From an uncultured Chloroflexia bacterium (lineage in GTDB: Bacteria; Chloroflexota; Limnocylindria; Limnocylindrales; CSP1-4): a stretch of 64,000 nt of DNA. How positions within the stretch are numbered: the first letter of the stretch is position 1; every line of letters starts with the position of its first letter. Made by a program: the position numbers and the translations under genes. The stretch covers positions 199,899 through 263,898 of the forward strand of contig CAVZFY010000010.1 of NCBI GenBank assembly GCA_963774695.1, written 5' to 3'. The notes beneath the pieces are model-generated. The model was given only the letters and a program-made list of their open reading frames with translations, made no database searches and was not told the origin of the DNA. Below are positions 1-64,000 of this stretch, piece after piece.

Positions 1-936
1 ACGGCTCTGAGCGTCCGACAACGAGGCAACGGCGGCGGTGCGCGTCGGTCGAAGTGGCTGACGATCGCGCTGTTCCTTGCCCCGGCGCTCGCGCTCTACG
101 TGGTGTTCGTCCTGCTGCCGATCGCGCAGGCCGCGCACTACAGCCTCTACAAGTGGAACGGCCTCACGCCGCTCACCGACTTCATCGGCCTGAAGAACTA
201 CCAGGTCGCGCTGTCGAGCGAGGCCTTCCGGTCGGCGATCGGCAACAACGTCCTGATCATCATCCTGTCGCTCGCGATCCAGATCCCGTTCTCGCTGGCG
301 CTCGCGGTGATGCTCAACCGCCGGTTCCGCGGCCGGGCGATCTTCCGGCTGCTGTTCTTCCTGCCGTACGTCCTCTCCGAGGCCGTCACCGGCATCGTCT
401 TCCGGCTGCTGCTCCAGCCGCATGCCTTCGTCGACACGTCGCTGTCGGGGATGGGCCTCGGGTTCCTGGTGCAGGACTGGCTGGGGGACGCGAGCTTCGT
501 GATGGTCACGATGTTCGTGATCATCTCGTGGAAGTACTTCGGCTTCCACATGATCCTGATGCTCGCCGGGCTGCAGGGCATCCCGAAGGAGCTGGAGGAG
601 GCGGCCCTGATCGACGGCGCCGACAAGCGGCAGGCGTTCCGGCACGTGACGCTGCCCCTGCTCGGCCCGACGATCCGCGTCTCGATCTTCCTCTCGATCA
701 TCGGCGCGCTCCAGCTGTTCGACATGATCTGGGTCATCACCGGCGGCGGACCGCTCAACGCGTCGAACACGATGGCGATCTCGATGTTCAAGGCGGGCTT
801 CATCGGGACCCAGATGGGGTACGGCTCGGCGCTCGCCGTGATCCTGTTCCTGTTCAGCCTCGTGGTGGCCCTGGCGTACCAGCGGTTCGTGCTCCGGCGC
901 GACACCGAGGGCGCCCTCACGACGTTCGGTGGCTGA
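1..936 (+). CDS. Carbohydrate ABC transporter permease (5' end lies outside the window)
   Basis: Frame +1 is open from base 1. Multiple TM helices and the EAA loop 'ELEEAALIDGA', followed by 'LQLFDMIWVITGGGP'. Confidence 0.93.
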   Translation, partial: TALSVRQRGNGGGARRSKWLTIALFLAPALALYVVFVLLPIAQAAHYSLYKWNGLTPLTDFIGLKNYQVALSSEAFRSAIGNNVLIIILSLAIQIPFSLALAVMLNRRFRGRAIFRLLFFLPYVLSEAVTGIVFRLLLQPHAFVDTSLSGMGLGFLVQDWLGDASFVMVTMFVIISWKYFGFHMILMLAGLQGIPKELEEAALIDGADKRQAFRHVTLPLLGPTIRVSIFLSIIGALQLFDMIWVITGGGPLNASNTMAISMFKAGFIGTQMGYGSALAVILFLFSLVVALAYQRFVLRRDTEGALTTFGG

Positions 937-1843
937 CCCGATGGCCACGACCACCACGAACGTCGGCGCCACGGCGGACGCCGCGCGTCGAACGGGGATC
1001 CGCGTGGCGCGCCCGAGCCTGCTGGGCGTCGTCGCCTACATCGTGCTCGTGAGCGTCGCCGTCGCGATCCTGATCCCGATCGGGTACGCCGTCCTGGGCG
1101 GCTTCAAGACCAACGGGCAGCTGGCCGCCGACCCGGGCCAGATCCTGCCGAACCCGTGGGTCCTCGACAACTACCAGGAGGTGCTGTTCGGGTCCAGCGC
1201 CGGCTTCTTCTGGGGCGAGTTCGGCAACAGCCTCGTGATCGCGGTCATCTCGGTCGTCGTCGCCGTGGTGTTCGCGTCGATGGCGGCCTTCGTCTTCGCG
1301 CGGATGCAGTTCCGGGGTCGCGAGGCGCTGTTCACGCTGTTCGTGTTCGGGCTGCTGTTCCCGACGGCGGTCGCGATCCTGCCCCTGTTCATCCTGATCC
1401 GGAACCTGGGCCTCACCGGGACGCCGCTCGGCGTCGCGCTCCCGCAGGCCGCCTTCGCGCTGCCCCTCACGATCGTGATCCTGCGCCCGTTCTTCCGGAG
1501 CATCCCCGCGGAGCTCGAGGACGCGGCCCGGATCGACGGCTGCAGCTCGTTCGGCTTCTTCTGGCGCGTCCTGCTGCCCCTCGCTCGACCCGCGCTCGCG
1601 ACCGTCAGCGTGCTCGCGGTCGTCACGACCTGGAACGCGTTCCTGCTGCCGCTGGTCATCCTCAACGGCGCGGACCAGTGGACGCTGCCGCTCGGGGCCC
1701 AGAACTTCTCGACGCAGTTCTCGTCGGACCAGGCGCGCATCCTGGCGTTCACGGTGGTCGGGCTGATCCCGGCGATCATCTTCTACGCGATCGCCGAGCG
1801 CCAGCTGGTGGGCGGCCTCACGTCCGGGGCGGTGAAGGGCTGA
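929..1843 (+). CDS. Carbohydrate ABC transporter permease (MalG-like)
   Basis: EAA motif 'ELEDAARIDGCS' and C-terminal 'GGLTSGAVKG'; directly follows the previous permease. Confidence 0.93.
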   Translation: MADPMATTTTNVGATADAARRTGIRVARPSLLGVVAYIVLVSVAVAILIPIGYAVLGGFKTNGQLAADPGQILPNPWVLDNYQEVLFGSSAGFFWGEFGNSLVIAVISVVVAVVFASMAAFVFARMQFRGREALFTLFVFGLLFPTAVAILPLFILIRNLGLTGTPLGVALPQAAFALPLTIVILRPFFRSIPAELEDAARIDGCSSFGFFWRVLLPLARPALATVSVLAVVTTWNAFLLPLVILNGADQWTLPLGAQNFSTQFSSDQARILAFTVVGLIPAIIFYAIAERQLVGGLTSGAVKG

Positions 1844-4217
1844 TGACGACGATCGAGGCCCGCTACCGCGACGCCAGCCTGCCGATCGAGCAGCGGGTCG
1901 CCGACCTGCTCGCCCGGATGACGCTGGCCGAGAAGGTCGCCCAGCTGGGGTCGGTCTGGTCGTTCGAGCTGTTCAAGAGCGAGACCGAGCTCGACCAGGC
2001 GCGGATCCGCGAGCGGCTCGCGGGCGGGCATGGGCCAGATCAGCCGGGTCGCGGGCGCGACCAACCTCGATCCGGCGGGCGCCGCCGAGGCCGGCAACGC
2101 GATCCAGCGCTACCTCGTCGAGGAGACGCGCCTCGGGATCCCCGCGATCCTCCACGAGGAGACGCTCCACGGCCTGCTCGCCCGCGGGGCGACGTCGTTC
2201 CAGCAGTCGATCGGCGCGGCGGCGGCCTTCGACCCCGAGCTCGTCGAGGCGATCGCGACCACGATCCGCCGGCGCATGCTCGCGATCGGCGGCCGGCTCG
2301 CGCTCGCGCCGGTCCTCGACACCACCCGCGACCCGCGCTGGGGCCGCGTCGAGGAGACGTATGGCGAGGACCCCTACCTCGCGACCGAGCTCGGCGTCGC
2401 CTACGTCCGCGGGATGCAGGGCGACGACGTGGCCACCGGCGTCGTCGCGACCGGCAAGCACCTCGTCGGCCACGGGCTCGCCGAGGGCGGGCTCAACCAG
2501 GCGCCGGCCCACCTCGGGCCGCGCGAGATGCGCGACGAGCAGCTGCTGCCGTTCGAGGCGGCCGTCCGCGTCGCCGGGCTCGCGAGCATGATGCCCGCCT
2601 ACTGCGACGTCGACGGGCTCCCGTGCCACGCGTCGCACGAGCTGCTCACGGACATCCTTCGCGACGAGTGGGGCTTCGACGGGATCGTCGCCTCCGACTA
2701 CACGGCGGTCCAGATGCTCGTCGGCGAGCACCGGCTGACGAGCGACCTGGGCACCGCCGCGTCGATGGCGCTGCGCGCGGGCCTCGACAGCGAGCTCCCG
2801 ACGTCGGCCGGGTTCGCGGGGCCGCTGATCGCGGCGATCGCGGACGGGCGGATCGACGAGTCGCTCGTCGACCTCGCGGTCGAGCGCAACCTGCGGCTCA
2901 AGTTCCGCCTCGGGCTGTTCGAGCGGCCCTACGTCGACGCGCCGTCCACCGCGATGCTCGACCAGCTCGACGCGGAGGAGCACGCGCTCGCCGCCCGGCT
3001 CGTGCGCGAGTCGGTCGTGCTGCTCGAGAACGACGGCGTGCTGCCGCTCCCCGGTGACGGCGGCCGGATCGCGGTCATCGGCCCGATCGCGGACAGCGCG
3101 CGGGACATCATGGGCGACTACGCGCACATGCCCCACATCGAGACGCTCGCGGAGCTCCGCCACCAGGCGAATCCGTTCGGCTTCCCGTCGAGCGACGTGA
3201 TCCAGCCCGCCGACGAGGTCGCCGCGTGGCCGACGATCCTGGGCGCGCTGCGCGAGCGGTTCGGGGAATCGCGCATCGCGTTCGCCCACGGCACCGGGAT
3301 CCGCGAGGGAACGGACGACGAGATCGCGGCGGCCGTCGAGCTCGCCCGCTCGTCGCGAGGTCGCGATCGTCACGGTCGGCGAGCGGTCCGGGCTGACGTT
3401 CGACGCCACGACCGGCGAGTCGCGCGACCGCCGGGACCTCACGCTGCTGGGCCGCCAGCAGGAGCTGCTCGAGGCGGTCGTGGCGACCGGCACGCCGACG
3501 ATCCTGCTCGTCGTCAGCGGGCGTCCGCTGGCGCTCGAGTGGGCCGCGACGCACTGCGCCGCGATCGTGCTCGCCTGGGTTCCCGGCGAGTCCGGCCCCG
3601 CGGCGATCGCCGAGATCCTCGCGGGCGACGCCGACCCCGGCGGCCGGCTCCCGATCACGATGCCCCGCCACGTCGGCCAGGTCCCGCTGACCTATCGGCA
3701 CCACCCCACGGGCGGACGCTCGAACTGGAAGGTCGACTACGTCGACGGCAGCGTGACGCCGGCCTGGCCGTTCGGGCACGGGCGCTCGTACACGACCTGC
3801 ACGATCGAGGCGCTCCGGGTCGACCACCACGAGCTCGACACCGCGGGCGACGTCGTGACGGTGCGGGTCGACGTCACCAACACGGGCCGGCGGGCCGGCG
3901 ACGAGGTCGTCCAGCTGTACGTCCGTGACGAGGAGGCCTCGGTGGCGCGGCCCGTCATCGAGCTGCGCGGCTTCCGGCGCGTGCACCTCGATCCGGGCGA
4001 GTGCCGGACCGTGACGTTCCGGCTGTCGACCGAGGAGCTCGCGTACATCGGCGCCGACTACCGGCGCGTCGTCGAGCCCGGGCGCGTCCGCCTGTTCGTC
4101 GGCCGCTCGTCCGCGGACCTGCCGCTCGTCGAGGAGCTGCGGCTCGTCGGCCGCACGGTCGAGCTGGTCGAGCGCAGCTGCTACATCACCGAGGCGAGCG
4201 ACGCCCGCGAGGGCTGA
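1843..4217 (+). CDS. Glycoside hydrolase family 3 (beta-glucosidase/xylosidase) with C-terminal FN3-like domain; frameshifted near 2028 and 3355
   Basis: 'RVADLLARMTLAEKVAQL', 'RDPRWGRVEETYGEDP', 'KHLVGHG', 'WGFDGIVASDY', 'PFGHGRSYT', 'GDEVVQLYVRD'. ATG overlaps the upstream stop codon. Confidence 0.93.
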
Positions 4218-4358
4218 CCCATCGACGTCCGGCGCTGCCGGTTTGTCGCCGTTTGACGTATCCGCCGCCCGCTCGCCGTCCATCGCCGGCGACGGGCGCC
4301 CCGCGCGATGCTGCGGTCACCGGCCCACCCGAGCGGCCGGATCGACGGAGCCACCAAC

Positions 4359-4562
4359 GTGCAAGACCTCGCCCCCCTGTTCCAGATCGTGATCGTGATC
4401 GCCGCGGTCGTCAGCCCGATCCTGCTGTTCACCCGCTTCCTTCGGGGCGACTCTCCGCTCTCGTTCGCGCACATGTTCTACGTCCCCGACGCTCCTTCCT
4501 GGCCGCGCGGCGTCCAGGAGGAGGAGCCCGTCCACTTCGTGTTCGGCGGGTCGGCGGCCTAG
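4359..4562 (+). CDS. Small (~67 aa) single-TM hypothetical protein with a WPRGVQEEEP motif
   Basis: GGAG SD 8 nt before a GTG; N-terminal hydrophobic helix; GC3-rich codons. Confidence 0.7.
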   Translation: MQDLAPLFQIVIVIAAVVSPILLFTRFLRGDSPLSFAHMFYVPDAPSWPRGVQEEEPVHFVFGGSAA

Positions 4563-5152
4563 CCGGCGGTCCCGCGCGCCGGTTCGGGCGCCCCGCCATC
4601 GGCGGGCACCCAGACCGGTGCCGTCTCGTGCAGCGGCTGGTACGCGCGCACCTTGTCGCGGTTGACCAGCACCACCTCGTGGTGGACGGGCGACGTCCCC
4701 GACCCGTCGAGCTCGACGTCCGCGTCGGTCACCGGCATGAACCGCGACCACTGGGTCAACGCGTTCAGCGACTGCGCGTTCGGCGACCGGTGGAGATAGC
4801 CCGTCACGGTGTACGGCCCGGCCTCGAGCCGGACGTGCTCGCGGATCGTGCGCAGCCGTCGCTGCGGATCGCCGCGACGGCCGTCGACCTCGATGAGGCT
4901 CAGCTCGCGACGGTCCACCTCGACCTCGTCGAGGCTGACCTCGTGCCCGTCCTCCAGGGCCGTCAGCGACGCGGCGAAGAACACCACCACGTCACGGTCG
5001 TTGACGAGGTCGCTGAGGCGCCCCTCGTCGAGGTCGACCTCTCCCTGAACCCGGCAGTCCTCAGCCCAGGCAACGAGCCGCTCGCGCACGTCGTCCCACT
5101 CACCGACCGTCCGCCCCGGGAAGACCGGGTCCTCGCATCGTGGCGCGAGCAT
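4559..5152 (-). CDS. Hypothetical protein, DUF6812-like tandem beta-barrel
   Basis: 197 aa ORF with 'GRLSDLVN', 'GPYTVTGYLH', 'RFMPVTDA', 'VLVNRDKV'. Family assignment is from memory of the motif pattern. Confidence 0.6.
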   Translation of the reverse strand: MLAPRCEDPVFPGRTVGEWDDVRERLVAWAEDCRVQGEVDLDEGRLSDLVNDRDVVVFFAASLTALEDGHEVSLDEVEVDRRELSLIEVDGRRGDPQRRLRTIREHVRLEAGPYTVTGYLHRSPNAQSLNALTQWSRFMPVTDADVELDGSGTSPVHHEVVLVNRDKVRAYQPLHETAPVWVPADGGAPEPARGTAG

Positions 5153-5228
5153 ACGCGTGTGCGGTGTGGTGCGGAAGGGGCCGGTGTGGTGCGGTCGCGG
5201 CGGCGGCGCGGTGGCGCCCGGCCGTCGT

Positions 5229-6387
5229 CTACGGCAGCGCCTTGAGCGCTTCGCCGGCGAGGGCGGGGTCGGCAGGACTCGACGATGTACACCACGCCGT
5301 TGGCGGGGAGCACGTAGTCGAGCTTGCCGCCGTCCCCGTAGTCGATGCGGGTGACGTCACGGCCCCCGACCGTCACGGCCTCCTTCTTGACGCCGGAGCC
5401 CGTGGCCGCGAGCCACGCGTCGATCGCGAGCGACTTCAGGGCCTTCTCGTTCATGCCGTCGACCGACAGGCCGGTGATCACCAGCTGCGAGCCCCCGTCC
5501 TCGTCCGACGCCTGCGCGATCTTGAGGTCCGCGGGGGTGTGGCCGTCGGCCCGCAGCGCCGCCGTGATCGCGCGGCTGCCCTGGTCGTCGCCCAGCACGT
5601 CCTCGCCGGTCAGGCTACCGACCGTGAGGGCGACGTCGCCGACCTTCGACGGGATGCTCGCCTCGAGCGCCGGTGCCGCGGGGCTCCCGGACGCCTCGGC
5701 CGCGTCGGATGGCTCGGCGTCGGAGGCGCCGTCCGAGGCGGCGTCGCTCGACTGGACGTCCTCGGTCCCGACCGGCTGCTGGCCGCCGTCCCCGCCGAGC
5801 GCGATGTCGAACGCCGAGGCCATCGTGTCGACGTCGCCCTCGCTCGCGTCGCCCGAGGCGGCGAGGTACACGACGATGTCCCCGTGGCGGAGCTGGACGA
5901 ACGTCGCGCCGGAGTCGTCCGTGGCGCTGAACGCCTGGTCGCCGAGGTCGTCGCGCTTGACGACGGTCTGGCCCGCGTCCTTCGCGGCGTCGGACGACCG
6001 GGTGACGGCGTCCTCGGCGCCCGTCGGGAAGCACGTGATGGTCGCGTAGACCACGGCCTGGGTCGACGTCTCGTCCGACGGCACCGCACCGACGATCGTC
6101 ATCTGCTTGCGGTCGACGTCGTACTGGCTCGCGCTGACCGTCCAGCCGTCGGGGAGGTCCCCGGTCTTGGGGTTCGTGTCCCATGCCGCCGTCTGGCAGG
6201 CGCTGCCGGCGGGGGTGACCGCCCGCCAGGCCGTGAGGGCGAGTGCCCCCGCGGCGATGGCGATCGCGATCAACGCGATCCGGCGCGTGGTCCGGCCGGT
6301 ATCCGCCAGCTGCGCCCGCTCGTCGGACGGCTTCATGCGCGGCTGGCCCGTGGCCGGATCGGGGCGTGGCGATCTGGGGGCGCTCAT
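5229..6387 (-). CDS. Membrane-anchored extracytoplasmic hypothetical protein with two domains and an acidic Ser/Ala linker; frameshift near the 3' end
   Basis: Basic N-terminus then TM 'RRIALIAIAIAAGALALTAW'; the shifted frame ends 'DPALAGEALKALP*' at 5229. Confidence 0.7.
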
Positions 6388-6432
6388 CTGCCGAGAGCAT
6401 GCCCTGCCTGGCTGAGTGCTGCCTGAGAACCG

Positions 6433-6837
6433 TCAGCGTGCCCGCATGCGGTTGTTCTTCGGGTTGTGCTCGACCTCGGCCAGGCCGAGGGTCTCGAGGA
6501 GCGGCGGCAGGTAGACGCCGAACCGCCCGCGCAGGCCCTTCTTCATGCCGTACCAGCCGCCGACCGGGTTCGACTCGGAGCGGCCCCACGCCTCGACCGT
6601 CCCCTCGGGCGCGGGCTTCTGCTCGTCGGCCCCGCCCAGCGGGACCCAGTCGCCCTGCTCCTTGAGCCACGCGGCGAGGTCGTCGATCGCGCGCAGCTGG
6701 TACTTGAGCTGGGTGCCGCCGACCTGGCAGAACAGGGTCGGCGGGTCGGCCGCCTCGTCCTTCCACATCTGGTACTGCGAGCCGCCGTTCGCCGTGGTCA
6801 GCTGCCACGGATCGTCGCGCGTGCCGGATCCGGCCAT
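6433..6837 (-). CDS. Conserved hypothetical protein (DUF6855-like)
   Basis: 'GTRDDPWQLTT', 'GDWVPLGGADEQK', 'NPVGGWYGMKKGLRGRFGVY', 'EHNPKNNRMRA'; GGAGG SD upstream. Confidence 0.75.
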   Translation of the reverse strand: MAGSGTRDDPWQLTTANGGSQYQMWKDEAADPPTLFCQVGGTQLKYQLRAIDDLAAWLKEQGDWVPLGGADEQKPAPEGTVEAWGRSESNPVGGWYGMKKGLRGRFGVYLPPLLETLGLAEVEHNPKNNRMRAR

Positions 6838-6900
6838 CGTTGCCTCCCGATCTGCCCCGTCGTCAGGCCGAGCATAGCCCCGACGGCGCGCCGGACGGGG

Positions 6901-7623
6901 TCAGCGCCGGCGCAGGTTGTGCGGGAACGTCGGACCCGGCGGCGCCGGGATGGCCGCCAGGACCGTGGGATCGCCCGCCGCGTGCCGCCGGGCGAGCTCG
7001 AGGCGCAGGCTGCGCTCGCCGCTCGCGCCCGTCGCGCGGAGCGCCGCGGACAGGCTCCGGTAGGAGTCGCGGAGCAGCCGCGCGACCTCGGGCCAGTAGC
7101 CCTTGCCGGGTCCGGTCGGCCCGTCCGGATCGGCCTCGGCACCGCGGTCCCGGACCTCGGCCGCGAGCCCGCGCAGCCGGCCCGCCTCGGCCACCGTCGC
7201 CTTCGGCACGTGATAGAGCTCGGCATAGAGGTCGGCGATGACGTCGCCCGCCGCCTCACCGGCCGCGAGCCCGATCTCCCGCCGGACGACCCACCAGCGC
7301 AGCTCGCGCCGCGCGACGGCCTCGGCGTCGACGGTCGCGGGCAGCCCGAGCATCCGGTAGCCGCGGACGATGTCGGGCAGGAAGCGGTCGTAGTCGCCAT
7401 CGCTCCGGCCGAAGCCCGCGGCGGCGCGTGCCAGGACGAACGCGGCGGCGACGGCTCGAGGCCAGGACACGCCCGCCTGCTCGTGGTTGGCCTGGACGAG
7501 CAGCGTCATCAGGCGGACCGGCTGGCGCCGGTAGTAGGCCTTCCACATCCGGAGCTCGAGGAGGGCCAGGCGCTCGGGGTCGAAGTCGTGGCCCCACGTG
7601 GCCGCGGCGGGCGATGTCGACAT
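6901..7623 (-). CDS. Conserved alpha-helical hypothetical protein
   Basis: 'FDPERLALLELRMWKAYY' and 'ARRELRWWVVRR'; intact ORF. Confidence 0.65.
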   Translation of the reverse strand: MSTSPAAATWGHDFDPERLALLELRMWKAYYRRQPVRLMTLLVQANHEQAGVSWPRAVAAAFVLARAAAGFGRSDGDYDRFLPDIVRGYRMLGLPATVDAEAVARRELRWWVVRREIGLAAGEAAGDVIADLYAELYHVPKATVAEAGRLRGLAAEVRDRGAEADPDGPTGPGKGYWPEVARLLRDSYRSLSAALRATGASGERSLRLELARRHAAGDPTVLAAIPAPPGPTFPHNLRRR

Positions 7624-7719
7624 CGGTTGCTCTCTGCAGGGTGGCGGTCGGAGGACGTCGCGTCTTGTGCGCGCCTGCCGGCCCACCGGATCACATTGGA
7701 ACAGGTCTCGCCGCCGCCG

Positions 7720-8516
7720 TCAGCGAAGGCTCTGGGCGACCTCGATCGTGCGGTCGCGGCCGAGCGTCGACGTGAGCCGGTACACCGTGCCGTCGCGCTC
7801 GAACACGAGCGTGTCGCCGACCAGCGACGCATACGCCACACCGACGGAGCCGTCGGGGCGCACGACCATGAGCTCGTGCGGCGCCCCGGAGATCCACCAG
7901 CCGCGCCCGCCGTCGACCGCGACCGGCTCGACCGTCGACCCGCGGCCGACCAGCTTCGTCACCAGGGTCTCGTCGAGGATCCCCGGGATCGCCATCACGG
8001 TCATGGCGAGGTCGCTCCCGACGAGGGCCGGCGCACCGTCGGCGGCGCGCCAGGCGAGCGTGACGATCCGGTGGTCCTGCACGCCGAGCACGTACGCCAC
8101 GTCGGGCGCGGCATCGCGGCGGGCGTCAGCACCCGCGGCTGGTCGAAGGCGCGGGCCTCGTCGAGGGGCACGGGCGAGCCGAGGTCGAGGGCCGCCCCGG
8201 CCGGCGGCAGGCTCGTGACCGGTCAGGATCTCCACGCCCGGCAGGCGGAAGCCGAGCGCGCCGGCGACGCCGGCGAGGGCGAGCGCCGCGACCAGCGCCA
8301 GCGCGACGACCGCCACCGCGCGCCGCACCGACGGGCGGCGGATCGGGCGGGACCGCGGCTCGAGCGAGGCGACGCCCGCGCCGCCGGCGGCACCGCGCCG
8401 CGTCCGCGATCCGCGCCAGCACCGTCGCTCGCAGGTCTGGGGTCTCGGGCCAGGTCGCGGTCGTGGCCGCGGCGCGCAGCAGCATCTCCACGCCCGTCTC
8501 CTTCGGGCGCCGTCAT
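7720..8516 (-). CDS. Putative anti-sigma factor or single-TM protein coupled to the ECF sigma; frameshifted
   Basis: Start overlaps the sigma stop codon. 'WPETPDLRATV' N-terminus, then a TM helix and an extracellular domain ('GRGWWISGAPHEL', 'TLVFERDGTVYRL'). Confidence 0.6.
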
Positions 8517-9115
8517 GGCGAGACCTCGGCGAGCGGCCCGACGCCGTCGAGCTCCTCGCGCAGCCGGGCGAGGCCGCGATGCAGCCGTGACTTCACCGTC
8601 CCGGCCGGGACCCCGAGCGCGGCCGCGGTCTCGGCCTCCGAGAGCTCGAGCAGGTAGCGGCACTCGACGACGAGTCGCTCCTCCTCGCGCAGGTGGCCGA
8701 GCGCCGCGCGGACCTCCGCGTGCGACTCGCCCGCGAGCAGGACGTGCTCCGGGGATGGCGCGATGCCGGCCGCGGCGTCGCCGCGGACCGCGCGGATCGC
8801 CCGGTCGAGCACCCCGGCGCGCCGCCCGAGCGCCCGCCGGCGGTTCCGGGCCTCGTTGCCGACGACCTGGAGGAGCCAGGGCCGGAACGGTTCGCCGGCC
8901 CGGAACCGCGCGAGCGCGAGATAGGCGCGGACGAAGCCCTCCTGGGCGGCATCCTCGGCGTCGGCGGCCGACCCGAGCAGCAGGTACGCCACCCGGAAGG
9001 CCGCGCCCTGGTGCATCGTCACGAGCTCGCCGTACGCCGACGCGTCGCCGGCCTGGGCGCGCCGAACGAGCACCGCCTCGGCGGCATCGGGCTCGTCGGG
9101 CGCCGCCGGCCGCAC
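8513..9115 (-). CDS. ECF-family RNA polymerase sigma factor
   Basis: Region 2 'DAEDAAQEGFVRAY...FRPWLLQVVGNEARN'; region 4 'LSEAETAAALGVPAGTVKSRLHRG'. Confidence 0.92.
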   Translation of the reverse strand: MRPAAPDEPDAAEAVLVRRAQAGDASAYGELVTMHQGAAFRVAYLLLGSAADAEDAAQEGFVRAYLALARFRAGEPFRPWLLQVVGNEARNRRRALGRRAGVLDRAIRAVRGDAAAGIAPSPEHVLLAGESHAEVRAALGHLREEERLVVECRYLLELSEAETAAALGVPAGTVKSRLHRGLARLREELDGVGPLAEVSP

Positions 9116-9122
9116 GAAGGCG

Positions 9123-9820
9123 TCAGGCCTCGCGCGCCGGCTCGGACGCGGGGTGGGCGGGGATCCGCGACCGCCGGTTGGCCGCGAGCATCAGCCCGAC
9201 GCCGGCGAGGAGCCCCGCCAGCGCGACCGGCGGCGACGAGGAGCGCGACCGCCAGCGTCGACGGCGCGGGGACCGAAGCCGGCGCAGGCGCGGTGGCCGG
9301 AACGGCTGCCGGGGCGACGGCGGGCGGCGCGACGGACGCCCGCGCGAGCGGCGTCACCGCCGGCGCGAGCGCGGGCGCGACCTGGGCCGTCTGCGCGTCG
9401 ATCCCGCCCGGGACGAGCGCCAGGCCCACGAGCTCGATCGGCAGGTCGCTCGTGCCCCGGACGCCGACATCGACCGAGGCGGTCCCGGCCGGCGGGACCT
9501 CGATCCGGAACAGGTAGTGGCCGCTCTTGTCCTCGCGGCCCATCTCCCGGACCGACGACCCGTCCCGCCCGACGAGCTCGAGGTAGAGCGGCGAGCCCTC
9601 GACAGGATGCGTGACGGAGCCGTCGGGAAAGATGACCGACACGCCGACGAGCAGCGTCGTGCCGCCGGGGGTGTCGCGCCCGATCGGGGCGTCGAGGAAC
9701 GCCTGGAAGCCCTCCTTCGCGAGGGCCGGGCCGGCCGCGACGGCGGCGAGCGCCAGGGCGGCGAGGAGGGCCGGAACGGTCCCCAGCCCATGTGGTGGTT
9801 CGGCGGTTCAGGGTGCGCAT
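9123..9820 (-). CDS. Secreted, C-terminally anchored hypothetical protein; frameshifted
   Basis: Signal-like 'LLAALALAAVAAGPALAK', a small beta domain, an Ala/Pro linker, then a C-terminal TM and basic tail. Confidence 0.55.
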
Positions 9821-9850
9821 CGTGGCCTCCAGCGGCGGTGTCTGCGCGTG

Positions 9851-10795
9851 TTACACCGCCCGGTCGCCGTCGGTTCCCGGCAGTGGCCGCGTGACCGGGC
9901 GGCCGCCGGCGAGCCACGTCGGGCTCCGGAGCGGATGGCCGACCGCCGACGCGATGTACGCCGACGCCGCCATCACCCCATCGAGGCTCACGCCGTGCTC
10001 GATGCCGAGCCCGTCGAGCAGGTAGACGAGGTCCTCGGTCGCGAGGTTGCCGACGGCGCCCGGGCCCGCGAAGGGACAGCCGCCGAGGCCGCCGGCCGAG
10101 CTGTCGATCACGGAGACGCCGCGCTGGAGCGCCGCGAGCACGTTGGCGAGCGCCTGGCCCCGGGTGTCGTGGGCGTGCAGGCCGATCCGCTCGATGCCGA
10201 CGACCGGCACGACGGCGTCGAGGACGCGGTCGACGTCGCCGGGCGTCGCCGCCCCGATCGTGTCCCCGAGCCCGATGTCGTCGCAGCCGAGGTCGACGAG
10301 GCGGCCGGCGACGGACGCGGTGGTCGACGGCGCGACCGCCCCCTCGTACGGGCACCCGAACGCCACCGACACGTAGCCGCGGACGCGCATCGAGCGCGCC
10401 TTGGCGCCCGCGATGACGGCGTCGGCGTCGGCGAGGGCCTCGTCGGTGGTGCGGTTGAGGTTCGCCCGGTTGAAGGAGTCGGTGGCGCCGATCACGACCG
10501 CGACCTCGTCCGCGCCTGCGGCGATCGCGCGCTCGAGGCCACGCAGGGTCGGGACCAGGACCGGGTAGCGGACGCCGGGCCGTCGGTCGAGCGACGGGAA
10601 CAGGACGTCGGCGTCGGCGAGCTGCGGCACGGCGCGCGGGTGCACGAACGACGTGGCCTCGATGACGGACAGCCCGGCGGCACCGAGGCGGTCGATGAAG
10701 CCGCGCTTGACCTCGGTCGGGATCTCGGCGGCCTCGTTCTGGAGCCCGTCGCGCGGGCCGACCTCGACGATCGTGACCGCCGCCGGGAGCGTCAT
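9851..10795 (-). CDS. Hydroxymethylglutaryl-CoA lyase
   Basis: '[13 protein letters not shown]', '[12 protein letters not shown]', '[17 protein letters not shown]'. Confidence 0.95.
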
Positions 10796-12782
10796 GCGGG
10801 CGCCTCGTCGTCGAGGTCCACCAGCGGCGCGCCGCGCACCACCTGGTCGCCCACCGCCACGTGCAGCCGCGCGACGCGGCCGGCGCCGGACGCGGCGATC
10901 ACGTGCTCCATCTTCATCGCCTCGAGGATGACGAGCGGGGCGTTCGGGCGCACGCGGTCCCCCTCGGCGACGTGGATCCGCACGATGCGGCCGGGCATCG
11001 GCGCGGCGAGGGCATCGGGTCCATCGGCCGAGGCGACCGGCGGCGAAGCGTCCGGCGGCGGTGCCGGCGAGATGCGGTGACGGCGTCCGCGCCAGGCGAC
11101 CGTCTCGACCCGGCGGACGCCGACCGCCGGGCGGACGAGCGCCGTGTCGTCGCCGATCGCGAGGGACCAGCCGGCCTCGCCGTCCCCGCCGGCGAGCTCG
11201 GCACGCGACGACCGCCCGTCGAGGTCGACCACCGCCCCGGCGCCACCCGCGTCGACCGTCGTCCGCGTCGTCGCCGACCGGCCGCCGGCCAGCCAGCGCA
11301 TGGGCTCGGCGATCCGCCCGGCCCGCCACGGGACGGCGGCCCGCCACGGATCCCCGGGGAGCGGCGCGTCCGCGACCGGCGCCGCCAGCGACCGCGACGC
11401 CGCGGCGGCGACGATGACCTCGTCCGGGACGGCGGCCAGGCGATCGGCGACCGCGTGCTCGTCGAGGAAGCCCGTGTGCAGGTCGCCGGCGCGGAACGCC
11501 GGCTCGTCGAGGACGGCCGCGAGCAGGTCGACGTTCGTCTCGACGCCCTCGATCCGGGTCGCGTCGAGCGCGTCCACCAGCGCGTCGATCGTCGCGGCCC
11601 GGTCGGCCCGATGCGCGATCACCTTCGCCAGCAGCGAGTCGTAGAACGGCGAGATCGTCGAGCCCGCCTCGATCCCGGTGTCCACGCGCACGCCGCCGGG
11701 CAGGTCCAACGCCGTCACGACGCCCGTCGACGGCAGGAACCCGGCCAGCGGATCCTCCGCGACGATCCGCAGCTCCATCGCGTGCCCGTCGAGGCGGACG
11801 TCCGCCTGCGCCGAAGCCCAGCGGCTCGCCGGCCGCGACCCGCAGCTGCTGCTCGACGAGGTCGAGCCCGGTCACGGCCTCGGTCACCGGGTGCTCCACC
11901 TGGAGCCGCGCGTTGACCTCGAGGAAGAAGAACGCCCCGCCGCGCGTCGAGCAGGAACTCGACCGTGCCCGCGCCCTCGTACCCGGCGGCGCGGACCAGC
12001 CGCAGCGCGGCCTCCCCCATCGACGCCCGGAGCGCCGCCGACACCGCCGGCGACGGCGACTCCTCGATCAGCTTCTGGTGCCGCCGCTGCACGCTGCACT
12101 CGCGCTCGCCCAGGTGCACGACGGCGCCGTGGGCGTCCGCGAGGACCTGGACCTCCACGTGGCGCGGCCGTTCGAGGTAGCGCTCGAGCAGCAGCCGGTC
12201 GTCGCCGAACGACGCCGCCGCCTCGCGCCGCGCCGCCGCCAGCGCCTCGTCGAGCTCGCCGGGCTCCCGGACCACGCGCATCCCGCGCCCGCCGCCGCCC
12301 GCGCTCGCCTTGACCAGCAACGGGTAGCCGATGCCCCCGGCCGCCTCGCGCAGCGCCGCGTCGGACGCGTCCTCGCCGTGGTAGCCCGGCAGGATCGGCA
12401 CGCCGGCCGATGCCGCGAGCGCCTTCGCGTGCGCCTTGTCCCCCAGCGCCCGCATGGCCGCGGCGGGCGGCCCGACCCAGACGAGGCCCGCCTCGATGCA
12501 CGCGTCGGCGAATGCGGCGTTCTCGCTCAGGAACCCGTAGCCCGGGTGGAGCGCCTCCGCGCCGGTCGAGCGCGCCGCGTCGAGGACGGCCTCGACGCGC
12601 AGGTAGCTCTCGGCGGCCGGCCCGGCCCCGATCCGGACGGCCTCGTCGGCCGCGCGGACGTGCGGGGACGCCCAGTCGGCGTCCGAGTACACGGCGACCG
12701 TCCGGATCCCGAGCCGCGCGCACGTGCGCATCACCCGCAGCGCGATCTCGCCCCGGTTCGCGACGAGGACCGACGAGAACAC
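10792..12782 (-). CDS. Biotin carboxylase/biotin carrier alpha subunit (3-methylcrotonyl-CoA carboxylase-like); frameshifted
   Basis: 'LVANRGEIA', '[10 protein letters not shown]', '[11 protein letters not shown]', '[11 protein letters not shown]'; biotinyl motif 'EAMKME'. Confidence 0.93.
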
Positions 12783-12798
12783 CCGACCGACGACGCCG

Positions 12799-14426
<1,628 letters not shown>

Positions 14427-14436
14427 CCGCCGCGTG

Positions 14437-14967
14437 TCAAGGGGACAGCCGCGTCGCGTCGCCGGCGGACGACGCCGGTGGCAGGGCCAGCGCCTCCTCG
14501 AGCCACGGCCCGATCGGGTAGGCATCGTCGAGGCGCTGTTCGCCGAGGCTGCTGACCACGATGACGGTCAGGAACACCCACGCGACGACCGCGAGCGCCA
14601 CCAGGGCCAGCGGGAGCCGGTTCCACAGGAGGAAGAGCGCGACCAGCACCGTGAGGCCGGCGGCCGGCAGCGCGAGCGCCGTCGGCGCCGTGATCGATCC
14701 TCGGAGCACGCTGCCGTCCGCGGTGTCGTCGACGGCACCGATGAACTCGAGGGGCGGCGCATCCCGTCGCACGACGCCCGCGGTTCGCCCCACCACCAGG
14801 TTGAAGGACACGCGTGACCCGTCGAGCGCCCCGTCGACCAGCGTCACCCGCGAGGCCCCGCCCGGCACGGGCCGATCGTCCGCGAGCAGGGCGCCCAGGA
14901 TCGCTCGTGCGTCGTCGGCCGATCGTGGCGAATGGACGATCAGCGGCCTCGACGGCGCCCCGATCAC
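14437..14967 (-). CDS. Hypothetical membrane protein with two C-terminal TM helices
   Basis: GTGA-coupled to the ECH stop codon; hydrophobic C-terminal hairpin. Confidence 0.5.
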
Positions 14968-15788
14968 CGCCCGGTGAACCGCGGCTTCCGCTTCTCGGTG
15001 AACGCCCGGAAGCCCTCCCGCCGGTCGTCGCTCGACGAGCACGACCTCGTAGAGGGCGTTCTCGGCGTCGAGGCCCTCGGCGAGCGCGCGATGGGCGCCG
15101 CGAATGGCCGCCTTCGCCTGTCGGATCCCGAGCGGGGCGCCCTCGGCGATGGTCCGCGCGAGGGCGATCGCCGACGCACGGGCCTCCCCGGCCGGAACGA
15201 CGCGCGCGACCACGCCCCAGGCCTCGGCCTCCGCCGCGGTCAGCCGCCGGCCGGTCAGGATCACGTCGCGCGCCCTGGCCGGCCCGACGAGCCAGGTCAG
15301 CGTCTGCGTCGAGCCGCCGCCCGGAAAGATCCCGACGCGCACCTCGGGCAGCCCGAACGTCGCCCCCTCCCCGGCCACGACCAGGTCGCAGGCCAGCGCG
15401 AGCTCGAAGCCCCCGCCCAGCGCGACGCCGTCCACGGCCGCGATCGTCGGCACCGGCAGCTCGTGGAGGCGCCGGATCAGCGCCACGATCAGCGCCCGCT
15501 GGGCGCGCAGCTCGTCGTCGGAGAAGCCGGCCCGCTCCTTGAGGTCCATGCCCGCGCAGAAGGCGCGCTCGCCCGCGGCCGCGAGCACGACCCCGCGTAG
15601 CGCCGCGTCCGCCTCGAGCTCGTCGAGCGCCGCGTGCAGGGCGGCCAGCATCGCGTCGTCGATCGCGTTCATGACCTCCGGCCGGTCGAGCGTCAGGACG
15701 ACGACGTCGCCGCGCCGTCCTCGAGCGCCAGGCGGTCGACCCGCAGGGGCCGCGAATCGGCAGGCTCGATCGAACGAGTATCGGTCAC
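14964..15788 (-). CDS. Enoyl-CoA hydratase/isomerase (methylglutaconyl-CoA hydratase-like); frameshifted
   Basis: 'LTLDRPEVMNAID', 'AFCAGMDLKER', 'ALGGGFELALACD', 'GLPEVRVGIFPGGG', '[12 protein letters not shown]'. Confidence 0.92.
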
Positions 15789-17407
15789 GGCTCCACGGCC
15801 ACGCGCTCGTCGCGATGCTCGTAGACCGAGGCCATCGGGTCGGCGCCGCGCGTCGCCAGCGGATCGCGCCGGCCGAGCCCGAGCCATGCGACCACCCCGC
15901 CGAGCACCGCGGCCAGCGCCGCCCAGGAACAGGGCCGTCCGGACGCCGGCGACGTAGGCGTCGACGTAGGCGATCGACGACGGTCGGGCTGGATCGCGCG
16001 CGCGAGCGCCGGGAACGACGGCGTCCCGACGGCATACAGGACGTCGGCGAAGCTGCTGTCGCGCCTCGGCGGCCGCGACCGGCGCCAGCGACCTGGACGC
16101 CGGCGTCGTACGTGCTCAGCGCGACCGCCGCCACGATCGCCGTCACGATCACGATGCCGATCCGGTTGCCGACCGCCAGCGACGCCTCGTTGAGCGCGGC
16201 CGCGGTCGCCGGCAGGCCCCGCGGGACGCTCGCGAAGATGATCGCCGTCCGCACGGTCGTCGCCGACGACGAACCCGGCGCCGATCAGCAGCAGCGGCAG
16301 GACGAACAGCACGTAGCCGGTCGCCGGCCCCGCGATCAGCGCGACCCCGAGGTTGCCGAGCCCACGGTGACCAGCCCCGCGGCGACGAGCACCCGCGGCG
16401 GGAAGCGCGACGAGCAGGTAACCCGGCGACCGGGCCCGGCGACGATCAGCCCGGCGATCAGCGGCGCGATGGCGAGCAACCCGAACATCGGGCCGAAGCG
16501 GGCGAACGATCGCGAAGTACTGCGGCAGGATGAGCATCGGCGCCGACTGGGCGAGCGCGATCACCACGCCGGCGAACAGGGCGACGGTCACGGGCCGCCG
16601 GTCGACCTGCAGGTCCGCGGGGTGGGTGACGCGCCGCCGGCGCTCCCAGCACGCCGAATAGGCGACCAGCAGCGCGACGCCGAAGCCGATGATCGCCCAG
16701 CGCAGGGGATGCTCCCAGCCGCTGCCCAGCCACAGGACGCCGACCGAGATCGCCACGACGGCGCTCGCCCACAGCGCCGTCCCGAGGACGTAGGGTCGCT
16801 CGAGGCGGCCGGGTCGCTCGAGGTCCGGGATCCGGCCTCGAACCACGAACAGCGCGACCAGCGGCCACGACCGGCGCGACGACGAACCCCGGCCACTGGG
16901 CGCCGGGAGGAAGGTGAGCAGCATCGGCATGACCGCGAGTGCGCCCGCGTAGATCGCGTACGCGATGCCGAGCGCGGTCGCGCGCGCGACGCCGCGGTAG
17001 GCGAGGGCGACCGAGGCCAACGCGGCCGGGACCGTCAGCGCCGAGGCGGCCGCCCCGATCAGCCGGGCCGCGATGAACACCGGCCCCTCCGGGATCAGGA
17101 GCCCCACCGTGCCCGTGACGACCAGCGTGGCCAGCCCGCCGACGATGAGGGGCCGTGCGCGACGCAGGTCGCCGATCGCGCCGCCCACGAGCAGCAGGAT
17201 CGCCGACGCGACGACGCCGAGGAGCACGTACGCCTCGAGGCTCGGTCGCTCCCGGATGGCCGCCTGCACGGTCGACAGCGACGGGCCCCAGACCTTCGGG
17301 TCGAGACCCGCCGCGAACAGCGCGAACACGCCCGCGAGGAGCGTCGTCCGGGCCTGCCGATCGTCGAAGACGTCGGCGAGGACCTTGGGCAGGGGCAGTC
17401 GCGGCAT
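15785..17407 (-). CDS. MFS transporter (DHA2-like, ~14 TM); frameshifted
   Basis: Motif-A-like 'GGAIGDLRRAR' and many TM segments spread over several frames. Confidence 0.8.
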   Translation of the reverse strand: MPRLPLPKVLADVFDDRQARTTLLAGVFALFAAGLDPKVWGPSLSTVQAAIRERPSLEAYVLLGVVASAILLLVGGAIGDLRRARPLIVGGLATLVVTGTVGLLIPEGPVFIAARLIGAAASALTVPAALASVALAYRGVARATALGIAYAIYAGALAVMPMLLTFLPAPSGRGSSSRRSWPLVALFVVRGRIPDLERPGRLERPYVLGTALWASAVVAISVGVLWLGSGWEHPLRWAIIGFGVALLVAYSACWERRRRVTHPADLQVDRRPVTVALFAGVVIALAQSAPMLILPQYFAIVRPLRPDVRVARHRAADRRADRRRARSPGYLLVALPAAGARRRGAGHRGLGNLGVALIAGPATGYVLFVLPLLLIGAGFVVGDDRADGDHLRERPAGPAGDRGRAQRGVAGGRQPDRHRDRDGDRGGGRAEHVRRRRPGRWRRSRPPRRDSSFADVLYAVGTPSFPALARAIQPDRRRSPTSTPTSPASGRPCSWAALAAVLGGVVAWLGLGRRDPLATRGADPMASVYEHRDERVAVEP

Positions 17408-17481
17408 ACCGCGCGATGCTACAGGCCGGTGATCACGCCGAGAGCGAGCCGGGCGACGAGCCCGGCCCGGGTGTGCGTCCG

Positions 17482-18403
17482 CTAGTTGACGAGCGTCTCC
17501 CCGTCGGACGCGGGATCCTCGCCCGCCGCCGGCGCCTGGACCGTCACGGTCCGCTCGTCCGTCCCGCGGACCAGCGTCACCTCGAGCGGCAGGCCGGTGC
17601 GGCCCAGGAGCTCGTGGAGATCGTCGATGTCGGGGATGGGCGACCCGCCGGCGGCGACGAGCAGGTCGCCCTCCTGGATCCCCGCGGCGTCCGCGGGGCT
17701 GCCGGGCTCCACGCCACGGACGAGCACGCCGTCACGCTCCGGGAGGCCGACCGAGCGGCGCAGGTGACTGGCGACGTGCGCGGGCGCGACGGCGATGCCG
17801 AGGTGCGGGCGCTCGCGGGTCTCGCCCCGTCCGAGCGCATCGACCCGCGTCTTGAGCGCCGTCATCGGCCGGCAGGGCCAGGTAGAAGCCCTCGCCGACC
17901 CGGTTGGTGGACAGGCCGACGAGCGCGCCGTCGGCGTCGAGGAGCGGGCTGCCGGACGATCCCGGCGCGAGCGGCGCGGTGTGCTCGAGCGAGCCCGAGA
18001 TGCGCCGGCCGCCGGGCCCGCGGAAGGCCCGCTCGACGGAGGACACGAAGCCGAACGACACGCGCGTCCCACCGGACGAGGTGGCGGCGGCGGCGAACAC
18101 GGCCGACCCGATGGTCGCGCCGCCCGTGGCCCAGGCGATGGCCGGGGCGCCCTCGGTGTCGACCTCGACGACCGCGAGGTCGCCGTCCCAGTCGACGCCC
18201 TTGACGGTGCCGACGGCCGTCCGGCCGCCGGGGAAGCGGACGGTGACCTCGCCGCCGCGCAGGTTGTGGGCGTTGGTCAGGACGCGGCCGTCGGCGACGA
18301 CGACGCCGGATCCACGGAGACGGGAGCCGATCCCGACGACGGACGGACCGACGGCGGTGGCGACGGAGGCGACGGCCTCCTGGAGCTCGTTGAGCACGGA
18401 CAT
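17482..18403 (-). CDS. Trypsin-like (S1C/HtrA) serine protease with PDZ domain and no signal peptide; frameshifted
   Basis: Catalytic triad motifs 'LTNAHN', 'DGDLAV', 'APGSSGSPL'; PDZ 'VEPGSPADAAGIQEGDLL'. Confidence 0.88.
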
Positions 18404-18436
18404 GAGCGGTGATCCTCGCGGCGACGTGATGGTGCG

Positions 18437-18467
18437 GGTAGTGACTAGCGATTTGCAATCTACTACC
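18437..18467. promoter_or_regulatory. Imperfect AT-rich palindrome, putative HxlR-type operator between divergent genes
   Basis: GGTAGTGACTAGCGATTTGCAATCTACTACC: inverted arms GGTAGT/ACTACC in the short intergenic region. Confidence 0.5.
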
Positions 18468-18499
18468 ATCTCCGTCGTGCAGCAAGCCCCTCCCCTACC

Positions 18500-18961
18500 A
18501 TGGGCCCCGATGACGACCGAGGACCCGACGACCGCGCACGACCGAGGCCGCGAGCGCCCTCGGCATCGCGCTCGACCGCGTCGGGCGACCGCTGGAGCCT
18601 GCTCATCGTCGAGGCGCTCCTCCCCGGCGCGCGGCGCTTCGGCGAGCTCGGCGAGGCGGTGCCGCGGGATCGCGCCCAACATCCTCTCGGACCGGCTGCG
18701 GCGCCTCGAGCGCGGCGGGATCCTCGTCGCGACGCCGTACTCGCGCAAGCCCGTGCGCATGGAGTACGCGCTGACCGCCGACGGCCGCGAGCTCGCGGGC
18801 GCCCTCCACCTCCTCGCGGACTGGGGCGTGCGCCGCGGCGGGCCCGGCGAGCCGCTCCGCCACGCGCGCGTGCGGGACGCCGCTCGAGGCGCGGTGGCAC
18901 TGCCCGACGTGCGGGCTGCTGCGTCGAGGACGCCGAGCCCGACGGGCTGACGCGCCTCTGA
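18500..18961 (+). CDS. HxlR-family winged-helix regulator with a C-terminal H/Cys metal-binding tail; frameshifted
   Basis: 'GDRWSLLIVEALL.GARRFGEL', 'IAPNILSDRLRRLE', 'EYALTADGREL', '..CGTPLEARWHCPTCG'. Confidence 0.88.
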   Translation: MGPDDDRGPDDRARPRPRAPSASRSTASGDRWSLLIVEALLPGARRFGELGEAVPRDRAQHPLGPAAAPRARRDPRRDAVLAQARAHGVRADRRRPRARGRPPPPRGLGRAPRRARRAAPPRARAGRRSRRGGTARRAGCCVEDAEPDGLTRL

Positions 18962-18972
18962 CCGGCGGCGCC

Positions 18973-20569
18973 CTACGCGCCCGGCGAACGCGACCGCGAG
19001 CGGGTCGAACGCCTCGGTCCGCTCGGCGACCGCGTCGGCGCCGAGGTGGCCCGCCGCGAACGCGAGCGGCGCGTCGACGAGGCTGCTCCAGCCCCCGTCC
19101 TCGAGCGCGCGCAGCGTCGCCGTCGCCGCCTCGACGGCCCGCGTCGCGTGGTCGAGCGCGATGCCCCGCAGCTCCGGGACGGCCCGTGACGCGCGCAGGC
19201 CGGCGGCCACCCCGGTCGTCGCCTGGGTGTAGGCGGCCTCCGTCGGCGTCGGCGCCCGGGCGCCGGACGACGGCCAGCGCGTCGCCGGCATCGGCGAGCA
19301 GCGCCGCCGACGATCGCGTGCCACAGCATCGCGAGGTCCGGCCGGACGGCGGGCTCGACGAAGGCGAGCGGATGCCCCGGGAGCAGCGACCGGCGCAGCG
19401 CGATCTCCGCCGCGACCCGCGCCGGCGCCCCGGACTCCTCGATCAGCCAGTCGGGGAAGGCGCCGACGACCACGGCGTCGGGGCCGAGGCCGTCGCGGCG
19501 CGCGAGGGCCACGGCCAGGAGCTGGCAGGGCGAGCGCGCGCCCGGCGCGCGTCGCCGGGTCGGACGGGACGCCCTTGGCGAGGTCCCCGGCGACGATCAG
19601 CGGCCCGGCGGGGACGAGGACCTGCGTTCCCGCGCGCGCCAGGAGCCGGTGCGCGAACACGTGGTCGGCGATCGCCCGGTCCGGGTCGACGCGGCCCGGC
19701 GACGATCTCGCGCATCGGGTCGGCGATGACGATGTCGATCCGCTCGAACGCCGCGACGACCGCCTGGTCCGGCGCGGCGAGGGCGGGGGCGTCGGTCATG
19801 ATCCGGACGTAGCCGCGGCGGCGCGCGCCCGCCTCGTCGACGAACCGGCGCAGGACCGCGAGCGAGCGCTGGGCGCCGGTCGGGATCGGCTGCCCGGACG
19901 GGTCGAAGGTGTCGAGGCCGCCCCGCGACGACGGGTGCGCGCGCCATCGCTCCACGGGGGCGCCGGTCCGCGCGGTCCGCTCCGCGAGCTCGCGGCTGGG
20001 CGGCACGTCGACGCGGACGAGCTCGGCGCCGGCGTCGATGGCGGCCCTGGCCTCGTCGAGCGCATCCACGATGGCCGCCGACCCGAGGCCGGTCCCGACC
20101 CACGGCCGCGGCGGGTCGCCGAGCACCGCCAGCAGCTCGCGGCGCGCCGTGCGGTTCGCGTCCATCCGGTCCATCGCGGCCCGCGCGAGCGCCGCGGCGT
20201 CGGCGGTCGCGACCGCCCGCCGGTCGGACTCGGCGAGCAGCTCGGCCTCGAGCCCGAGGTCGACGTTGCCCGCGGCCACCGCGAGCGCGAGCTCCTGCGG
20301 CGCGAGGTCGTACTCCGCCAGCGCCATGGCGAACGGCAGCGCGATCCCGCCGCCGAGCCGCCGCGGATCCGGGCCGAGGTAGCGGTCGACGACCTCGGCG
20401 GCGAGCGGCCGCCCGGCGCGGTCGAGCCCGGAGACGCCGAACAGGCGCAGGATCGCCCGCTCCTGGCCGATGGTGGTCGAGGCCGCGGCGCTCGTGCCCC
20501 AGCCGACGCGAGCTCCGTGGCACGGGCGAGGAGGGCCTCGAGGTCCTGGCGCTCGCCGAGCTGCTGCAT
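18973..20569 (-). CDS. Divergent D-lysine 5,6-aminomutase alpha-subunit (KamD-like) TIM-barrel protein; frameshifted
   Basis: 'STTIGQERAILRLFGVSGLDRAGRPL', 'LRRFVDEAGARRRGYVRIMT', 'AFERIDIVIAD', 'DPDRAIADHVFAHRL' are collinear with KamD segments recalled from memory. Confidence 0.7.
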
Positions 20570-20638
20570 CCGCGCAGTATGGCTGGCGGCGAGGGCGCGG
20601 GGCGAGCCGGGTCGGGCGGCGACCTCGCGGTCGGCCGG

Positions 20639-21423
20639 TCAGGCCTCGGGCGGCTCCGGCGCGGTCCGCGCGACATGGCCGACCCAGACGTGGCCGTCGG
20701 TGAACCGCTCCGCCTTCCAGATCGGCGCCCGCGCCTTGGTCTCGTCGATCGCGTAGCGCGCCGCCGCGAACGCGGCGTCCCGGTGCGGCGCCACGGCGAC
20801 CACGATCACCGACGCCTCGCCCAGCGGCACGGCGCCGGAGCGGTGCACGATCGCCAGCCGCCGGACGCCGAACCGCGCCTCGATCTCGTCGGCGATCGCC
20901 TCGAGCACGCGCACGGCCATCGGCTCGAACGCCTCGTACTCGAGCCCGTCGACGCGCCGCCCGTCGTGGCGCGCGGCCTCGGCCTCCTGGCCCGGGCGCC
21001 GGCGTCCCCGGCGTCGCGCGCGTGCGGCCGATGAACGCGACCACGCCCCCGTCCTCGTCCGTCGCGAGCCGCTCGCTCAGCGTCCGCGACGAGGTCCGCG
21101 GGAAACGCCGCCTCGTGGATCTCGAGGATGCGCAGCCGGCGCGTCGTCCGATCCGCCGCTGACCGGCGGGATGCAGGCGACCTCGTCGCCGTCCGCGAGC
21201 GTCGTGTCCGGGTCCGCGTACGTGCCGTTGACGGCGAACCGCAGCGAGGCGCGCCCGGGCGCGAGGGCCGGCAACGGTCCCGACGACCGCGTCCCAGGCG
21301 TCGTCGACGGTCGCGCCGACCGGCACCTCGAGGCGCAGCTCGCGCATGCCCGGCGGTCTCGCGCTGCATCGCGAACAGCCGGACGCGGATCCGGAGCGAC
21401 GGCAGCAGCGGTCCGGTCGCCAT
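20639..21423 (-). CDS. moaX: Fused molybdopterin synthase MoaD-MoaE (MoaX-type); frameshifted
   Basis: MoaD part 'IRVRLFA...FAVNGTYAD..LADGDEVACIPPVSGG' continues with no stop into the MoaE part 'LEYEAFEPMA...HRSGAVPLGEASV...APIWKAE'. Confidence 0.8.
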
Positions 21424-22280
21424 CAGACCAGCAGCCCGGCGCCGAAGTACAGGCCCGCGGCCAGGATCGTCCCCGCCGCGATCGCCCCGACGTCGATGTA
21501 CAGCAGGCCGGTCGCGGACTCCATCGACCGCGTCCTCGCGGTCTGGATCGCGGCCCACGAGACGATCAGCGGGAACACGAGCCCGATCACGAGCCGCAGC
21601 CACACGAACAGCGCCCACGGCCCGACCAGCGCCGAGAACGGCCCGCCCGCGCCGGTCGCGGCCGCCCGAGCCGGGCCCGGCGCCGAACCCGACCCACGCC
21701 ACGAACAGCACGACCTGGAGCGCCACGATCCACAGGAGGCGCCGCGAGACGAGCACGAGCGGCGCCTCGGGCAGGCGCGGCGTCACGAGGTACCAGTGCC
21801 CGAGGATCATCGCGGCGAACACGCCGCCGGTCGCGGCCGCGAGCAGGCCCGAGCTGGATCGCGAGCGGGACGGCGCCGAGCGGGCCGCCGCCCCACGTCA
21901 GCGCGGCGAGCAGGATCACGCGAGCCCGGCGACTCGCCGGCGATCGCCGGGGATCGACGCCCGTCGCCCGCGCATGAGCGCGATCGTCGTGACCACCGCG
22001 AGCACGACGAACACGCAGGAGGGCCGCCCGCCGCGGCTCGTCGAAGGCGGCGTTGACGGGGATCGGCGAGCTGACCCCGAGCGGCGGCAGGCCCGGTGTC
22101 GGACAGGTAGGCGAGCACGCCGAACGCGGCCGCGCAGGCCGCGGTGAACGCGAGGTAGCCCTTCGTGGCGGACGTGGCGAGGCGGCCGAGCAGGACGACG
22201 GCGAACGAGCCGACGGCGAGGCCGGTGAGCAGCGTCCAGTTGATGAGCGCGAGGTTCGTGGCGATCTGCTCGGCGGGCAC
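21423..22280 (-). CDS. Polytopic membrane protein with an 'AMILGHWYL' motif; frameshifted
   Basis: About 7-8 TM segments; C-terminal 'RSMESATGLLY'; translationally coupled to moaX. Confidence 0.7.
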
Positions 22281-22377
22281 GGGCGGAGTGTAGCCGTGAC
22301 CCCGTCCCGGGGCGGACACGCCGATAATGGCCGCGACGGCGACCGACGCGGGCGCCGCCACGCGGCAGGAGGCTTCG

Positions 22378-23103
22378 ATGACGATCGGACGCGGCGCCAC
22401 GTTCACCTGGCTCGGCCACGCCGGCGTCGAGGTGACGACCCCCGGCGGCCAGGTCGTGCTGATCGACCCCTGGTTCGGCAACCCGAACAGCCCGCGGGCC
22501 GAGGCGGCCCAGGAGCGGTGCGACGTGCTCCTCGTGACGCACGGCCACTTCGACCACTTCGACGCGGAGACGCTCGCGCTCGCGCGCCGCCTGCACCCGA
22601 CGATGCCCTGCATCCACGAGCTGAGCCTGTATCTCGGCGCGCAGCTCGGCGACGCCGCCGAGGTGATCGGCATGAACGCGGGCGGCACCGTCGAGACGCA
22701 CGGCCTGCGCGTGACGATGGTGCCCGCGGTGCACTCGAGCGGCGACGTCATGGGCGGCGACCGGGTGCACTACTTCGGGGAGCCGATCGGGTTCGTGATC
22801 GAGCTCGAGAACGGGTTCCGGATCTACGACTCGGGCGACACCACCGTGTTCGGCGACATGGCGCTGATCCGCGAGCTGTACAAGCCGGACCTCGCGATCA
22901 TCCCGATCGGCGGCCACTTCACGATGGACCCGGCCGCGGCCGCGGTCGCCGTCGGCCTGCTGGGCGTGCGGGACGTGCTCCCGGTCCACTGGGGCACGTT
23001 CCCCATCCTGGCCGGGACGCCGGCGGCGCTCGTCACCGAGCTCGGGGCGCGCGGCATCGAGGCGAACGTGGTCGACTGGAAGCCGGGCGAGTCGGCGGAC
23101 TAG
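22378..23103 (+). CDS. Metallo-beta-lactamase-fold metal-dependent hydrolase (UPF0173)
   Basis: 'TWLGHA', 'THGHFDH', 'AVHSS', 'GDT', 'PIGGHFTM', 'PVHWGTFP'; AGGAGG SD. Confidence 0.92.
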   Translation: MTIGRGATFTWLGHAGVEVTTPGGQVVLIDPWFGNPNSPRAEAAQERCDVLLVTHGHFDHFDAETLALARRLHPTMPCIHELSLYLGAQLGDAAEVIGMNAGGTVETHGLRVTMVPAVHSSGDVMGGDRVHYFGEPIGFVIELENGFRIYDSGDTTVFGDMALIRELYKPDLAIIPIGGHFTMDPAAAAVAVGLLGVRDVLPVHWGTFPILAGTPAALVTELGARGIEANVVDWKPGESAD

Positions 23104-23119
23104 CCGCCGCGGGTGCGGT

Positions 23120-23142
23120 GGGCCGGACGCTGGGTCCGGCCC
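23120..23142. terminator. GC-rich hairpin between convergent genes (probable bidirectional terminator)
   Basis: GGGCCGGAC-gctgg-GTCCGGCCC, a perfect 9-bp stem. Confidence 0.5.
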
Positions 23143-23151
23143 GGAACGCGG

Positions 23152-24556
23152 TCAGCCCGCGGTGGCGAACGGGTCGGCGGTCGCGCCCTCGCGCGCCTGC
23201 TTCGAGCGCCCGGACGGGTCCAGGACGCGGCGGCCGGCGAGCCAGTCGTGGCTGACGCCCGGATGCATGCTGTGCACGATCACGAGGTCGGTCTCGATCG
23301 AGGCCGGGTCGGCGACCGACACCATGGCCACGCCGTCGTGCAGCTGCACGGCCGGGATGAGCGCGTCGGTGTAGCGGACGTTGGCGCCGCTGGCGCGGAG
23401 CCGCTCGAGCACCTCGAGGGCCGGCGACTCGCGCATGTCCTCGACGCCCGGCTTGTAGGCGACACCCACGACCATGCACGCTGGCGCCGCGGATCGCGAT
23501 GCCCTCGTCGGCCAGGTCGCGGATCGCCCGATCGACGATCTCGCTCGGGCGGGCGGCGATGCCCTCCATGGCGCGCTGCAGGACCGGGGCGGCCGTCCGC
23601 TCGCGGCGCAGCTGCCACAGCAGGTAGTGCGGGTCGCACGGGATGCAGTGCCCGCCGACGCCGACGCCGGCGTTGAACGGCATGAAGCCGAACGGCTTGG
23701 TGGCTGCTGCCGTCGACGACCTCGTCGTACTGGAGGCCGAGCGACATCGCCGCCGACTCCATCTCGTTCGCGAACGCGATGTTCACGGCGCGGAACGAGT
23801 TCTCGAGCAGCTTGGTGAACTCGGCGGCCTCCGCGGAGCTGACGGTGTGCACGGGAGCGACGCGGCCGATGACCTCGGCGGCGCGGCGCACGCAGGCCGG
23901 CGACACGCCGCCGATGACGCGCGGGACCGTCCGCTGGGAGTAGTGCGCGCGGCCCGGATCGATGCGCTCGGGCGCGAAGGCCACGAACACGTCCGTGCCG
24001 ACCGTGAAGCCGCGCTCGGTGAGCGGGTCGACCACGAGGTCGCGGGTGCAGCCGACGTAGCTCGTGGAGGTCAGGATGATCACCTGGCCGACGCGGGCGT
24101 TCGCGACGACGGTGGCGCAGGCCCCCTTGAGGGCGGTCGAGGTCCGGTGCCAGCGACTCGTCGACCGGCGTCGGGACGCACACCATCACCGCGTCGGCCG
24201 CGGCGATCGGCCGCGGAGTCGTCGGTCAGGTGGAGTCGGTCGCCGCGAAGGGCGGTCGACAGGCGGACGTGGTCCTCGGGCAGGATGTCGACCGACAGCT
24301 CGCGGATCGCGGCGATCCGGCTGCGGCTGATCTCGAGGCCGATGACGGTGCAGCCGATCTCCTCGAGGCCGAGGGCGATCGGGAGGCCGACGTAGCCCAG
24401 GCCGACGACCGCGACGGTCGGGAGGTCGAGCGGGCGGACGACGGCCGCGAGCATCGCGGCGTCCGCCTCGTTGACGTCCATGACGCGCATGTCGTGCTCG
24501 GAGAGGGGATCGCGGCGCAGCATCGAGGCGTCGGGCGGATCAACGTGAAGGGTCAT
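23152..24556 (-). CDS. Nucleotide-sugar dehydrogenase (UDP-GlcNAc/ManNAc 6-dehydrogenase family); frameshifted
   Basis: 'VVGLGYVGLP', 'CVPTP', 'FAPERIDPG', 'KLLENSFRAVNIAFANE', 'GVGGHCIP', 'GVAYKPGVEDMRESP'. Confidence 0.92.
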
Positions 24557-24700
24557 GGAACGGAGCCCTCTGGGCCAGTGACGGCGGGGATGCCGCGCTC
24601 ACCCACCTACCCCAGGTGAGGTCGCGGTCGAGATGTGGATAAGTGCTTGTGCCGCTGTTGCGGCGGTGGCGAGGAGCTGGCTGGGAGCGGCTGATAAGAG

Positions 24701-24736
24701 CCAGATCAGATAATCAGTACGATCTGACCATGTCAA
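24701..24736 (-). promoter_or_regulatory. Putative sigma70 promoter (perfect TTGACA) overlapped by a CAGATC...GATCTG inverted repeat
   Basis: The minus strand reads TTGACA-17 nt-TTATCT in an AT-rich patch; inverted repeat at 24702-24707 and 24721-24726. Confidence 0.45.
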
Positions 24737-24876
24737 GGTAGTACCCGGACCTTGCAGGCTTGTTTTCGCGGTCTGTGGTGACACGGGTCACCGAAACGGG
24801 TCGAATCGGGGTCATGGGACCCACCCGGACCCCCGTCGGGGGTCGGTGCGCGGACGCGCCGGATACACTCGGGTCC

Positions 24877-26162
24877 ATGGCCGAGACCACGAACCTGGAC
24901 ACCTCGCCCGCCGCCGCCGTCGCCCGTCGGGCCCCCCTGCCGCCTGTGCGGCCGGCCCCTCACGATCACGTTCGTCGACCTCGGGGCAGTCGCCGCTGTG
25001 CGAGCGGTTCCTGACCGCGGCCGAGCTCGACGAGATGGAGCCCTTCTACCCGCTCCATGTCCGGGTCTGCGGCAACTGCCTGCTGGTCCAGCTGCCCGAG
25101 TACGTGTCGCCCGACGAGATCTTCCGCGAGTACGCGTACTTCTCGTCGTTCTCGGACAGTCGTGGGTCGAGCACGCGCGTCAATTCGCCGACACCATGAT
25201 CGAGCGGCTCGGCCTCGGACCCGACAGCCGCGTCGTCGAGGTCGCCAGCAACGACGGCTACCTGCTCCGGCACTTCGTCGCGCGCGGCGTGCCGGTCCTG
25301 GGCGTCGACCCGGCGCGCAACGTCGCCGAGGCCGCGCGCGGCCCAGGGCGTCCCGACGCTGGCCGAGTTCTTCGGGCGTCGCGCTCGCCGAGTCGCTGCT
25401 CGCCTCGGACGGCCCGGCCGACCTGATCGTCGCCAACAACGTCTACGCGCACGTGCCGGACCTGCACGACTTCACCGGCGGGCTTCAAGGTGCTCCTCGC
25501 GCCCGGCGGCACGATCTCGATCGAGTTCCCGCACCTCGTCCGGCTGATCGAGGGGAACCAGTTCGACACGATCTACCACGAGCACTTCTCGTACTTCTCG
25601 CTGCACACGTCGTCGGCGGCCCTCGCCGCGCACGGCCTGCGGGTGTTCGACGTCGAGGAGCTGCCGTCGCACGGCGGCTCGCTGCGCCTGTTCGCGGCCC
25701 ACGAGGACGATCCCCGGCCGACCTCGGAGCGGGTCGTCGAGCTGCTCGCGCGCGAGCAGGCAGCGGGCTACACGACCGTCGAGGGCTACCCGCCGTTCGC
25801 CGAGCGCGTCGCGGCCACCAAGCGGGCGCTGCTGGCGTTCCTCGTCGCCGAGCGGGACGCCGGCCGGACGATCGCCGCCTACGGGGCGCCGGGCAAGGCC
25901 AACACGCTGCTCAACTACTGCGGCATCGGGCCCGACCTGATCTCGTTCACCGTCGACCGCAACCCGTACAAGCACGGCCGGTTCACGCCGGGCATGCGCA
26001 TCCCGATCCGGCCGCCCGAGGCGCTCGACGCCGACCGGCCCGACGTCGTGGTGATCCTGCCCTGGAACCTGCGAGCGCGAGATCGCGGCACAGCTCGCGC
26101 CGTTGCGCGCGGCCGGCACCCGCCTGGTCGTCCCGATCCCGGTGGTCGAGGTCGTCGAGTGA
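24877..26162 (+). CDS. NDP-hexose C-methyltransferase (Zn-binding N-domain, SAM domain, Methyltransf_14 C-domain), copy 1; frameshifted
   Basis: 'CRLC...FVDLG.SPLC', 'VCGNCLLVQL', 'EVASNDGYLL', 'FDTIYHEHFSYF', 'HGGSLR', 'YGAPGKANTLLN', 'LPWNL'. Confidence 0.9.
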
Positions 26163-26187
26163 GCCACGGCGCGGTGCGCCCAGCGGC

Positions 26188-26985
26188 ATGAAGGTCGTCC
26201 TGTTCTGCGGGGGCCAGGGCCTCCGCCTGCGTGAGAGCAGCGACGTCCTGCCCAAGCCGATGACCCGGATCGGGTACCGGCCGATCCTGTGGCACGTGAT
26301 GCGCTACTACGCGCACTACGGCCACCAGGACTTCGTGCTCTGTCTCGGCTACCGGGCGGACGTGATCAAGGACTACTTCCTGCGCTACGACGAGGCGGTG
26401 TCCAACGACTTCGTGCTCAGCCCGGGGCGCCAGGTGGAGCACCTGTCCACGGACATCGCCGACTGGCGGATCACGTTCGCCGACACCGGGGCGCGGACCC
26501 TCATCGGGCAGCGCCTGCTCCGCGTCCGCCACCACCTCGAGGGCGAGGACATGTTCCTGGCGACGTATGGCGACTGCCTGACCGACGTGAACCTCGACGA
26601 GGTCGTCGAGCAGTTCAAGGCCTCTGGTCGCGTCGCCGCGTTCATCAGCGTCCCCGCGAAGGGCTACCCGTTCCACCTCGTCGAGTTCGGCCAGGGCGAC
26701 CAGGTGACGGGCGTCCGGGACCCGGTCGATGCGGGCCTGCGGATCAACGGCGGGTACTTCGTGTTCCGGCCCGAGATCTTCGACTACATCAAGCCCGGCG
26801 AGGAGCTCGTCGAGGCGCCGTTCCACCGCCTGATCGCCGAGCGCCAGCTGCTGGCCGTGCGCCATGACGGATACTGGGCGCCGATGGACACGCTGCGCGA
26901 CGTGCACCGCCTCGAGGCCGAGGCGGAGTCGGGACGGCCGCCCTGGGCGCCCTGGCTCGCGGCCACCGGGAACGCCGCCCGTTGA
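26188..26985 (+). CDS. rfbF: Glucose-1-phosphate cytidylyltransferase-like nucleotidyltransferase, copy 1
   Basis: 'MKVVLFCGGQGLRL', 'PKPM..IG.RPILWHVM', 'TYGDCL', 'INGGYFVF', 'HDGYWAPMDTLRD'. Confidence 0.88.
   Translation: MKVVLFCGGQGLRLRESSDVLPKPMTRIGYRPILWHVMRYYAHYGHQDFVLCLGYRADVIKDYFLRYDEAVSNDFVLSPGRQVEHLSTDIADWRITFADTGARTLIGQRLLRVRHHLEGEDMFLATYGDCLTDVNLDEVVEQFKASGRVAAFISVPAKGYPFHLVEFGQGDQVTGVRDPVDAGLRINGGYFVFRPEIFDYIKPGEELVEAPFHRLIAERQLLAVRHDGYWAPMDTLRDVHRLEAEAESGRPPWAPWLAATGNAAR
26241..26561 (+). repeat. Left arm of a ~320 bp near-identical inverted repeat, inside rfbF copy 1
   Basis: Matches the reverse complement of 29130-29451 with 3 synonymous substitutions and 1 indel (compared by eye). 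Confidence 0.92.
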
Positions 26986-27636
26986 TCGCCCCGCTGCGGA
27001 TCGAGGCCCCGGCCGACCGGCCACTGCGGCTGCTCGCGCTCGGCGCCCACCCCGACGACATCGAGATCGGCGCGGCGGGCCTCGTGGCACGGCTCGTGGC
27101 GGAGGTCCCGTCCCTCGCGGTCCGCTGGCTGATCGCCACGGGCGCGGAGCCGCGGATCGACGAGGCACGCCGGGCCGCGGACGGCCTGCTGGCGGGCGTC
27201 GCCGAGGCGCAGGTGGACATCGCCGGCTTCCGCGACAGCTACCTGCCCGTACCAGGGCGACGGACCCAAGGGCTGGCTCGCGGGCCACGCCGGGTTCGCG
27301 CCGGACATCGTGCTCAGCCCGTGGCGCGGCGACGCCCATCAGGACCATCGGCTGCTGGGCGAGCTCGTCTGGCAGGTGTTCCGCGACAGCCTCGTGCTGG
27401 AGTATGAGATCCCCAAGTTCGACGGCGACCTCGGTCGGCCCAACGTGTTCGCGGCGCTCGACGAGCCCGCGGCGGAGCGCAAGGTGCGCGCCGTCCTCGA
27501 CGGCTTCCCGAGCCAGCAGGGCCGTCGGTGGTTCAACGCCGAGACGCTGTGGGCGCTGATCCGGCTGCGCGGCCTTGAGGCCGGCGCCGAGAGCGGCTGT
27601 GCCGAGGCGTTCCACGGCACCAAGATCAGGATCTAG
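26982..27636 (+). CDS. PIG-L/LmbE family deacetylase; frameshifted
   Basis: '[10 protein letters not shown]', 'DAHQDH', '[13 protein letters not shown]'. Confidence 0.88.
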
Positions 27637-27644
27637 GAGACCCG

Positions 27645-28682
27645 TTGCGCATCCTCGTCACCGGCCACCTCGGCTACATCGGCACCGTCCTCACCCCGAT
27701 GCTCATCGACGCGGGCCACGAGGTCGTCGGCCTCGACAGCGACCTGTACGAGAAGTGCACGTTCGGCGCGCCGCCCGCGGTCCCGGCGATCGCGGACGTC
27801 GAGTGGCTGCGGACCGACGTCCGTGACGTCACCGCCGAGCAGCTCCACGGCTTCGACGCGGTGCTCCACCTGGCCGCCCTGTCCAACGACCCGCTGGGCG
27901 ACCTCGACGAAGACCTGACGATGGCGATCAACCACCGCGCCTCCGTCCGGCTCGCGGAGCTGGCGAAGGAGGCCGGGGTCGGGCGCTACGTGTTCTCGTC
28001 GTCGTGCAGCAACTACGGCGCGGGCGGCGACGGCCTGCTCGACGAGTCGGCGGCGCTGAACCCGGTCACCGCGTACGGCCGGTCCAAGGTGCTCACGGAG
28101 CGCGACGTCGCCCCGCTCGCCGACGACCGGTTCAGCCCGGTCTTCCTGCGCAACGCGACGGCGTACGGCGTCTCGCCGCGTCACCGCTTCGACATCGTCG
28201 TCAACAACCTGACCGCCTGGGCGGTGACCACCGGCAAGATCATGCTCAAGAGCGACGGGACGCCCTGGCGGCCGCTGGTCCACATCGAGGACATCGCGCG
28301 GGCCTTCATGCTCGTCCTCGACGCGCGCCGGGACCTCGTCCACGGCGCGGTGTTCAACGTCGGGTCGTCGGACGAGAACTACCGCATCCGCGAGGTCGCG
28401 GAGATCGTGGGCGACGTCGTGCCCGACTGCGAGGTCTCGTTCGCCGACGGCGCGTCGCCCGACCTGCGCGACTACCGGGTGGACTGCTCGCACATCGCCC
28501 GGACGCTCGGCTACCACACGACCTGGGACGTGCTGCGCGGCGTCCAGCAGCTCTACGCGGCGTACAAGGCGATCGGGCTGTCGCTCGACGAGTTCGAGGG
28601 GCCGAAGTTCCAGCGGATCGCGCACATCCGCGAGCAGCTGGCCGACGGCCGGCTCGACGCGCAGCTCCGCCGGCAGGACTGA
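27645..28682 (+). CDS. NAD-dependent epimerase/dehydratase (extended SDR)
   Basis: '[11 protein letters not shown]', '[11 protein letters not shown]', 'SSSCSNYG', 'YGRSK', 'LRNATAYG'. Confidence 0.93.
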
Positions 28683-28711
28683 TCCCGAGGCCCGTCGCAC
28701 CCGGGCGACGG

Positions 28712-29504
28712 TCAGGACGGGCCGGGCGCCGGCTCCCGCCATCGGGCCCAGGGCGGGTTGCCCTGCTCCTCGAGCGACTCCAGGGTCGCGAGGTCCTTGA
28801 GCGTGTCCATCGAGACGTAGAAGCCGTCGTGGCGGAAGGCCGCGAGCTGGTCCTCGGCGACGAGCCGGGTGAACGGCTCCTCGACCAGGTCCTCGTTGCC
28901 GCGGACGTAGTCGAAGATCTCGCGCCGGAACATGTAGTAGCCGCCGTTGATCCAGATCCCGGCGTCGTGGGCGTCGGCGATGTCGGTGATCTCGCCCTGG
29001 GCGTCCGCGCGCACGACGTGGAACGAGTAGGCGGGCCTCGCCGCGATGAGCCCGGCCACCTTGCCGCTCTCGCGGAACGCGGCCACGATCTGGTCCAGCG
29101 GGGCGTCCGTGACGACGTCCCCGTAGTTGGCCAGGAACATGTCCTCGCCCTCGAGGTGGTGGCGGACGCGGAGCAGGCGCTGCCCGATGAGGGTCCGCGC
29201 CCCGGTGTCGGCGAACGTGATCCGCCAGTCGGCGATGTCGGTCGGACAGGTGCTCCACCTGGCGCCCCGGGCTGAGCACGAAGTCGTTGGACACCGCCTC
29301 GTCGTAGCGCAGGAAGTAGTCCTTGATCACGTCCGCGCGGTAGCCGAGGCAGAGCACGAAGTCCTGGTGGCCGTAGTGCGCGTAGTAGCGCATCACGTGC
29401 CACAGGATCGGCCGGTACCCGATCCGGGTCATCGGCTTGGGCAGGACGTCGGTGGTGCCGGGGAGCCGCAGCCCCTCACCGCCGCAGAACAGGACGACCT
29501 TCAC
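28712..29504 (-). CDS. rfbF: Glucose-1-phosphate cytidylyltransferase-like nucleotidyltransferase, copy 2; one frameshift near 29243
   Basis: 'MKVVLFCGGEGLRL', 'NYGDVVTD', 'WINGGYYMF', 'HDGFYVSMDTLKD'. Confidence 0.87.
29130..29451 (-). repeat. Right arm of the ~320 bp inverted repeat, inside rfbF copy 2
   Basis: Reverse complement of 26241-26561. Confidence 0.92.
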
Positions 29505-30759
29505 CCGGCGAGCCTACCCGACGCGGGCGGGCCGACGTCGGCGAGCGTCGGGAGCGGCACCACGAAACGGGTCCGGCCTGCCAGCTCCGGAAGCTGGGCG
29601 ACGACCTCGGCCGCGAGGTCCCAGGTGAGGACGAGGAGCTCGTCGGGCGGCGCGTCGACGAGGACGCCCGGGTCGCGGATCGGGATGCCGGTCCCCGGCA
29701 GGTACCGGCCGTGCTTGGCGGGCGATCGGTCGACGGTGAACGGGAGGTCATCGACCGTCACGCCCGCGGCATTGAGCAGGGTCACCGCGCGGGTCGGGGC
29801 GCCGTAGCCGACGACCGTCCGGCCGGCGGATGCCGCCTGCTCGAGGTGGGCACGGACTGCCGCGCACAGGTCGGCGACGCGCCCGGCGAGGCTCGCCAGG
29901 AACGCGGGGTCCTCGAGGCCGGCCGAGCGCTCGCCGCGCAGGACGGCGTCGACCGAGCCGTCGGGCGCCGTCGCCTCGTTCGGGGGCGCCCCGGTGGGCC
30001 TGACCGTGATCCGCAGCGCGCCACCGTAGACCGGCTGGTGGGTCGCCCGGGTCACGACAAGGCCGTGGCGGGCGAACAGCGGCACCAGGGCGGCCAGCGT
30101 GAGATAGCTGAAGTGGCCGTGCCGGACCGCGTCGAACTGGACCTCGCCGATCGTCGACCCCGCGTGGTCGAACTCGACGACGGCCGTCCCGCCGGGGGCC
30201 AGGAGCCAGGCGATCGCGGCGACGCCGGCGTCGAGATCGGGCAGGTGGGCGAGGCGGTAGACGTCGATCAGCAGGTCGGCGGACCCGGGTGGCACGTCGT
30301 CCGCGTCCTCGTCCTCCGGGTCGGCCTCGATCACGCGATGACCGTCGGCACGCAGCGACGCGGCGCGCCAGTCGACCGCCTCGTACACGATCGCCTCGAT
30401 CCCGCGCTCCCGCAGCATCGGCGCGACGTGGCCGCCGTGGCTGGCGAGGTCGACGACCCGGCCGTCGGGACGGAGCAGCCCGGCCGCGGTCCAGCTCGTC
30501 GAGGAGACGCCCGACGTGCGCGGCCATCGTCGCCGACGACGTCCACGCCGCGGCGCCGACGAGGTCCTCCTCCGGCGGCGAGTCGCCCAGGAGCTGGAAC
30601 AGCCCGCAGGCCGGGACATCGCCCGAGCACGAGCGGCCATTCCGCGACCGGGGGCGTCAGCGGCGTCTCGGGAAAGGAGTCGGCCCGGGGCTGCCGGCCG
30701 AGGTCGAGGACGACGTCCGGGTCGGCGGCATGGCAGGCACGGCAGGCGCCGGTGGGCAC
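29501..30759 (-). CDS. NDP-hexose C-methyltransferase, copy 2 (divergent paralog); frameshifted
   Basis: 'CRAC...LDLGRQPRAD', 'VDLASHGG', 'QFDAVRHGHFSYL', 'YGGALR', 'YGAPTRAVTLLN', 'LTWDL'; AGGAG SD. Confidence 0.85.
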
Positions 30760-31042
30760 TGGCGGGTGTCTCCTCGTCCTGGGGCGGGTCGTGCCTGCTC
30801 GGCACGTCGCGGGGCCCACCTATCATCGCGCCCCCGGTGACGCGGCGCAGCGAGGTGCGTCCTGTCACCACCCGTTCCGCCGCGTCGAGCGCCGTCGGTC
30901 CCGGGACCCGCAGGTGCGCTCCGGGGCGGTGAGGGTGGTTACGTTGTGACCTTCCGCGCACCACCCTGCTCCATAGGTGCTCTGGCGCCAGCCGGGCGTA
31001 GACCACATCCTTCGGCTCAAACCTGGATCGGGGCCTGCCCCT

Positions 31043-31124
31043 GTCCACGAAAAGGCACACCCGTCGCGAGGCGGGGCCGCAAAGCCACGGGACTCCCTGA
31101 GTCAGCCGGGTTGCCGAATGGTGG
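31043..31124 (+). ncRNA. Cyclic di-GMP-I (GEMM) riboswitch
   Basis: CCACG-AAAA-GGCACAC-CCGTC-GCGA-GGCGG-GGCCGC-AAAGCC-ACGG-GACTC-CCT-GAGTC-AGCCGGGTTGCCGAATGG. Shows a GNRA-capped P2, the GCAAAGC junction, P3 and the P1 closure, about 10 nt upstream of an ATG. Confidence 0.9.
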
Positions 31125-31133
31125 TGGTATTGC

Positions 31134-33643
31134 ATGTTTTGGGATGGGGAGCGCTGGCTCCCGGACCAGCCGCGCGTCGTCAAGACGCCCTCCAGGCCCC
31201 GCCCAGCCCTCCGCACGCCGTCCTCGCGGCTGGCTGGCGAGCGGCGTGGCAGTGGTCGCGATCGTCGGGCTCGTCATCCCGATCGTGACCGTCTCCGCCG
31301 CCGGTGGGGATGGTCGAACGCTCCTCGCGAAGTGGTCCGCCGTCTCCGACGTCTCCGTCCAGCAGGAGTCGAGTGACCGGCTCACGTACCGCGGCACCTG
31401 GTTCACCGCCTTCTATCCGGACTACCTGAGCGGCAAGGCCCGCGCGACCGATACGGCGGGTGCCAGCGTCGGCCTCAGGTTCCATGGAGCGGGCGTGTCG
31501 TGGATCGGCCCCATGGGCCCGACGCGTGGCTCGGCGAAGGTCTACATCGACGGCAAGCTCACCGCCACCGTGAGCTCGTTCTCGACCGCCTTCCGGCCGA
31601 CCCGCGTGCTGTACCGCAAGGCCTGGGACAAGGCCGGCAGCCATCGCATCCGCGTCGTCGCCGACGGCACGCCGGGCCACCCGACCATCGCTGTCGACGC
31701 GCTCATCATCCGCTCCGACACCAACGACGACGTCGGGCCCCGTCGACGACACCGGCAACCCGATCGGGACCCCGGTCCCCGACCCCTCGCCGAGCGTCAA
31801 GCCCGACCCGACTCCGACGCCGACGCCCGTTCCCCCGCTGGAGCCGGCGAAGCACACGCCTGCGCCGACCCCGACGCCGACCCCTGCGCCGACGCCCACG
31901 CCCACGCCGGTGCCCGCCGACGCCCGCACCTACGCCCACCCCGACGCCGGTACCGACGCCCACGCCCACGCCGGCGCCCCCGCAGGCACCGACCCCGACC
32001 GTGGCGCCCACGCCGACGCCCACGCCCGTGCCGACGCCGACGCCGACGCCGGTACCCACGCCCACGCCCACCCCGCGGCCCACACCGACGCCGACGCCGC
32101 GACCCACGCCGACGCCCACGCCGGTCCCGACACCCACGCCCACCCCGCGGCCGACGCCCACGCCGACCCCGGTTCCCACGCCGACCCCGACGCCGGTGCC
32201 GACCCCGACGCCGACGCCGGTTCCCACGCCGACGCCCACCGTCGCGCCCCCCGTGATCGGCTCCATCCTCGTGTCGAACGTCACCCAGAACGCCGCGACG
32301 ATCACGTGGACGCTCAACATGCCCGCCACGGGCCAGGTGCAGTACGGCACGACGACGGCCTACGGGGCCGCCTCGACGCCCGAGCTGAGCTACAACTACT
32401 CGTCGCACGCCCAGGCCATCTCGGGCCTGAGTGCCGGAACCCTGTACCACTTCCGGGTCACGTCGACCAACGCGGGCGGCGCCACGGTGAGCTCGGGCGA
32501 CCAGGTGTTCACGACCCTGGCCGCACCGGTTCCCACGCCGACACCCGTGCCGACGCCGACCCCCACCCCGGTGCCGACGCCCTCGCCGACGCCGGTCCCG
32601 ACGCCGACGCCCACACCCCCGCCGCCCCTCGGCGGGTCCTCGAGCTGCACCCGCAACGTCAACGTCGACGCGAGTGGCAACAGCGGACGTGACGCTCGTC
32701 GCTCCAGAGCTTCATCGACGCCAGCCCCAACGGGTCGACGATCTGCTTCGCCAGCGCGGGCCAGTACAGGGTCAACGGCACGCTGCATCTCTCGAACCGG
32801 AGCAACCTCACGTTCGAGGGCAACAACGCCACGATCTTCCAGACGACGCGCTCAACGACGCGGATCTGGCTCATCGACAACGGCGGCAGCGGCATCACGA
32901 TGCGCAACCTCACGATCCGGGGCGCGAACCCGAACCCCGGCAAGTGGGACGTCACCTACGAGCACAACCACGCCATCCAGGTCGGTGGCGCGGTCCGCCT
33001 CGACTTCGACCACATCGCCGTCCAGAACGTCGGCGGTGACGCCCTGGGTGGCTACCTGTCGGGCGGCGCCAACCGCTGCGCCGACTCGATCCAGCTCCAC
33101 AACTCGAGCTTCGACGGGATCGGGCGCATGGGCGTCACGATCACGGACGGCGCCACCAACGTCGTCGTCGACTTCAACAGCTTCCGCCGCATCGGCTACT
33201 ACACCTGGGACATCGAGCCCAACGGCGCGACCGTCGGTGGCCAGCCTCGCCGGCGGCGAGCACGTCCAGTTCTCGGACAACAGCATCGGGACGAAGCCCT
33301 ACGGCGACTACCCGACCGACCCGACCCAGGCGACGGCTACGTCTTCGTCGTCACGGACGCCTCGGGCGGCGGCCCGGCCGTCGACATCGAGCGTCTCCCG
33401 GAACACCATGCTCGACACGACGATGGGTGTGTTCAAGATCGGCGTGTTCGGCAGCTCGACCCGCCAGAACTTCCGCATCAGTCGACAACACGGCGGCGAC
33501 CCGCGCGGCCGGGCCCGTGATGGTCTTCTCGGCGGTCAGCGGCCTGACCGTCACCGGGAACAGGCAGCCAGCTGAGCTCGGGGTCGCTCGCGAGCACCTC
33601 CGGCTGCTCATCGGTCAACGTCTCGGGCAACGTCACGAACTGA
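31134..33643 (+). CDS. Large secreted or membrane-anchored surface protein: WDGxxW N-motif, TM/signal, beta-sandwich, Pro-Thr linker, FN3, Pro-Thr linker, right-handed beta-helix; multiply frameshifted
   Basis: 'MFWDGERW', '[14 protein letters not shown]', '[10 protein letters not shown]', (PT)n, FN3 'ATITWT...GQVQYGTT...[12 protein letters not shown]', beta-helix '[12 protein letters not shown]...DIEPN'; ends '[10 protein letters not shown]'. Confidence 0.8.
31800..32240 (+). repeat. Coding tandem repeat (CCGACG/CCCACG)n encoding a Pro-Thr linker; a second tract lies at 32525-32620
   Basis: Imperfect 6-nt units grouped into 24-nt blocks such as PVPTPTPT and PRPTPTPT. Confidence 0.9.
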
Positions 33644-33672
33644 CCCGACCGCTCCAACCGGCACTCGATCGC

Positions 33673-33705
33673 AACGGCCCCTCGGCACCGAGCCGGGGGG
33701 CCGTT
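33673..33705 (+). terminator. GC-rich stem-loop after the Pro/Thr-rich gene
   Basis: Inverted arms AACGGCCCC and GGGGCCGTT; no U-tract. Confidence 0.45.
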
Positions 33706-33730
33706 CGCACCTCCCGGGTACCATCGCCGG

Positions 33731-34930
33731 ATGCGTGAGGGGCTGACCCGTGCCAGGCGTCGCGTCGTCCAGTCCGCAGGAGCCGTCCTCGGGATCGCGA
33801 CCATCGCGGCGATCGCCTTCGGGTTCTCGGGCCAGATCCTGTTCAAGCCGACGGCCGCGGCGAGTCGGCACCTCACCGACCCGCGCGCCCGAGGCGCCCC
33901 GGCGGTTCCATCCGCGGCCGGCATCCGCGCCTCGCCGGACACCGGCGAGACCGCACGCCTGCACCGCGTCGACGTGGACGCGACCGGGGCGCGACCGACG
34001 TGACCACGCCGCTCCAGGCCTTCCTCGACGCGAGTCCCGACGGGTCGGTGATCTGCCTCGAAGCCGGCGGGCAGTACCGGGTCGAAGGGACAGCTCCACC
34101 TCGCGGGCCGCAACGACCTCACGTTCGACGGGCCGGGTGCCCGTCTGTACGCGACGACCGCAGCGCCGACCCGCGCATCCGGATCGACCAGGGCGGGTCG
34201 GGCATCCACGTCCTCGACCTGACGATCGAGGGCTACTGGCCCGAGGCCGGCACCGCGGACGCCGTGATCGTGGCGTTCGAGGGCAACCACGGGATCGTCG
34301 GTCGGCGGCACGCACGACGTCGAGATCGGGCCGTCCGTCCACATCCGGAACGTGGGCGGCGACGGTGTGTACCTGACATCGGGCGTCGTCGCGGGCACCC
34401 GCCAGTGGGCGGACGGCGTCCGGATCCACGATTCCACGATCGAGGGCACGGGCCGCATGGGCGTGTCGATCACCGACGGGGCACGCAACGTGGTGGTCGA
34501 GCACAACGACCTCGACCAGATCGCGCTGTATGTCTTCGACATCGAGCCCAACGGCCTCGTCTTCGACGGCGTCCCGGCCGGCGCCGAGCATGTCCGGTAC
34601 ACCAACAACCAGCATCGGCACGTACGGGCTCAGCCCGGTCCTGGTCGCCATGGCTGTTCGCGGGCACCGGCAAGGGACCCGAGACGGACATCGAGGTGAG
34701 CAACAACGTCTCGACGGCCGGGCCGCTGCGCATCGCGGCCTGGAACGTCGACGACACCGGGCGCAAGGACTTCCGGTTCCTCGGGAACTGGAGCGACACC
34801 GCCGGTCGCCGGCCCGGTGATGGAGTTCGACGGCATCGACCAGCTCGAGGTCAGCGACACCCACCAGCCGCTGACCTTCGGGCGCCTCGCGAAGGTCACG
34901 AACTCGACGGTGATCGGCGAGATCGACTAG
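33731..34930 (+). CDS. Membrane-anchored right-handed beta-helix protein, paralog of the upstream C-terminal domain; frameshifted
   Basis: N-terminal TM; 'LQAFLDASPDGSVICL..GGQYRVEGT', 'NVGGDGVY', 'GTGRMGVSITDG', 'FDIEPNG' mirror the upstream protein. Confidence 0.75.
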
Positions 34931-35009
34931 CCCCATCGGGTCCTGACGGGAGGCCGGGTGTGATGCCCTATACTCGCGGCTCCCCGGACAGGAGGCACAG
35001 CCCGCGAAC

Positions 35010-35826
35010 GTGGACCTACGCCGTTATGCCGCCACGCTCTGGTCGGCGGCCTGGCTGATCGCGCTTTCGCTGGTCCTCGCGGTCGTGATCGCCGTCGCGG
35101 TCGCCTCGCAGCTGCCCCGGACGTTCGAATCGCGCGCGACGCTCTACGTCGGCCAGTCGCTCGACGACCCGGGCCTCGGCTACACCAGCATCCTCGCGTC
35201 GCAGGCCGTCGCGCAGTCCTATGCCCAGCTGGTCACGACCCGGCCGATCCTCGAGGGCGCGATCGAAGGACCTCGGCCTCGACGGCACGATCGATCCCGA
35301 CGAGCTCGCGCAGCGCGTCACCGCCGAGGTGCCGGACCAGGGCGTCCTGCTCCAGATCCTGGTCCGCGACGCGGATGCCGACCAGTCCTCGAAGCTCGCC
35401 AACGCGATCGCCCAGCAGATGCTCGACCGCGCCCCGGCCAGCGACGAGGCCCTGGAGGCCACGCAGAAGGAGCGGCTCGCGCAGCTCGACGCGCGGATCA
35501 AGGACTCCGAGGACCAGATCCTCGCCCTGCTCGCGAAGGCGGATCGCACGCCCGACGACAACGTGCAGCTGACGACGCTGGAGCGCGAGCTGCAGACGCT
35601 GACCGCCGCCCGCGAGTCGCTCGCGAACGGCATCCCGGCCACGTCGCCCAACGCGCTGACGGTCGTCGAGTCCGCGGTGGCGCCGACCACCTCGAGCGGG
35701 ACCTCGCGGGTCACCATCGTGCTCGTCGCGGTGGCGATCGCCCTCGCCCTGTCGCTGGGCGCCGCGTACGTCTGGGACGTGTGGCGCCGCTCCGAGCCGG
35801 CCGAGCCCGATGACCGGATCGGCTGA
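35010..35826 (+). CDS. Wzz/YveK (CpsC-like) polysaccharide chain-length determinant; frameshifted
   Basis: 'MDLRRYAATLW..WLI', 'PRTFESRATLYVG', 'AQSYAQLV', 'LANAIA', a coiled coil and a C-terminal TM. Confidence 0.8.
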
Positions 35827-36775
35827 CCAGCCGGCGCCGCTGTTCACGGTCTTCACCCCGACCTACAACCGCGGCCACGTGCTGCACCGGGCCTACGAGA
35901 GCATGCGGGCGCAGACGCTCCGCGACTTCGAGTGGCTCGTCGTGGACAACGCCTCGACCGACGACACGGCTGAGATCGTCGCGGGCTGGATCGCCGCGGG
36001 CGACGTCCCGATCCGCTACCTGCGCAACGAGGTCAACATCGGCCGCCAGGGGTCGTGGACGCGCGCGATCCGCGAGGCCCGGGGCGAGCTGTTCACCGAG
36101 CTCCGCTCCGCCGACGGCCTCGTGCCCCAGGCGCTCGAGCGGCTGAAGTTCCACTGGGAGTCGATCCCACCCGCCGAGCGGGCCGGGTTCTCGGCCGTCT
36201 CGGCGCTCGCCATGGACGAGCACGGCGACGTCATCGGGACGCGGTTTCCCGAGGACGTGTTCGACTCCGACTCGATCGAGATCCGCTACCGGTACAAGGT
36301 CCGCGGCGACAAGTGGGGCTTCCAGCGGACGTCCGTGATGCGCGACCAGCAGATCCCCGAGATCCCCGGGCTTCACCGGCTCGATCCCCGAGGCCGTGAC
36401 GTGGCGCGCGATCGCCCGCCGCTACCGGACGCGCTACGTCAACGAGCCGCTGCGCATCTACTGGCAGGACCAGGGCCACGGGCTGTCGCGCCCGGTCATC
36501 GGCTGGGTCAACGCCCCGGGCCGGGTGATCGAGGCCGAGGACCGGCTCGACAACGACCTCCGCTGGCTGCCGGTGATCCCGGTCACCTTCGCGCGCGACG
36601 CGGTGCCGATCACGACCAGCGGCCTGCACTGGGGCCGGGCCTCGCCGAGCCAGCCGAAGACGCTGCGCAACCCCGGCGCGAAGGCGCTGTGGCTGTCGAT
36701 GGTGCCGGTGGGCGTCGCCTTCTACCTCGTCGAACGCTACCTGCCCGCCTCGGACGACGGCTGCCGAACCCCTAG
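35810..36775 (+). CDS. GT2 glycosyltransferase; frameshifted
   Basis: 'FTVFTPTYNR', 'FEWLVVDNASTDDT', 'GDKWGF'. Confidence 0.88.
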   Translation: MTGSADQPAPLFTVFTPTYNRGHVLHRAYESMRAQTLRDFEWLVVDNASTDDTAEIVAGWIAAGDVPIRYLRNEVNIGRQGSWTRAIREARGELFTELRSADGLVPQALERLKFHWESIPPAERAGFSAVSALAMDEHGDVIGTRFPEDVFDSDSIEIRYRYKVRGDKWGFQRTSVMRDQQIPEIPGLHRLDPRGRDVARDRPPLPDALRQRAAAHLLAGPGPRAVAPGHRLGQRPGPGDRGRGPARQRPPLAAGDPGHLRARRGADHDQRPALGPGLAEPAEDAAQPRREGAVAVDGAGGRRLLPRRTLPARLGRRLPNP

Positions 36776-38006
36776 CCGGGCCGAAGGCTGGCCGGGCGGC
36801 CGTGGGCCGCCGAGAGCTCCTCGTACGTCGCGCTGAACTCGGCGACGAAGCGATCCATCCCGAACTCGCGGTCCGCCAGCTCGCGCGCCGCCGCCCCGAA
36901 TTGCGCGCGCAGCGCCGCGTCCCCGGCCAGCCGCTCGATCGCCGCGGCCATCGCCGCGCGATCGCCGACCGGGCACCTGGAGGCCGGTGACCCCGTCGAT
37001 GACGATCTCCGCGGCGCCGCCGGCGCGCGGTGGCGACCATCGGGCGGCCGGCCGAGGCCGCCTCGAGCAGGGCGTTCGGGAGGCCCTCGCTCTCGGACGA
37101 TGGGCGGCGATGTCGAAGGCCGGGAACAGCGGTCGCGGGTCGGCCTCCGCGCCGTGGAGCCGCACCCGCCCCTCGATCCCGAGCGACGCGATCTGGGCCT
37201 CGAGGCTCGGACGCATCGGACCCTCGCCGATCAGGATCAGGCGCAGGCTCGGGCCGCGTCGCGGCGGCGGCGGCGAACGCGTCGACGAGGACGTCGAGCC
37301 GCTTGACCTCGCGGTAGTTGGCCACGGCGCCGATGAGCACGTCGTCCGGCCCGACGCCCCACTCGCGCCTGCGCGCCGCGCGATCCTCGGGCGACAGCGC
37401 GGGCACCGGCTCGACGCCGTTGTAGATCACGCGGAGGTGCCCGGGCTTCGGGTGCTCGCGGGCGATCGTGTCGGCCTCGACAGCGTGCGAGTTGGCGACG
37501 ACGAGGTCGGTCATCTGGCGGGCGACGGTCTCGATCGCCCGGCCCGCCGGCGCCGAGCGGTTGCGCCGTCCCCCGCAGGTCTCGCCGGCCGGACATCACG
37601 ACACGCGGCCCGGTGAGCCAGCGCGTGAGCGCCGCGAGGTGGTACGTCGGGTACATCCAGGCGTCGATGATGTCGTAGTGCCCGTTCCGCACGATCGACA
37701 GGAAGCGCAGGCCCTTGCGGATGCGGTGGATCGATCTCCCGACGGGCGTGATGTCCGGGCGGTGGGCTCGAGCCGAGCGAGAAGACGCGCGCCCCGAACG
37801 CCTCGGCATCGACCGCGTACGGCCCGGGCTCCGAGAGGGTCAGGAAGTCGACCTTGTAGCGGTCCCTGGGCAGACGTTGCGCGAGGGCGAGCATCTGGCG
37901 CTCGCTGCCGCCGGGCCGGAGGCTCGAGCAGATGTACAGGATCGCGAAGCCGCCCCGGTGTCCGCTGCCCCGGTTCACCCGCGGCGTCGTCCGCCGCCAC
38001 GGTCAT
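36772..38006 (-). CDS. GT4 glycosyltransferase; frameshifted
   Basis: 'GGSERQM', 'VVANSHAV', 'VIYNGVE', 'SEGLPNALLEAAS.GRPMVAT'. Confidence 0.85.
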
Positions 38007-39049
38007 GATTGCGACCCGCCCGCCGTGGCGAAGTCCTGGCCCGCGAGGCGGCCGCGTCGCGCCCTGCGGTCGACGGTCACGCCCTCCGGGTCGGCCCCGA
38101 ACAGCTCGGGCACCGCGCCCATCGGGGCGATCCGCAGCTGGTCTCGGTCGCGTGCCTCGGTCGCCGCACGCAGGATGCCCTCGAGCACCGACATCATGTA
38201 GTCGCGGTCCGAGGACAGGTTGAATGGGTGCGTCCACAGGTGGAACACGCCGTCCTGCTCGGCGGCGCCGCTTGAAGCCGAGCCTTCGCCTTGTGGATGC
38301 GCGCGCCCGCCGGCACGTACCGGCGCACGCCGACCGTGCCCATCAGCAGTGCCGAACCGGGAACGCGCCACAGGCCGGGCAGGTGCTCGGTCGGGCGCGA
38401 CGACCGGCGGCGCGATGCCGAGTGCCTGGTCGGCGAGATGGGCGGGTCGGCGGAGGGCCTTCGGAGCACGTGCGATCCCAGGTCGGGTCGAGGCCGCGGA
38501 AGACCCGGAAGCCGGCTTCCTGCAGGGCGACATGGTGGCCCTCGCTGTTGCGCGGGAAGACGAACGACTCGCAGGCGGATCCCGCGCTCGGTCGCGAGGC
38601 GCACGCAGGCCGCCAGGTCCGAGCGGGCCGCGTCGAGCGTCATCGCCGGGTCGCCGAACTGCGGGTGCGAGAACGAGTGGCACGCGATCTCCTGCGGCTG
38701 GCCGGCGTCCAGGATCGCGTCGAGGACGTCGGTGCCGTACCACAGCGGGGCGTCGGCCCGATCCGAGGCGGGGTCGGCGTGGAACCAGTCGGCGTCGACG
38801 TGGCTCTGCCGCGGGTGGACGATGTCGTCGTGCACACGCCCGCTGGCGTCGCGCTCGCAAGCGTCGAGGAACAGGTGGCCGACGAGCGCCCAGGTGGCGG
38901 ACACCTCGTAGCGCTCGAGGAGCCGCAACATCCGGTCGATCGTCGCCTCGCTCGTCCGGGTAGCGCTGCTCGAACGCTGCGGGCGATGTGTGGTCGAACG
39001 AGCCCCAGACGAGCTCCGTGTCGAGGGTCAGGGTGAAGACGCCCGTCAC
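38003..39049 (-). CDS. Polysaccharide deacetylase family protein; frameshifted
   Basis: 'FTLTLDTELVWG', 'ATWALVG', 'QEIACHSFSH', 'FVFPRN', 'FHLWTHPFN'. Confidence 0.85.
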   Translation of the reverse strand: MTGVFTLTLDTELVWGSFDHTSPAAFEQRYPDERGDDRPDVAAPRALRGVRHLGARRPPVPRRLRARRQRACARRHRPPAAEPRRRRLVPRRPRLGSGRRPAVVRHRRPRRDPGRRPAAGDRVPLVLAPAVRRPGDDARRGPLGPGGLRAPRDRARDPPASRSSSRATARATMSPCRKPASGSSAASTRPGIARAPKALRRPAHLADQALGIAPPVVAPDRAPARPVARSRFGTADGHGRRAPVRAGGRAHPQGEGSASSGAAEQDGVFHLWTHPFNLSSDRDYMMSVLEGILRAATEARDRDQLRIAPMGAVPELFGADPEGVTVDRRARRGRLAGQDFATAGGSQS

Positions 39050-39251
39050 GCGAGACGAACTCGGGTCCGGTTGCTGGCCATTGCAAAGGAGGATAACGCG
39101 GCTCCCGACGCCGAGTGTCAAGCCGCGGCGATGGGCATCCGCGCACCACGGCTGATCGACCTCCGTTGCGAGCCGCCATCGCCGACCAGTACGATCGGCG
39201 GCGGCGCTCACTCGTGGCGCTCGGACGGACGAGGCCACCAGGAGAGCAACC

Positions 39252-40256
39252 GTGACTCACGCGACCGCGACGGTTCAGGCCCCCGGATGATCGCGGCCGC
39301 CATCGCCTTCCTCATCGCGCTCCTCACCGGCCTCGCGACGATGCCCTGGGTCATTGACCGGCTGACCGTCGCGGGCCTCACCGGGAACGACGTCAACAAG
39401 CCCGACCGGCCGAGCGTGCCCAACATCGGCGGGATCGCCGTCGCGTTCAGCCTCGCCTTCGGCGTGCTCGTTGCGATGGCGGTATCGGCCACGGGCGCCA
39501 TCCCGACGATCGCCGTGACCCCGATGCTCGGCGCGCTCTCGTGCGTGCTCGTGGTCGCGATGATCGGCCTCGCCGACGACCTGCTCCGGATGCCGCCGCC
39601 GCTCAAGGGCACGCTGCCGATGCTGGCCGCGATCCCGCTCATCGTCACCGGCGACGGCTCGTCGAGCGTGGTCTTCCCGGTCGTCGGCGCAATCGAGTTC
39701 GGCCTGCTGTACACCCTCGTCCTCGTGCCGATCGGGGTCACCGGCGCCGCGAACGTGACGAACATGCTGGCCGGGTTCAACGGCCTCGAGGCGGGGATGG
39801 GCTCGGTCGCGTGCCTGTCGCTCGGGCTGATCGCCCTGCGCGACGGCCACCTCGAGTCGGCGGTCCTGCTGTTCGCGATGCTCGGGCGCCCTGATCGTCC
39901 TGCTGCGGTTCAGCTGGTTCCCGGCCAAGGTCTTTCCGGGCGACACCGCGACCCTGTCGATCGGGGCGGTCCTTGCGGCGGCCGTCGTCGTCGGCCGGTT
40001 CGAGGTCGCCGGGATCATCGTGATCATCCCGTACGCCATCGACTTCGTGATCAAGGCACGCAACCGGTTCCCGAGCACCGAGTGGTGGGGCACGTGGGTC
40101 GACGGGAAGCTGGTGCACGAAGGTCGCCCGATCGGGCTCGGGCAGCTCGTCATGCGCCTCACGGGTGGCGTGACCGAACGCCGGCTGGTCTCGATCCTGA
40201 TCGGGCTCGAGGTGATCGCGGGGGCGGCGGCCGTAGCGGTCACGGCGCGCCTGTAG
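39252..40256 (+). CDS. Polyprenyl-phosphate GlcNAc-1-phosphate transferase of the archaeal/eukaryotic GPT (AglH/Alg7-like) type; frameshifted
   Basis: 'GNDVNKPDRPSVPNIGG', 'GLADDLL', 'ANVTNMLAGFNGLEAG', 'PAKVFPGDT', 'DFVIKAR'. Confidence 0.85.
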
Positions 40257-40276
40257 GGGCGCGGCGAGACCGCGCG

Positions 40277-41431
40277 CTAGCGCTTGCGGCCGTCCGACGC
40301 GAGCAGCTCCGCGTAGAGGCCGGCGACGTCGTCGATCAGGCGGCCCGCGGCGTGGGTCTGGCTCCGGGCCAGCGCCTCGTCGCCGAACCGTTCACGCATC
40401 GCCGGGTCCGCCACGAGGCGACCGATGCGCTCGGCGAAGCCCGCCTCGTCGTCACGGTCGACGAGCCAGCCGGTGACGCCCTCGATCACGACGTCGGGGA
40501 CGCCGCCCACGCGCGTCGCGACCGCCGGGCGCGCGCTCGCCGCAGCCTCGATCAGCACCAGCGGCGTGCCCTCGCTGTCGGATGAGTTCACGACGATGTC
40601 GGCCGCGGCGTGCCAGACCGGCATCGCGTCGCTCCAACCGGCGAATCGCACCGCGTCCCCCAGCTCGAGGTCCGTGGCCTGCGCCTCGAGCTCCGGGCGC
40701 AGCGGCCCGTCGCCGACGACGCACAGCCGCGTCTCGGGATGCGCCGCGTGGACGACCGCGAACACCCGCAGGAGCCGGTCGATGCGCTTGATCTGCGCGA
40801 GGCGGCCGGCCGCGACCAGCACGACGTCGGCCTGGCCGAGCCCCAGCTCCGCCCGGGCCCCCGCCCGTGTGTGGCCGGCGAACCGCTCGAGCTCGAGGCC
40901 CAGGGGAATGATCCGAACGCGGTCCCGTCGCCCGATCTTGCGCTCGGCGAGCTCCCGACGCTGCTCGTCGCTGAGCACGATCGTCCGTGTCGTCTCCAGC
41001 GCCGCGAGACGTTCGGCGGTCATGACGAGCGCCGACGTCCGCGGGCTGAAATAGCCCTCGAACACGTTGCCGTGGAACGTGTGCACCCGGCTCGGGACCC
41101 GGGTCACGGTCGCGGCCAGCCGGCCGAGGAGACCGGCCTTCGATTGGTGGGTGTGAACGATGTCCGGCCGATAGCTCCGCATCAGCCTGGCCAGTGAGGC
41201 CAGCGAGCGGGCGTCGTCTGCCGGACGGATCGAGCGCCGGAGCGGTGCGAGATGACGGGCCGGCACGTCAACCGTCGCGAGGTCCATCTCGGTCTCGCCC
41301 TCTTCCACCGAGCCGTACACGAGGAGCGTCTCCCAGCCGCGCTCGGCCAGGCCCCGGTCGAGGAGCAGGACGTGGGTCGACGGCCCGCTCACGGTGAGGC
41401 GGGTGATCACGCGCAGGATGCGTCCGGCCAT
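40277..41431 (-). CDS. GT4 glycosyltransferase
   Basis: 'ILRVITRLTVSGP', 'DIVHTHQSKAG', 'HTFHGNVF', 'SEGTPLVLIEAAA..RPAVATRVGGV'. Confidence 0.92.
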   Translation of the reverse strand: MAGRILRVITRLTVSGPSTHVLLLDRGLAERGWETLLVYGSVEEGETEMDLATVDVPARHLAPLRRSIRPADDARSLASLARLMRSYRPDIVHTHQSKAGLLGRLAATVTRVPSRVHTFHGNVFEGYFSPRTSALVMTAERLAALETTRTIVLSDEQRRELAERKIGRRDRVRIIPLGLELERFAGHTRAGARAELGLGQADVVLVAAGRLAQIKRIDRLLRVFAVVHAAHPETRLCVVGDGPLRPELEAQATDLELGDAVRFAGWSDAMPVWHAAADIVVNSSDSEGTPLVLIEAAASARPAVATRVGGVPDVVIEGVTGWLVDRDDEAGFAERIGRLVADPAMRERFGDEALARSQTHAAGRLIDDVAGLYAELLASDGRKR

Positions 41432-43300
41432 CAGGCCCCCTTTCCCGTCGTCGAGAGCAGCTCGTGGAGCACCGTCAGCCGGGCGAGACGAAGGTACTGC
41501 GGGAGGTTCGCGGCAAACCGCCGCTCGAGGGTGAGCTCGCGCACGACCTGGCCCGGCCAGGTCCGCTTGGCGATGGCGCGCAGGCGGGATGGGCCGCCGC
41601 CCGTGCTGACCGGTGCCGCGGCGCCAGCGCCGCTCGTCCCGGCCGTCGCGGCGGCTGCCTCGCCGGATCGGGCCGCGGCCGCCGCCTCCAGGTCGCGCAG
41701 CGCCGCCACGACGCGCTCCCGCACGCCGAGGCCGTCGAGCCAGCCGGGCGCCTCGCACCGTTCGCGAAGCACGCGGGCGAGCGTCGGGTCCGTGGCGACC
41801 CGGGCCTCCCAGCGCGGCAGGTTGTCGTCGGTCGCGTACGGGATCGCGGCGACCGCCGGGAAGGCGCGATCCAGGGCCGCCTGGAGCAGCGCCTTGTTCG
41901 TGCGCAGGCGGTCCGGCGTCGTCCGCAGCCGCTCCAGCAGCGCCCGGTCGAGGAGCGGCGCGATCACGTCGAGGTCGGTCTGCTTGACCCGGTTGTAGCC
42001 GCCCAGGAACCGCCGCACGCCGACGGCGTACCAGAGCTCGGCGCGCTGCGAGGTCGGCGAGGCGGACCGCAGGCTCCCGATCATCGCCCGGAGGGCCGGC
42101 TCCTGCTCCGCCGCGATCCGGCGCGAGCAGCTCGTCGCCGAGCAGCGTCGCGTAGGCGGTGTCGCGGCCGATCGGCGCGAGGCCGTTGATGATCGGCACG
42201 GAGCGCCGGGTCAGCAGCGCGTCCCCGGTCCCGAAGCACTCGTCGCCGCGGAACATCGACCGGTAGCCGAGGCCGGCGAGCTCCGCGTGCAGCTCGTGGT
42301 CGTCGGGGAAGTGGATCGCGCAGTCGCCCTCCCCGCTGGAGAGGTAGACGGCCCGCGCGAACGACTCGGGCGTGTGCCGCTGCGGCTTGTCGAACCACGC
42401 GTTGTCGAGCCCGAGCGCCGACGCCACCCGGACGGCAACGACGGCGTCGCAGCCCGGCCGCGTCCGCGCCTCGCCCCAGGTGATCGTCGGGATGCAGTGC
42501 GGGCCCTGCTGGCGCACCAGCTCCGCACCGATATAGCGCGAGTCCATCCCGCCGCTCAGCGGGAGGACCGGTTCGTCCGCGTTGCGCCAGCCGCGCGCGA
42601 CGGCGGCCTCGAGCAGGCCCGCGACGTCGTCCACGACCCGGTCGTCGGGGAGCGGCGGGTCCGCGGGCTCGAACACCATCGCGAAATGGTCGCTGGTCGT
42701 CGCGCGCCCGTCGGTGAACGCGAGCGCCTGTCCCGCGCCGAGGTGGCGGATCTCGCGCCACGGCGTGGTCATCGGCAGGTACCGGCCGCCCTCGAGAAAC
42801 GACCCGATCGCGCCCCAGTCCTCGGTCAGCGTGCCCGGGTACGCGGCGGCGAGGTCACCGAGGTGCGAGTGGAACGCGAGCACGCCGTCGGCGAGCCACC
42901 AGTACACCGCGTGGGCCCCGACGACGTCCATCGCGAGGTGAACCGTGCCGCCGTCCCGGACGACCAGGCAGTACGAGCCGTCGAGCTGCGCCCATGATCC
43001 GCCGCCGAGGCGGTCGACGAGGCGCTCGAGCATCGCGCGCCCGGGGGCGTCGAGGCCCCGGCCCGTCGTCTCGGCGCCGTCGACGACGCGCACCTCCCCG
43101 TCGACGTGGAAGAAGCGCCCGGGCCCCGGGGCCTCCCACGAGGCGGAGGAGCGGGCGATGGAGCCGATGCGGCAGCCGGTGACGCCGGCGAGGCGAGGCG
43201 CCGGTCCGGCGCCCGCGGCGGCCTCCGCGGACGCCGCGAGCCGGGCGAACGTCGCGTCGGCCAGTGGTGAGTCGCCGACGACCCCGAACAGCAGCTGCAT
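41431..43300 (-). CDS. Asparagine-synthase-related ATP-dependent amidotransferase without the N-terminal catalytic Cys; frameshifted
   Basis: PP-loop 'PLSGGMDSR', 'RGDECFG', 'APLLDRALLE'; N-terminus 'MQLLFG'. Confidence 0.75.
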
Positions 43301-43304
43301 CCGC

Positions 43305-44963
43305 TCAGGCCGCCTGGGCGGCGCGCCGCCGGTCGACGACGCCGCGCACGGCCCGGACCAGCACCATCGGCTCCTCGAGGCCCAGGGCGCGTGCGCCCAG
43401 GACGAAGGCCCCGAGCCCGAGGACCCCGAACAGCCCGAGGGCGACGAGCTCCACGATGAGGTTGCTCGGGATCACGCCCGACCAGGCGATCACCGCGACC
43501 ACGACGGCGGGGACGACCGACGCCGCCATCGCGAGCCCGAGGACGCGGGCGATCGGCCGGAGGTCGAAGGCACGATCGTCGCGCGCGAGCCGCCAGGCGA
43601 AGAACGTGACGACGATCGTCGAGGCGACGGCGGAGGAGAGCGCGATGCCGGCGACGCCGATCCAGAGGCCGAAGGCGACGTCGAGGGTCACGTTGAAGAT
43701 GACGTTGATGATGCCGCCGGTGAGGAGGACCGTACCGGCGCGACGGGCGTTGTGGGCCCCGGCGAGGACGGGCGACGTCATCAGGATCACGATGAGTGGC
43801 GCGAAGGCCGCGACCACGTGGGCCGTGCGCTGCACGTCCTCGGGGCCGAACGCGCCGCGGCCGTAGGCAACGGCGACGGCGATCGGCGCGACCGCCGCGG
43901 TGAGCGCCGCGATCGGGACGAACACCGCGATCGCGAACCGCAGGGACCGTGAGGTCGTCGATGCGAGGCCGCTCTGCTTGTCCCGCGCCGCGCGGACGAG
44001 CGTCGGGTAGATCGCCGAGCCCCACGCCGGGCTGATGGCGCTGATCGGCGTCCGCACGAGGACCTCGGCGTAGCGCAGCGCGCTGACGCCGCCTGGCGCG
44101 AGCAGCGACGCGATCGCGCGGTCGAACACCACGTTGACCTGGAGGATCGCCGAGCTCAGCGTGAGCGGCGCGGCATGCCGCAGGAACGCCCCGAACTGCA
44201 TGCCGGACGAGCGGAGCGTGAGGCGTGGCCCCGCGCCGGCCCTGGCGGTCGCGACGACGAGGATCGCGACGCCGATCAGCTGCCCGACCACCGTCGCGAC
44301 GGCGAGGGCCATCAGGTTCAGCGATCCCCAGAGGATGAGCATGATCGCGAAGGTCGAGACGGTCCCCACGAACGCCCCGATCGCGATGGCTGCGAACAGG
44401 TCTTCCGCCTGGCACAGCGAGTACAGGATGCCGTTGACCGCCGCGAGGAAGGCCACGGGCGCGAGCACGTGCAGGTAGCGGACGGCAGCCTCGTGGCTCG
44501 GCTCGTCGAGGCCCGGACCGGCGATCGAGATGATCGGGCTCGCGAACACCCAAAGGGCGATCGAGAGGGCGATCCCCGCGAGCCCGATGTACGCGAGGAC
44601 GGCGCCCGAGAAGCGTCGCGCGTGCGCCCGGCCACCGGTGTCGCGCGCCTCGACGTACGCCGGGACGAGCGCCGTGACGATGCCGCTGGTCAGCACGCCC
44701 GCGAGGGTCGTGGGCAGCACCATCGCGATCAGCAGCGCGTCGAGGTCCCGCGACAGGCCGACCTGCGCGGCGATGAACAGCTCGCGCAGGATCCCGATCG
44801 CCTGGACGGCGAACGTCCCGCCGGTGAGGATCGCCGCCGAGCGGCCGACCGATCGGAGCGACGGCTCGGAGCGCGCCGCCGCCGGATCGACGGGGTCTTG
44901 AGGCTCGCCCGGCCCCTCCGGGTCCGGCGTCGTGCCCGGCTGCTCGCCCGGGGCGTCGGTCAC
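43305..44963 (-). CDS. MurJ/MviN-like lipid-linked oligosaccharide flippase
   Basis: 'GILRELFIAAQVG', 'LQVNVVFDRAIASLL..GGVSALRYA', 'YGRGAF'; about 14 TM segments. Confidence 0.88.
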   Translation of the reverse strand: MTDAPGEQPGTTPDPEGPGEPQDPVDPAAARSEPSLRSVGRSAAILTGGTFAVQAIGILRELFIAAQVGLSRDLDALLIAMVLPTTLAGVLTSGIVTALVPAYVEARDTGGRAHARRFSGAVLAYIGLAGIALSIALWVFASPIISIAGPGLDEPSHEAAVRYLHVLAPVAFLAAVNGILYSLCQAEDLFAAIAIGAFVGTVSTFAIMLILWGSLNLMALAVATVVGQLIGVAILVVATARAGAGPRLTLRSSGMQFGAFLRHAAPLTLSSAILQVNVVFDRAIASLLAPGGVSALRYAEVLVRTPISAISPAWGSAIYPTLVRAARDKQSGLASTTSRSLRFAIAVFVPIAALTAAVAPIAVAVAYGRGAFGPEDVQRTAHVVAAFAPLIVILMTSPVLAGAHNARRAGTVLLTGGIINVIFNVTLDVAFGLWIGVAGIALSSAVASTIVVTFFAWRLARDDRAFDLRPIARVLGLAMAASVVPAVVVAVIAWSGVIPSNLIVELVALGLFGVLGLGAFVLGARALGLEEPMVLVRAVRGVVDRRRAAQAA

Positions 44964-45932
44964 GCGACCGCCGGTGGTCGCGGATCCGCCGATGTGCCCG
45001 CCGCCTGCTCGCGGTACCACGCGACGGTGCGCGCGATCCCCTCGCCGAACGGCACGGTCATCGCGTAGCCGAGCGCGTCGTGTGCCCGCGTGATGTCGGC
45101 CTGCGAGTGGAGGATGTCGCCCGCGCGCGGCGGCCCGAAGATCGGGTCGATGGGCTGGCCGAGGGCGTCGCCGATGGCCCCGAGCAGCTCGAGCAGGCTG
45201 TAGCGCGCCCCGCAGGCGACGTTGCAGGTCAGGGGCCCGCTGACCGGCACGCGTGCCGCGAGCATGTTCGCCTCGACCACGTTGTCGACGTAGGTGAAGT
45301 CGCGCGACACCGACCCGTCGCCGTTGATCGTCGGGCGCTCGCCCGCGAGCGCCGCGGTCACGAACTTGGGCACGACCGCCGCGTACTCCGAGTTCGGGTC
45401 CTGGCCCGGCCCGAAGACGTTGAAGTAGCGCAGGATCACGGTCTCGATGCCGTTGAGCGCGCCGAGCGTGTTGATGTAGTGCTCGCCCGCGATCTTCGCG
45501 GCGCCGTACGGCGACTGCGGCCCCGGCAGCTGGGTCTCGCGGCAGGGCAGCGATCTCCGGGATCCCGTAGATGGACGACGAGCCGGCGAACACGAGCCGG
45601 CGGACGCCGTTGCGCGCCGCGGCGAGCATCACCTCGATCGTCCCGTCGACGTTGACGGCGCTGGTCGCCCGCGGCTCGAGCACCGAGCGGGCGACGGACG
45701 GGATCGCGGCCTCGTGGAGGATGACGTCGCAGCCGGCCGCGGCCTCGTCGAGCGCCGAGGGATCGAGGATGCTCCCCTGGACGTAGGTGATCCGGTCGAG
45801 CACGGGCTCGATCCGCCACCGGTAGCCGGTGGACAGGTCGTCGATGACCCGGACCTCGTCGCCGTCGGCCAGCAGCCGACGGACGAGGTGATGCCCGATG
45901 AACCCGGCTCCGCCTGTGACCAGTACCCTCAC
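44960..45932 (-). CDS. NAD-dependent UDP-sugar 4-epimerase (WbpP-like SDR); frameshifted
   Basis: 'VLVTGGAGFIG', 'HEAAIPSVARS', 'LRYFNVFGPGQDP.SEYAAV', 'SRDFTYV'. Confidence 0.92.
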
Positions 45933-47809
45933 GCCCGCACCCCGACTTCGAGCCACCGCCGCGCCCACAGCTCGAACGCCAGCAGCAGCCACATCCTGCG
46001 CGACAGGTCCGCGCGGCCCCCGAGGTGTTCGGTCAGCATCCCCGCCGCCACCTCCTGGTCGAGATGATCGCGGAGGCGCGCGTCCGGCGCCAGCACGACG
46101 TCCCGGTAGACGCCCGCAAGGTCCTCCCGGAACCAGCCCTCGAGCGGCGCCGCGAACCCGTACTTCGGGCGGTCGAGCAGGCTCGGCGGCAGCAGCGTGC
46201 CGGCGATCTCGCGGAGCAGGATCTTGGTCGTGCCCGCCTGCATCTTGCGGTGGGCGGGGAGCCTGCCGGTGAACTCGACCAGCTTGTGGTCGAGCAGCGG
46301 CGCCCGCGCCTCGAGCGAGTGCGCCATCGTCGCCCGGTCCATCTTCACGAGGAGGTCCTCGGGCAGGTAGGTCAAGGTGTCCGCATGGAGCATCCGGTCG
46401 AGCAGGTCGGACGGGCCGGCGGCGAGCGCGTCGAGCAGGTACGCATCCTGATTCGCGATCGGGTCACCGCCCATGAGCCGCGAGCGCAGCCGCAGGTCGG
46501 ACTGCGACACGCCACGCAGGTATCGCTCGTCGGCCGAGAGCCCGATCGTCTCGGCGAGCGAGGTGTTGGAACCACCCTTCGCGACCGCCTTGCCGGACAC
46601 GCGCCGGGCGGCGTCGCGGGCGTGCACGAGGCCCTTGCGCACCGGCTTCGGCAGGACGGCCAGGCGGCTGAGCGCGAGGGCGACGCGGTACCGATCGTAG
46701 CCCGCGAACGTCTCGTCGCCGCCATCTCCGGTGAGGACGACCCGCACGTGGGGCGCCGCGACCTGGGCCACGCGGTAGGTCGGGATTGCCGACGAGTCGC
46801 CGAACGGCTCGTCGTAGTGCTCCGCGAGCCCGGGCAGCATGCCGATGACGTCGAGCGCGACGACCTCTTCCGTGTGCTGCGTGCCGAAGTGGGTCGCGAC
46901 CGCCCGGGCGTAGTTGCGCTCGTCGTACTCGGCGTCCTCGAACCCGATGGTGAACGTCCGGACGGGCTGCGACGAGGCCTCGGCCATCAGCGCGAGCACC
47001 GTGCTCGAGTCCATGCCGCCCGACAGGAACAGGCCCACCGGGACGTCGCTGCGCAGGCGCAGGCGGACCGCCTCGCGGAGCAGCTCCAGGCCTTCCTCGC
47101 GGTCCTCGCCCGGGGAGCGGTTGGCCTTCGGGCCGTAGCTCGGCGACCAGTAGCGCCGGATCTCGACGTCGCCGCCCTCCCAGGTCAGGACCGACGCCGG
47201 CTCGAGCTTGTGGACCCCGTGCAGGATCGTCCCCGGCGCCGGAATGTACTGGTACTGGAGGAAGCGGGCGAGGGCGACGCGGTCCAGCTCGCGGGGCTGC
47301 GACGGGTCGGCGAGCAGCGCCTTGAGCTCCGAGCCCCAGGCGAGCCGGCCATCGCGGATCGTCCAGTAGATGGGTTTCTTGCCGAGCCGGTCGCGGGCGA
47401 GGACCAGCCGCTTCCGGCGCGCGTCCCAGATCGCGATCGCGAACATGCCCCGGAGGTGCTCGACGAACCGGTCGCCGAACTCCTCGTACAGGATCGCGAT
47501 GGTCTCCGTGTCGCCGTGCGTGCGGAGCGTGTGACCGCGGGACAGGAGCTCGTCGCGCAGCTCGACGTAGTTGTAGATCTCGCCGTTCTGGGTGACGTGG
47601 ATCGAGCCGTCCTCGTTCGCCAGCGGCTGGCTTCCCGTGTCGAGGTCGATGATCGAGAGCCGCCGGGCGCCGAACGAGACGTGGTCGTCGGTGAAGACCC
47701 GCTGCTCGTCGGGCCCGCGGTGGGCGAGCGTCTCGAGCATGCCGTTGACCAGGCGCTCGTCGTCCGGGCGCATGCCTTCGATCGAGCAGATGCCCGCGAT
47801 GCCGCACAT
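45929..47809 (-). CDS. asnB: Asparagine synthase (glutamine-hydrolysing) family amidotransferase
   Basis: 'MCGIAG', 'HRGPD', 'NGEIYNY', 'ARDRLGKKP', 'FLSGGMDSS', 'GDGGDE', 'SLEARAP'. Confidence 0.95.
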   Translation of the reverse strand: MCGIAGICSIEGMRPDDERLVNGMLETLAHRGPDEQRVFTDDHVSFGARRLSIIDLDTGSQPLANEDGSIHVTQNGEIYNYVELRDELLSRGHTLRTHGDTETIAILYEEFGDRFVEHLRGMFAIAIWDARRKRLVLARDRLGKKPIYWTIRDGRLAWGSELKALLADPSQPRELDRVALARFLQYQYIPAPGTILHGVHKLEPASVLTWEGGDVEIRRYWSPSYGPKANRSPGEDREEGLELLREAVRLRLRSDVPVGLFLSGGMDSSTVLALMAEASSQPVRTFTIGFEDAEYDERNYARAVATHFGTQHTEEVVALDVIGMLPGLAEHYDEPFGDSSAIPTYRVAQVAAPHVRVVLTGDGGDETFAGYDRYRVALALSRLAVLPKPVRKGLVHARDAARRVSGKAVAKGGSNTSLAETIGLSADERYLRGVSQSDLRLRSRLMGGDPIANQDAYLLDALAAGPSDLLDRMLHADTLTYLPEDLLVKMDRATMAHSLEARAPLLDHKLVEFTGRLPAHRKMQAGTTKILLREIAGTLLPPSLLDRPKYGFAAPLEGWFREDLAGVYRDVVLAPDARLRDHLDQEVAAGMLTEHLGGRADLSRRMWLLLAFELWARRWLEVGVRA

Positions 47810-47811
47810 GG

Positions 47812-49857
47812 CTAGGTGGTCACCGCGCGGCTCGACGGGACGGCGTCGCGTCCGCGCCCGAGGCCCGCGAGCCATTCGGGGACCGCCACCCGCTCGGTGG
47901 CCGGGGCGGCGAGCACGACCCCGAGCACGAAGCACAGGATGCCGGACGTCTGGAAGGTCGTTATCGGCTCGAGGAACAGCCCCGAGACGACGTAGATCGC
48001 CAGCATCGCGATCGACGTCCGGCGCCAGCGGGATGCGGAGCGGAGCATCGCGAGCCCGAGCGCCGCCGCAGCGGCCGCGTACGCGAGGGCGCCCACGATG
48101 CCCTGCTCGGCGAGGATCTTGAGGTACTGGTTGTGCGCCGAGGTCGCGAACGAGTTGCCGACGAACCGGGGGCTGACGTACTCGTACTGGCCGAACCCCA
48201 CGCCGAACACCGGGTCCAGCAGGAACAGCGACGCCCCCGCGGCGACAGACTCGAAGCGCTGCTGGTCGCTCTCGGACAGGCCCTGCTGCGCCACGGCGGC
48301 GGCCTCCTGCGGCGTCTCGCCGAGCCGCGCGTCCACGAGGAGCGGCGTCACGACGAGCCCGAGCACGAGAAACGCGACCGCCGAGATCGCCGCGACCTGC
48401 CGGTTGCGGAACCACAGCCACGCGAGGATGCCGATCCCGGTGGCGAACACCGAGCCACGCGACAGCGTGCCCAGCACGGCGAGGCCGATGATCGGCAGGC
48501 ACAGCAGCGCGAGCCGGCGGTGGCGTGGCTCCTCCACCGCGACGCCGATCGCGAGCATGACCCCGAGGCCGGCGAACAGGCCGAAGTAGTTCGGGTTCTG
48601 GAAGGTCCCCGTGACCCGGGGGAGACCCTGCGCCTGGCCGCCGGCGTAGAGCCCGCCGATGAGCGGGATCGCGGAGTCGCCGACCACCAGCTGCAGCACC
48701 GCGAGCAGGCATGCGAAGGTCACGGACAGCAGGGCGAGGACCATGAACTTCCGTGGGTCTCGACGGCGGAAGTAGAGTGCCGCGAGGACCAGGAGGATCA
48801 CGCAGTCGGCGAACTGGATGAAGCGCGCCGCCGACGCGACGGCGCGGTCGCCCGTGAAGCCGTTGAGCAGCGGCACGGCGGACACGAAGGCGATCCCGAG
48901 CAGGGCCACCACCGACACGGCCCCGACGCCGAGCCTGGGGATGTCGCGACTCGCCAGGATCCGGACCGTCAGCCCGTAGCCGATCGCGAGCAGGATCGGG
49001 AGCTTCACACCGAGCGCGCCCAGCACCTCGGGCTCCTGGTGCGGGATCAGGACGACGATCGCGGCCAGGCCGGCGCCCGGCAGGACGCACGAGGTCGCGA
49101 CGAGGAGTGCCGTGATGGCGAGCGCGGCGGCGCTCGGCAGGTCGAACGCCATGACCGCCAGCACGCCGATCGCGAGGACGGCGCCGAGCACGATCTCGCC
49201 GGTCCCGATGTCGACCGGACCGTCGGCAGCCTGGGCGCCGGCCGGGCTCCCCGGGGTCGCCTCGGCGGCATCCCGTCGCCGGCGGACGTCGAAGGCCGCC
49301 AGCAGCACGCCGACCGCCACCGCGAGCCCGATGACGCCGCCGATCGCGGCGGCCAGGGGCACCACGGGCATGTCAGGGGTGGCCGCCGCCTGGGCGACGC
49401 CGATCGAGACGAGCGACCCGGTCCCGTTGCCGCCCGTCCGATGCAGGAGATCGTTGGCGAGGCCGTTGGCGAGCGCCGCCGCCGTCTTCGGGTCCTCGTG
49501 GCGCGCCGTGATCGTGAGCTGGGTGCTGCCCAGCTCGGCGCGCGCGCTGGCATCGGCGAGGATCGTCGCTGCCTCGTCGCTGAGGCCGAGCGCCGACGCC
49601 ACCCGGGCCACGGCGTCCGGCGTGACGGCGATCGTCGAGAAATCGGGGGCGAGCACCGCCCGCCCGCGGATCGCGTCGAGCTCCTGGTCCGTGCCCTCCT
49701 GGGGCAGCCCGACCATCAGCGTGGCCGTCGACGAGTAGCTCGGCGGGCGGCTGAGGCTCCACAAGGCACCCGCCGCGGCCCCGATCGCGAGGCCGGCGAC
49801 GAGGATCGCGAGCATGCCGAGCATGCTCGTTCGCCTGGGGATCGACTGCTGGCCCAT
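47812..49857 (-). CDS. Fusion of a Wzz-like co-polymerase domain and an O-antigen ligase/Wzy-like domain
   Basis: Single intact ORF. N-part 'PPSYSSTATLMVG...DPKTAAALAN' plus TM; C-part 'RVTGTFQNPNYFG', 'TLSRGS', 'PVFGVGFGQY', 'AHNQYLKILAEQGIVG'. Confidence 0.85.
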   Translation of the reverse strand: MGQQSIPRRTSMLGMLAILVAGLAIGAAAGALWSLSRPPSYSSTATLMVGLPQEGTDQELDAIRGRAVLAPDFSTIAVTPDAVARVASALGLSDEAATILADASARAELGSTQLTITARHEDPKTAAALANGLANDLLHRTGGNGTGSLVSIGVAQAAATPDMPVVPLAAAIGGVIGLAVAVGVLLAAFDVRRRRDAAEATPGSPAGAQAADGPVDIGTGEIVLGAVLAIGVLAVMAFDLPSAAALAITALLVATSCVLPGAGLAAIVVLIPHQEPEVLGALGVKLPILLAIGYGLTVRILASRDIPRLGVGAVSVVALLGIAFVSAVPLLNGFTGDRAVASAARFIQFADCVILLVLAALYFRRRDPRKFMVLALLSVTFACLLAVLQLVVGDSAIPLIGGLYAGGQAQGLPRVTGTFQNPNYFGLFAGLGVMLAIGVAVEEPRHRRLALLCLPIIGLAVLGTLSRGSVFATGIGILAWLWFRNRQVAAISAVAFLVLGLVVTPLLVDARLGETPQEAAAVAQQGLSESDQQRFESVAAGASLFLLDPVFGVGFGQYEYVSPRFVGNSFATSAHNQYLKILAEQGIVGALAYAAAAAALGLAMLRSASRWRRTSIAMLAIYVVSGLFLEPITTFQTSGILCFVLGVVLAAPATERVAVPEWLAGLGRGRDAVPSSRAVTT

Positions 49858-49985
49858 GTCCCTGAGTCTACGATGGCCCGGCGCCGGACAGCCCTCACGT
49901 GGTCGACGCGTGGTGCGGGCTGTCATCGCGATCGCGGGCATGGACACGCCGGTCGGGCGGCGGGCTGGTATACCGTTTCGCCGTG

Positions 49986-50968
49986 ATGGACCGCGACCCC
50001 GACCGGCGATGGCTGCCCGTCACCGTCATCGTGACCGCCTGGAACCGCGAGGGATCCGTGCCAGCGGCCGTCGACAGCGCGCTCGCCCAGACCTGTCCGG
50101 AGGTCACGTGATCGTCGTCGACGACGGTTCCACCGACGGCACCCCCGGCGTCCTCGCTCGCTACAAGGACGACGCGCGTGTCCGGATCATCCGGCACGTC
50201 CAGAACCGAGGCGTGACCGCGGCCAAGAACACCGGGCTTGCGGCACTCGAGGCACCGACTGCCGCCTTCTGCTTCCTCGACAGCGACGACACGCTCCTCC
50301 CCGGCGCGATCGAGGCGCTGGTCAAGGGATTCGAGGCGCCGGGCGGTCCGTGGTCGCAGGTCTTCGGCTGGTGCCGCGACGCTCGGACGGGGGACACGAC
50401 GGGCTCCGCGGAGCGGCACGAGGGCACGGTGACCTACGGGGACGCCCTGTGCGGCCGGTTCCGCGGCGATTTCCTCCATCTCGCCAGGCGCGACCTGCTC
50501 GGCGATGCCCGCTTCGAGGAGCGCGGCTCGGGCGGCGAGGCGTCGCTGTGGTGGCGGCTGCTGCGCGAGGCGCCCGCCCGGCTCGTGCCGGACGTCGTCG
50601 CGAGTGTCGAACGCGGTGGCGCCGACCGAGTGTCCGTCGTGCACTACTCGGCCGAGTCGGCGAGGCGCAGGATGTGGGCCTATCAGGCCGTCGTCGATGC
50701 CGTCGGGGTCGACATGCGACGCGAGTGCCGGGACCAGTTCGGGCGCCTCAACGCCGACGTCGCGAAGTGGGCGGCGCTCGCCGGCGATCGGCCGCGGGCC
50801 AGGCGGGCGGCCGCGGCGATCACTGCGCGACGCCCCCGGGCTCCGCAGCCTGGCGATGACTGGGCATGTGGCTCGTCCCCTGCCGGCCTGCTGCGGTCGG
50901 CGGCCGCATGGCGGTCGGGACGGCGCACCGAGGTCGACCGCTTCGCGGCGATCGAGGCGACCGCGTGA
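49986..50968 (+). CDS. GT2 glycosyltransferase; frameshifted near the 5' end
   Basis: 'VTAWNRE', 'VIVVDDGSTDGT', 'NRGVTAAKNTG', 'FLDSDD'. Confidence 0.87.
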
Positions 50969-52149
50969 ACGGCCGGGCAGTCACGCCGCGCCGCGGGTCA
51001 TGTACCTCGCGACGGCGATGGGTGTCGGTGGAGCCGAGCAACAGGCGCGCTACCTCGCGCGCAGCTTCCGCCGACGCGGCTGGGACGTGATGGTCGTGTC
51101 GATGGTCCCGCTCGAGACACGACGAGGCCGCGCTGCGCGCCGAGGGGATCGTCGTCCGCAGCCTGGACATGCGCCCCGGGATCCCCGGCCCGCGCGGCAT
51201 GGCTCAGGCTCATCCGGCTCCTGCGCGAGTTCAGGCCCGACGTCCTCCACAGCCTGATGGTTCACGCCAACCTGCTCGCGCGAATCGTCAGGCCGATCGC
51301 GCGAACGCCCGTCGTCGTGTCCAGCATCCGCACGCCAAACGAAGGCCGGCAGTGGCGCTACGTCGCCTATCGGATGACCAACTGGCTCACCGATTGCACG
51401 ACGGCCGTCAGCCAGGATGCGATCGAGGTCGCGACGGCGCGTGGCGCGGCGCCGCGCGACGGGATCCGGCTGATCGGCAATGGGATCGACCTCGACGAGT
51501 ACCGGCCCGACCCGGCGACGCGGCAGCGCGTCCGTGACGAGCTCGCCATCGGCGACGCGTTCATGTGGCTCGCGGTCGGCCGCATGACCGCCGCGAAGGC
51601 CTATCCGGACATGGTCTCGGCGTTCGCGCGAGCTGCTGACCTCCTACCCCGGCGCACGACTGCTGATCGCCGGCTCGGGCGAGTCCGACGTCGAGGGCGC
51701 GGTCGCGGCGCGAATTGCCACGACGGGTGTGGGCGAGCGGCTCTCGCTCCTCGGCCATCGCACAGACGTCGCCGACCTCATGCGGGCGTCGGACGGATTC
51801 CTGCTCTCCTCGGCGTGGGAGGGGCTGCCGATGGTGCTGCTGGAGGCGGCGTCGACCGAGCTCCCGATCGTCGCGACGCGCGTCGGCGGCAACGAGGACG
51901 CGGTCAACGACGGGATCAGCGGAATCCTCGTCCGCTCGGGGGACCCGGCCGCGCTCGCCGACGGCATGCGCACGGTCATGGCGAAGGATGAGGACGCACG
52001 ACACGCGATGGGCCTGGCGGGCCGGGAGCTCGTCACGCCACCGCTTCGATCTCGATGCGACGATCGACATCTGGGTCGCCCTCTACACGGAGCTGCTGAA
52101 CCGCAAGGGGTCGCGGCGCGGCGCGGCAGGCCAGCCGAACCGGCCCTGA
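50965..52149 (+). CDS. GT4 glycosyltransferase; frameshifted
   Basis: 'GVGGAEQQ', 'HANLLAR', 'IGNGID', 'SAWEGLPMVLLEAA..LPIVATRVGG'. Confidence 0.88.
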
Positions 52150-52192
52150 GCGACATTGCGCAGGTGGTCGGGGAACCGGCCCACATCGTGGG

Positions 52193-52669
52193 TCAGCGGT
52201 GGACGACGGCCCAGTCGTACGGGATCCGGTCCGAGAACGGGTCGAGGCGCTCGGTCAGCGACGGATCGTGCGGATGCGTCGCGCAGTTGGCCACGATCGC
52301 GGACTCGGTCATGCCCTTGAAGCCGGTCCAGATGCCGGGCGGGATCACGATCAGCGCGTAGTCGTCCGGCCCCAGGAACCGCTCGATGAGGGTGCCGCGC
52401 GTCGGCGACCCGTCGCGCTCGTCGTACAGCACGAGCTTGATCCGGCCGTCGATGCACGCGTAGTTCAGCGTCATGTCGCGGTGCCGGTGCCAGCCCTTGA
52501 CGACGTCGCGGTAGACCGTCGTGAAGTAGATCTCGCCGAACCTGATGAAGTGCGGGTCCGTGGCACGCAGCATGTGGAGGATGGTCCCGCGCTCGTCGGG
52601 GATGCGCGCGAGCGGCACGGCGAGGACGCCCTCGATGGCCGTGGGCTCGGCCTGATCCGCGGCGGTCAT
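52193..52669 (-). CDS. dTDP-4-dehydrorhamnose 3,5-epimerase-like cupin (RmlC family)
   Basis: 'IPDERG', 'GEIYFT', 'VKGWHRH', 'LYDERDGSPT.G', 'IPPGIWTGF'. Confidence 0.85.
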   Translation of the reverse strand: MTAADQAEPTAIEGVLAVPLARIPDERGTILHMLRATDPHFIRFGEIYFTTVYRDVVKGWHRHRDMTLNYACIDGRIKLVLYDERDGSPTRGTLIERFLGPDDYALIVIPPGIWTGFKGMTESAIVANCATHPHDPSLTERLDPFSDRIPYDWAVVHR

Positions 52670-52763
52670 GACGGTCTCCTGTGGCGGTCGGACGCCGTCG
52701 TAGTTTCGCATCCCCAAATCGTCAGGGGTGCGGCGTTCGACGGCCTGGTCCACACTCACGGCC

Positions 52764-54108
52764 ATGCCCAGCGACGACATCGACACCCCCTCGACCGATC
52801 GACACCAGGAGTCCCGCCGGCTCGCCGCGCGGCTCTCGGACCTCGTGCCCGGCGGCGCCCACACCTACGCCAAGGGCGAGGACCAGTATCCGGAGGGCCT
52901 GGCGCCGATCATCGCGCGCGGCAGCGGCAGCCACGTCTGGGACGTGGACGGCAACGAGTACGTCGAGTACGGCTCGGGGCTGCGGGCGGTCTCGCTGGGC
53001 CACGCGCACCCGCGCGTGACGGAGGCCGTGCGCGCGGTCCTCGACCAGGGTGGCAACTTCGTCCGCCCGACGGCCGATCGAGCTCACCGCGGCGGAGCGG
53101 TTCCTCGAGACCGTCGGCTGGGAGATGGTCAAGTTCGCGCGCAACGGCTCCGACGTCACGACCGCGGCGGTCAAGCTCGCGCGCGCGGCGACGGGCCGCG
53201 ACCTGATCGCGATCTGCGAGGACCAGCCGTTCTTCTCCACCGACGACTGGTTCATCGGCCACACGCCGATGCCGGCGGGCATCCCGCAGTCGATGCGCGA
53301 CCTGACGGTCGGCTTCCGGTTCAACGACCTCGAGTCGGTCCGCCGCCTGTTCGCCGAGCACCCGGGCCAGGTCGCGTGCCTGATCCTCGAGCCCGCGACG
53401 GCGAACGAGCCCGCGCCCGGGTTCCTCGAGGGGCTCCGCGAGCTGTGCACGGCCGATGGCGCGCTGCTCGTGTTCGACGAGATGATCACGGGCTTCCGCT
53501 GGTCGACCGCCGGCGCCGCGAGCCGTCTACGGGGTGCGCCCCGACCTCACGACGTTCGGCAAGGCGATGGGCAACGGGTTCGCGATCGCCGCGCTCGCCG
53601 GGCCGCGCGAGCTCATGGAGCTGGGCGGCATCCGCGACACCCGGGAGCGCGTGTTCCTGCTGTCGACGACGCACGGGGCCGAGACGACGGCGCTGGCGGC
53701 GATGCTCGCGGTGCTCGAGACGTACGAGGTCGAGGGCGTGATCGAGCGCCTCGACGACCGCGGGCGGTGCCTGCTCGACGGGCGTGCGCGAGGCGATCCG
53801 CCGCCACGGCCTCGACGAGCGGATCCTCGTGATGGGCCGGCCGTGCAACCTGGTGTTCGGGACGCTCGACGCGGACGGCGCAGCGGTCGCAGCCGTTCCG
53901 CACGCTGTTCCTGCAGGAGCTGATCACGCGCGGGCGTCATCGGGCCGTCGTTCGTCGTCAGCGCGGCGTTGTCCGACGAGGACATCGACCGGACCGTCGA
54001 GGCCGTCGACGCAGGCGCTGGCCGTCTACTTCGCGGGCGCTCTCGGACGGCATCGACGGCTACCTCCGCGGTCGGCCCGTCAAGCCGGTGTTCCGCCCCT
54101 TCGCCTGA
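52764..54108 (+). CDS. Class III aminotransferase (glutamate-1-semialdehyde aminomutase-like, of the type found in sugar loci); frameshifted
   Basis: 'PGGAHTYAKGEDQYP', 'DVDGNEY', 'KFARNGSD', 'FDEMITGFR', 'FGKAMGNG', 'STTHGAE'. Confidence 0.88.
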
Positions 54109-54157
54109 CGTTTTCGCGCCGGCGATCGCCGAGCCGACGGCCGGGGGACGCGCGACG

Positions 54158-55855
54158 TCAGCCCAGCGCGAGCGCCCCGAGGTGCTCCGTGAGCCGCAGG
54201 TTCTCGCGGTAGTCGATCGGCACCTCGACCAGCGACGGGCCGGCGACGTCCAGCGCGCGCGCCAGCGTCGGCGCGAGCTCGGCCGACGGACGCGGGGCGG
54301 AACGCCGCCATCCCGAACGACTGCGCCAGGGCGACGAAGTCGGGGTTGCCGAACTCGACCCCGAACGGCCGCCCGAACTCGTTGCGCTGCTTCCAGTCGA
54401 TGAGCCCGTAGCCGTCGTCGCGCCAGACCACGACCGTGACCCGCACGCCCAGCCGGACCGCCGTCTCGAGCTCCTGGACGTTCATCAGCAGCCCGCCGTC
54501 GCCGCACAGCGCGACCACGTGCCGGTCGGGGTGCACGAGCGAGGCGGCGATCGCCCCGGGCAGCGCGATCCCCATCGACGCGAAGCCGTTCGAGATGATC
54601 ACGGTGTTGGGCTCGTACGCCTGGTACAGCCGCGCGACCCAGATCTTGTGCGCGCCGACGTCGCTGACCACGATGTCGTCGGGCGCGAGGGCCGCCCGCA
54701 GGTCCGCGATCGCCTTCTGCGGCCGGATCGGCCAGCCGTCGTCGGCCTCGTACGCGGCGAGCTCGCGGAGCAGCTCCTGGCGCAGGTCCGCGTGGACCAG
54801 CACCTCGCGCGACGCGTGCCGGGCGGCGGCGTCGCGGCCGCCGATCCCGCGCGGCATGCAGCGCCTCGAGCAGCCGCCGGAGCGTGCCGCCGATGTCGCC
54901 GATCAGCTCGACCTCGGGGCGGTACGCGGCGTCGACCTCGGCCGGCGTCGTGTCGATGTGCACGATCCGGTTCGACCCGCCCGGGTTCCAGCGCCCCGGC
55001 GCGTACTCGACCGGGTCGTAGCCGACGGAGATCACGAGGTCGGACCGGTCGAAGCCCGGACAGGACGTGGTCGCGGGCCTGGAGCCCGACGGCCATCAGC
55101 GACAGGTGCGAGCGGTCGTCGATCGCGCCCTTGCCCATGAACGTGACGGCGACCGGCACGTGCAGGCCGCGCGCGAAGGCCCGCAGCTCGTCCGACGCGC
55201 CGCGGCGGAGCACGCCGTTCCCGGCCAGCACGATCGGGCGGGCGGCGGCGGCGATCAGGTCCGCGGCGCGCTCGATCGCCTCGTCCGTGGGCTCGGACAT
55301 GGCGGCGGGCGCCAGGTCCAGCGCACCGAGCGAGGCGTCGACCTCGGTCGCCGCGATGTCCTCGGGCAGCTCGATGTGGGTCGGCCCGGGCTTCTCCTGC
55401 CGCGCCACCCGGAACGCCTTGGCGACGATCTCGGGGATCGCGCCCGGGACCTCGACCCGCGCCGTCCACTTCGTGACCGGCTCGAACATCCGCGGGATGT
55501 CGACGTACTGGTGCGACTCCTTGTGGACCTTGTCGATGCCGGTCTGCCCGGTGATCGCGACCATCGGCGCGTGGTCGAGGTAGGCGTCCGCGATGCCGGT
55601 GACGAGGTTCGTCGCGCCCGGGCCCAGCGTCGCCATGGCGACCGCGCAGCGGCCGGTGAGGCGGCCGTAGACGTCGGCCATGAACGCGGCGCCCTGCTCG
55701 TGGCGGGTGGTGACGTGGCGGACGCTCGGGTGGTCGGCGAGCGCCTCGAGGACGTCCATCGTCTCCTCGCCGGGCACGGAGAAGACGTACTCGCAGCCCT
55801 CGGCGGCGAGGCAGTCGACGAGGAGGTGGGCGGCCGTCCGCTTGCCCGGGGTCAC
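54158..55855 (-). CDS. Acetolactate synthase large subunit (ThDP enzyme); frameshifted
   Basis: 'VPGEE', 'TRHEQGAAFMAD', 'TLGPGATN', 'SDVGAHK', 'GDGGLLMNVQELET'. Confidence 0.92.
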
Positions 55856-55890
55856 CCGGGCAGTCTACGGGCTGTCGGCGGTGCGAACGG

Positions 55891-56494
55891 TCAGGCGGCG
55901 CCCTGCGGCTCGCCCGACGACTCGGGCGCGAACGTGGCGAGCGCCTGGCGGGCGCGCCGGCGCATCGATTCCTGCTGCTCGTCCTCGACGCGTCTCCAGC
56001 AGCCAGGCGCTGGCGAGCAGGACCATCCCGAAGGCGATCAGGAACATCACGCCCTGGTAGGTGCTGAGGAGGGCGATCCCGAAGCCCGCGTACGGCACGG
56101 CGACGGTGACCTTGCCGATGACGTCCTTGGCCGGGACCAGCGACGGGTCGGCCGTCTCGTTGGCGTCGCCCTTGGTCTCGAGGTAGACCCCGTCGGGGAG
56201 CTGGACGACGCGCGTGATGCGGTGGGTGAAGACGGCGTTCTTGATCCCGGCCTGGAGGCTGATGACGTCGCCGGGCTCGAGCTGGTCCGGGGTGACCGGC
56301 ACCACGTGGACGGCCGATCCGAGCGGGATCGTCGGCTCCATCGACGGCCCGCCGACCACGAAGGTCGTGCCGCCGGTGACCGTGGGCAGGATCCGGGCCA
56401 GGACCACGATGCCGAGCACGCCGACGATGAGCAGCAGCAGCAGCACGTCGAGGGTCTTGCGCGCGATTCGCGTCACGAGCGTGACGAGCGGCAT
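55891..56494 (-). CDS. sipW: Signal peptidase I, SipW/S26B type; frameshift near the 3' end
   Basis: 'GPSMEPTIPLG', 'FTHRI', 'TKGDANETAD', 'IGKV..VPYAG' (Ser-His type). Confidence 0.88.
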
Positions 56495-56555
56495 GGCCGG
56501 GCTCCAGGTGTGGCGATCGGTCGCGGTGCGCCCGATCTGGTCCGGGAAGTGCGAA

Positions 56556-56594
56556 CCGCGCCCCCGGCCCGCGAAGTGCGGACCAGGGACGCGG
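56556..56594 (-). terminator. Stem-loop between the tasA-like gene and sipW (terminator or mRNA stabiliser)
   Basis: Minus strand CCGCGTCCCTGGTCCGC-acttc-GCGGGCCGGGGGCGCGG. Confidence 0.5.
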
Positions 56595-56606
56595 CTGGTG
56601 TCGTGG

Positions 56607-57191
56607 CTACGGGTTGTTGGCGGTCTGCTCGGCGGCGAAGTTGAACGTCGCCGTGGTCGTCGCGGCCTGGTACGGGTTGCCGGCGGCGATGTCGAACGCC
56701 CAGGCGAAGCACAGGTTGTCCGTGCCGCCGGACGCGACGTTGCGGTCGCCGGCCTGGGCGCCCTGGGCGACGTTGCCCAGCGAGGCGCCGTTGAGCGGGC
56801 CCGAGTAGATCGGGGCGCCCGGAGCGGCGCAGGTGCCTGGGCTGATCGTCAGGGTCAGCTGGCTGCGCAGGTTCTTGCCGTCGGTGTTGTCGGCCGTGCT
56901 GGTCATGGCGTAGCGCAGCGCGCCGGTGCCGGTGTTGTTGACCTGGACGGTCTTGTTGCCCGTGTCGCCGGGCAGGATGTCCGCGGCGGTGAAGGCCGTG
57001 GTCGACGTGACGCCGAGGATGATCGTCCCGGACGTCCAGGTGCCGTTGTAGGCGTCGCTGTCGGTGAAGATCGCGAGGGACATCGCGCCGGCGCCGAGCG
57101 TCGCGAACGACGCACCGAGCAGCACGGCGAACAGTGCCCGACGTCGCTTCGAGCGACGGGCAGCTGAACGGTCGGTGGCGGTCTGATCCAT
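56607..57191 (-). CDS. TasA/CalY (camelysin-like) family SipW-dependent secreted fibre subunit
   Basis: Basic N-region, hydrophobic core and SipW-class cleavage region 'SLAIFTDS...SGTIIL'; 'ILPGDT', 'VNNTGT.ALRY', 'NPYQ', 'FNFAAEQ'; adjacent to sipW. Confidence 0.82.
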   Translation of the reverse strand: MDQTATDRSAARRSKRRRALFAVLLGASFATLGAGAMSLAIFTDSDAYNGTWTSGTIILGVTSTTAFTAADILPGDTGNKTVQVNNTGTGALRYAMTSTADNTDGKNLRSQLTLTISPGTCAAPGAPIYSGPLNGASLGNVAQGAQAGDRNVASGGTDNLCFAWAFDIAAGNPYQAATTTATFNFAAEQTANNP

Positions 57192-57441
57192 GAGTCCGGG
57201 CACTCCTGATAAATGCGGTGCGGGCTCGTCGATCCGCCACCCCCCGATGACGTCGGTTGCGAATGGATCCGGCCATGGTTGGCCCGACTGACCCCGCGTA
57301 CTCGCATTCGACACCGGCACCCGCACCTGCGGCTACCTGACCGGGGACCCATTCGAGGGGGTACGTTCGTCATCCCGGCGGTGCGATGGGGCGCCGTCCC
57401 GGTTCGCCCGAGGGTCGGGGGTCGGTGCCGGGGCGCGCCGG

Positions 57442-59659
57442 TCAGGCCCGCGCGGGGTCGCCTGCGAGCACCACCAGCGCGTCCACGGCCACCACCCCGC
57501 CAGGGCTCGCGATGACCGGGTTGAGGTCGATCTCGGCGATGGACGGGTCGGCGACGAGCAGGTCGCCGACGGCGGCGACGAGGGCGGCGAGGGCGTCGAC
57601 GTCGACGGCCGCGGCGCCACGGACGCCGCGCAGCAGGACCGCGCCGCGCAGCCCCTCGAGGCGCGCGACGACCTCGGCGGGCGTGACCGGCGCGAGCAGC
57701 ACCGCGACGTCGTCGAGCACCTCGGCGAGGATCCCGCCGAACCCGACGAGCACGGCCGGCCCGAACACGCCGTCGCGCCGGCCGCCGACGATCAGCTCCA
57801 CGCCGGGCGCCGCCATCGGCTCGACGAGCAGGCCGCGAACCGCGACGCCCGCCGCCGCGGCCGGCCTCGAGCAGCCGCTCGACCGCCGCCGCGATCGACG
57901 CCTCGTCCGCGAGGCCCAGCGCGACGCCGCCCGCGTCCGACTTGTGGGCGAGGCCCGGCGCGTCGAGCTTGAGCGCGACGGGGCCGCCGCCGAGCTCGCG
58001 CCACGCCCCGATCGCCGCGCCCGCCTCCGCCTCGACCGCTCGCCACGCGGTCACCGGGAGGCCGGCCGCCGCGAGCCGCTCGAGGCTCTCGCGCTCCGGC
58101 AGGGCCTCCGGGTCGCCGCGCGACGCGGCCGAGCGGCGAGCGGGTCGAGCACCGCGTCGAGGCCCCACGGCACCTGCCCGTCCACCAGCGCCGGCCAGGC
58201 AGGGCGCCTCGGCTCCCCGCGTCTCACGCGCGACGCGGGCGTGCTCCCAGGCGGCGAGGCGCGCGATCGACGCGAACGCCGCCACGGCGCCCTTGAGCAT
58301 CGGCATGCCGCCGTGCTCGTCGAGGAACGCCTTGACCTCGAGGCTCGCGTCGTTCGAGGTGAGCGACACGTACACGGGCAGGATCTCCGGGCGGTCGGCC
58401 GTCGCCTCGATCAGCGCCCGGCTCACGGTCGTGGCCACCTCCACCTCGCTCGGCAGCTCCCGGTACGGGTTGTCGTGCACGATCGCGAGCACGTCGTAGG
58501 CGCCCGACGCGGCCATCGCCTCGAACGACGCCCGGTACGCGATCGCCTCGTCGTCCGCGCCCCACGGGATCGAGCGGGTTGCCGATGTAGCCCATCGTCG
58601 GCAGGTCGCGCAGGATGGCCTCGCGGGCGCCCGGCGTCACCGGCGGCAGGTCGATGCCCGTCCGGTCGGCGAGGTCGGCGACCAGCGACGCCTCGCCGGT
58701 CGACACCGTCACGACGCCCGTCCGCCCGCCACGCAGCCGCCGCCCGAGGCGCCCGATGCCCGCCACCAGCTCCGCCGCCTCGAGCAGCTCGTCGAGGTCG
58801 GCGCACCGGATGACGCCCGCCGCATCGAGCGCCGCCGACGTCACCCGGTCCTCGCCGGCGAGGCTGCCGCTGTGCGCGACGGCCGCCGCCTGCGCCTGCG
58901 CGCGACCGCCCGACCTTGACCGCCAGGATCGGCTTGCCCAGCTGCAGCGCGCGGTCGCAGAGGGCCAGGAACAGCTCGGGCCGCTTGAACCCCTCGACGA
59001 ACAGCATGACGGCGTGGGTCTCGGGGTCGTCGAGGCAGTAGGCGAGGTAGTCGCACAGGTCGAGGACCACCTCGGCGCCGACGGACACGATCCGGCTGTA
59101 CCCGATCCGCGACCCCGGCGCGTGGAGGAACGCGTCGGTGACGCTGCCCGACTGCGCCAGGCCGGCGACGTGGCCGCGCGGCAGCCATGGGTTGACGTCG
59201 CCGATGTAGGTCGAGCTGTTGGTCGTCCAGTCGACGGCGCCCATGCAGTTGGGCCCGAGCAGCGCGATGCCGTGCCGGACCGCGATCTCCGCGACCGCGC
59301 GCTGCATCGCGGCGGCCGCCTCGCCGCCCTCGACGACGCCGCCGCCCGGGATCACGAGGCTCGGGACGCCGGCGTCGGCGGCCTCCTGCGCGAAGCGCGC
59401 CGCGCGCAGCGGGTTGACGGCGAGGATCACCGAGTCCGGCCGCTCCGGGAGCGCGTCGAGCGTCGGGAAGCACGGCTGCCCGAACGCCTCGGCGTAGTTG
59501 GGGTTGACGAAGTGGCAGCGCGTCTCGCTGCCCATCCGCGCGAGGTTGTCGCGGACCGTGAGCGCGAGCGACGAGCGCGGGCTGGCGCCCGACGACCGCG
59601 ATCGACCGCGGCGCGAACAGCGGCCGCAGGTCGATGACGGGCGCGTCGGGCTCGGTCAA
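57442..59659 (-). CDS. Acyl-CoA synthetase (NDP-forming, acetate--CoA ligase family); frameshifted
   Basis: 'LFAPRSIAVVG', 'LLGPNCMG', 'QSGSV', 'FVEGFK', 'NPLD', 'HKSDAGGV', 'EIDLNPVI'. Confidence 0.9.
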
Positions 59660-59666
59660 CCCGGGC

Positions 59667-60842
59667 TCAGCCGACGACGGGGTGGACGCCGCGCTTCTCG
59701 AGCGCCCGGGCGACGATCAGCCGCTGGATCTCGGACGTGCCCTCCCACAGCCGGTCCACCCGCAGCTCGCGCAGGTAGCGCTCGGCCGGGAACTCGCGCA
59801 TGTAGCCGCGGCCGCCGAAGACCTGGACGACGCGGTCGGCGCAGCGCCACGCCGCCTCGGACGCGAACAGCTTGGCGATCGACGCCCGGGCGTGGACGAC
59901 CTTGGGGTCGGCGCCGCTCGTCCATGAGCCACGCCGTCTCGCGCGTGAGCAGGCGGGCCGCGGACGCGTCGGCGGCCGAGTCGGCGAGCGGGAAGCTCAC
60001 GCCCTGGAAGTCGTAGATCCGCTGGTCGAACTGGATCCGCCCCGTCGCCCACTCGACGGCGAGCTCCAGCAGCCGCTCCATCGCCCCGGAGCAGCGGGCG
60101 CCGATGTGGAGCCGCTCCTCGACGAACCACTCGTTGGTCATCGTGTCGGCCTCGCCCACCGCGCCCAGCACCGCGTCGGCCGGCACGCGGACGTCCGCAG
60201 CGTGAACTGCGGGTGGCGGTCGGCGAAGGTGTGGGTGTAGTCGGGGTCGCCGGTCTGCTCGACGCCGGGCGTGTCGTAGTCGACGAGGAACAGCGTCGGG
60301 CTGCCGCTCGTCGCCGTCGATCACGTGGCAGTGGAAGATCATGAAGTCCGTGTCCGACGGACCGGTCACGAACCACTTCTCCCCGTTGAGGACCCACTCC
60401 CCGGTGGCCGCGTCGCGGACCGCCGGTGGAGGCGAGCGTCCGCGCGTCGGAGCCCTGGCCGGGCTCGGTGATCGCGTAGCTCCCGTTCCGCTCGCCGCGC
60501 AGGCTCGGGTCGAGGTAGCGGCGGCGCTGCTCGGGCGTGCAGTGGACGAGCGCGTTGTACGCGCCCGGGATGAAGCTCCACAGGCCGCCCGTCGCCTGGC
60601 CCAGCTGCTCGTGGACGAGGACCTGCTCCATCGCCGACCAGCCCTGGCCGCCCGCGCGACACCGGGAGGCTGCCGCCGTGGAGGCGGGCCTCGATCGCGA
60701 GGCGCTTGAGCTCGCGGACGGTGTCGTCGGGGAGGTCGTGGTCGCGCTCGAACGCGGCCTCGAGCGGCTGGAGGGCGTCGACGACGTAGGCGCGGGCGCG
60801 ATCGCGCAGCTCGGCCTGGGCGGGCGTGAGCGTGAAGTCCAT
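59667..60842 (-). CDS. Acyl-CoA dehydrogenase; frameshifted
   Basis: 'MDFTLT', 'YAITEPGQGSDA', 'LNGEKWFVT', 'RIQFDQRI..FQGVSF.LAD', 'LWEGTSEIQR'. Confidence 0.92.
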
Positions 60843-60907
60843 GCCCGGCAGTGTGGCCCAGCGCCGCGCACGGCGACCGGCGGCGGTCGCGGCGCCCGGG
60901 ACAGCGA

Positions 60908-61697
60908 TCAGGCGCGGCCGCGGACGGCCCAGGCGCGGGCGATGAGGTCGATCGTGCCCTCGGGGCCGGTCGGCAGGGTCGCGCGCAGCCGTTCGCGGAG
61001 CGCCTCGCGACGTTCCGGCGGCAGCCGGCACGCGTACCCGGGCGCCGGGCCGATGTCGACGGTGAACGGCTGCCAGAAGTCGTCGAAGTCGGCGAACCGG
61101 GTCGGGACGTCGATCGCCATGATCAGCACGTCCGAGAGGCCGGCGTCCGCCCAGGCCACGGCGAGGCGATCGGGCGCCGCGAGCGGGAACCGGCGGCCCT
61201 CGTCGAGCTCGGCGGCGACCGGATCCAGCGCGATGGCCGCATCCCAGAACCGGCGGATCAGCTCCATCCGACCCGCGTAGTCCCACAGGTACGCCGCGAC
61301 CACGCCGCCCCGCCGCGTCACCCGCACGGCCTCCGCCAGCGCCGCAGGCACGTCGGGCACGAAGTTGAGGACGAGGCCGGACACGACGGCGTCGGCCGCC
61401 CCATCGTCGATCGGCAGCGCATCGGCCCGCCCGACCGCGAACGTCGCGACGGGGTCCGTGACCCGCTCGCGGGCGCGCCGCCACGAAGTCGGGCGAGGGG
61501 TCGACGCCGACGACCCGCGACGGCCGCGTGCGGGCGACGATCCGGCCCGAGAGCTCGCCCGTGCCGCAGCCGACGTCGACCCAGGCCGCGCCTTCGGGGA
61601 CGTTCAGCCAGGCGACGAAGGCGTCCGCGACGCGGCGGCTCCAGCGGCCGATGTAGCGCTCGTACGCCTCGGCGTCCTGCCAGCGGTCGGGCGCCAC
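60908..61697 (-). CDS. Class I SAM-dependent methyltransferase; frameshifted
   Basis: 'YERYIGRWS', 'VDVGCGTG', 'SGLVLNFVPD', 'YLWDY'. Confidence 0.9.
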
Positions 61698-61707
61698 CGG
61701 CCGGTCC

Positions 61708-63157
61708 CTACTGGGGCCAGGCGAGCACCATGATCCGGACCTCGGTCATGTCGTCGATCGCCCAGCGCAGGCCCTCGCGCCCGAGGCCCGAGTCCTTGAC
61801 GCCGCCGTAGGGCATGTGGTCGATCCGGTACGTCGGGACGTCGTTGACGATGACGCCGCCGACCTCGAGCTCCGAGAAGCTGGACCAGGCCGCGCGCAGG
61901 TCGTTCGTGAACACGCCGGTCTGGAGGCCGAAGAAGCTCTCGTTGACCTGGCGGATGGCGTCGTCGAAGTCGCGGAACGGGAACGCGACCACGAGCGGCG
62001 CGAACGCCTCGTTCGAGCAGACCTTGGCGTGGACCGGGACGTCGGTGAGGATCGTCGGGGCGAAGTAGGTGCCGTCGGCCGTGCCGCCGAGCAGGACCTT
62101 GCCGCCGAGCGCCTTCGCCTCGTCGACCCAGTCCTGGGTCCGGCGAGCGGCCGCCTCGTCGACCATCGGGCCCGACGTCGGTCGTCGTGTCCGCCGGGTC
62201 GCCGACCTTGAGCGCCGCCGCGGCGGCGACGAACTTGTCCATGAACGCGTCCCAGACGTCCTCGTGCACGAACATCCGCTGGACGCTGATGCACACCTGG
62301 CCCGAGTACCCGAAGGCGCCGACCACCATGCGCTTCACGGCCCAGTCGAGGTCCGCGGTCTTGTCGACGATCACGCCGGCGTTGCCGCCGAGCTCGAGGA
62401 CGACCTTCTTCTTGCCCGCCCGGTCCTTCATCCGCCAGCCGACCGACGGCGAGCCGGTGAACGTGAGCAGCTTGAACCGCTCGTCCGAGACCATCCGGTC
62501 GCCCAGCTCGCGGCTCATCGGCAGCACGCTGACCATGCCCTCGGGCACGCCGGCGGCGTCGATGATCTCGGCGACCTTGAGCATGACCAGCGGGTCCTTG
62601 GACGGGGGCTTGAGCACGATCGGGTTGCCCGACGCGATGGCCGGCGCGACCTTGTGCGCGGCGAGGTTGAGCGGGAAGTTGAACGGGCTGATCGCCGCGA
62701 TCGGCCCGATCGGGAACCGCCGGGTGATGCCGACCCGGTCCTTGGACGCCGCCAGCAGGTCGAGCGGGATGACCTCGCCGGTCATGCGCTCCGCCTCCTC
62801 GGCGCCCAGGCGGAAGGTCAGCGTCGCGCGGTCCACCTCGACCAGCGCGTCGCGGATCGGCTTGCCGGCCTCGGCCGCGATCGTCGCGCCCAGCTCCTCG
62901 CGCCGAGCCCGGATGCCCGCCGAGATCTCGCGCAGGATCCGCCCGCGCTCGTAGGCCGGCAGCTTGCGGGTGACCTCGAACGCCCGGACGGCGGCCTCGA
63001 CGGCCTCCTCGTACTGGGCGGTCGTCGCGTGGAACGTGGACCCGGCGGGCTCGTCGGGCCGGGCGGGGTTCGCGACGACCAGCGGGTCGTCGGACTCGAC
63101 CCATCGTCCGGCGAGGTAGATCGGATGCGGCGTCGTGGCCGTGCGGGTCGCAGTCAT
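61708..63157 (-). CDS. Aldehyde dehydrogenase family protein; one frameshift
   Basis: 'ISPFNFPLNL', 'FTGS', 'LELGGNA', 'GQVCISVQR', 'EAFAP', 'PYGGVKDSGLGREG'. Confidence 0.94.
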
Positions 63158-63311
63158 CGGAGCACTCCTGGCGCCCTCGGGATCGGGGCAGTCGTCGATG
63201 CGCCGATGCTACCAGTGGCGCATCGCGGGCCCCGAGCATGGGGCATGCTTGTCCGCGCGGCCGACTCCGGGGGCAACGCCGGCCGCCGCATCGATCGAGG
63301 GGAAACCGTCC

Positions 63312-63938
63312 GTGCGTCCGTCCATCCTGCGCCTGACGCGGTTCGACGCGGCCGGCGCGGGCTTCGACACCGCCCTGCGCGACCGGCTGGCGCCCGTGAT
63401 CGGCGACGTGCCGGGGCTGCACGCCGTCATCGGCGGTCGGATGGGCCCGGGCCAGGACGGGCCGCGGCTCGTCGCGACGGTCTGGACGTCCCGCGAGGCG
63501 ATGGAGGCGGCGATCGGGGCCGGGATCCGATGATCCCGGCCTCGGACCCGGCGGTCCTGCCCGGGTCGTCGGGCGGCCCCACGGACGTGCTCCCGATCGC
63601 GCTCCAGCTCGACGCCGCGGTCGACGCCCGCATCGCCCTCATCCGGGTCGTGCGCGGGGTCACGCGACCGGGCGAGCTCGACGCGTACCTGGACGACGCC
63701 CGCTCGGGCGTCACGGCGGACCGGTCGAGCGGCGGCGGGCCGCTCGCGTTCTACCTCGCCACCGACCCCCCGGACCGCTTCGTGACCGCTGTCCCTGTGG
63801 GGCGGCTGGTCGCACGTCGAGGCCGCGACCGGCGCCGACGTCCGGCACGTCGAGCGGACCCGGCACGAGGAGCGCCTCGCGAGCTGGACGACCGAGCACT
63901 ACGAGGTGGTGCCGGGCCTCGCGGTCGTCCGCCCGTAG
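63312..63938 (+). CDS. Hypothetical protein with tandem dimeric alpha-beta barrel (ABM-like) domains; frameshifted
   Basis: 'RLVATVWTSREAM' and a second module 'RPGELDAYL...FVT.SLW..W..VEAATG'. Confidence 0.5.
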
Positions 63939-63959
63939 GGCTCGGCCGCCGCCCGTCGG

Positions 63960-64000
63960 TCAGCGGCGCTTGCCGCCCCCGAAGATCGTGCCGAAGACCC
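63960..64000 (-). CDS. 3' end of a gene continuing beyond the window (...VFGTIFGGGKRR*), possibly a DUF853/HerA-like helicase
   Basis: Only about 13 codons are visible; the C-terminal pattern resembles DUF853 proteins. Confidence 0.3.
   Translation of the reverse strand, partial: VFGTIFGGGKRR

Follow-up and report, generated by a model that had tools for sequence, protein, structure and literature searches.

Two putative sugar-nucleotide gene units that converge in the window (the whole 64,000-nucleotide stretch of DNA analysed here), each with a gene for an RfbF-like cytidylyltransferase, are joined by a palindrome that takes in only part of each rfbF gene. We consider it fairly probable (roughly 0.7) that the 5′ halves of these genes are homogenised with one another, that at least one inversion of the DNA between them has become fixed, and that the effect of such an inversion is at most regulatory. 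According to this model, gene conversion between the inverted copies would keep the 5′ parts near-identical (over 321 bp here, and over as much as ~510 bp in relatives); the 3′ halves of rfbF and the methyltransferase genes next to them stay diverged. Reciprocal crossing-over inside the tract would invert 2.6 kb comprising the two rfbF 3′ halves, the deacetylase gene pigL and the epimerase gene. At least one such inversion would have been fixed, the linkage of type-I methyltransferase (MT-I), rfbF, pigL and epimerase genes (as in the window and in relative G077) being widespread and probably ancestral. All six genes of the two units would be spared, and what would be swapped is the upstream unit driving pigL, the epimerase gene and each rfbF 3′ half.

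The gene identities proposed in the first-pass annotation hold, as judged from Pfam matches to Methyltransf_13/23/14, NTP_transferase, PIG-L and Epimerase (Table 1). MT1 comprises zinc-binding, SAM-MT and C-terminal domains, and in both units the start of rfbF overlaps the stop of the methyltransferase gene. The epimerase is GalE-like, yet scored under the equivalog cut-off. This also applies to rfbF1 against TIGR02623 (219.4 bits, cut-off 300.25) and to the two rfbF copies of relative G068 (copy a 200.5, copy b 217.5 bits); despite these sub-cut-off scores, the TIGR02623 matches are full-length (1-256 of 255 positions). Full length was likewise covered in the comparison of rfbF1 with PDB 1tzf_A (E 3.8e-52, residues 2-256 against 4-258). 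The N-terminus of rfbF1 reads MKVVLFCGGQGLRLRE and includes a G-G-x-G-x-R-L loop, which we take to be the nucleotide-binding loop. Both copies are putative enzymes of CDP-glucose synthesis from CTP and glucose-1-phosphate, and since they differ in their C-terminal halves, their substrates may differ. In the spacer between the units, CCGTCGC...GCGACGG forms a 7-bp GC hairpin that may terminate transcription in both directions; it was not among the calls of a consensus terminator scan. The c-di-GMP riboswitch noted earlier as divergent from MT2 is real, scoring above the gathering threshold; it sits outside the repeat and is listed for context only.

Table 1. Features of the locus, with positions counted from the first nucleotide of the window.
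Feature	Position	Strand	Basis or remark
MT1, type-I sugar C-methyltransferase	24877..26191	+	Pfam PF08421 + PF08484; start codon uncertain
rfbF1, RfbF-like sugar-1-phosphate cytidylyltransferase, intact 265 aa	26188..26985	+	translation, TIGR02623, PDB 1tzf
Inverted repeat, left arm	26241..26561	.	rfbF1 codons 19-125
pigL, PIG-L/LmbE-family deacetylase	26982..27636	+	Pfam PF02585 on both pieces
NAD-dependent epimerase/dehydratase-family SDR, intact 345 aa	27645..28682	+	Pfam PF01370, 148.9 bits
29-nt spacer between convergent stop codons	28683..28711	.	read from sequence
rfbF2, second RfbF-like gene	28712..29504	-	translations; NCBIfam match on C-terminal piece
Inverted repeat, right arm	29130..29451	.	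gapped alignment
MT2, type-II sugar C-methyltransferase	29501..30759	-	Pfam PF13489 + PF08484
c-di-GMP-I-GGC riboswitch aptamer	31045..31119	+	Rfam RF03167 (CL00126), 63.9 bits vs gathering score 59

In a gapped alignment of both units, the left arm (321 nt) matched the reverse complement of the right arm (322 nt), the two differing by three substitutions (26343 T/C, 26355 G/C, 26451 G/C), all of them synonymous in the rfbF frame, and by an additional base (29243) in the right arm. This reproduced the inverted repeat of ~320 bp with three synonymous changes and one indel that had been described before, and the divergence then claimed for the first ~50 bp and the 3′ halves of the rfbF genes, as well as for the methyltransferases, was borne out too: identity falls sharply at the tract borders, to 52-74% in the flanking gene parts (74% for nt 1-53, 52% for nt 375-480, 65% for nt 490-770), and the MT1 and MT2 proteins are ~41% identical. 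Given a background identity of only ~65%, 318 matches out of 321 cannot be due to chance (0.65^318 ~1e-59 by our own arithmetic).

Convergent twin rfbF genes occur in eight genomes including that of the window, and a near-identical 5′ tract in seven of them; the twin locus of the eighth, G443, lacks an identical tract. In the other six, rfbF-like 5′ parts again form an inverted repeat of 320-510 bp with 97-100% identity: about 320 bp in G077 (4 substitutions, 2 indels), about 510 bp in G009 (100%), about 450 bp in G018 (one 30-nt bin 97%, the other bins 100%), 450 bp in G068 (100%), about 380 bp in G336 (100%) and 509 bp in L115 (98.8%), with borders that differ between clades. Small tract differences are unreliable in the window's genome (G000, 72% complete), G077, G009 and G018, because these assemblies are error-prone (64-77% complete); G068 and G336 are 93-95% complete, with all six genes intact. 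Among five genomes compared, tract identity was 97-100% within a genome versus 82-96% between species (94-96% for G000 and G077, 90-92% among G009, G018 and G068, 82-85% across the two clades). The tracts of G336 and L115 are also alike within their genome (98.8-100%), and rfbF 3′ parts share 58-70% within a genome. The tract thus behaves as concerted evolution predicts, with paralogues of one genome resembling each other more than orthologues from different species do, which argues for recurrent gene conversion and supports homogenisation of the 5′ rfbF parts by repeated recombination between the inverted copies. Gene conversion between the arms, as had been suggested for the window, hence extends to every genome that carries the tract.

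In a methyltransferase tree, MT1 and the MTa proteins separate from MT2 and the MTb proteins with a support of 100/99 (MTa and MTb from G009, G018 and G068). The pigL and epimerase genes point the same way as MT-I in G000 and G077, whereas in G009, G018, G068 and G336 they share the direction of MT-II. The first-pass annotation had predicted that recombination would place these two genes behind an MT2-type unit and had proposed to compare their orientation among relatives: that linkage is what the latter four genomes show, and both orientations exist, each uniform within its clade (2/2 genomes of type A, 4/4 of type B). As pigL and the epimerase gene are linked to one or the other methyltransferase type depending on the genome, the comparison supports that the middle segment was inverted at least once between the lineages, while the uniformity within clades weakly argues for rare flips or selection, and against free flip-flopping. 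The co-directional order of methyltransferase, rfbF and pigL genes is a common cassette, present at 37/80 metagenome loci and 52/80 genome loci. No conspecific contig was found among the metagenome and genome contigs searched (best identities 64% and 66%, respectively).

The earlier reader had seen no site-specific invertase, and in our profile search neither tyrosine (PF00589) nor serine (PF00239) recombinases were matched on C10, the window's contig; within these two families, the only matches of the 72% complete genome lie on contigs C7 (PF00589) and C11 (PF00239). Within this scope, the result speaks against a site-specific invertible element of the Hin/Gin, Fim, Mpi or shufflon type. Nor is the element bounded by short specific repeats of tens of bp, as the arms consist of coding sequence of 321 bp here and 320-510 bp in relatives. 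We infer that recombination of the RecA type is the mechanism and that the crossover lay inside the tract, and likewise the polarity of the change and its weak functional impact. In gene maps of both states, six intact genes each stand behind an upstream unit, and operon linkage alone differs. Since the 5′ parts are identical, an inversion should leave the encoded enzymes unchanged, i.e. give rise to the same two RfbF-like proteins, save for 18 N-terminal residues in the window's clade. With six intact genes and only the upstream unit exchanged, the effect may be regulatory at most and maybe nearly neutral, and a change in the sugar made would need differential promoter activity.

Comparable systems are known. 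At the sap S-layer locus of Campylobacter fetus, RecA-dependent inversion occurs between the conserved 5′ regions of sapA homologues; the sap genes point away from each other, and their only promoter sits on the invertible piece, whereby inversion switches the expressed gene. The two loci would have in common long identical inverted 5′ segments with diverged 3′ parts, homologous recombination without an invertase, and a surface-glycan or surface-layer context. Unlike the sap genes, however, the rfbF genes converge, both units retain an upstream region of their own, and no gene would be silenced. The inverted paralogues tufA and tufB of Salmonella evolve in concert through gene conversion, which is mechanistically linked to inversion of the DNA between them, in up to 50% of recombination events (PMC6735719; see also PMC5485169). 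There, too, general homologous recombination evens out paralogous coding sequences in inverted orientation, without a site-specific recombinase, yet whole genes are affected, they lie far apart, and inversion costs fitness. The rfbF genes, on the other hand, are homogenised over their 5′ 40-65% only, with sharp borders and arms 2.6-5.2 kb apart, and the inverted piece would be made up of two pathway genes and the 3′ halves of the rfbF genes themselves, with each orientation apparently fixed by lineage. The ‘flip/flop’ region of Saccharomyces chromosome XIV spans 24 kb between recurrently homogenised inverted paralogues and is polymorphic within species (PMC9731477). It shares with the present locus two orientations across related species and borders made of homogenised inverted gene copies, but it is eukaryotic and 24 kb long, whereas the rfbF system is bacterial, measures 2.6 kb and had its orientations compared between species. 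Lastly, pneumococcal hsdS inversions belong to the recombinase-driven inverton/shufflon type (PMC4948785). Inverted repeats within coding sequence likewise let 3′ gene parts exchange between copies there, albeit with a dedicated recombinase, mostly short repeats and new protein specificities, in contrast to an rfbF repeat of 321 bp of ordinary coding sequence, proteins that would stay the same and a contig lacking tyrosine or serine recombinases.

Frequent flips within a population could instead make the locus a recombinase-independent phase-variation switch, which would change the methyltransferase co-expressed with pigL and the epimerase gene, place them behind differently regulated upstream regions (one adjoining the c-di-GMP riboswitch gene) and alter the CDP-sugar or glycan. 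In its selected form, this would be an invertase-free flip-flop, reversible through general recombination between the 5′ halves. It would shuttle pigL, the epimerase gene and the rfbF 3′ halves, which would carry specificity, between two methyltransferase operons under different regulation, of which one adjoins a c-di-GMP-controlled surface-protein gene; if true, soil Chloroflexota populations would hold two glycan-modification programmes in reserve. Both orientations do exist in nature, the arms in the window are just 2.6 kb apart, the palindrome is kept across at least three genera, and the cluster has a c-di-GMP-I riboswitch nearby both in the window and in 5/8 of the relatives' loci scanned. 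Besides, the tract is 100% identical in three assemblies and has at most one mismatch in a fourth, despite a divergence of 8-10% between species, which suggests that recombination is frequent relative to mutation, and for the tuf genes, conversion and inversion go together in as many as half of the events (PMC6735719). Either form of a switch nevertheless strikes us as unlikely: orientation is uniform within both clades, and there would be no ON/OFF state, since after inversion every gene would still be whole and have an upstream unit to drive it. By our reasoning, a 320-bp repeat acted on by general recombination should normally also flip at rates far below those of classical phase variation. 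Moreover, L115 has the palindrome and lacks the methyltransferase genes, so that a methyltransferase swap is not what the palindrome is conserved for.

It is still less probable that no inversion took place, with the two layouts built independently (for example by separate insertion of MT-II-rfbF or pigL-epimerase, or by horizontal transfer of clusters built differently) and gene conversion alone producing the tract. The flanks beyond the six genes showed no synteny between the two clades, which implies that the locus was moved or transferred. Cluster content varies too: additional DNA separates the arms in G336 and G443, and L115 lacks the methyltransferases as mentioned. However, a single crossover between existing inverted repeats would explain the difference, the six genes and their convergent frame being otherwise the same. 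In addition, rfbF 3′ halves tend to track pigL rather than the methyltransferase. That of rfbF1 is 65-66% identical to pigL-adjacent copies versus 58-59% to the others, and that of rfbF2 about equidistant from both classes (58-64% versus 60-63%). In one rfbF 3′ tree, a single change separates the two classes (support 79/74, 88% of bootstrap trees). The MT-I-linked, pigL-adjacent copy of G443 clusters with the MT-II-linked, pigL-adjacent copies (94/94); in a 21-row tree, the pigL-adjacency labels need two changes. Holding a class together lowered lnL by 2.7 for pigL adjacency and by 9.0 for methyltransferase linkage, a preference for the former, yet an AU test on a 98-column alignment of the 3′ parts rejected neither pigL adjacency (p 0.35) nor methyltransferase linkage (p 0.18), the latter being the grouping expected if no inversion occurred. 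Because of this result, and because the window's copies were unresolved in the first tree of 13 rows, a breakpoint inside the tract is favoured but not proven.

That errors of assembly or polishing created the near-identity, with reads of one paralogue mapped onto the other (as the earlier note had itself raised, and in an error-prone assembly), is highly improbable, since sharp-bordered tracts occur in seven assemblies (two of them 93-95% complete), a rise from ~65% to 99% identity is beyond the reach of polishing, and Logan k=31 short-read contigs from independent metagenomes, none of which can bridge the repeat, break at or within ~30 nt of the same borders, as a true repeat with two different flanks would cause. 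Specifically, 26241 is the exact first base of contigs from X1 and X5, contigs from X2 start at 26533 and end at 29158, and contigs from X1, X2 and X5 start at 29422.

The first-pass annotation had both rfbF genes in frame; rfbF1 is indeed intact, but rfbF2 as assembled is frameshifted after codon 87 by the extra base at 29243, and MT1, pigL and MT2 change frame as well. Stop-less same-strand frame changes amount to 9.1 per 10 kb in the window versus 0-1.8 in five better loci, and rpoB is split over two frames in the same genome, so the extra base in the right arm, like the other frameshifts of the window, is probably an assembly indel error. In MT2, the frame changes twice close to the N-terminus, at about 30470 and at about 30625. 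pigL has one frame change, near 27246-27250, where contigs of X1 and X2 lack one base (27246/27249), and its G068 orthologue is intact. One base is also missing from contigs of X2 and X4 at 29246, inside the repeat and assignable to either arm. In MT1, a three-frame reading gave ~6 frame changes, located where the assembly has one or two bases more than G077 (24988, 25158, 25339, 25374, 25480 and 26074), and contigs of X1, X4 and X5 lack one base at 26073/26075.

The two RfbF-like genes of the window carry, in their 5' parts, the arms of a near-identical inverted repeat. When the plus-strand unit (MT1-rfbF1-pigL-epimerase) was compared in 50-nt bins with the reverse complement of the minus-strand unit facing it (rfbF2-MT2), identity stood at 96-100% from ~26243 to 26541, two of these bins having 2 mismatches and one a mismatch plus an indel, and was 54-80% in the flanking bins on both sides. 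Base by base, 26241-26561 is the reverse complement of 29130-29451 but for three silent substitutions (26343, 26355, 26451) and an extra base at 29243. Elsewhere, rfbF1 and rfbF2 share 74% identity over their first 53 nt and 52-65% 3' of the tract. The first-pass annotation had thus described the arms and their diverged borders accurately, and its gene labels were confirmed by Pfam. The two 'rfbF' proteins are homologous to glucose-1-phosphate cytidylyltransferase along their full length (1tzf, E 3.8e-52), yet 'RfbF-like' is the safe name, since their TIGR02623 scores (200-219 bits) lie under the cut-off of 300.25. The genes are tightly packed, with overlaps at MT1 stop/rfbF1 start, rfbF1 stop/pigL start and MT2 stop/rfbF2 start, and a 29-nt spacer bearing a GC hairpin separates the two units. 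A consensus scan returned one promoter-like and one terminator-like site, neither of them informative in this high-GC organism (window G+C, 73.6%).

Domain assignments, inverted tracts and riboswitches of the window and of related loci
Feature	Locus	Position (strand)	Length	Assignment (source)
MT1, MT2 (C-methyltransferases)	window			Methyltransf_13/23/14 domains (Pfam)
rfbF1, rfbF2 proteins	window			NTP_transferase (Pfam)
pigL product	window			PIG-L family (Pfam)
Epimerase	window			NAD-dependent epimerase/dehydratase (Pfam)
Inverted tract	window		321 bp
Inverted tract	G077		about 320 bp
Inverted tract	G009		about 510 bp
Inverted tract	G018		about 450 bp
Inverted tract	G068		450 bp
Inverted tract	G336		about 380 bp
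Inverted tract	L115		509 bp at 98.8%
c-di-GMP riboswitch	window	31045-31119 (+)
c-di-GMP riboswitch	L022	771-846
c-di-GMP riboswitch	L027	485-559
c-di-GMP riboswitch	L030	2396-2470
c-di-GMP riboswitch	L031	7004-7078
c-di-GMP riboswitch	L032	14975-15048

Of 70 genomes of the genus, 29 held an RfbF-like match at E<=1e-40, and five (the window's own genome G000, G077, G009, G018 and G068) held convergent pairs 2.5-3.4 kb apart. Further twin loci were found in G336 and G443, members of two other genera of the family, among 401 genomes drawn across the phylum, and in a scan of genome contigs (locus L115). In seven of the eight twin loci, a near-identical inverted tract begins at or near the rfbF start codon; in G443, additional genes and a distance of 7.4 kb separate the copies, and an identical tract is absent. 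L115 has the palindrome and pigL-epimerase, while methyltransferase genes are absent within 9 kb; the conserved core is therefore the twin rfbF pair and not the methyltransferase swap. When the window was compared with G009 and G018 by tblastx, no synteny was found beyond the six genes. Some relatives (locus L025 of G006, 8176-9931; G052:C14:12906-14693) have an RfbF-like gene divergent from (head-to-head with) a paralogue of 38-40% identity, and an epimerase gene comes next; this arrangement differs from the convergent twins and is without an identical tract.

Within one genome, the two copies of the core tract are 97-100% identical, whereas between genomes it differs by 4-6% (G000 and G077), by 8-10% (G009, G018 and G068 mutually) and by 15-18% between these two clades. 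For the 3' 280 nt of rfbF, identity is 58-70% within a genome versus 71-94% between orthologous copies. Since likeness in the tract is greater within genomes than between species, each lineage has homogenised the tract on its own since speciation, the signature of recurrent gene conversion.

A tree of methyltransferase C-terminal parts separated type I (MT1 of the window and G077, MTa of G009, G018 and G068, and single-copy genes) from type II (both MT2 and the three MTb) at 100/99. The window and G077 have MT-I, rfbF, pigL, epimerase facing rfbF, MT-II, as against MT-I, rfbF facing epimerase, pigL, rfbF, MT-II for G009, G018, G068 and G336; the piece between the rfbF 5' parts has therefore been inverted. 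This supports, on an evolutionary time scale, the recombination and inversion that the first-pass annotation had proposed. The 3' halves of rfbF tend to travel with pigL, although the signal is weak: that of rfbF1 shares 65-66% identity with copies next to pigL in the other clade and 58-59% with the remaining ones, while that of rfbF2 is equidistant from both classes. A first, 13-row tree of rfbF 3' parts left the window copies unresolved; with 17 rows, pigL-adjacent and non-adjacent classes came apart at 79/74. In the 21-row tree, the MT-I-linked, pigL-adjacent copy of G443 clustered at 94/94 with those that are pigL-adjacent and MT-II-linked, but the labels take 2 changes and the AU test rejects neither grouping (p 0.18 and 0.35). 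Rows comprised all twin-locus copies and the single-copy homologues of G001, G006, G007, G008, G014, G017 and G020; a partial G013 match and 38-45% identical paralogues were omitted. The arrangement seen in the window is probably ancestral and the other derived, given that co-directional MT>rfbF>pigL (37 of 80 metagenome loci, 52 of 80 genome loci) is the common cassette of unrelated bacteria.

The first-pass annotation proposed the inversion as a candidate glycan switch. We consider this unlikely, at something like one chance in six. With the exchanged 5' parts being identical, the same six proteins are predicted from either orientation, except that, in the window's clade, inversion would swap 18 N-terminal residues between the two RfbF-like proteins. 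Only the upstream unit that carries pigL, epimerase and each rfbF 3' half is expected to change, and a change in glycan would require that regulation differ between the two upstream regions. Besides, orientation is uniform in each clade (2/2 and 4/4), which would be mildly unlikely (~1 in 16) if flips were free and neutral. Flipping within populations, if true, would add glycan variation of a new type to a phylum about which little is known; otherwise, the locus represents a neat but unremarkable example of ectopic recombination.

As to mechanism, general homologous recombination fits the arms, which are long coding stretches with borders that differ between clades, and site-specific recombination does not. 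PF00589 matches in G000 were confined to contig C7 and the single PF00239 match to C11, so that the absence of an invertase noted from the window was borne out for both families across its whole contig, C10. Up to half of the recombination events between the inverted tuf genes of Salmonella give an inversion (PMC6735719), from which occasional inversion of the segment would be expected in tract-converting lineages.

Concerted evolution of inverted paralogues with accompanying inversions is known from a few model cases, the tuf genes and C. fetus sap among them. Among the systems closest to the twin-rfbF locus are tufA/tufB co-evolution with inversions and, reportedly, the sap inversions. The flip/flop region of yeast chromosome XIV (PMC9731477) is likewise close. 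The twin-rfbF locus differs in the sharp-bordered homogenisation of part of a gene only, in its closely spaced arms and convergent genes, and in the fixation of either state in different lineages of uncultured soil bacteria. Here, homogenisation is confined to the 5' half of a biosynthetic gene and is kept in at least seven uncultured soil genomes of at least three genera. The twin loci could therefore serve as a natural series for how the borders of conversion tracts are set, how often inversion accompanies conversion, and whether general recombination can act as a slow operon-rewiring device without a dedicated recombinase. Our search of a limited literature for such gene combinations or architectures found no paper on a twin-rfbF palindrome.

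Could the repeat be an assembly artefact? Soil, mine and rhizosphere metagenomes were available as Logan k=31 contigs holding 0.20-0.41 of the words. In these independent short-read data, contigs begin or end at, or ~30 nt from, the window's tract borders, which argues that the repeat is real. The contigs compared (runs X1, X2, X4 and X5) were short, and none spanned the repeat. In 'skip' and 'go back' joints of k=31 contigs, the sides measured 21-36 nt with a likeness of 90%; these joints were taken as noise from other organisms. No conspecific contig was found among metagenome contigs (MT1 query, best 64%) or genome contigs (rfbF1 query, best 66%).

The G000 assembly (3.75 Mb, 29 contigs, 72% complete) is pervaded by single-base indels, and calls of frameshifts or 'pseudogenes' in it need raw-read support. 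In this assembly, the extra base 29243 puts the rest of rfbF2 out of frame, and frame changes affect MT1 (~6), pigL (1) and MT2 (2). By composition-based frame segmentation, the 64-kb window has 58 same-strand frame changes that no in-frame stop accompanies (9.1 per 10 kb), as compared to 0-1.8 per 10 kb at five better relatives' loci and 7.0 in the similarly incomplete G077. Moreover, rpoB of G000 is split across two frames (G000:C16:109594-112900), the MT1 changes match one- or two-base insertions relative to G077, and short-read contigs of other runs have one base fewer at 26073/26075, 27246/27249 and 29246, the last falling within the repeat and thus assignable to neither arm. Judged from these four lines, the frame changes are assembly noise; decay of MT1, pigL, rfbF2 and MT2 into pseudogenes was rejected on the same grounds. 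Orthologues of all six genes are intact in G068 (93% complete). As a practical caution, the repeat breaks short-read assemblies, and a long-read MAG consensus may hold indels within it.

The cassette of C-methyltransferase, RfbF-like and PIG-L genes is widespread (L035-L194), often with an SDR epimerase nearby; by record titles, its hosts include Actinomycetota (Kribbella, Plantactinospora, Pseudonocardia and others), Chloroflexota, Acidobacteriota and Myxococcota. A literature search found no paper on what the cassette makes. Next to the sugar cluster, the window and 5 of the 8 loci scanned in relatives have a c-di-GMP-I or c-di-GMP-I-GGC riboswitch. Downstream of it, the window has an open reading frame (~31500-33575) for a Pro/Thr-rich repeat protein with no Pfam match, while the corresponding G068 protein has GH16 and fibronectin-like (Pur_ac_phosph_N) domains, with a GT2 glycosyltransferase between its gene and MT-II. 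The riboswitch-downstream gene may encode a surface protein, secreted or glycosylated, that is under c-di-GMP control and linked to the cluster. The Pro/Thr-rich tracts are coded by a long imperfect 12-nt periodic repeat at 31760-32650 (ACGCCGACGCCC-like; families D1-D3), and G009 and G020 have similar repeats close to the cluster.
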